DNA of 15,587 nucleotides from Promethearchaeota archaeon. Lineage in GTDB: Archaea; Asgardarchaeota; Lokiarchaeia; Sigyniarchaeales; SOKP01. Below the pieces are notes generated by a model. The model saw nothing but the letters and a program-made list of their open reading frames with translations. It made no database searches and was not told where the DNA came from. The stretch is taken from NCBI GenBank assembly GCA_004524535.1, contig SDNY01000086.1, positions 1 through 15,587 of the forward strand, given 5' to 3'. Both the position numbers and the translations under genes were made by a program. This document shows, piece by piece, positions 1 to 15,587 of the stretch (the first letter of the stretch is position 1; the number at the start of each line of letters is the position of its first letter).

Positions 1-38
1 AATCAAATTATTTAAATGCTCAACCATTACTTGTGTGT

Positions 39-1184
39 ATGATATTTACTAAATTCCAAGAGATTATAGGAACGAAGTATCCAATAATACAAGCGGGAAT
101 GGGCCCTTATAGTACTACTGACCTCTGCATTGCAGTAGCTAAAGAAGGGGGGCTGGGATTAATCTCAACAATCGGGATGGGAGCAGGATTAAGTCCAGCT
201 ACGCCTGAAGCTGCAGAAAGAGTCTTTGGGAAGGGGAGACCTCAAGATATTTTAAAAAGAACCATCCAATATGTATTTGATAATTTAAAGGATTACCCAG
301 ACGCTAAATTTGGTGTAAATATACCGGTTGCGACGGATTTTTCTTATGTAGCGAAGCGTTTGATGAGAGGGACCATAGAAATCTTAAAAGAAAAACCAGA
401 GATCCATGATAAATTTGCAGTTATTGTAACTTCAGCAGGGGATCCATTGCCTTGGTCAATAGATGCCGTGTCTAAAGGTGCTAAAAAGGCAAAAATTCCT
501 ATTAAAGAAGAATTACCTAAGATAGTTTGGAGTCATGTTTGTCCTAATGTAAGAGCAGCTAAACGTTGTGAAAAAGCAGGTGTTGATATCGTCATCGCAT
601 CGGGAAGAGAAGGTGGAGCTCATTGTGCATGGAGGGATGTTTCATCACTGGTATTACTTCCCGAAGTCGTTAATAATGTTACTACACCCGTCGTGGGTGC
701 AGGAGGATTTTCAGATGGAGCTTCTCTCGCGGCCGCATTAGCTTTAGGTGCGATTGGTATTCAGATGGGAACTCGCTTTATTGCAACCAAAGAAGCGGAT
801 TTTCAACAAATGTGGAAAGAAGCCATTGTTAAACGAGCTGAAACAGATACTCTAGTTGCACGAGGATTATTTGGACCTATGCGATTTCTTAGAAATAAGA
901 TGTCTTTAAAAGTAGTTGATGAGACGATTTCTGACGCATCCGATTTGTTTAGAGGAATCCCATGTCCATCGAACCAAAAGATAATGGATACTGAAATGGA
1001 AGGTCTTAGAAAGCTTTACGAAGAAAATGAAGAAGAGTCTATAATACTAGGCGGTGTGGTTACTGGACGCATTCATTCGATCCCAACAGTGAAAGAATTG
1101 CTTGAAAATATAATAGCTGAAGCTGAAGAAATTATCTCAAAATTACCATCAAACATTAGAAAAGAGAAATTAATAGAAATTTAA
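39..1184 (+). CDS. Nitronate monooxygenase / FabK-like (enoyl-ACP/CoA reductase) FMN-dependent oxidoreductase
   Basis: Family motifs YPIIQAGMG, FGVN, G.EGGAH, PVVGAGGF.DG..LAAALALGA.GIQMGTRF. The ORF track starts at GTG 33. ATG 39 is preferred because it lies about 25 nt after a TTTAAA box (11-16), compatible with a leaderless mRNA. Confidence 0.85.
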   Translation: MIFTKFQEIIGTKYPIIQAGMGPYSTTDLCIAVAKEGGLGLISTIGMGAGLSPATPEAAERVFGKGRPQDILKRTIQYVFDNLKDYPDAKFGVNIPVATDFSYVAKRLMRGTIEILKEKPEIHDKFAVIVTSAGDPLPWSIDAVSKGAKKAKIPIKEELPKIVWSHVCPNVRAAKRCEKAGVDIVIASGREGGAHCAWRDVSSLVLLPEVVNNVTTPVVGAGGFSDGASLAAALALGAIGIQMGTRFIATKEADFQQMWKEAIVKRAETDTLVARGLFGPMRFLRNKMSLKVVDETISDASDLFRGIPCPSNQKIMDTEMEGLRKLYEENEEESIILGGVVTGRIHSIPTVKELLENIIAEAEEIISKLPSNIRKEKLIEI

Positions 1185-1443
1185 AAAACAAGAACTTAAA
1201 TTTAATTCTTCTTCTTCTTCATTTTATTATATCTTCAATATCTTGGAATTAATTTCAATAAGATTATTTTTTCTCATTAATTCAGACGCACATATCATTT
1301 AACAGAATACTCAATTTTAAATAATTTTAATATATGATATTATTGATTAAGTAGGATAATTTATTTCACGTATAAAAATTCAAAATCCTTAGTGCATAAA
1401 ATTTAGAAATTTAAATTAAAATAAAATAATGCTTGTGAACTAA

Positions 1444-2214
1444 ATGGTGCTTGAAAAACAAAATGGACCTCAAAATGAAAAATTAGTAAAAATCGTGTGT
1501 CCTATTTGTAAAACTGAAAAAAAATTAACAATTTCAGGGTCAATTCTCAGTACATCAGGAAATTTAACTACAATATCAATTCAAAAAAATGAGATTTGCG
1601 AACATCATTTTCAAGTCTTTATTGATAGAGACTTTAAAGTTAGAGGGTATCAAAAAGTTGATTATGAAATAGACACAGTAAAAAAACTTCCTAAAGGCGA
1701 ATTTTTTATTAAATTAATACTTGTTGGGGATTATCAAGTGGGGAAATCTGCAATTATAAAAAGATTTATTGATAATACCTTTGATGAGGCATATTTACCA
1801 ACACTCCAACTGAAAATTTCAAAAAAAATATTAAAGTTTGGAGAATCAACCGCTAACCTTGTAATTTGGGATGTGGGCGGTCAAGCTATTAGTATGTCCT
1901 CCTATCGAGATCGTTTTTATGAAGGAGCACAATCAGCTATAATTGTAGTGGATAGAACTCGACCAGAAACATTAGAACATGTTGAAAGATGGTATAAAGA
2001 CACCAATAGAGCAATCCAACATAAAATTCCATATATGTTGGTTGGAAATAAATCAGATTTAAACAATGATGTTGTTGTGCAGAAACAAGATTTAGAGGAT
2101 AAGGCTAAAGAGTTCGGTTTAAATTATATAATCACATCAGCTAAGACAGGTGAAAATATTAATGATGCATTTTCAAATTTAACTTATAGATATCTCGAGG
2201 CCCAATTTTCTTAG
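1444..2214 (+). CDS. Rab/Ras-superfamily small GTPase with an N-terminal CxxC...CxHH (putative Zn-binding) domain
   Basis: G1 GDYQVGKS, G2 YLPT, G3 WDVGGQ, G4 NKSD, G5 SAK. N-terminal CPIC (aa 19-22) and CEHH (aa 52-55). No C-terminal prenylation Cys. GTGA lies 5 nt upstream of the ATG. Confidence 0.9.
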   Translation: MVLEKQNGPQNEKLVKIVCPICKTEKKLTISGSILSTSGNLTTISIQKNEICEHHFQVFIDRDFKVRGYQKVDYEIDTVKKLPKGEFFIKLILVGDYQVGKSAIIKRFIDNTFDEAYLPTLQLKISKKILKFGESTANLVIWDVGGQAISMSSYRDRFYEGAQSAIIVVDRTRPETLEHVERWYKDTNRAIQHKIPYMLVGNKSDLNNDVVVQKQDLEDKAKEFGLNYIITSAKTGENINDAFSNLTYRYLEAQFS

Positions 2215-2502
2215 AAAACTTAAAAATAGAACTCAAAAGTTAACTCTTTTTATCTTTTTTTAATATTTTTAATAATTTTAATAACTTAAAGAGATTAAAA
2301 AAAAAAGATATGATTACCGTTTTAAATTAGCGGAAGACCTTTTGGAGGACATTAAATCTTTTTCTAAAAAAATAAACTTAGATTAAATAGTAATTAATTA
2401 TGTGCTAAACACATAAAAAAAGTGAAAAAACATCATGACTAGATACATCAATTTTTTTTAGGTATTGACATTTTGATGTTGAAATTCCAACAACTTGAGA
2501 TC

Positions 2503-2515
2503 AAAAAAAAAAAAA
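2503..2515 (-). terminator. Oligo-T terminator candidate for cdhD
   Basis: A13 on + strand (T13 on -) about 40 nt downstream of the cdhD stop. Archaeal intrinsic terminators are U-rich. Confidence 0.45.
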
Positions 2516-2552
2516 GAATTATAATAAAATTTATAAAAAAATAAAATTTGAA

Positions 2553-3737
2553 TCAACGCTTCAAATTTGCGGAAGCCCAATCGTAATATCCTTTATCATC
2601 CATAACTTTTGGTATCTCTGCAAAAAATTGTGCTGTGATATCCTTCACGTGCTTTGCCGCTATTGGATGGAACATCATTGCAAGATCTAATCCTACCAAA
2701 GATAAGCATAATGCATTAATGACTTCCCATATTGGGCCTCGATACTGTCTTAATCCCCATTCAGGAGCTTGCTTTTCGCTCATCCATGCCTCACGAGCAC
2801 CCCACGCGTTTGTAGTACCTCCACTGATTGGATAAGCTAAATCTTTTTCGCCTAAAAGTCCAGCAATGCGCATTCTTTGGTAAATACTAAAGGAATACTC
2901 CATACCATAGCCTAATGTAGCACAGGTAGGGTCCATTACTATGCGATTTGGCGGAAGTCCTAACTCTATAGCGTCTTTATTCATTTTAATTTGATTATTA
3001 AGGTCTAAACTCGTCCACAGGAGACAATTATGATCGTATTTAACAGCTAATGGGATTTAATGGCAAATTGGGAAATCCAATTCGCATACATCTTCCCATG
3101 TAGCTTTATCTGCAGCAGAGAGCATTAAAACTTCGCTTTCAGTGGCTGCAGCGGTAGCTTTAAACATTTCGACATCTTTTTCTTTATTTCCAGAGCATCC
3201 AATTATTACAGGAACATCAACTGCTTGAAGAATTTCTTCTAAATACCTTACAGACTGACTAACTGGTGCGTCTCCCATAGCAGGGTCGATTTCTAATGAA
3301 TGAAATGTGATCGACTCAGCTCCAAACTTATTTACAGCAAATTTTGCCCATTCAGCAGGATGTCCTAAGACATCTCCATATTCTTGTTTGATTGGCTTTG
3401 GAAGCATCATTTTTGACCCCATATCAAACACATCGTAGGTTACCAGAGGAGGATGGGGATTTCTTTTATCAAGTCCTAAAAAGTTGTAAAATGGAGGTAC
3501 TTTTTCACCGCCAATTGTACAAGTTTTTCCGTTTGATCGAATGAATTGGATTGTTTCGATTTCTCCAGGAAAATTTATATCAAGCGAAAATTTTGTAGGC
3601 GTCCATTCAGCTTTTCCGAGCTTTGGAATTCCAACAGCCCCGGCTGCTGTTGATACGATGCTAGGTAATACTTGAAATTCTAAATAATCGGCTACTAGAT
3701 CTACGTCCACAAGTTCAAGTTCTTCGGTATCTTTCAT
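2553..3737 (-). CDS. cdhD: Acetyl-CoA decarbonylase/synthase (CODH/ACS) delta subunit (corrinoid Fe-S protein small subunit); intron-containing, join(3087..3737, 2553..3056), 384 aa spliced
   Basis: ORFs 3057-3737 and 2553-2984 are in the same frame and are the N- and C-terminal parts of CdhD (IGGEK.PPFY, DVFD, PAEWAK, VDVPVIIGCSGN.EKD; RIVMDPT..LGYGMEYS, TNAWGAREAW, GPIWE, MMFHP). Removing 3057-3086 gives a continuous ...SAADKATWEDV|IPLAVKYDHNCLLWTSLDLNNQIKMNK. The true start may be ATT at 3776. Confidence 0.9.
3057..3086 (-). other. 30-nt BHB-type intron in cdhD mRNA
   Basis: Minus-strand RNA: UGGGAA GAUG UA|U GCGAAUUGG AUUUC CCAAUUUGC CAUU AA|A UCCCA. Central helix GAUG/CAUU, bulges UAU and AAA, 9-bp intron stem, exon helices AUGGGA/UCCCAU and AGCUA/UAGCU. 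The intron ends in an in-frame UAA. Confidence 0.85.
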
Positions 3738-3971
3738 TAATTCTGCTAATTTCTTACTAAGATCTTCGAAAGAAATTTTACATCACGTTATATTTCGTTT
3801 TTTAATATTTAAATTGGTAAAACTATAAATTTAATTATTGAAATTAATAATGATTTAAATACATAGCGCGACGAAATTAGTCATTTAAGTTCAAAAATAT
3901 TAAAGAATTAAAGAGAAAATTTTATCAATCTGATCGCTATTCGAAGAAATCCTTCATTATTATATTTTCAC

Positions 3972-5858
3972 CTAAAACAAATAGTTCCCTTTTATAATTC
4001 CTTCATAGATTTCTTTTGTCAAAGGAATATATTCTGAACTTTCTGGTAAAAGAACAAATACAGGATCATCTATTTCATTAATATTATAACCCTCTTTTTT
4101 TAGCTTTACTTTTTGAATCTTATGAGTGGCGGTAAAGCTAAATTCCGTTATAAAACGGATAAATTTGGGTACAGCGTAATGTGGTAAATATTTTTGTAGA
4201 AAATTTAAGAGACCTTTGAAATCGAATTCTTCACTATACCTTCTATGTATTGATACCATCCCTGCCCGACCCTCTGTATGTGGGATTAGAACTCCATACA
4301 CGGAGCACATATCGATTTGCTCGAATGTATTAATTACTGATTCCACTTCCTCAGACGAGACATTTTCACCCTTCCATCTGAAGGTATCACCTAAACGATC
4401 GACAAATTGAACATGCCCAAATCCAATATCTCTTAAGAGATCCCCGGTATTGATAAACATATCATCTTTTCTAAAGACCTCACGAAATACTTTTTTCTCT
4501 GTTGCTTTTTTGTCTATATACATGAAAAAATTTTCGGGTTCTTTTATTTGACCTAAACATAATCCAACTTCACCTGGCCTTACTCTTTTCATTCGACCTC
4601 TCTCATTTCTGATCGGTTCATCTTTTTCTATATCATATTTTACAATCGCATAAGGTGTTAAGCATACTCCACAAGTCTTATCAAGATTATGAATATTGGC
4701 AAAATTTGGCACAAAATCCTCTGTTGCACCATAAAACTCTCTTATTTCTTGGATATTAAATCTTTTTTTGAAATCCATCCAAATATCTGGTCTAAGTCCA
4801 TTCCCAACTATTTTTACAATGGGATTATCCGCATCGTCTGGCTTTGGAGGGTGATTATACAAATATCTACATATTTCCCCTACATAATTAAAGCATGTGG
4901 CGTTTAATTTTCTAACTTCATCCCAAAAGTTACTTGCACTGAATTTTCTGCTAATCGCCATTGCCGATCCTTCATAAAGGGTTGCAGCAAAAGCTACTTT
5001 AATACCATGACTATGAAATAATGGAGTCGTAATATATAATATATCATCATTTTTCATTCCAACCACCATTCCTCCCCACCACATCATCGCAGTCAATATT
5101 GAACTATTTTGCAGAATTGCAGCCTTTGGAAGTCCCGTAGTACCTGATGTGAAAATGTAGACAAAGGGATCTTTCATCAAAATCTCTGTCGTGGTCGGAG
5201 GATTATTAACGTCTGAATCCTTAATCTTTTCTTTAAGATTAATATATCCTTCAGGGATTTTCATTATACCTTTATCCGGCAAAAAAAAGAGCATTTCTTT
5301 TTGCTCATCTGTTAATTTTAATTTGGATTTAACATTTTCAAATGCGTTAATTAATTCTTCTCCAATTATGTATACTTTACCGGGAGTATGCGTCATACTA
5401 TGAATAAGTGGTTTTTCACGAAGGTTTGAGTTTATCAAGGAAGATATCACTCCTAATTTACCCATTGCAACAACAATAAACATATATTCCGATCGATTTT
5501 CCATGAAAACAACAGCTACATCCCCTCTATTTAGACCTAATTTAAGAAAATAATTCGCATATCTGTTAACCATCTCATTGAACTCTTTATGCGTATATTT
5601 TTCATCTTCATAAAGTAGGGCCAAATTATCAGGATATTTCATGGCGTGTTCTTCAATTCGAAGTCCTATAGAGTACTTTGTATCGAGTGTATGTTCGCCC
5701 ATCCATAATGCCTCTTTTAATATCATAGGAGTTTTCACCTCCCAAGATGGTTTGATTATGTTATTATATTCTTCTTTGGATATAATATATGGCTTGTTTT
5801 CCTCCCCGTTTTGAGCTTTTTTTCTGGATGATGATATTTCTGATTTTTGATCATTCAT
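3972..5858 (-). CDS. Long-chain acyl-CoA synthetase, FATP/very-long-chain ACS type
   Basis: AMP-binding YIFTSGTTGLPKAA, YITTPLFHS, FSASNFW, YVGEICRYL, GNGLRPDIW..F..RF, EFYGATE, and the FATP signature DRLGDTFRWKGENVS..EVE, EGRAGM. Confidence 0.9.
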   Translation of the reverse strand: MNDQKSEISSSRKKAQNGEENKPYIISKEEYNNIIKPSWEVKTPMILKEALWMGEHTLDTKYSIGLRIEEHAMKYPDNLALLYEDEKYTHKEFNEMVNRYANYFLKLGLNRGDVAVVFMENRSEYMFIVVAMGKLGVISSLINSNLREKPLIHSMTHTPGKVYIIGEELINAFENVKSKLKLTDEQKEMLFFLPDKGIMKIPEGYINLKEKIKDSDVNNPPTTTEILMKDPFVYIFTSGTTGLPKAAILQNSSILTAMMWWGGMVVGMKNDDILYITTPLFHSHGIKVAFAATLYEGSAMAISRKFSASNFWDEVRKLNATCFNYVGEICRYLYNHPPKPDDADNPIVKIVGNGLRPDIWMDFKKRFNIQEIREFYGATEDFVPNFANIHNLDKTCGVCLTPYAIVKYDIEKDEPIRNERGRMKRVRPGEVGLCLGQIKEPENFFMYIDKKATEKKVFREVFRKDDMFINTGDLLRDIGFGHVQFVDRLGDTFRWKGENVSSEEVESVINTFEQIDMCSVYGVLIPHTEGRAGMVSIHRRYSEEFDFKGLLNFLQKYLPHYAVPKFIRFITEFSFTATHKIQKVKLKKEGYNINEIDDPVFVLLPESSEYIPLTKEIYEGIIKGNYLF

Positions 5859-5981
5859 TTTGCATCGTTTTTAAAAATTTAAGAGTCTGTTTAAAATTAA
5901 TTTAACATCTCTATTATATAATTACTTTACCCAAATTTTTAATTTTTAGACACTAATAGACATTAAATTAATTGAAAGAAT

Positions 5982-6473
5982 TTAAAGAATTCTTTTCCTA
6001 GCAAAATTAACTAGTCCATTAGATTGAATTATTTCTTGTATAAAAGGGGGCATCCTCATAATTTTGTATTTCTGTTTTGTCGAGCAATTATTAAGAATCC
6101 CTTCTGTAAATTCTATTTCTATCTCATCACTGGTATGAAGTTCATCAAAATCTTTAAATTCTATAATTGGCAATCCGATATTAATACAATTTCTAAAAAA
6201 AATTCTCGCAAAGGAGGGTGCTATTATACATTTAATTCCAGAAGCTTTAAGTGCGATCGGGGCTTGTTCTCTACTTGAACCACAGCCAAAATTCATCCCC
6301 CCAACCATAATTGTAGCCCCCATTTCTTTTAGTTTTTCATTAAAGTCAGGATCTAAATCTTCCATACAATGCTCGGCTAAGTAATCAGGATCGGATGTAA
6401 TTAAATATCTTGCTGGAATTATCAAATCAGTGTTAATATTCTTTTCATCATATTTTATTACGTTTCCTTTCAA
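5982..6473 (-). CDS. leuD: 3-isopropylmalate dehydratase small subunit (LeuD/HacB family)
   Basis: NINTDLIIPARYL, NFGCGSSREQA, SFARIFFRNCINIGLP. Specificity loop YLIT (not the homoaconitase-type YLRT) favours LeuD. TTG start preceded by GGTGG. Confidence 0.88.
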   Translation of the reverse strand: MKGNVIKYDEKNINTDLIIPARYLITSDPDYLAEHCMEDLDPDFNEKLKEMGATIMVGGMNFGCGSSREQAPIALKASGIKCIIAPSFARIFFRNCINIGLPIIEFKDFDELHTSDEIEIEFTEGILNNCSTKQKYKIMRMPPFIQEIIQSNGLVNFARKRIL

Positions 6474-6494
6474 TTTTTTCCACCATTGATTTTA

Positions 6495-7766
6495 TTATAG
6501 ATAATTAGGGGCTGTGATATAACCTTTAATTGCGGAAGCGGCTGCAACTGCAGGACTCGATAGGTAAACTTCGCTTTCTATATGACCCATTCTTCCAACA
6601 AAATTTCGATTAGTAGTCGATACCGCTCGCTCTCCCGCAGCAAGTACACCCATAAATCCGCCTAAGCAAGGTCCGCAAGTAGGAGTTGACACGATAGCTC
6701 CCGCATTAAGAAATATTTCTATCAAACCTTCTTTTAAAGCTTCAAGATAAATTTGTTGTGTGCCAGGAATAACGATGCATCTTACATTTGAATGTATTGT
6801 TTGAGTTTTTAATATTTTTGCGGCTATTCTTAAGTCTTCTAAGCGTCCATTGGTACAAGAACCGATAACAGCTTGCTCAATTTCGACTTTCATTCCGTCT
6901 ACTTCAGATATTGGCTTAGAATTCTCCGGTAAATGAGGAAATGCCACTTGAGGCTCAATATTATTACAATCGAACTCGATTACATTAAAGTATTCAGCAT
7001 CCTTATCGCTATCATACATTTTATATTTTTTATTTCCTACTTTTTTTAAATAAATTTCAGTAATTTTATCAGGAATAATTATTCCATTCTTTCCGCCGGC
7101 TTCTATTGCCATATTACACATCGTAAATCGATTTGGCATTGATAACTTTTTAATTACATCTCCTGTAAATTCCATGGCTTTATAAGTCGCACCGTCTACT
7201 CCTATTTGACCAATTGTATATAGGATTAAATCTTTTCCTGAAACCCAATCTTTTAATTTACCATTGTAGACAAATTTAATCGATTCAGGGATTTTAAACC
7301 AACATTGTCCTAAAGCCATTGCTACGCCTAAATCTGTTGATCCTACACCAGTAGAAAAAGCTCCAAGGGCACCATAAGTACATGTATGAGAGTCAGCACC
7401 AATAAAAACTTCTCCAGGAGAGACTAATCCTTGCTCTGGAATAAGACAATGTTCAATTCCAACCCGACCAATTTCGAAATAGTTGATTATTTGATTTTTA
7501 TGAGCAAATTCTCTGAGTATTTTACATTGTTCAGCAGAGGCTACATCTTTATTAGGAGTGAAATGATCTGGAGTTAAAATAACTTTATTTTTATCAAATA
7601 CACTTTTTCCAGTTCCTTCAACTATTTTCTCAAATACTTGTATAGCAATTGGAGCGGTAATGTCATTTGCAAGACATTTATCAATATTGGCTAAAATAAA
7701 ATCTCCTGCTGAGACGTTATTATTGCAATGCTCTCTTAAAATTTTTTCTGTTATTGTAAATCCCAT
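6495..7766 (-). CDS. leuC: 3-isopropylmalate dehydratase large subunit (LeuC/HacA family)
   Basis: [67 protein letters not shown]. The three 4Fe-4S cysteines are present. Adjacent to leuD. Confidence 0.9.
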
Positions 7767-7907
7767 ATCATTGTAGCCTATTTAATATTTGTCAAGATAC
7801 TCAATTATTTAAATTTGAAAATAAATCATATTATAAATTTTTACTTCTTTCTAATATTATCTTTAAAAAATTAATCGAAGAATTCTTAAAAAATTAAAGT
7901 TAAAAAA

Positions 7908-9047
7908 ATGCCATCTATAGCTCATTTAGTATTAGGTGGAGTAATTGCATTATGTTTTTATTATATAAGTGATGGAAAATTTACAAAAACCCATGCGTTC
8001 ATATTTTTTTTATGTAATTATTTAGGACCAGATGTAGGTTGGGTATTTGGTATAGGCCGCATTACACATTCTCTATTATTTTGGCCTCTATTTGCATTAA
8101 TTTTAGCGTATTTTTATCATTATTTTACTAGATTTACAATTAAGATTGATGGGATAAAAAATATAGAATTAACAGATTTAGAAGGGTATAAATTACATTA
8201 TTTAAATACTTACTTACTAGTATTGGGAGCAGGTATTTTACACCTAAACTTAGATGGACTAATGAATAGATGGGGTAGTTTTCGAATAATCCCTCAACTT
8301 CCTTTCAATGATGAGGAAGTATTTTTTACTTTAAGGCAACTAATTGCATTTGGAGAAGAAGGAGTCCTTCAAATTAATATTCTTATAGCAATATGTATTG
8401 GAATAACTTTAATTTTTGGATTTATTTTCATTTTTATTTGGTTTCTAAAGAAAAATACAAAAACAAATGCAATAATAATTTGTATTTACATCTTGGCATT
8501 TGTAATTTTCTTTTATTTAGCTGGCTCTATAATTACAATGTTCCATCCTGATGGGGGAGCCATTATATACATTAGTATTTATTGGGCAATACCATTAATT
8601 TTATGTGTTCTTTCTATAAGAGAGTTTAAATTTATAAAAAGAAATGAAAATGGATTAATAAATCTCAAAAGAAAAAATATTGATAAAAGTCTTAGAAAAT
8701 TGTTTTTTGTAATTAGTTGGTTGTTTATAACAGGGATATCATTCATGATTGCATCAATCTATGGTTTTATTTTTAATGATGTCATATTAAAACGTATTTT
8801 TTCTAATTATGGGGATGAAATATCACCATACTTTAGTTATAATGAATTGTATACATTGGTTATAGTAATAGAAGTTATAGTTTTAGTTATAGCTTTGTTA
8901 AATTTATTATGCGGGATTGGACTATTATTTAAAAATAAAAATATATGGAATTTCACTGTATACTATCATCTTGTTTTTTCTTGGACGTTAATTGGTTTAA
9001 TCATAGCATGTGTACTGAATGAAAAATCCGTGAAAAATAAATTTTAA
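7908..9047 (+). CDS. Polytopic membrane protein, putative metal-dependent hydrolase (YdjM/DUF457-like N-terminal part)
   Basis: Many hydrophobic segments. Motif series AH..., GPD, R.THSL, H..LD is typical of YdjM-like membrane hydrolases. The C-terminal TM extension is unassigned. Confidence 0.6.
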   Translation: MPSIAHLVLGGVIALCFYYISDGKFTKTHAFIFFLCNYLGPDVGWVFGIGRITHSLLFWPLFALILAYFYHYFTRFTIKIDGIKNIELTDLEGYKLHYLNTYLLVLGAGILHLNLDGLMNRWGSFRIIPQLPFNDEEVFFTLRQLIAFGEEGVLQINILIAICIGITLIFGFIFIFIWFLKKNTKTNAIIICIYILAFVIFFYLAGSIITMFHPDGGAIIYISIYWAIPLILCVLSIREFKFIKRNENGLINLKRKNIDKSLRKLFFVISWLFITGISFMIASIYGFIFNDVILKRIFSNYGDEISPYFSYNELYTLVIVIEVIVLVIALLNLLCGIGLLFKNKNIWNFTVYYHLVFSWTLIGLIIACVLNEKSVKNKF

Positions 9048-9126
9048 AATTAAATTATATTTCGAAATTTTTTTCAGTTATCTGCTATTATTCCTATTAT
9101 TAATGATTTTTTAGGCTGATTATTTC

Positions 9127-10011
9127 ATGGACAATCTAATATTAGAAAAGTTAGAGTTTGAAAAATTCCATGGTTTAGGTAATGATTACATAATAATTAA
9201 CGATATTCAGTGGAAAATTCCTGATGAAAAAAAGTCAGAGTTAGCAAAAAAATTATGTGAAACGCATTTCTCAATAGGAGCAGATGGTTTAATTTTCGTG
9301 GTCAATTCAGATAAAGCAGATATTGGAATGCGCATTTTTAATCCCGATGGTTCGGAATCGGAGATGTGTGGTAATGGGATTAGATGCTTTTCGAAATATA
9401 TATACGAAAATAATATAATTAATAAAAACGAAATAGACATCGAAACTCTAAAGGGTATAATAGTTGCGAGACTTAGAATTATTGATAGTAAAGTTAACAG
9501 CGTAACAATTGACATGGGAGCACCTATATTAGATTGTAAAAATATACCGGTAATTTCACCAGAAAATGAGAATACTTGTTTAAGCGAGCCGCTTGAGATT
9601 TTAGATAGAAAATTTATTTTTTCAGCCGTTTCAATGGGAAATCCACACGCTGTTATTTTTATTGACGAGGAATTAAATGATGACGACTTGGAAAAATATG
9701 GTGGTGCCATTGAACCACATGAGCGGTTTCCAAATAAAGTAAATGTAGAATTTGTTAAAGTTTTATCTGATACAGAAGGTATTTTAAGAGTTTATGAAAG
9801 GGGGGTAGGTATAACTAAATCTTGTGGTACAGGAACATGCGCATCGGTGGTTGCTGGAACAAAACTAGGAAAATTTAGAGAAAATACGCCCATTACTATA
9901 CATAATGATGGGGGAGATTTGATAATATCTTATATAGTAGGTAAAACTGTTTTTATGGAAGGTCCGGTTGAGAGAGTTTTTAAAGGAGTAATTGAAAATT
10001 TAAAAGTTTAA
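9127..10011 (+). CDS. dapF: Diaminopimelate epimerase
   Basis: KFHGLGNDY, IGADG, IFNPDGSESEMCGNGIRC, SMGNPHAV, NVEF, YERGVG.T.SCGTG. Both catalytic Cys are present. Confidence 0.95.
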   Translation: MDNLILEKLEFEKFHGLGNDYIIINDIQWKIPDEKKSELAKKLCETHFSIGADGLIFVVNSDKADIGMRIFNPDGSESEMCGNGIRCFSKYIYENNIINKNEIDIETLKGIIVARLRIIDSKVNSVTIDMGAPILDCKNIPVISPENENTCLSEPLEILDRKFIFSAVSMGNPHAVIFIDEELNDDDLEKYGGAIEPHERFPNKVNVEFVKVLSDTEGILRVYERGVGITKSCGTGTCASVVAGTKLGKFRENTPITIHNDGGDLIISYIVGKTVFMEGPVERVFKGVIENLKV

Positions 10012-10056
10012 CCAATTATATTGGAAATAATTAAATTTCCAAATTTATTACCTATT

Positions 10057-11373
10057 ATGATGGATTACGAAGAATGGCTAAAATCTAAAGATTTGGAATA
10101 TCGTGAAGGAATCCTATATATGGCAGGTGTCAATACTGTAGACATTGCTGAAAAATATGGCACACCAATTTATGTTATAAACGAAGATTTGATTAGAAAA
10201 CGCTATAAAACGTTGAAGAAAGAGCTTGATTCAGTTTATAAAAATAACCAAATTCATTTTGCTGTGAAAGCCAATTCAAATTTGTCTGTTCTGAAGATTC
10301 TTAAATCTCAGGGAGCCTATTTTGATTGTAGTTCTACAGGAGAAATATATGCATGTTTTAAAGCAGGAATATCATCTGAAAAAATAATATATACAGGAAA
10401 CATGTTTACTAACGAGGATTTTAAATTCGCTGTAGAGAATGATATTTTAGTTAATCTGGATAGTATCAGCCAATTAAAGAGACTTTCGAAGGTATACGAA
10501 GATTTAGGAAAAGAAAAAAATTTAATTTCTTTTAGAATAAATCCTGAATTTGGAGCCGGACATCATTCACATACGATAACGGCAGGAAAAGACATAAAAT
10601 TTGGTATTTTAGACAACCAAGTAATTGAGGCTTATTCTAAAGCAAGAGAATATGGATTTAAAAAATTTGGTACACACATTCATGTAGGTTCCGGAATTCT
10701 TGATCCTAATGATTTTGATAAAGCAAGTGAAAAATATTTAACTATCGTCATGAAATTAGCAGATACTCTTGATATTAAGTTTGATTTTGTAGATTTTGGT
10801 GGAGGATTAGGCATTCCTTATCGTCCAAAAGAAGTTCCATTAGATTTAGAAGAATATAAGAAAGTTGTTATAAAAAGATTTAAAGATTTAATTGAAAAAG
10901 TAGATATGGATCAAGTAGATTTTAAAATTGAACCAGGCCGCTACATAACAGCTGAAGCAAGCATAATTTTAACACAAATTAATACAATTAAAGACAATGG
11001 ATACAAACTATTTGCTGGAGTAGATGCTGGATTTAATACTTTAATAAGACCTACTATGTATGGGTCATACCATCACATTATAGTTTGTAAAAAAAATTCT
11101 AAAGAAAAAACACAAAAATACGATGTGGTTGGACCCATTTGCGAATCTGGAGATGTTTTTGGGAAGGATCGAGAGTTACCTGAGTTATTTGAAGGAGATT
11201 ATTTAGCAATCCTCGATGCTGGTGCTTATGGATTTACAATGAGTAGTCCTTATAATTCACGCCCTCGACCTGCTGAAGTTTTACTTAATGATCAAAAATC
11301 TTATCTGATAAGAAAAGCAGAAACATTTGATGATTTACTCTCACATCAGGAAATCCCAGATCACTTAAAATGA
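10057..11373 (+). CDS. lysA: Diaminopimelate decarboxylase
   Basis: YGTPIYV, FAVKAN (PLP lysine), HIHVGS, DFGGG, EPGR, GPICESGD, GAYG..MSS.YNSRPRP. The ORF track starts at TTG 10021, but that codon is inside a hairpin, so ATG 10057/10060 is more likely. Confidence 0.93.
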   Translation: MMDYEEWLKSKDLEYREGILYMAGVNTVDIAEKYGTPIYVINEDLIRKRYKTLKKELDSVYKNNQIHFAVKANSNLSVLKILKSQGAYFDCSSTGEIYACFKAGISSEKIIYTGNMFTNEDFKFAVENDILVNLDSISQLKRLSKVYEDLGKEKNLISFRINPEFGAGHHSHTITAGKDIKFGILDNQVIEAYSKAREYGFKKFGTHIHVGSGILDPNDFDKASEKYLTIVMKLADTLDIKFDFVDFGGGLGIPYRPKEVPLDLEEYKKVVIKRFKDLIEKVDMDQVDFKIEPGRYITAEASIILTQINTIKDNGYKLFAGVDAGFNTLIRPTMYGSYHHIIVCKKNSKEKTQKYDVVGPICESGDVFGKDRELPELFEGDYLAILDAGAYGFTMSSPYNSRPRPAEVLLNDQKSYLIRKAETFDDLLSHQEIPDHLK

Positions 11374-11464
11374 ATTTCTTTTTTTCAGAAAATCAAAATT
11401 TATAAGAATGAGATACTTTTATAAAATTGAGAATTAATAGGGCTTGGATACCCCTTATTAATTC

Positions 11465-11531
11465 TTGATGATGAGTAGGCGTTATGAAACCTATTGATAG
11501 GTTAATGAAATAACTGATCTGCTCTGATCAA
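11465..11531 (+). ncRNA. Box C/D-like small RNA with two K-turns
   Basis: C box ATGATGA 11468-74; D'-like ATGA 11484-87; hairpin AACCTA/TAGGTT 11488-11503; C'-like ATGAAAT 11505-11; D box CTGA 11524-27; terminal TTGA/TCAA. It is intergenic, with TATA-like TTTATAA boxes near 11400 and 11418. Confidence 0.6.
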
Positions 11532-11606
11532 CTTCTTAAACGTTACTATATATCTCTCTGTTATTTTATTGATTATATGTAGAAAAATATAGAAAAGTGA
11601 AAAAAC

Positions 11607-12347
11607 TTGGATCTAATATATGAACTATTTAATGCAGATTTACCAAGACAAGGACCGGGAGATAATAAATCTACAAAAAAGGCATTTTCTTATCTAACAG
11701 AATTACCTTCAAAACCTTTTATCTTGGATGTGGGATGTGGTAATGGTATGCAAACATTAGAATTAGCCAGACTATCAAATGGAAGAATATTAGCATTAGA
11801 TAATCATCAACCTTATCTCGATGTTCTAAATAATAAAATCAAGATTATGAATTTTTCTCATAGAATAACTACAATAAATCAATCTATGCTTGATATGAAA
11901 TTTGATGCTAATAAGTTTGATGTTATCTGGTCAGAAGGAGCGGCTTATAACTATGGATTTGAAAAAGCTCTTGAAGATTGGCAATTTTTTCTTAAAGAAA
12001 AAGGATATCTCGTGTTTTCAGAGCTATGCTGGTTTAAAGAAAATATTCCGAAAGAAATATATGATTATTTGATGAGTGAATATCCAGCGATGAAAAATGT
12101 AGAAGAAAATATTACATTAATAAAATCCAAAGGATTAGATTTGATCTTTCACTTTAACATTCCCGAATCAAGTTGGTGGGATAATTTATACATTCCTTTA
12201 GAGAAAAATATTCATAAGATACGCAAGAAATACAAAAATGATAATGAAACTCTTGACCAACTAAAGTTATTTAACGAAGAAATTGAAATGTTTAGGAAAT
12301 ATTCAGACTATTATGGATATACATTCTTTATTATGCTTCATCAATAA
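11607..12347 (+). CDS. Class I SAM-dependent methyltransferase
   Basis: LPRQGPG N-terminal motif, motif I ILDVGCGNG, FDVIWSEGA, YYGY.FFI C-terminus. TTG start 6 nt after GTGA. Confidence 0.88.
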   Translation: MDLIYELFNADLPRQGPGDNKSTKKAFSYLTELPSKPFILDVGCGNGMQTLELARLSNGRILALDNHQPYLDVLNNKIKIMNFSHRITTINQSMLDMKFDANKFDVIWSEGAAYNYGFEKALEDWQFFLKEKGYLVFSELCWFKENIPKEIYDYLMSEYPAMKNVEENITLIKSKGLDLIFHFNIPESSWWDNLYIPLEKNIHKIRKKYKNDNETLDQLKLFNEEIEMFRKYSDYYGYTFFIMLHQ

Positions 12348-12381
12348 ATCTTCTTTTCATAAAGAGTAAAAAAAAACCTTA

Positions 12382-13203
12382 TTACAAATTTAAGACTTCA
12401 CGCGTATTATATATCTTGTTTTCTCTCGCATTAGCAATAAATTTTATAGCAATTATAGCACCACTAGCGAAGCAGTTACGACTATGAGCTTGATGTTTAA
12501 ATTCAATACGTTCGCCAGGACCTGCGTATAGGATTATGTGATCCCCTACAATATCCCCTGCTCGAATGCAATGTATTCCAATTTCGTTTTTGGCACCTTT
12601 CTTTCTTAACGCTGGACCTTTTGGACGCCCATATTTAACGATATCATCCATTTCAACCCCGAGTGTATCACATATTGTTTTTGCAATGGTTAAACTGGTG
12701 CCTGAGTAATTATCCCTTTTTCTTATATGATGACTTTCAATGATTTCAATATCCCAATCCTTCAAATATTCGGTCAGAACTGAAGCCATTTTAAAGAAAA
12801 TATTAACTCCTGTTGCCATATTTGACGAAATAACAGCTGGTGCATTATGTTCTTTTGCTTTTTTTTCAAATTCTTCTATAAATGAATTAGATAATCCAGT
12901 TGTTCCAATAACACATCGGATCTTATTTTCAACGCAAACCATGCAATTTTTTTCTGCAGCTTCGGCTAAAGTAAAATCAACAGCAACCTCAGGTTTTGTT
13001 GCCTTAATTACCTCTTTAATTTCCGTAATATTACTTATTTTTACATGATTCGGGTCCTTTTTGCCCACTAAAACTCCTAGCTCATCACCTATATTTATTA
13101 CATCGCATGCTGCAACAATTTCAATTTCATCCTCGTCAAAAGCTAACTGACTGATTAACCTTCCCATTGAGCCCGTTGGACCTAAAATTAATAGTTTAAT
13201 CAT
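12382..13203 (-). CDS. dapB: 4-hydroxy-tetrahydrodipicolinate reductase
   Basis: G.TG.MG Rossmann motif, VDFT, VIGTTG, SSNMATGVN, E.HH..K.D..SGT, RAGDIVGDH, H.AHSR..FA.GA. Confidence 0.93.
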   Translation of the reverse strand: MIKLLILGPTGSMGRLISQLAFDEDEIEIVAACDVINIGDELGVLVGKKDPNHVKISNITEIKEVIKATKPEVAVDFTLAEAAEKNCMVCVENKIRCVIGTTGLSNSFIEEFEKKAKEHNAPAVISSNMATGVNIFFKMASVLTEYLKDWDIEIIESHHIRKRDNYSGTSLTIAKTICDTLGVEMDDIVKYGRPKGPALRKKGAKNEIGIHCIRAGDIVGDHIILYAGPGERIEFKHQAHSRNCFASGAIIAIKFIANARENKIYNTREVLNL

Positions 13204-13228
13204 ATTTAACCCTTTGATGTTCTATTAA

Positions 13229-14137
13229 TTAAATTATATTTAATTTCTTGAGAACATTTTTTATTTTTTCACAGTTCGCATCTAAGGGAGGACTTAGTGG
13301 CAACCTCATCCTTTTATTCATAATATCCATTAGTTCAGCAGCATATTTCACTGGTCCTGGATTAGACTCAATGAATAATACTTTAAAGAGATCATACAAT
13401 TCTAATTGCATTTTCCTTGCTTTATCCCAATCACCAGCATTCATTGATTTTGTGAATTCAAATATTTTAGCAGGTATTATATTTGATGCTACGCTTATAA
13501 CGCCGATTCCACCTAATGCCATGATATGATAGGTCATACTGTCATCTCCACTTAACATAATAAAATCATCAGGAGCATCTTTGATTATTTGAGTAATTTG
13601 ATCAATATTGCCACTTGCTTCTTTAATTCCAACAATATTATCTTTTTTATTTGCTAATTTTACTACTGTATCAGGATCCAAATTTCTTACCGTTCTACTT
13701 GGTACGTTGTATAGTATAATTGGTAAAGAGGTTGAATCTGCTATAGCAGAATAATGTTCTATTAATGAATGTTGCATGGGTTTATTATAATAAGGGACAA
13801 CCACTAATAATCCGTCTGCACCAATTTTTTCAGCATATTGACATAATGAAATAGACTCATATGTAGCATTACTTCCTGCCCCAGCAAGCACAAAGGGATC
13901 TTTTCCTGATTTTTTAGCCTCATCTACTGTGATCTTTATTGCTTGATGATGCTCCTCATGTGATAACGTTGCGCTTTCTCCAGTTGTACCCATAGTTAAA
14001 AGCTGACACCCATTATCAATTTGGAATCTTATAAATTCTCTATATTTATCCTCATCTATTGTTAAATCTTCGTTTAACGGTGTAATCATAGCCGTAATGG
14101 CATTCCTTAATTTATCTAATTTATTAAATTTTGACAT
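13229..14137 (-). CDS. dapA: 4-hydroxy-tetrahydrodipicolinate synthase
   Basis: TAMITP, GTTGES.TLS.EEH, PYYNKP, LYNVPSRT, GIKEASG (Schiff-base Lys), LSGDD, GVISVASN, ESNPGPVK. Lies directly upstream of dapB. Confidence 0.95.
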   Translation of the reverse strand: MSKFNKLDKLRNAITAMITPLNEDLTIDEDKYREFIRFQIDNGCQLLTMGTTGESATLSHEEHHQAIKITVDEAKKSGKDPFVLAGAGSNATYESISLCQYAEKIGADGLLVVVPYYNKPMQHSLIEHYSAIADSTSLPIILYNVPSRTVRNLDPDTVVKLANKKDNIVGIKEASGNIDQITQIIKDAPDDFIMLSGDDSMTYHIMALGGIGVISVASNIIPAKIFEFTKSMNAGDWDKARKMQLELYDLFKVLFIESNPGPVKYAAELMDIMNKRMRLPLSPPLDANCEKIKNVLKKLNII

Positions 14138-14239
14138 AATATTTCTTCCTTATTTAATTTAATAACTATTTAAAATATTATTTGGAAAGTATCATTTATA
14201 AGAGTTATTGATAATTCCATATAAAGGAAAAAGTTGAAG

Positions 14240-15514
14240 TTATTTCTTTTCTTTTTCCAATTTCTTTTTGATTAAAAAACCCATTTTGCTCTGAAGTCCA
14301 AACAGAGGAATAAAACCATAACTTAAATTTTGATTAAAGGTACTAGCTGTTTCATAAGTTGCTAAGTTCATATCATATATTCCATAAGGAGATTCCCTTG
14401 CTACAACCTCTGCGCTTCCTTTAAATAATTTTACTTTAACGCTACCAGTTACTTTTTTGTTTATTTCATTTATAAAAGCATCTAATGCATCTTTTAAAGG
14501 ATCAACCCATAATCCCTCATAAGCTAACTCAGACCATCTCTGATCTACCATGTTTTTGAAGGAATTTTCTTGCTTAGTACATACATATTTCTCAAGATCT
14601 TTATGCGCTTTAATAAGCATTAATGCTGCAGGAACTTCATAAGTTTCTCTTGATTTTAATCCAATGGCTCGATCTTCCATGTGTTCTATTCTTCCAACAC
14701 CATGCTTACATCCTAAATCGTGTAATGTTCTTAATAAGTCAATACTACTCATCTTTTCCCCATTTAAACCTACTGGAACTCCTTCTTCAAAATTAATAGT
14801 TATATATTCAGGCTCATTGGGAGCCTTCTCAGGAGCAATTGTCCATTCTCTCGAATCTTCAGGCGGTTCAATTTCCGGGTGTTCTAAAATATCACATTCT
14901 GCACTTCTTCCAAAAAGATTCTCATCAATGCTGTATTTCTTATATTTATTGACTGGAATACCATGTCTTTCTGCGTATTTGACTTCCTCATCTCGCCCCA
15001 TATTCCATTCAATTAAGGGTTGTAATACCTCGATTTCTGGAGCGTACGCATTTGCTGTAATATTAATTCTAATCTGATCGTTTCCTTTCCCAGTACACCC
15101 ATGTGCTACTACGGAAATTCCTTCCTTTTTAGCAATTTTAATTGCTTCTATTGCAATTAAAGGTCTCCCTACGGCAGTGCTTAACGGATATATCCCTTGA
15201 TATAACCCATTGGCTTTAATTGTAGGAAAAACATAGTCTTTTACAAATTTTTCTTTTAAATCTACTGTGAAATGTTTTACCGCACCTAATTTATACGCTT
15301 TTTCTTCGATTTCTTCAAACCTTGTTGGATCAGCAAATTCTTGACCTAAATCAGCTGTAAATGTATAGATTTTGGCGCTATATGTTTCTTGAAGCCACTT
15401 AATCATGCAGGAAGTGTTTGATCATACATACATCAATTGTATATATTCTAATCCTCCTGAATACATTAATAAAATCTTATCGTATTTATCCTTTTTGGGT
15501 CCTAATTGATTCAT
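14240..15514 (-). CDS. argG: Argininosuccinate synthase; intron-containing, join(15448..15514, 14240..15417), 414 aa spliced
   Basis: The body has YPLSTA.GRP, HGCTGKGNDQ.R, YSIDENL.GRS.E, GLKSRE.YE.P. The ORF-track protein lacks the N-terminal PP-loop. ATG 15514 reads MNQLGPKKDKYDKILLMYSGGL, and removing 15418-15447 restores YSGGLDTSCMIKWL. Confidence 0.93.
15418..15447 (-). other. 30-nt BHB-type intron in argG mRNA
   Basis: Minus-strand RNA: CAGGAG GAUU AG|A AUAUAUACA AUUGA UGUAUGUAU GAUC AA|A CACUUCCUG. Central helix GAUU/GAUC, bulges AGA and AAA, 9-bp intron stem with one G-U, exon helix CAGGA/UCCUG. In-frame UGA at 15424-15422. Confidence 0.88.
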
Positions 15515-15587
15515 ATTCCATCATCTCAAAAGAATAAAGATATAAAGATTTGATATAATTTATTTTTTCCCCTCTTATTTTTTAAGA

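Follow-up and report, generated by a model that had tools for sequence, protein, structure and literature searches.

A probable 30-nt BHB mini-intron in the cdhD gene of an Asgard archaeon, with similar inserts in other genes of the same genome

Introns in cbf5 pre-mRNA are reportedly the subject of work by Watanabe in 2002 and Yoshinari in 2006. Eukaryotic HAC1/XBP1 carries a very short intron in its coding sequence, which is cut at stem-loops without the spliceosome, joined by RtcB, and alters the translation product, and the bypass elements of mitochondria (byps) measure 27–55 nt. Splicing of HAC1/XBP1 is mentioned in PMC5435141 and PMC8718801, and translational bypassing is described in PMC8211752. 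In the available portions of two further papers, cbf5 is given as the sole confirmed case of an archaeal mRNA intron (Yokobori 2009, PMC2738675), and the wording "one mRNA" is used (PMC7714728); in the literature searched, archaeal mRNA bulge-helix-bulge (BHB) introns are known for one gene family, the crenarchaeal cbf5. For Asgard archaea, a broad-specificity (alpha-beta)2 EndA has been reported (PMC5829648, excerpt), and tRNA genes of some members are heavily interrupted (bioRxiv 10.64898/2026.10.13.758758), according to a preprint whose available part makes no mention of mRNA introns. The rule for cut positions in a BHB is described in bioRxiv 10.64898/2026.10.13.758758 and PMC5829648.

The window, the whole 15,587-nt stretch of DNA that was analysed, contains on its minus strand cdhD, a core carbon-fixation gene (Wood-Ljungdahl complex) of an Asgard archaeon. 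In a first-pass annotation the gene was described as two same-frame ORFs separated by a 30-nt insert ending in a stop, and the sequence reads as claimed, the insert being TGC GAA TTG GAT TTC CCA ATT TGC CAT TAA in frame.

3737..2553, minus strand: cdhD, whole gene, interrupted by the 30-nt insert
3087..3737, minus strand: cdhD exon 1, 217 codons, from ATG at 3737 to ...GAT GTA (ORF reading, Pfam, alignment)
3057..3086, minus strand: probable cdhD mini-intron, 30 nt, BHB, with in-frame TAA at its end (fold, homologue alignment, covariation)
2553..3056, minus strand: cdhD exon 2, 167 codons plus TGA stop, starting ATC CCA TTA... (Pfam, alignment)

Without the 30 nt, cdhD is 1155 nt long and encodes 384 aa, with profile positions 7–138 of Pfam CdhD (PF03599) in the exon 1 half and 138–227 in the exon 2 half. 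The protein was aligned with 14 homologues (chosen among the 120 of 724 matches listed), and exactly the 10 codons CELDFPICH* were absent from 14/14, with no residual gap; no further gap or stop occurred in this alignment, as expected from the annotation's statement that the gene is free of other lesions. The break sits within a run of invariant columns, and no start codon is met in the second half until 24 codons 3' of it. The insert is real at the DNA level, present at depth 53 and with 0 differences in a separately made assembly of the probable source run. It was found in this genome (G000) alone when 40 relatives were searched, and is therefore dispensable for the gene; 19/19 loci of relatives read at the site are without it, and so is the cdhD of G008, the closest relative searched. 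Measured against G008, exon 2 has a dN/dS of 0.028, and along the G000 branch synonymous changes outnumber non-synonymous ones by 14 to 1, which points to strong and ongoing purifying selection on exon 2, beyond the stop. No flanking direct repeat or target-site duplication was found at the insert, no copy of the 30-mer was found elsewhere in the genome at up to 6 substitutions, the 23-mer hairpin had 0 exact matches in two public collections (metagenome contigs and species genomes), and Rfam gave no match on 2500–3800 at E ≤ 1. A transposable element or MITE scar was rejected on the first three of these results, and a group I or group II self-splicing intron on the last, together with the length of the insert, 30 nt against a ribozyme core of hundreds of nucleotides.

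The BHB drawn in the first-pass annotation, exon-exon pairing included, is the minimum-energy structure of the insert region in RNAfold, a near-canonical BHB at −26.6 kcal/mol (z = −4.41) that was equalled by 0/200 shuffles.

3089..3092, minus strand: central helix H, 5' strand GAUG, exon, partner 3062..3059 (RNAfold)
3059..3062, minus strand: central helix H, 3' strand CAUU, intron (RNAfold, covariation, RNAalifold)
3086..3088, minus strand: bulge 1, UAU, predicted 5' cut after the A, between 3087 and 3086 (RNAfold and BHB rule)
3056..3058, minus strand: bulge 2, AAA, predicted 3' cut after the second A, between 3057 and 3056 (RNAfold and BHB rule)
3063..3085, minus strand: inner helix h', GCGAAUUGG / CCAAUUUGC, 9 bp, one of them G-U, around the loop AUUUC (RNAfold)
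3094..3105, minus strand: outer helix h, 5' strand AGCUA, an unpaired C, then AUGGGA, exon 1 (RNAfold)
3045..3055, minus strand: outer helix h, 3' strand UCCCAU then UAGCU, exon 2 (RNAfold)

The outer helix pairs exon with exon (6+5 bp), the 9-bp inner stem belongs to the intron, and the intron is laid out as 1 nt of bulge 1, the 9-bp stem with its 5-nt loop and second 9-nt strand, the 4-nt helix strand and 2 nt of bulge 2. Cutting after nucleotide 2 of each bulge takes out precisely the 30 nt and leaves ...ATWEDV-IPLAVK... in a 384-aa protein, again as the annotation had it, and the predicted 5' cut is the sole position that restores the conserved sequence, barring an equivalent 1-nt slide. 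Since A3093 is unpaired opposite the 3' bulge, this is formally a 1x3 internal loop and not a pure bulge. Matches to the strict hBHBh' pattern numbered 27,847 (genome, both strands, 119 spacings), or about 3e-5 per position and spacing; cdhD had by far the lowest energy among the 33 short ORF-merging matches, and the strongest local fold of 517 places in the genome with a single in-frame stop between open stretches. The cdhD BHB fold is far beyond chance. All 11 outer-helix pairs are formed in G000, compared with 7–10 of 11 in 16 intron-less relatives (one mis-registered row left out); the site was self-complementary already, and G000-specific synonymous changes may have built the helix.

Inserts of 29–31 nt were found at the same cdhD codon boundary in 12 other contigs (8 metagenomic, 4 of species genomes), the exons of which are 74–94% identical to G000. 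Over 287 alignment cells, 91.3% were paired, compared with 79.7 ± 1.4 in shuffles (0/500 as high), and the covariation score was 0.400, compared with 0.174 in shuffles (0/500 as high) and ≤ 0.086 when partners were slid. The central 4-bp helix is paired in 12/12 distinct sequences (100%), column pair 19-49, which joins the third base of an exon codon to the intron, occurs as AU (7), UA (3), GC (1) and UG (1), and 7/9 pairs of the inner helix vary on both sides among the 13 sequences. RNAalifold independently recovered the outer helix and the inner stem, as well as the 4-bp helix and the 3-nt bulge on the 3' side. Judged from these alignments, compensatory exon/intron change among homologues keeps the central and inner helices paired. 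The 13 cdhD inserts are not under coding constraint: an in-frame stop interrupts 5, a length of 29 or 31 nt puts 2 out of frame, 6 are open, and the encoded peptides are unrelated. In 12/13 the intron terminates in AA, as most other mini-introns do. Under a strict rule that asks for an uninterrupted inner stem of ≥ 4 bp beginning at the bulge, just 4/13 inserts have a solution; in the remaining 9 the inner-stem base is mismatched, a relaxed form.

The first-pass annotation had called the cdhD insert the second BHB mini-intron, and the other one in this window is indeed in argG.

15418..15447, minus strand: argG mini-intron, 30 nt, 1+9+5+9+4+2 layout, in-frame TGA (ArgG structures, G008/G011)

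Removal of these 30 nt restores SGGL-D-TS, and when solved ArgG structures are aligned the insert opens a gap of 10 residues. G008 and G011 carry the same insert, in which one compensatory pair and three wobble changes are seen. Like architecture was found elsewhere in the genome in rpoA1, cdhA, MoxR ATPase, Elp3 and aldolase, the in-frame stops in G000 being TAA in cdhD and cdhA, TGA in argG and TAG in rpoA1. In computed excisions, canonical cuts restore the exact conserved peptide in 13/15 inserts (rpoA1, argG, cdhA and cdhD; 11 genomes), and removing the 29-, 31- and 32-nt inserts of MoxR, Elp3 and aldolase gives seamless Pfam or PDB continuity. At least 7 genes of one genome are interrupted, with several sites common to or re-used across genera; the homology-based comparison of G000 covered 423 kb and one relative. 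A relaxed structure scan produced 7,526 matches and 206 ORF-merging candidates, mostly noise, and a codon-usage filter gave no enrichment (25 at canonical offsets vs 16–33 at offsets shifted by 1–2 nt) and discarded even cdhD. As a structure-only census is this noisy, only homology-validated candidates were counted. Rejected candidates were C44:39162-39194 (a boundary between ABC ATPase and permease), C81 (a PIN gene begins within the supposed intron), C118, C82, C138 and C164 (gene boundaries), C57 EF-1alpha (intact in another frame), and C154 and G008C5:20760 (dropped after inspection); C76, C101 and C189 were left out of the mini-intron count. In a separate search, aragorn returned only 12 tRNA genes in G000, 8 with introns, which fits the picture of heavily interrupted Asgard tRNA genes.

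Most probably, 3086..3057 is an archaeal BHB intron in the cdhD pre-mRNA, cut by EndA and joined by RtcB to give the 384-aa CdhD. In the transcript, the end of exon 1 (GAUG) would pair with intron CAUU to form a 4-bp central helix, flanked by two 3-nt bulges, the 9-bp intron hairpin and the 11-bp exon-exon helix. The splicing endonuclease, probably a heterotetramer of two EndA paralogues, would cut after nucleotide 2 of each bulge, RtcB would join the exons and probably circularise the intron, and the resulting mRNA would code for uninterrupted CdhD. The genome has two EndA paralogues with PF01974 and PF02778 domains (29% identical, the second without the His that we take to be catalytic) and one RtcB gene with PF01139. 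That the RNA is cut and joined in vivo, and when this would happen with respect to translation, we infer from sequence. The intron reading put forward by the annotation draws support from the inserts of the 12 contigs, their compensatory changes and absence of coding constraint, selection on exon 2, the inserts in other essential genes, and the presence of EndA and RtcB. Against it count the 1x3 loop at the 3' bulge, the 4/13 inserts solved by the strict rule, the confinement of the cdhD insert to G000 among the 40 relatives searched, and the 6/13 inserts from which a 10-residue loop might in principle be made. A further point against it is that archaea are presumed to couple translation to transcription, so ribosomes could reach the in-frame stop ahead of splicing.

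Among the assembled contigs (not raw reads) of runs X1, X5, X6 and X14, 0 RNA contigs cover 3057–3086 or bridge the junction. X14 RNA and X5 DNA contigs without the 30 nt were rejected as spliced products at about 4% or more divergence from G000, and are insert-free relatives. Two X6 RNA contigs end at 3088, a single nucleotide away from where the 5' cut is predicted, and one of them is 99% identical to exon 1; these ends were not counted as evidence, because they come from one study and from contigs only.

Translational bypassing, in which the insert is kept in the mRNA and ribosomes hop across it as in T4 gene 60 or the Magnusiomyces mitochondrial byps, would suit the size, the hairpin, the position in conserved coding sequence and the patchy distribution of the inserts, all of which resemble byps. 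It is very unlikely here, however, since the take-off codon GTA is the last insert triplet in 0/13 cdhD inserts, and a stop follows directly after take-off in 0/13 (the codon there is TGC, AGA, AGC or AGT). What is conserved is complementarity of the exon end to the intron 3' segment, not identity, and bypassing has no role for exon-exon pairing or for two 3-nt bulges.

Little credence can be given to a dead or dying cdhD in which the insert is neutral DNA that arose through erroneous replication or from a small palindromic element. An in-frame stop within a single-copy gene, the lack of the insert in G008 and the uniqueness of the 30-mer in the genome would all agree with a pseudogene, but cdhD is without any other lesion, the G000 branch of exon 2 shows 14 synonymous changes vs 1 non-synonymous, and the inserts persist in 12 contigs over 74–94% exon identity with structure-preserving changes. 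A like insert is present in rpoA1, which cannot be dispensable, and the absence of a target-site duplication is a further point against this reading.

That the halves are separate polypeptides (226 aa and about 143–167 aa) is most improbable, for although two same-strand ORFs exist and split genes are known in archaea, a second-half start 24 codons past the break would delete invariant residues, the break falls within a run of invariant columns, and inserts of 29 and 31 nt, as well as open in-frame ones, at the site do not fit. Equally hard to credit is a translated insert, with the stop read through or recoded to give CdhD a 10-residue loop, because 2/13 cdhD inserts shift the frame and it is the RNA pairs that covary, whereas the peptides show no relation to one another, even if 6/13 homologous inserts are open in frame; nor does any single codon reassignment explain the stops, as TAA, TGA and TAG all occur among the mini-introns.

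Beyond the cdhD intron itself, the evidence leans towards an Asgard family with genome-wide, fast-turning-over EndA/RtcB mini-introns of ~30 nt (RNA polymerase A', CdhA, CdhD, ArgG, Elp3), in which the same codon boundaries are re-occupied by unrelated inserts. If this is true, the tRNA-splicing machinery would be used for routine mRNA splicing in the closest prokaryotic relatives of eukaryotes, and the cells would have to hold back translation until splicing is done, or else put up with truncated products or make use of them. In a lineage so near to the eukaryotes, splicing of mRNA that depends on RNA shape is relevant to the question of how transcription became separated from translation, and the mini-introns offer a testable system for the arrival and precise loss of such introns. 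Gene callers will call cdhD, cdhA, argG, rpoA1 and others fragments or pseudogenes, and because interrupted genes are annotated as broken, Asgard metabolic reconstructions (for example, of the presence of the Wood-Ljungdahl pathway) can err.

Bypass elements (T4 gene 60, mitochondrial byps) are, in the available part of PMC8211752, likewise short hairpin inserts in conserved genes that are annotated as breaks, but they stay in the RNA and need matching take-off and landing triplets, found in 0/13 at cdhD. HAC1/XBP1 shares the very short intron in a coding sequence, the stem-loop cut sites and the joining by RtcB, and differs in that its endonuclease is Ire1 rather than EndA, it is stress-regulated, and it is confined to one gene. 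In Haloferax volcanii, archaeal EndA acts on mRNA in vivo and in vitro, whereas the case concerns a single substrate that the available part of PMC7714728 does not describe as an ORF-interrupting intron. With archaeal tRNA BHB introns the cdhD insert shares the motif and the enzymes, sites where the exon supplies half of the motif, and repeated gain at permissive sites (bioRxiv 10.64898/2026.10.13.758758, available part), but its host is an mRNA, for which reading frame and timing relative to translation matter. The cbf5 introns of Crenarchaeota likewise place a BHB in a protein-coding gene, involve the tRNA splicing endonuclease with a link to hetero-oligomeric EndA, and show a patchy distribution with gain and loss, as far as the available part of PMC2738675 describes them; the present inserts differ in being from Asgard archaea and in genes other than cbf5, in occupying many genes per genome, and in their stereotyped ~30-nt length and AA 3' end.

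The genome that holds the window (3.66 Mb, 30% G+C, estimated at ~99% complete) carries cdhD on contig C8, the window itself, as two same-frame ORFs split by 30 nt that end in a stop, as the first-pass annotation had claimed, with the Pfam CdhD profile matched on both sides.

cdhD and its insert
3737..3087, minus strand: exon 1, Pfam CdhD profile positions 7-138
3086..3057, minus strand: 30-nt insert ending in TAA, between exons of one frame
3056..2553, minus strand: exon 2, Pfam CdhD profile positions 138-227

Searched as a read-through translation in which X marks the stop, the protein had 724 matches, of which the 120 listed span 383-397 aa. The homologue alignment that the annotation had proposed as a check was made with 14 sequences picked from these 120, and all 14 agree with the gene once the 30 nt are removed, lacking exactly the ten insert codons within otherwise invariant flanking columns. 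Elsewhere in the genome PF03599 is matched once, on contig C53, by a separate gene that covers the profile over its full length. The insert is real DNA, since an independent assembly of the probable source run carries it at depth 53 with 0 differences; another sample from that study contains a relative with 32 differences in 767 nt that is without exactly 30 nt. cdhD is separated from the remaining cdh genes, and a neighbour at 1444-2214 (plus strand) encodes a 256-aa Ras/Roc/Arf-family small GTPase. This GTPase gene and the organism names given for the nearest CdhD proteins assign the genome to the Asgard archaea.

cdhD was found in 32 of 40 related genomes, with an internal stop in this genome only, and the site was uninterrupted in 19/19 relatives' loci read there. 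Against G008, the closest relative searched (96% protein identity), dN/dS was 0.069 over all of cdhD and 0.028 in exon 2 alone, and on the branch leading to the present genome, polarised with two outgroups, exon 2 acquired 14 synonymous changes and 1 non-synonymous change: selection at the protein level continues behind the stop.

Folding of 3115..3030 using RNAfold gave a bulge-helix-bulge (BHB) type structure as both the minimum-energy and the centroid structure, at -26.6 kcal/mol (z = -4.41, equalled by 0/200 shuffles).

Parts of the RNAfold structure
3115..3030, minus strand: exon-exon helix of 5+6 bp; one unpaired A; 4-bp helix GAUG/CAUU
3115..3030, minus strand: two 3-nt bulges, UAU and AAA; 9-bp hairpin with 5-nt loop

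Cutting by the canonical rule, after the second nucleotide of each bulge, excises 3086..3057 and nothing besides, which bears out the fold and cuts proposed from the sequence. A strict scan for outer helix, bulge, central helix, bulge and inner helix over both strands of the whole genome returned 27,847 matches (~3e-5 per position and spacing), of which 143 merge ORFs, 33 of them over ≤60 nt; within these 33 cdhD is lowest in energy, the runner-up reaching -19.3, and of 517 sites at which two open stretches are parted by one in-frame stop, none of the others folds locally as strongly as cdhD.

A degenerate pattern requiring 27-34 extra bases at the cdhD codon boundary matched 12 contigs, 8 from metagenomes and 4 from species genomes, all with an insert of 29-31 nt at that boundary and exons 74-94% identical to ours. 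When these and our sequence were aligned (13 sequences) and scored on our structure, 91.3% of 287 cells were paired, compared with 79.7 ± 1.4 after shuffling (0/500 reach), and the covariation score was 0.400 compared with 0.174 (0/500), falling to ≤0.086 when partners were offset by 1-3 columns. Every sequence keeps the central helix paired; at its third position, where the third base of an Asp/Glu codon meets an intron base, the pair is AU in 7, UA in 3, GC in 1 and UG in 1, and the inner helix has changed on both sides in 7/9 pairs. RNAalifold without a supplied structure recovers the inner stem and the 4-bp helix, along with the outer helices and the 3-nt 3' bulge. Counting against an intron, the strict rule (unbroken inner stem of at least 4 bp starting at the bulge) solves only 4/13 inserts, failing in the other nine because of mismatches at the inner-stem base. 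Five inserts contain stops, two shift the frame, six are open and their peptides are unrelated: the inserts are non-coding. Ribosome hopping over a retained insert is spoken against by the take-off codon, which is the insert's last triplet in none of the 13. The fold and the 13-sequence covariation support the original BHB-intron interpretation, and with good confidence the cdhD insert is best read as a predicted BHB mini-intron. In other organisms (L167, L168, L169, L173, L176) a second cdhD BHB intron, of 36 nt, lies ~52 codons downstream of the first, between PTCAT and LGYGMEY; locus L165 has a different insert near that site, with no strict BHB solution.

The cdhD mini-intron is one of a wider class with the same architecture in argG, rpoA1 and other genes.

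Predicted mini-intron in argG
15418-15447, minus strand: 30 nt, within the gene at 14240-15514; layout 1+9+5+9+4+2 (bulge nt, stem, loop, stem, central-helix strand, bulge nt), as in cdhD

The argG insert carries an in-frame TGA inside the SGGLDTS motif, and its removal restores SGGL-D-TS. It is common to G008 and G011, the latter of another genus (76% protein identity), at the same site; the exon flanks are identical there, and the pairing shows one compensatory change (A-U to G-C) as well as three wobble changes. The insert is missing from 21 other genomes. In five further genes of our genome the canonical rule gives seamless continuity.

Further predicted mini-introns, by contig
C17 309-338: rpoA1, 30 nt, continuity at Pfam profile 73/74
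C26 5940-5968: MoxR ATPase, 29 nt, continuity at Pfam profile 88/89
C98 11116-11146: Elp3, 31 nt, 133/134 in 6ia8_A, contiguous in 9/9 chains
C16 3517-3548: LsrF-like aldolase, 32 nt, 252/254 in 3gkf_O, split codon between
C100 12004-12033: cdhA, 30 nt, G008 without insert

Genes for a BcrAD ATPase (C65:33272-33300) and POR-gamma (C189:15035-15064) are probable further cases; POR-gamma exon 1 seemingly lacks the N-terminal glycine-rich motif, and an additional upstream break is possible. The in-frame stops differ among the mini-introns (TAA, TGA, TAG), which excludes one recoded codon. The rpoA1 boundary (GHFGH/IELARP, RNA polymerase A') is occupied in 6/30 genomes, by 30 nt each in G000 (the present genome, L105), G021 (L109), G006 (L111) and G010 (L112), 50 nt in G020 (L128) and 40 nt in G023 (L130); the inserts are unrelated in sequence, each central helix fits its own exon, and exon and intron strands covary (GGUC/GGCU, GGGC/GUCU, GGAC/GUCU, GGGC/GCCC). 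In cdhA, five genomes between them use three insertion sites, all within ten codons of the N-terminal Cys motif; among the relatives, G007 (L148) has two introns, and the inserts of G010 (L152), G019 (L153) and G016 (L159) measure 31 nt. Over rpoA1, argG, cdhA and cdhD, canonical cutting yields precisely the conserved peptide in 13/15 insert-bearing sequences; it fails for an insert whose stem has a single mismatch and for a gene that holds two introns.

An unbiased indel census was made against 423 kb of G008. Of 29 indels of 20-45 nt examined, all within the first 270 kb, only 3 disrupt long ORFs (our cdhD and cdhA, and a GH57 gene of G008); the further 153 kb held no ORF-breaking indel. The GH57-family insert (G008:C1 ~112034-112063, L087/L088), a 30-nt hairpin with in-frame TAA missing from our genome, would lose 28 nt, not 30, in the canonical BHB register. 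To our knowledge the textbook BHB motif demands neither of two features that recur here: an intron 3' end of AA (3' bulge A-A-N), present in nearly all the mini-introns, and a length of 30 nt, much more frequent than any other.

The genome encodes one RtcB ligase and two EndA splicing endonuclease paralogues (201 aa each, both Pfam domains, 29% mutual identity), the second without a His that we take to be catalytic. For a near-complete genome, the 12 tRNA genes that aragorn recognised, 8 of them intron-bearing, are few, and interruptions probably keep most tRNA genes from being recognised; the low count and the introns agree with a preprint reporting heavily interrupted Asgard tRNA genes (bioRxiv 10.64898/2026.10.13.758758). 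Asgard archaea are reported to possess an (alpha-beta)2 EndA whose loop is associated with a wide range of substrates (PMC5829648).

Among assembled RNA contigs, none overlaps the cdhD intron or bridges the predicted junction. Two contigs of RNA run X6, one 99% identical to exon 1, stop at 3088, a single nucleotide away from the predicted 5' cut; a cleavage intermediate, a branch in the assembly graph or coincidence could account for this. The wider mini-intron class merits direct RNA tests. No report of mRNA introns in Asgard archaea was found in full-text literature, which covered few subscription journals, and an earlier description is possible. In the literature examined, the only confirmed archaeal pre-mRNA intron is that in cbf5 of Crenarchaeota (PMC2738675), and one Haloferax mRNA is cut by EndA (PMC7714728).

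Follow-up and report, generated by a model that had tools for sequence, protein, structure and literature searches.

A class of ~30-nt tRNA-type introns probably interrupts many protein genes of an Asgard archaeon

The window, a 15,587-nt stretch of contig SDNY01000086.1 of a Promethearchaeota archaeon, carries two essential minus-strand genes, cdhD and argG, that are each interrupted by 30 nt. The first exon of cdhD (3087..3737, minus strand) begins with an ATG at 3737, ends in ...TGGGAAGATGTA and matches positions 7-138 of the Pfam CdhD profile; its open reading frame (3057..3737) closes inside the insert (3057..3086, minus strand) at an in-frame TAA (3059..3057). The second exon (2553..3056, minus strand) lies in the same frame as the first and matches profile positions 160-227, and the stop of the insert is the sole interruption of a single-frame translation. 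Read from 3086 to 3057 with its flanks (dots mark boundaries), the insert is laid out as ...UGGGAAGAUGUA·U GCGAAUUGG AUUUC CCAAUUUGC CAUU AA·AUCCC. All 16 aligned orthologues present an exact 30-nt gap at this place; orthologues read ...ATWE(D/E)V·IPLAVK uninterrupted, and removal of the insert here yields WEDV·IPLAVKYDH.

The first exon of argG (15448..15514, minus strand), defined from translation, consists of MNQLGPKKDKYDKILLMYSGGL plus the G of a split Asp codon and aligns with 12 intron-less orthologues whose N-termini are full-length. It is followed by an insert (15418..15447, minus strand) carrying an in-frame TGA, which reads from 15447 to 15418 as ...CAGGAGGAUUAG·A AUAUAUACA AUUGA UGUAUGUAU GAUC AA·ACACU, and by a second exon (14240..15417, minus strand) that matches the Pfam Arginosuc_synth profile from position 16 onwards. 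The insert interrupts the conserved SGGLDTS, and its removal gives SGGL·DTSCMIKWLQE. An exact 30-nt gap was observed in 12 of 15 aligned loci, and the insert occupies the same site in three genomes (G000, G008 and G011). Gene callers start argG at an ATG at 15406, which results in a truncated protein of 388 aa; public databases already contain such shortened ArgG entries (388-389 aa, with the ATP-binding motif missing), and the seven that we inspected all start with M(I/L)(K/I)WLQE. Translation and orthologue gaps bear out an earlier sequence-only reading, which had placed two frame-keeping, stop-carrying 30-nt inserts at these positions, and the gaps show that the inserts are not simply hairpins arisen by chance.

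Both inserts fit the geometry 1+9+5+9+4+2 = 30 with different stem sequences, as had been proposed. Their stems are 9/9 paired when G-U pairs are counted, and in both, exon positions -6 to -3 are complementary to the 4 nt in front of the terminal AA and pair with them. On the minus strand, the central helix of cdhD joins exon GAUG (3089..3092) to intron CAUU (3059..3062), with 4/4 pairs at the canonical register, and that of argG joins exon GAUU (15450..15453) to intron GAUC (15420..15423), with 4/4 pairs in each of the three genomes. The 5' bulges comprise 3088, 3087 and 3086 in cdhD and 15449, 15448 and 15447 in argG, the exon-intron boundary following the second base. With four central pairs and 3-nt bulges, both inserts present the canonical BHB fold of tRNA introns, an architecture that the sequence-only reading had recognized. 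In the MFE fold of cdhD, a 9-bp stem closed by a 5-nt loop, a 4-bp helix and an outer helix are present, together with two bulges of 3 nt each. Across the three argG introns, all 39 pair cells (100%) are paired and one A-U to G-C double change is found; this covariation alone, from three sequences, is not significant, since 176 of 500 shuffles do as well.

We consider it very likely that these inserts are archaeal BHB introns in protein genes, cut by EndA and joined by RtcB. The gene would be transcribed with the insert included, and the pre-mRNA would fold into a helix, a 3-nt bulge, a 4-bp helix, a 3-nt bulge and a helix, built from the 9-bp hairpin and the pairing of exon positions -6 to -3 with intron positions L-5 to L-2, often together with an exon-exon helix. 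In each bulge, a heteromeric EndA would then cleave behind the second base, and ligation by RtcB would bring the exons back into the conserved reading frame; an intron of ~30 nt, probably circular, would be released. Because the inserts bring stops or frameshifts, full-length protein would be made from spliced RNA only.

We then analyzed the extent of the family by a motif-free alignment to 2.54 Mb of a sister genome, which covers 49% of this genome (estimated to be 99% complete), with follow-up scans added. This identified at least 24 inserts in protein genes, distributed over at least 22 genes (22 inserts are tabulated), in agreement with the prediction that many more copies would exist. The hosts include RNA polymerase A' (two inserts), EF-2, ribosomal protein S10, CdhA/C/D, AOR, acetyl-CoA synthetases, Elp3 and NifU. 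One RNA polymerase A' insert splits GHFGH·IELARP, and EF-2 reads TDSDDEEQ after insert removal, matching the sister genome. Most inserts are private to one species, and one RNA polymerase site is apparently occupied in 16 of the 121 genomes sampled from the family. Such differences among sister species imply that gains and losses of inserts occur over short evolutionary times. Both the restriction of most inserts to single species and the stop or frameshift that each one brings could point to MITE-like or repair-scar hairpins that stay in the RNA of pseudogenes. But the core genes among the at least 24 cases (RNA polymerase A', EF-2, S10 and CODH/ACS subunits included) mean that not all hosts can be dead genes. 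The reading frames on both flanks are intact, the argG and rpoA inserts are kept across genera with structure-preserving changes, and the same inserts occupy core sites of tRNA and 23S rRNA, so that we regard this explanation as highly improbable.

Transposon or MITE footprints, which the sequence-only reading had named as counter-evidence, were rejected. No related copies of the inserts were found in the genome (the best off-target match, at 95%, spans 20 nt; pairwise identity averages 34%), and similarity between hairpin and flanks is at the permuted level (5.05 vs 5.06-5.09). Repeats at the boundaries range from 0 to 4 nt, indicating that there is no target-site duplication of fixed length.

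The proposed introns share several features. Of the 22 curated introns, 12 measure 30 nt and the others 29-34 nt, and at the RNA polymerase site two further genomes have introns of ~40 and ~50 nt; 30 nt is thus the commonest length rather than the uniform one initially described. Base statistics were drawn from 16 thirty-nt introns (12 from mRNA and four from tRNA or rRNA). The final two bases are A in 15/16 and 13/16 of them, so that the 3' AA noted in cdhD and argG generalizes. The loops of these two start with AUU; in the wider set, A at position 1 and U at position 3 were each found in 11/16, and U at position 4 in 13/16. The upstream exon motif GGARGAU at -10 to -4, in contrast, is restricted to cdhD and argG (2/22 curated introns) and appears coincidental.

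All introns of a length divisible by three (12/22) contain an in-frame stop. Only 65% of intron frames contain a stop, and 12/12 therefore has a probability of ~0.001 (hand calculation from per-intron fractions). We found none of the stop-free copies that had been predicted to hide as 10-aa insertions. The remaining 10 introns have lengths not divisible by three, and all three codon phases are occupied. These lengths bear on the possibility that ribosomes skip the inserts. Programmed translational bypassing is exemplified by phage T4 gene 60 and by the byps of yeast mitochondria, whose size range covers that of our inserts, and the inserts are likewise short hairpins with stops within coding sequence. 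Yet bypassing is difficult to reconcile with the non-triplet lengths and the use of all three phases, with take-off and landing codons that match in only 1/22, or with the same inserts in untranslated tRNA and rRNA. Moreover, it gives no role to the 4-bp helix between exon and intron, and we judge it very unlikely.

The BHB structure was evaluated on 33 inserts of 28-34 nt in coding regions, defined by alignment. A perfect 4-bp helix was found at the canonical register in 15/33, as compared to 0-2/33 at eight shifted registers, 1/33 on the antisense strand and, among 1000 permutations, a mean of 2.4 and a maximum of 8. The outer helix between the exons has on average 3.95 contiguous pairs vs 2.43 +/- 0.28 for permuted exons, a value reached by 0/1000 permutations. 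This outer helix reaches at least 4 bp in 10/22 curated introns and falls below 4 bp in 12/22; several present just 3/4 central pairs or mismatched stems. Processing these weaker introns would require an enzyme of relaxed specificity. Searching for the structure directly, as the sequence-only reading had suggested, gave no excess over background: a relaxed hairpin-plus-helix scan yielded 7529 matches vs 7425 in a dinucleotide shuffle, and its frame-merging matches numbered 13 vs 8-20 at random positions. Structure by itself does not stand out in this genome of 30% G+C, and the family emerged from the motif-free comparison with its follow-up scans.

The RNA polymerase site provides a further comparison. 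Four introns from four genomes have unrelated stems, but 96.2% of 52 pair cells are paired, and RNAalifold recovers the BHB unaided. Double-sided changes occur in 8 of 13 pairs, which none of 500 shuffles reaches, and slid controls gave 36-50%. Such same-site inserts in independent genomes argue against removal from DNA, or expression from intron-less variants in the population. In support of that scenario, relatives' intron-less cdhD alleles are found in the same kinds of sediment, with a 30-letter gap at 3057-3090 in their metagenome contigs. These contigs differ from the window, however, by 83 other letters over ~2 kb in one case and 79 over ~0.6 kb in another, which indicates separate lineages, and we know of no precise DNA-elimination system in archaea. 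We therefore consider this scenario extremely unlikely.

BHB introns of the same form are also found in this genome's own tRNA and rRNA genes. A tRNA-His is recognized only once three inserts (30, 30 and 29 nt) are taken out, the T-arm of tRNA-Gln holds a 30-nt insert, and comparison to the Rfam archaeal LSU model locates a 30-nt insert in 23S rRNA after GAAGACCCCG. The introns of cdhD and argG are thus members of a single mini-intron class that is also present in tRNA, 23S rRNA and other protein genes. The genome encodes one RtcB (561 bits) and two EndA paralogues of ~200 aa, each with N-terminal and catalytic domains (two PF01974 matches over the cut-off). Reading their sequences against the catalytic triad tentatively suggests alpha and beta subunit roles. 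Asgard EndA has been described as an (alpha-beta)2 type with a loop conferring broad specificity (PMC5829648). The nearest named ArgG proteins belong to Promethearchaeota, Promethearchaeia or Lokiarchaeota, and on this protein evidence the host is an Asgard archaeon, as the sequence-only reading had supposed.

EndA and RtcB would be the enzymes that process these mRNAs, and their splicing would presumably be efficient. Another hairpin-recognizing cleavage and ligation system, comparable to SOS splicing in animals, could alternatively remove the inserts from RNA. The dominant feature of the inserts is a 9-bp inverted repeat, a good outer helix is missing in about half of the introns, and the loop preference A-N-U-U-N corresponds to no known EndA requirement. 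SOS splicing is an existing hairpin-triggered, RTCB-linked mRNA repair that excises paired-inverted-repeat inserts without the spliceosome and thereby hides the insertion (PMC12779559), but it acts on multi-copy animal transposons with terminal inverted repeats, whereas our inserts are 30-nt, single-copy sequences with BHB geometry. Such a system appears unlikely to us: the 4-bp helix and 3-nt bulges lie exactly at the EndA register, and the same inserts are present in tRNA genes, for which EndA is known as the splicing enzyme.

Splicing of mRNA by a protein endonuclease and an RNA ligase has a eukaryotic parallel in XBP1/HAC1, where IRE1 acts with RtcB or Trl1 on a short structure-defined intron with a twin stem-loop motif and the reading frame is changed. 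This unconventional splicing is mentioned in PMC13149111. It relies on IRE1 and one regulated target, unlike the many apparently constitutive targets and the EndA proposed here. Within Archaea, protein genes are regarded as essentially intron-free, and the mRNA precedents that we found in the literature are only two, one in a coding region and one in a 5'UTR (PMC7714728). The first is the BHB intron of the cbf5 pre-mRNA in Crenarchaeota (Watanabe 2002; Yokobori 2009, PMC2738675), called the only coding-region example as of 2020 (PMC7714728). It resembles our introns as a tRNA-type intron within an archaeal protein gene, with lineage-specific presence and gene mis-prediction; its hosts have a hetero-oligomeric endonuclease, and loss has been inferred. 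However, cbf5 represents one gene and one intron, whereas a single genome here has at least 24 sites spread over at least 22 genes, and the hosts found here are other genes, including those of core information processing and the Wood-Ljungdahl pathway, with a ~30-nt class and turnover between sister species. The second is a BHB intron in the 5'UTR of HVO_1309 of Haloferax volcanii, for which cleavage of the mRNA by the archaeal splicing endonuclease has been demonstrated (PMC7714728). This single case lies in an untranslated leader and leaves the reading frame uninterrupted, in contrast to the interrupted frames reported here. Finally, tRNA genes of Asgard archaea are described as heavily interrupted, following BHB logic with repeated gains, with two EndA paralogues in most genomes and no mobile-element route found (bioRxiv 10.64898/2026.10.13.758758). 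That study concerns tRNA genes only, and its text contains the word "mRNA" 0 times; our inserts extend to protein genes and 23S rRNA.

Overall, these results suggest that the cell probably must splice many mRNAs prior to translation. We also lean towards the broader view that one ~30-nt BHB class has colonized the tRNA and rRNA genes of this Promethearchaeia family along with dozens of its essential protein genes, amounting to proteome-wide splicing independent of the spliceosome. If these genes are spliced, gene callers would systematically split or truncate them, and the fast turnover between sister species would offer a natural experiment on intron origin, a question that the tRNA-intron work leaves open. 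Intron invasion of coding genes, and the conflict between splicing and coupled translation, would become directly amenable to study in the prokaryotes most closely related to eukaryotes. On the broader view, nearly every copy would block translation until it is spliced out, and an organism related to the eukaryotic ancestor, yet lacking a nucleus, would rely on such mRNA splicing across its proteome. Ribosomes would somehow have to be kept off unspliced transcripts, or abortive products be tolerated, and the enrichment of in-frame stops would represent a selected fail-safe.

Two genes in the window, cdhD and argG, both on the minus strand, are interrupted by an insert. By sequence inspection, the cdhD insert occupies positions 3086..3057 and the argG insert positions 15447..15418 (minus strand, 30 nt each). 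Both open with 1 nt, followed by a 9-bp stem that closes a 5-nt loop; after the return stem come 4 nt that pair with exon positions -6 to -3 and then a terminal AA, exactly the placement and geometry described in the sequence-only reading. The cdhD gene forms a single open frame (3737 to 2553) whose sole interruption is a TAA, and its halves match the CdhD profile in consecutive segments (positions 7-138 and 160-227). The ORF finder places the start of argG at 15406, with the first 15 profile positions missing; this N-terminus is found in frame upstream, behind a TGA. The predicted junction peptides of the spliced products are ATWEDVIPLAVK and YSGGLDTSCMIK. The Pfam profile search of the window further identified a nitronate monooxygenase, a Ras-family GTPase, an AMP-binding enzyme, aconitase subunits, DapF, LysA, DapB and DapA. 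The Ras-family small GTPase (1444-2214, plus strand) carries about 89 residues before its Ras domain, which begins at residue 90. An ORF of 379 aa (7908-9047, plus strand), located between an aconitase gene and dapF, matches nothing in Pfam at E <= 0.001.

We searched 40 related genomes with each of the two proteins and compared the DNA at and near the insert sites by alignment. Exactly 30 nt are absent from all 16 other aligned cdhD loci, including that of the sister genome (G008), and these loci read WE(D/E)V directly followed by IPLAVK. Contigs of relatives from three sediment metagenomes also present gaps at 3057-3090, of exactly 30 letters in two records (X6 record 24 and X2 record 1) and 34 letters in the third (X3 record 9). 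For argG, 12 of the 15 aligned loci show a clean 30-nt gap and the reading SGGLDTS; the three loci with an insert at the identical site belong to the window's genome (G000), to G008 and to G011, a member of another genus. The argG intron is 100% paired across these three genomes with one double change, a covariation that is not significant with only three sequences. The nearest named ArgG proteins in the protein database come from MAGs of Promethearchaeota, Promethearchaeia or Lokiarchaeota, which confirms the suspected Asgard host. About 20 of the best 120 database ArgG matches are 388-391 aa long, as counted from their listed lengths. All seven short entries inspected (P0001, P0005, P0017, P0043, P0055, P0077 and P0097) start with M(I/L)(K/I)WLQE, immediately past the argG intron site. 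Since these database entries begin there, the argG interruption is probably common among environmental Promethearchaeota and annotated as a truncated enzyme.

The sequence-only reading had proposed that such inserts form a genome-wide family that a structural model could enumerate. A relaxed scan for bulge-helix-bulge (BHB) hairpins yielded 7529 matches in G000 relative to 7425 in the shuffled sequence, and the frame-merging matches of the structure scan numbered 13 relative to 8-20 at random positions. A looser scan that required the terminal AA returned 118 mostly unconvincing matches. The fixed 30-nt model did recover 9 of the 12 known introns, and gave 62 frame-merging matches relative to 35-51 at four decoy registers. 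Structure alone is therefore no basis for a census. G000, of which the window is contig C8, comprises 3.66 Mb in 198 contigs with a G+C content of 30.4%; because structure scans by themselves are useless in this A+T-rich genome, we used a motif-free alignment to the sister genome instead.

In this comparison, 2.54 Mb of G008 was aligned to G000, with a coverage of 1.78 Mb (49% of G000), and we considered non-repeat indels of 18-70 nt within open frames of 100 codons or more. The indel lengths peak at exactly 30 nt in G000, with 13 inserts relative to a single one in G008. We found 33 inserts of 28-34 nt, defined without reference to structure (27 in G000 and 6 in G008). At the canonical BHB register, where the exon-intron helix is flanked by 3-nt bulges, 15 of them form a perfect 4-bp helix, relative to 0-2 at eight shifted registers, 1 on the antisense strand and a mean of 2.4 (maximum of 8) in 1000 permutations. 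After correcting a few boundaries misplaced by the aligner, we curated a set of 22 protein-gene introns. Several candidates were dropped from this set as ordinary or uncertain indels: the 27- and 24-nt units of a repeat protein (contig C65 and its G008 counterparts), three inserts on C99, and those on C107, C187, C106 and C81. A 26-nt alignment gap in the Ras GTPase gene of the window was also dropped, the gene being intact. A second RNA polymerase A' intron (31 nt, between DEDG and LPIPSG) and one EF-2 intron were found beyond the curated set. The proposed family is thus borne out, with at least 24 introns in protein genes of G000, 23 of which are not present in G008. By simple scaling from the compared 49%, G000 would have about 40-50 copies of its own. 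Shared introns such as that of argG probably raise the total, since two of the 62 fixed-geometry matches are identical in G008 (C100, plus strand, 23205; C165, minus strand, 624; 0-based strand indices). Further frame-merging 30-nt candidates with the geometry of the family are located where G000 had no sister sequence for comparison: C98 (minus, 11131), C189 (minus, 1495), C181 (minus, 15930), C148 (plus, 3001) and C134 (plus, 3700).

The 22 curated introns measure 30 nt (12 introns), 29 nt (3), 31 nt (2), 32 nt (3) or 34 nt (2). They begin with A in 16 cases, end with AA in 17 and occupy all three codon phases, and a loop preference, A-N-U-U-N, is visible. Where the length is divisible by three (12 introns), an in-frame stop is present in every case, whereas only 65% of intron frames contain one. 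The complete helix-bulge-helix-bulge-helix is seen in many of the minimum-energy folds, cdhD being a textbook case. The outer exon-exon helix averages 3.95 pairs relative to an expectation of 2.43 +/- 0.28. It reaches 4 bp or more in only 10 of the 22 introns, and about half of them thus represent relaxed motifs. The upstream exon motif GGARGAU, also proposed as a shared feature, did not hold: it occurs in two of the 22 introns, solely those of the window.

Such inserts could represent footprints of MITEs. However, we found no sequence copies of the introns, either among themselves or elsewhere in G000, and no fixed target-site duplication at their boundaries; nor did we find hairpin similarity to the flanks. 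Ribosomes might alternatively hop over the inserts, but take-off and landing codons match in only one of the 22 curated introns. Finally, the inserts could be lesions that produce pseudogenes, a reading contradicted by the essential nature of the hosts. Identified by Pfam, the hosts include proteins of information processing (RNA polymerase A' with two introns, aEF-2, ribosomal protein S10 and Elp3), carbon metabolism (a CODH/Prismane (CdhA-like) protein, CdhC, CdhD, AOR and two acetyl-CoA-synthetase-type enzymes), cofactor and iron-sulfur metabolism (NifU, a corrinoid adenosyltransferase and a B12-binding protein) and eukaryote-like signalling (a Ras-like GTPase and a ubiquitin-conjugating E2). 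The others are an ABC ATPase, an FAD-binding oxidase (two introns), PmbA/TldD, a BcrAD/BadFG ATPase, a DeoC aldolase, an MBL-fold protein and ArgG. The Ras-like host is a second such GTPase, encoded on C161. In a genome that is 99% complete, these hosts cannot all be dead genes. In-frame stop counts for CdhA across relatives were discarded because many of the counted stops fall upstream of the gene, the stop-to-stop query beginning with non-coding residues.

The same inserts are found in tRNA and rRNA genes, which further argues against the pseudogene, MITE-footprint and hopping readings. The tRNA-His gene of G000 (C179, minus strand) contains three inserts of 30, 30 and 29 nt; ARAGORN recognises it only after their removal, which leaves a normal 73-nt tRNA. 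In the tRNA-Gln gene, the T-arm is interrupted by a 30-nt insert. This search used a reduced candidate set, whose 12-14-nt "introns" we did not trust. The 23S rRNA gene (C174:55000-57000, locus L232) has several inserts, with a site near 56312: one of 30 nt after GAAGACCCCG (position ~2170 of the Rfam archaeal LSU model), one of 31 nt further upstream (position ~1757) and one of 133 nt that is not in G008. ARAGORN detected only 12 tRNAs in G000, none of them arrayed. In G008, it detected 27 intron-less tRNA genes within 3 kb (locus L114, G008:C22:20001-40000, locus coordinates ~10303-13335). Possibly, this array is a tRNA island of mobile or viral nature in a host with intron-rich tRNA genes of its own.

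We further analyzed the conservation of the RNA polymerase insert located between GHFGH and IELARP. This insert is 30 nt long and lies at the identical site in four genomes of three genera (G000, G006, G021 and G010) with quite different stems. When the four are aligned without gaps, 96.2% of the pair cells contain a pair (36-50% in slid controls) and double-sided changes occur at 8 of the 13 pairs, a covariation reached by none of 500 shuffles. Synonymous codon changes alter the exon side of the 4-bp helix, and the intron side tracks them. Without guidance, RNAalifold predicts the BHB and a long exon-exon helix. Longer inserts are present at this site in G023 (~40 nt) and G020 (~50 nt). Of 150 genomes sampled across the class, 141 gave a match; nine presented 10 extra codons with stops and seven were split at residues 85-87. 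The site is apparently occupied in 16 of the 121 matching genomes of the window's family (G000 included) relative to none of the 20 from other families, ten of the 16 cases being suggested by match lengths or splits only.

The inserts might be removed by some other hairpin-recognising system, but this is less economical than EndA, the archaeal splicing endonuclease, which the exact BHB register favours. G000 encodes two EndA paralogues of roughly 200 aa each (in the regions of C100:31106 and C84:30615) and one RtcB ligase. One paralogue presumably keeps the histidine of the catalytic triad and the other lacks it, and the pair therefore fits an (alpha-beta)2 enzyme. Asgard EndA is reported to be an (alpha-beta)2-type enzyme with a loop that confers broad specificity (PMC5829648).

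Earlier reports offer two mRNA precedents, the cbf5 intron of Crenarchaeota (PMC2738675) and a 5'UTR intron of Haloferax (PMC7714728), the latter text naming cbf5 as the sole further mRNA case. Asgard tRNA genes are described as heavily interrupted in a 2026 preprint, with no mention of mRNA (bioRxiv 10.64898/2026.10.13.758758). Among the full texts searched, no description of BHB introns in protein-coding genes of Asgard archaea came up, and one may still exist. Our results support and extend the core of the sequence-only reading, that tRNA-type introns are present in mRNA, from which these mini-introns would be spliced. As judged from the genomes, the mechanism would be the already known BHB splicing, here with previously undescribed scale and targets.

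What the first reader, a model, noticed from the sequence alone, without database searches (positions are those of the whole stretch)
15418..15447. BHB mini-intron splits the ATP-binding PP-loop (SGGL-D-TS) of argG
Seen: the 5' end of argG reads ...YSGGL-E-YIQLMYV*S-NTSCM, a 30-nt insertion with an in-frame TGA inside the Asp codon of the conserved SGGLDTS motif. The RNA folds as GAUU AG|A [AUAUAUACA AUUGA UGUAUGUAU] GAUC AA|A C. Established: the archaeal tRNA-splicing endonuclease (EndA) cuts after the second nucleotide of each 3-nt bulge of a BHB, and RtcB ligates the exons. Applying that rule without adjustment gives TTA G+AC ACT TCC = L-D-T-S. Inference: the gene is not a pseudogene but needs tRNA-type splicing of its mRNA. 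The unspliced RNA would give only a 30-aa peptide. In archaea, mRNA introns of this kind are best known from crenarchaeal cbf5; I know of none in argG.
Basis: partly seen in the sequence, partly recalled or inferred. Interest (0 to 1): 0.93.

Follow-up and report, generated by a model that had tools for sequence, protein, structure and literature searches.

The report
tRNA-type mini-introns in Asgard protein genes
A 30-base intron of the kind normally cut out of archaeal tRNAs interrupts the arginine-synthesis gene argG of a Loki-type Asgard archaeon, and at least a dozen more sit in other protein genes of the same genome, so this relative of eukaryotes probably has to splice many of its messenger RNAs.

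Summary
Observation confirmed. Interpretation supported by comparative evidence only; no RNA data reached the site.

The 30-nt insert (window 15418..15447, minus strand) splits the Asp codon of SGGLDTS in the genome's only argG. It folds as a canonical helix-bulge-helix-bulge-helix motif.

- The same insert at the same codon occurs in 3 of 24 relatives' argG loci and in 19 public contigs.
- Across 18 distinct sequences, 97.7% of cells pair and 6 pairs show compensatory changes. None of 500 shuffles reached these values.
- All 19 contigs read open after removal by the EndA cut rule. dN/dS is about 0.06.
- The genome encodes two EndA paralogues (one with the catalytic residues) and RtcB.

The case is not isolated. 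The window's cdhD carries a second 30-nt intron that is absent from the closest relative. The same genome has 28-32-nt inserts in RNA polymerase A' (two), ribosomal uL11, an EF-2-like GTPase, CODH/ACS subunits, a Ras-like GTPase, POR, a MoxR ATPase (two) and a B12-binding domain. They come and go between close strains.

The papers searched name only crenarchaeal cbf5 as an archaeal mRNA BHB intron. This scan noted BHB introns in rtcB of other archaea before, on other DNA.

The parts
15448..15514 (-). argG exon 1 (ATG at 15514; 22 codons plus the first base of the Asp codon)
   Evidence: It is colinear with the uninterrupted N-termini of 21 relatives.
15418..15447 (-). 30-nt BHB mini-intron with an in-frame TGA. 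Layout: 1 nt of bulge 1, 9-nt h' strand, 5-nt loop, 9-nt h' strand, 4-nt H strand, 2 nt of bulge 2.
14240..15417 (-). argG exon 2 (starts with AC of the Asp codon; stop at 14240-14242)
   Evidence: Arginosuc_synth profile 16-162 of 162 plus Arginosuc_syn_C..
15450..15453 (-). H helix, exon strand (GAUU). It pairs with 15420-15423 (GAUC) in the intron.
   Evidence: helix 2 is 100% paired in 18 distinct sequences; 3 of 4 pairs vary on one side.
15454..15458 (-). Outer helix h, 5' exon strand. It pairs with 15412-15416 in exon 2 (A.A mismatch at 15455/15415).
   Evidence: 98.6% paired; pair 15458/15412 is AU in 13, UA in 4 and GU in 1. The shifted alternative is worse (85.2% paired, no compensatory change).
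15424..15446 (-). h' hairpin inside the intron: 9 bp and a 5-nt loop
   Evidence: 96.3% paired; 5 of 9 pairs changed on both sides.
3057..3086 (-). Second 30-nt BHB mini-intron of the same layout, in cdhD. H is 3092-3089 with 3062-3059. Cuts fall after 3087 and after 3057. Phase 0.
   Evidence: The closest relative G008 lacks exactly these 30 nt and reads W-E-E-V|I-P-L-A-V uninterrupted.
3087..3737 (-). cdhD exon 1
   Evidence: CdhD profile 7-138 of 387.
2553..3056 (-). cdhD exon 2 (the ORF list shows only 2553..2984, from an internal ATG)
   Evidence: CdhD profile 160-227; the frame is open from 3056.

Best explanation
The 30 nt at 15418..15447 are a tRNA-type (bulge-helix-bulge) intron in the argG pre-mRNA of a Promethearchaeia (Loki-type Asgard) archaeon. 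The transcript folds so that 4 nt of exon 1 pair with 4 nt near the intron's 3' end (H). H is flanked by two 3-nt bulges, an exon-exon helix (h) and a 9-bp intron hairpin (h'). The heteromeric splicing endonuclease EndA cuts after the second nucleotide of each bulge. RtcB joins the exons, recreating the GAC Asp codon of the PP-loop SGGLDTS, and probably circularises the 30-mer. Only spliced mRNA gives the 414-aa argininosuccinate synthase. Unspliced mRNA gives a 30-aa peptide. Shown here: the structure, its covariation, exact restoration of the frame, purifying selection, presence of the enzymes, and a whole class of such introns in this genome, including in single-copy essential genes. Inferred: that EndA and RtcB perform the reaction, and that it is efficient.
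For: (1) Geometry and frame.
(2) The same 30-nt insert at the same codon occurs in 3 of 24 relatives' argG loci (G000, G008, G011). It also occurs in 4 genome contigs and 15 metagenome contigs found by a pattern that fixes only the exons and the length. Two of the four genome contigs are the G008 and G011 records.
(3) Covariation on 18 distinct sequences: 97.7% of 306 cells paired, against 21-56% when partners are slid. Six pairs (16 cells) changed on both sides. None of 500 shuffles reached the observed pairing, covariation score or number of doubly changed cells. One exon-exon pair is maintained through synonymous codon changes.
(4) All 19 contigs are stop-free after in-silico removal. dN/dS over the first 90 codons of exon 2 has median 0.058 and maximum 0.104 in 58 pairs with dS > 0.1.
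(5) The genome has a single argG match.
(6) EndA has two matches above the Pfam cut-off. One is closest to PDB 3p1z_B (E 7.6e-37) and keeps the Tyr, His and Lys positions. The other lacks the His in the alignment. RtcB scores 561 bits. PMC5829648 (passages read) reports (alpha-beta)2 EndA with the broad-specificity L1 loop in Asgard.
(7) The same cut rule restores other genes of this genome exactly to the sequence of intron-free relatives: cdhD, an EF-2-like GTPase, CODH alpha, MoxR (two), RNA polymerase A' and uL11. RNA polymerase A' and uL11 have one copy each in the genome, so these inserts cannot mark dead genes.
(8) At the polymerase site, three genomes carry unrelated 30-nt inserts. In each, the intron H strand matches the third base of the exon's Gly codon.
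Against: No RNA evidence. Five contigs from four RNA-labelled runs cover only 14480-14665 and 14976-15350, and no joint was seen. The minimum-free-energy fold does not draw the H helix and is only marginally better than shuffles. Loosely defined BHB motifs that 'restore' ORFs are as frequent as in shifted-cut controls, so structure alone proves little in this AT-rich genome. Most relatives (21 of 24 loci) do without the intron. In archaea translation is coupled to transcription, so how splicing outruns ribosomes is unexplained.
Confidence: 0.85

Rival explanations
1. argG is a decaying pseudogene and the insert is an insertion scar without function.
For: There is an in-frame stop after 30 codons. 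The intron is absent from 21 of 24 relatives' loci.
Against: It is the only argG in a 99% complete genome. All 19 other intron-bearing alleles stay open after removal, with dN/dS about 0.06. Insert length and pairing are conserved through compensatory changes. The same class of insert sits in the single-copy RNA polymerase A' and uL11 genes.
Confidence: 0.03
2. The insert stays in the mRNA and is passed at the ribosome, by stop-codon read-through or recoding, or by translational bypass (hopping) as in phage T4 gene 60.
For: A hairpin with a stop codon just after the break resembles bypass signals (recalled, not tested).
Against: The inserts of this class contain all three stops: TGA in argG, TAA in cdhD and the EF-2-like gene, TAG in the polymerase gene. 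Several are 28, 29, 31 or 32 nt long and shift the frame. Phase-1 and phase-2 cases rebuild a codon from both sides, which hopping cannot do. What covaries is the exon-intron H helix with 3-nt bulges, the EndA signature.
Confidence: 0.02
3. The insert is removed, but not by EndA and RtcB. It could be removed at the DNA level in part of the population, or by another RNase and ligase. Alternatively, splicing is conditional and serves as a switch, so that most transcripts stay unspliced.
For: No enzyme assay or RNA data exist. The intron-free allele exists in close relatives, so DNA-level variants are conceivable.
Against: 16 DNA runs hold 36-100% of the stretch's sampled words, but none was laid, so DNA polymorphism at the site was not tested. 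The geometry is exactly that of EndA substrates, and the genome has the enzymes. 30 nt is too short for any self-splicing intron, and Rfam finds nothing in the window.
Confidence: 0.08
4. Assembly or binning artefact.
For: The window is a short contig (15,587 nt) of a 198-contig metagenome bin with 4.4% contamination.
Against: The same insert occurs in 19 other contigs from independent assemblies and in two other species-level genomes.
Confidence: 0.01

Closest known systems
BHB intron in the cbf5 pre-mRNA of Crenarchaeota (Desulfurococcales, Sulfolobales): Watanabe 2002, Yoshinari 2006, Yokobori 2009. I read the abstract of PMC2738675. The other two I saw only in the reference lists of PMC5829648 and PMC12397907.
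   Same: [quoted passage not shown] It is removed by the splicing endonuclease in hosts with a heteromeric (alpha-beta)2 EndA. It is gained and lost between relatives.
   Different: Different gene (argG rather than cbf5) and a different phylum (Asgard/Promethearchaeota). Here it is not one gene but at least 12 genes in one genome. The introns are nearly uniform in size (28-32 nt, mostly 30) and layout, and they differ between strains about 98% identical in ArgG.
BHB introns of archaeal tRNA and rRNA genes, including the intron-rich tRNA genes of Asgard archaea (PMC11291895, passages read; bioRxiv 10.64898/2026.10.13.758758, passages read)
   Same: The same hBHBh' motif, the same cut positions, the same enzymes.
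   Different: The host RNA is an mRNA, so the exon halves of the motif must be encoded at synonymous sites of codons. ARAGORN's tRNA introns in this genome are 8-70 nt, none of 30 nt. It reports one intron per gene and misses multi-intron genes.
Unconventional cytoplasmic splicing of HAC1/XBP1 mRNA in eukaryotes (Ire1 plus tRNA ligase or RtcB). Recalled; PMC5829648 cites Tanaka 2011 on RtcB and HAC1.
   Same: A short mRNA intron is removed by an endonuclease and a tRNA-type ligase without a spliceosome. Removal changes the reading frame or the product.
   Different: The nuclease (Ire1) and its stem-loop signals are different, and there is a single regulated target. Regulation is not shown here.
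Earlier notes of this scan on other DNA: rtcB with a 29-nt BHB intron in an Asgard (Jordarchaeaceae) genome (e1-2590899) and rtcB with a 31-nt intron in DPANN (e1-1902643)
   Same: Short BHB introns in protein genes of archaea outside the Crenarchaeota.
   Different: Other genes and lineages. These are unchecked AI notes and are not used as evidence.

Membership tests
Archaeal BHB (tRNA-type, EndA-dependent) intron | [quoted passage not shown] | tested here: met
   H 4 bp, bulges of 3 nt, h' 9 bp, h 4 bp with one mismatch.
Archaeal BHB (tRNA-type, EndA-dependent) intron | The helices are maintained in evolution (covariation) | tested here: met
   97.7% paired, 6 pairs compensatory, 0 of 500 shuffles reach it, slid controls 21-56%; exon-intron H covaries at the rpoA1 and uL11 sites.
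Archaeal BHB (tRNA-type, EndA-dependent) intron | Cutting inside each bulge (after its second nucleotide) yields the functional product | tested here: met
   argG. cdhD, EF-2-like, CODH, MoxR, rpoA1 site 2 and uL11: the product equals the intron-free relatives' sequence.
Archaeal BHB (tRNA-type, EndA-dependent) intron | The host encodes the splicing endonuclease and the RtcB ligase | tested here: met
Archaeal BHB (tRNA-type, EndA-dependent) intron | Excision and exon ligation are seen in RNA | tested here: inconclusive
   no RNA contig covers the site.
(alpha-beta)2 heterotetrameric EndA with broad substrate range | Two paralogous subunits of about 200 aa, one catalytic (Tyr-His-Lys) and one structural | tested here: met
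   two 201-aa ORFs. The C100 copy aligns to 3p1z_B over 180 residues and keeps Y, H and K. The C84 copy lacks the His in the alignment shown.
(alpha-beta)2 heterotetrameric EndA with broad substrate range | L1 (crenarchaeal-type) loop insert in the alpha subunit | not tested
   Reported for Asgard EndA in PMC5829648 (passages read). Not examined in this protein.
cbf5-type pre-mRNA intron | Located in the cbf5 (pseudouridine synthase) gene | tested here: not met
   The host gene is argG. cbf5 of this genome was not examined.

The most novel reading that the evidence does not exclude
Loki-type Asgard archaea (Promethearchaeia) carry a population of tens of nearly uniform mini-introns per genome in protein-coding genes. 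The introns are 28-32 nt, typically 1+9+5+9+4+2 = 30 nt, and sit even in RNA polymerase and ribosomal-protein genes. mRNA splicing by the tRNA-splicing enzymes would then be a routine and essential step of gene expression in these relatives of eukaryotes. The introns turn over between near-identical strains, and unrelated copies recur at identical sites. That pattern points to an active, still unknown insertion or homing mechanism rather than slow vertical decay.
Probability: 0.5. Interest if true: 0.95.

Novelty: new variant of a known kind. Interest (0 to 1): 0.88.

Why it matters
In the papers I could search, archaeal mRNA introns of the tRNA type are a curiosity of one gene (cbf5) in Crenarchaeota. 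Here the archaeal group closest to eukaryotes appears to interrupt many protein genes, essential ones included, with enzymatically spliced introns.

If this is confirmed at the RNA level, three things follow:
- Asgard cells must separate or time splicing against coupled translation. That problem is central to hypotheses on the origin of the nucleus.
- Gene callers systematically mis-annotate these genomes, splitting or truncating argG, cdhD, rpoA1, rpl11 and others.
- The rapid gain and loss of uniform 30-nt introns offers a tractable system for asking how introns spread.

It also gives concrete, cheap experiments: junction RT-PCR, EndA cleavage assays, and a search for small RNA circles.

Tried and rejected
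1. RNA evidence. The look-up of sequencing runs gave 4 RNA-labelled runs holding 5-7% of the words. Read laying at 90% likeness laid 5 short contigs, none over the intron. This is no evidence either way.

2. Generic genome-wide BHB scans (H 4 bp, h' of 4 or more bp, L 15-150) with ORF-restoration filters. Counts equal shifted-cut controls (2635 against 2623-2729; searches likewise). The loose motif is uninformative, and only the architecture-specific scan and homology separate signal from noise. One search timed out. Searches were script errors. One search was an empty script.

3. Phylum-wide survey of the RNA polymerase N-terminal domain in 301 genomes. The rows that would show interruptions were among the 155 not listed, so I draw no conclusion. 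By my reading of the genome table, 11 of 68 genomes of family f1 have split or weakened matches, cause unknown.

4. A canonical BHB for the first rpoA1 insert of G000 (31 nt after TYDEDG). I could not draw one. There is a 7-bp hairpin, but H has at best 3 of 4 pairs (and manual reading), so it is a relaxed motif at most.

5. An alternative outer helix for argG (a 6-bp shifted register, as in the MFE). It was rejected.

6. Read-through, stop reassignment, ribosomal hopping, self-splicing and assembly error were rejected (see rivals).

7. The search of earlier findings by place, by sequence and by one word set gave nothing.

8. Several scan hits in AT-rich contexts were judged probable chance hits from their low-complexity flanks and not tested: C161:2444, C165:13577, C34:9178, C183:3960, C61:13973, C138:52505. 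The same holds for 12 of the 22 hits.

9. C188:28780 (a 31-nt indel in an ORF) gave no convincing BHB or frame.

Full report
**What is at the coordinates.** argG lies on the minus strand. One search lists a 388-aa ORF (14240..15406) that begins at an internal Met, and a 30-aa ORF (15422..15514) upstream. Read through, the frame gives ...LLMYSGGL-EYIQLMYV*-SNTSCMIKW.... Pfam places the 388-aa ORF at positions 16-162 of the 162-position N-terminal synthase profile, so the first 15 positions are missing from it. These carry the PP-loop; that SGGLDTS is the ATP-binding PP-loop is recalled knowledge. Removing 15418..15447 joins G|AC and gives SGGL-D-TS.

**The organism.** The window is contig C8 of a 3.66-Mb, 198-contig, 99%-complete bin with 30.4% G+C. 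The window encodes a Ras/Roc-type small GTPase and CODH/ACS subunits. Public contigs carrying the same argG allele are titled 'MAG: Promethearchaeota / Promethearchaeia archaeon', that is, Loki-type Asgard archaea.
- The genome has two EndA matches above the Pfam cut-off, both 201-aa ORFs.
- One is closest to PDB 3p1z_B and 3ajv_B (E 7.6e-37) and keeps the Tyr, His and Lys positions in the printed alignment. The other matches more weakly and lacks the His.
- RtcB is present at 561 bits.
- This fits the (alpha-beta)2 EndA with the L1 loop that PMC5829648 (passages read) reports for Asgard. It also fits the two paralogues found in 44 of 60 Asgard genomes in bioRxiv 10.64898/2026.10.13.758758 (passages read).

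**Is the argG insert real and conserved?**
- argG was found in 25 of 40 genomes including G000, once in G000.
- In the 24 full-length loci (L004-L027), a 30-nt insert sits at exactly this codon in 3: G000; G008 (same genus, 98% ArgG identity); and G011 (another genus, 76% identity). The other 21 read GGxxTxGAYAC without interruption, including six genomes of the same genus.
- A pattern that fixes only the exon codons and a 30-nt gap found 4 stretches in genome contigs and 15 in metagenome contigs. Two of the four genome contigs are the G008 and G011 records.
- Aligned with the window (A1, 20 rows, 18 distinct), the canonical hBHBh' structure has 97.7% of 306 cells paired, against 21-56% when partners are slid by 1-3 columns. 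Six pairs (16 cells) changed on both sides. None of 500 shuffles reached the observed pairing, covariation score or doubly changed cells.
- h' has 5 of 9 pairs compensatory. H is paired in every sequence. The outer exon-exon pair 15458/15412 is AU in 13, UA in 4 and GU in 1, maintained through synonymous codon changes in both exons.
- The shifted outer helix that the MFE prefers is worse: 85.2% paired and no compensatory change.
- After in-silico removal, all 19 contigs are open over the 92-156 codons held. dN/dS over the first 90 codons of exon 2 has median 0.058 and maximum 0.104 in 58 pairs with dS > 0.1.
- These are working genes whose RNA structure is under selection.

**A second intron in the same window.** Pfam showed cdhD split into two ORFs (profile 7-138 and 160-227). 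My scan found a 30-nt BHB of identical layout at 3057..3086. H is 3092-3089 with 3062-3059, h' is 9 bp and the loop is 5 nt. I fetched 697,707 nt of the closest relative G008. G008 lacks exactly these 30 nt and reads W-E-E-V|I-P-L-A-V, where G000 after the cut rule reads W-E-D-V|I-P-L-A-V.

**A class of introns in this genome.**
- A strict scan (H 4 bp, h' of 7 or more bp) flagged 5 ORF-restoring cases among the 26 structural hits with L = 30 and h' of 9 or more bp. For L = 28, 29, 31, 32 and 33 it flagged 5 of 109.
- An architecture-specific scan (4/4 H pairs, at least 8 of 9 h' pairs, 5-nt loop) gave 22 ORF-restoring hits of 757. The same stem with other loops gave 7 of 750 (L 27), 12 of 734 (L 33), 5 of 793 (L 29) and 11 of 790 (L 31).
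- Of the 22, nine have family evidence that the two flanks are consecutive parts of one protein. These are argG and cdhD; RNA polymerase A'; ACS/CdhC; ribosomal uL11 (L11_N profile starts at 21); POR (starts at 41); a Ras-like GTPase (starts at 4); an EF-2-like GTPase (2-35 then 48-187); and CODH alpha.
- A tenth (C101:21650, upstream of rtcB) has no family evidence. The other 12 lie in AT-rich, low-complexity contexts, and I take them as chance without testing.
- A 32-nt case restores G-L-D-G-H-D-R-G in a B12-binding domain.

**Motif-free check.**
- blastn of the 697,707 nt of G008 against G000 (511,831 nt in HSPs) gave 39 indels of 15-150 nt; 38 are listed.
- Eleven lie where the insert-free allele has an ORF of at least 795 nt.
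- Five of these are BHB mini-introns present only in G000: cdhD 30 nt, CODH alpha 30 nt, EF-2-like 30 nt (one U.U mismatch in h'; the product equals G008's Q-M-T-D-S-D-D-E-E-Q), and two in a MoxR-type ATPase (29 and 31 nt).
- The other six are a 45-nt coding tandem repeat, 72- and 79-nt indels, an AT-rich 25-mer, one 31-mer without a convincing motif, and a 24-nt hairpin present only in G008 (not examined).
- With the two polymerase inserts, that makes 7 G000-specific coding introns in roughly 0.5-0.7 Mb compared. The genome-wide number is therefore likely in the tens (an extrapolation).

**Essential genes.**
- The polymerase A' N-terminal domain is uninterrupted (933 nt) in 17 of 20 f1 and f2 relatives listed, including G008.
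- G000 has two inserts. One is 31 nt after T-Y-D-E-D-G. The other is 30 nt between G-H-F-G-H and I-E-L-A. G006 and G010 each have a 30-nt insert at the second site.
- The three inserts at that site share the layout but not the sequence. The intron's H strand matches the third base of the exon's Gly codon in each (GGUC/GGCU, GGAC/GUCU, GGGC/GCCC). This is exon-intron covariation.
- uL11 carries a 30-nt intron between G-P-A-V and G-P in G000, G008 and G004, and a 28-nt one in G002 and G005. That is 5 of 14 aligned genomes, all of one genus, again with matching H changes. G006, G002, G005 and G007 have further inserts a few codons upstream.
- Both genes are single-copy in G000, so the inserts must be removed for the cell to live.

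**Mechanism.** The best explanation is EndA cleavage in both bulges and RtcB ligation, as for tRNA introns and cbf5 pre-mRNA. Read-through is excluded because all three stop codons occur inside these inserts and several inserts shift the frame. Hopping cannot rebuild split codons. 30 nt is too small for a ribozyme, and Rfam finds nothing in the window. What remains inferred is the enzymology, the efficiency, and how splicing competes with coupled translation.

**What is known.**
- Eight full-text searches found no paper describing BHB introns in Asgard protein genes.
- PMC5829648 (2018, introduction read) and the reference list of PMC12397907 (2025) cite only the three cbf5 papers for archaeal pre-mRNA.
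- PMC11291895 and the 2026 preprint (passages read) describe intron-rich tRNA genes only. Supplements were not read.
- The library lacks most subscription journals, so absence from print is not proven.
- This scan has noted BHB introns in rtcB of a Jordarchaeaceae genome and of DPANN before (e1-2590899; e1-1902643). Those are unchecked notes on other DNA.

**Verdict.** It lacks only RNA-level proof. The kind (a BHB intron in an mRNA) is known. The host lineage, the genes, the number per genome, the uniform 30-nt build and the strain-level turnover are new.

Noticed in passing
window 3057..3086 (minus), cdhD: A second 30-nt BHB mini-intron with the same layout as argG's splits cdhD into the two ORFs 3057..3737 and 2553..2984. 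It is absent from the closest relative G008.
   Followed up: yes
G000 contig C17 (about 344 and about 470 in contig coordinates, minus strand); L050, L051: RNA polymerase A' carries two mini-inserts in G000 (31 nt, non-canonical; 30 nt, canonical). Unrelated 30-nt inserts sit at the identical GHFGH|IELA site in G006 and G010, with exon-intron covariation in H.
   Followed up: yes
G000 C188:169; L100, L102, L103, L105, L108: Ribosomal protein uL11 has an intron at GPAV|GP in five genomes of the genus (30 or 28 nt). Other inserts lie a few codons upstream in G006, G002, G005 and G007, so there are up to three intron sites within about 25 codons.
   Followed up: partly
G000 C129:9466, C100:12039, C32:3634, C161:11886, C189:15070, C113:6561, C26:5412 and 5940, C101:21650: Further ORF-restoring mini-introns (29-32 nt) in an EF-2-like GTPase, CODH alpha, ACS/CdhC, a Ras-like GTPase, POR, a B12-binding domain, a MoxR ATPase (two) and an unknown wHTH protein next to rtcB.
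   Followed up: partly
G000 C32, about 3790-3830 (plus strand): The ACS/CdhC frame breaks again about 48 codons after the first intron (after D-P-K-G-P) and resumes in another frame. This is probably another, non-30-nt intron.
   Followed up: no
window 2226..2555: A 330-nt AT-rich intergenic stretch between the Ras-like GTPase gene and cdhD is absent from G008 (41 nt there). It is single-copy in G000.
   Followed up: partly
G000 C188:21796: A 31-nt insert relative to G008 with a 9-bp hairpin and 5-nt loop lies outside any long ORF. Its flanks look like a tRNA T-arm, so the same intron build may also occur in RNA genes.
   Followed up: no
G008 sequence homologous to G000 C100:21306: A 24-nt hairpin insert present only in G008 lies inside a 1-kb ORF. 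It is a possible G008-specific mini-intron.
   Followed up: no
G000 whole genome: ARAGORN lists only 22 tRNA genes in a 99%-complete genome, 13 of them with an intron. Two of those 13 'introns' exceed 1 kb and are likely spurious. This fits many tRNA genes being hidden by multiple introns.
   Followed up: no
family f1: By my reading of the table, 11 of 68 genomes of the family have split or weakened matches to the polymerase N-terminal domain (two matches, or E above 1e-93). These may be further interruptions; the rows were not listed.
   Followed up: no
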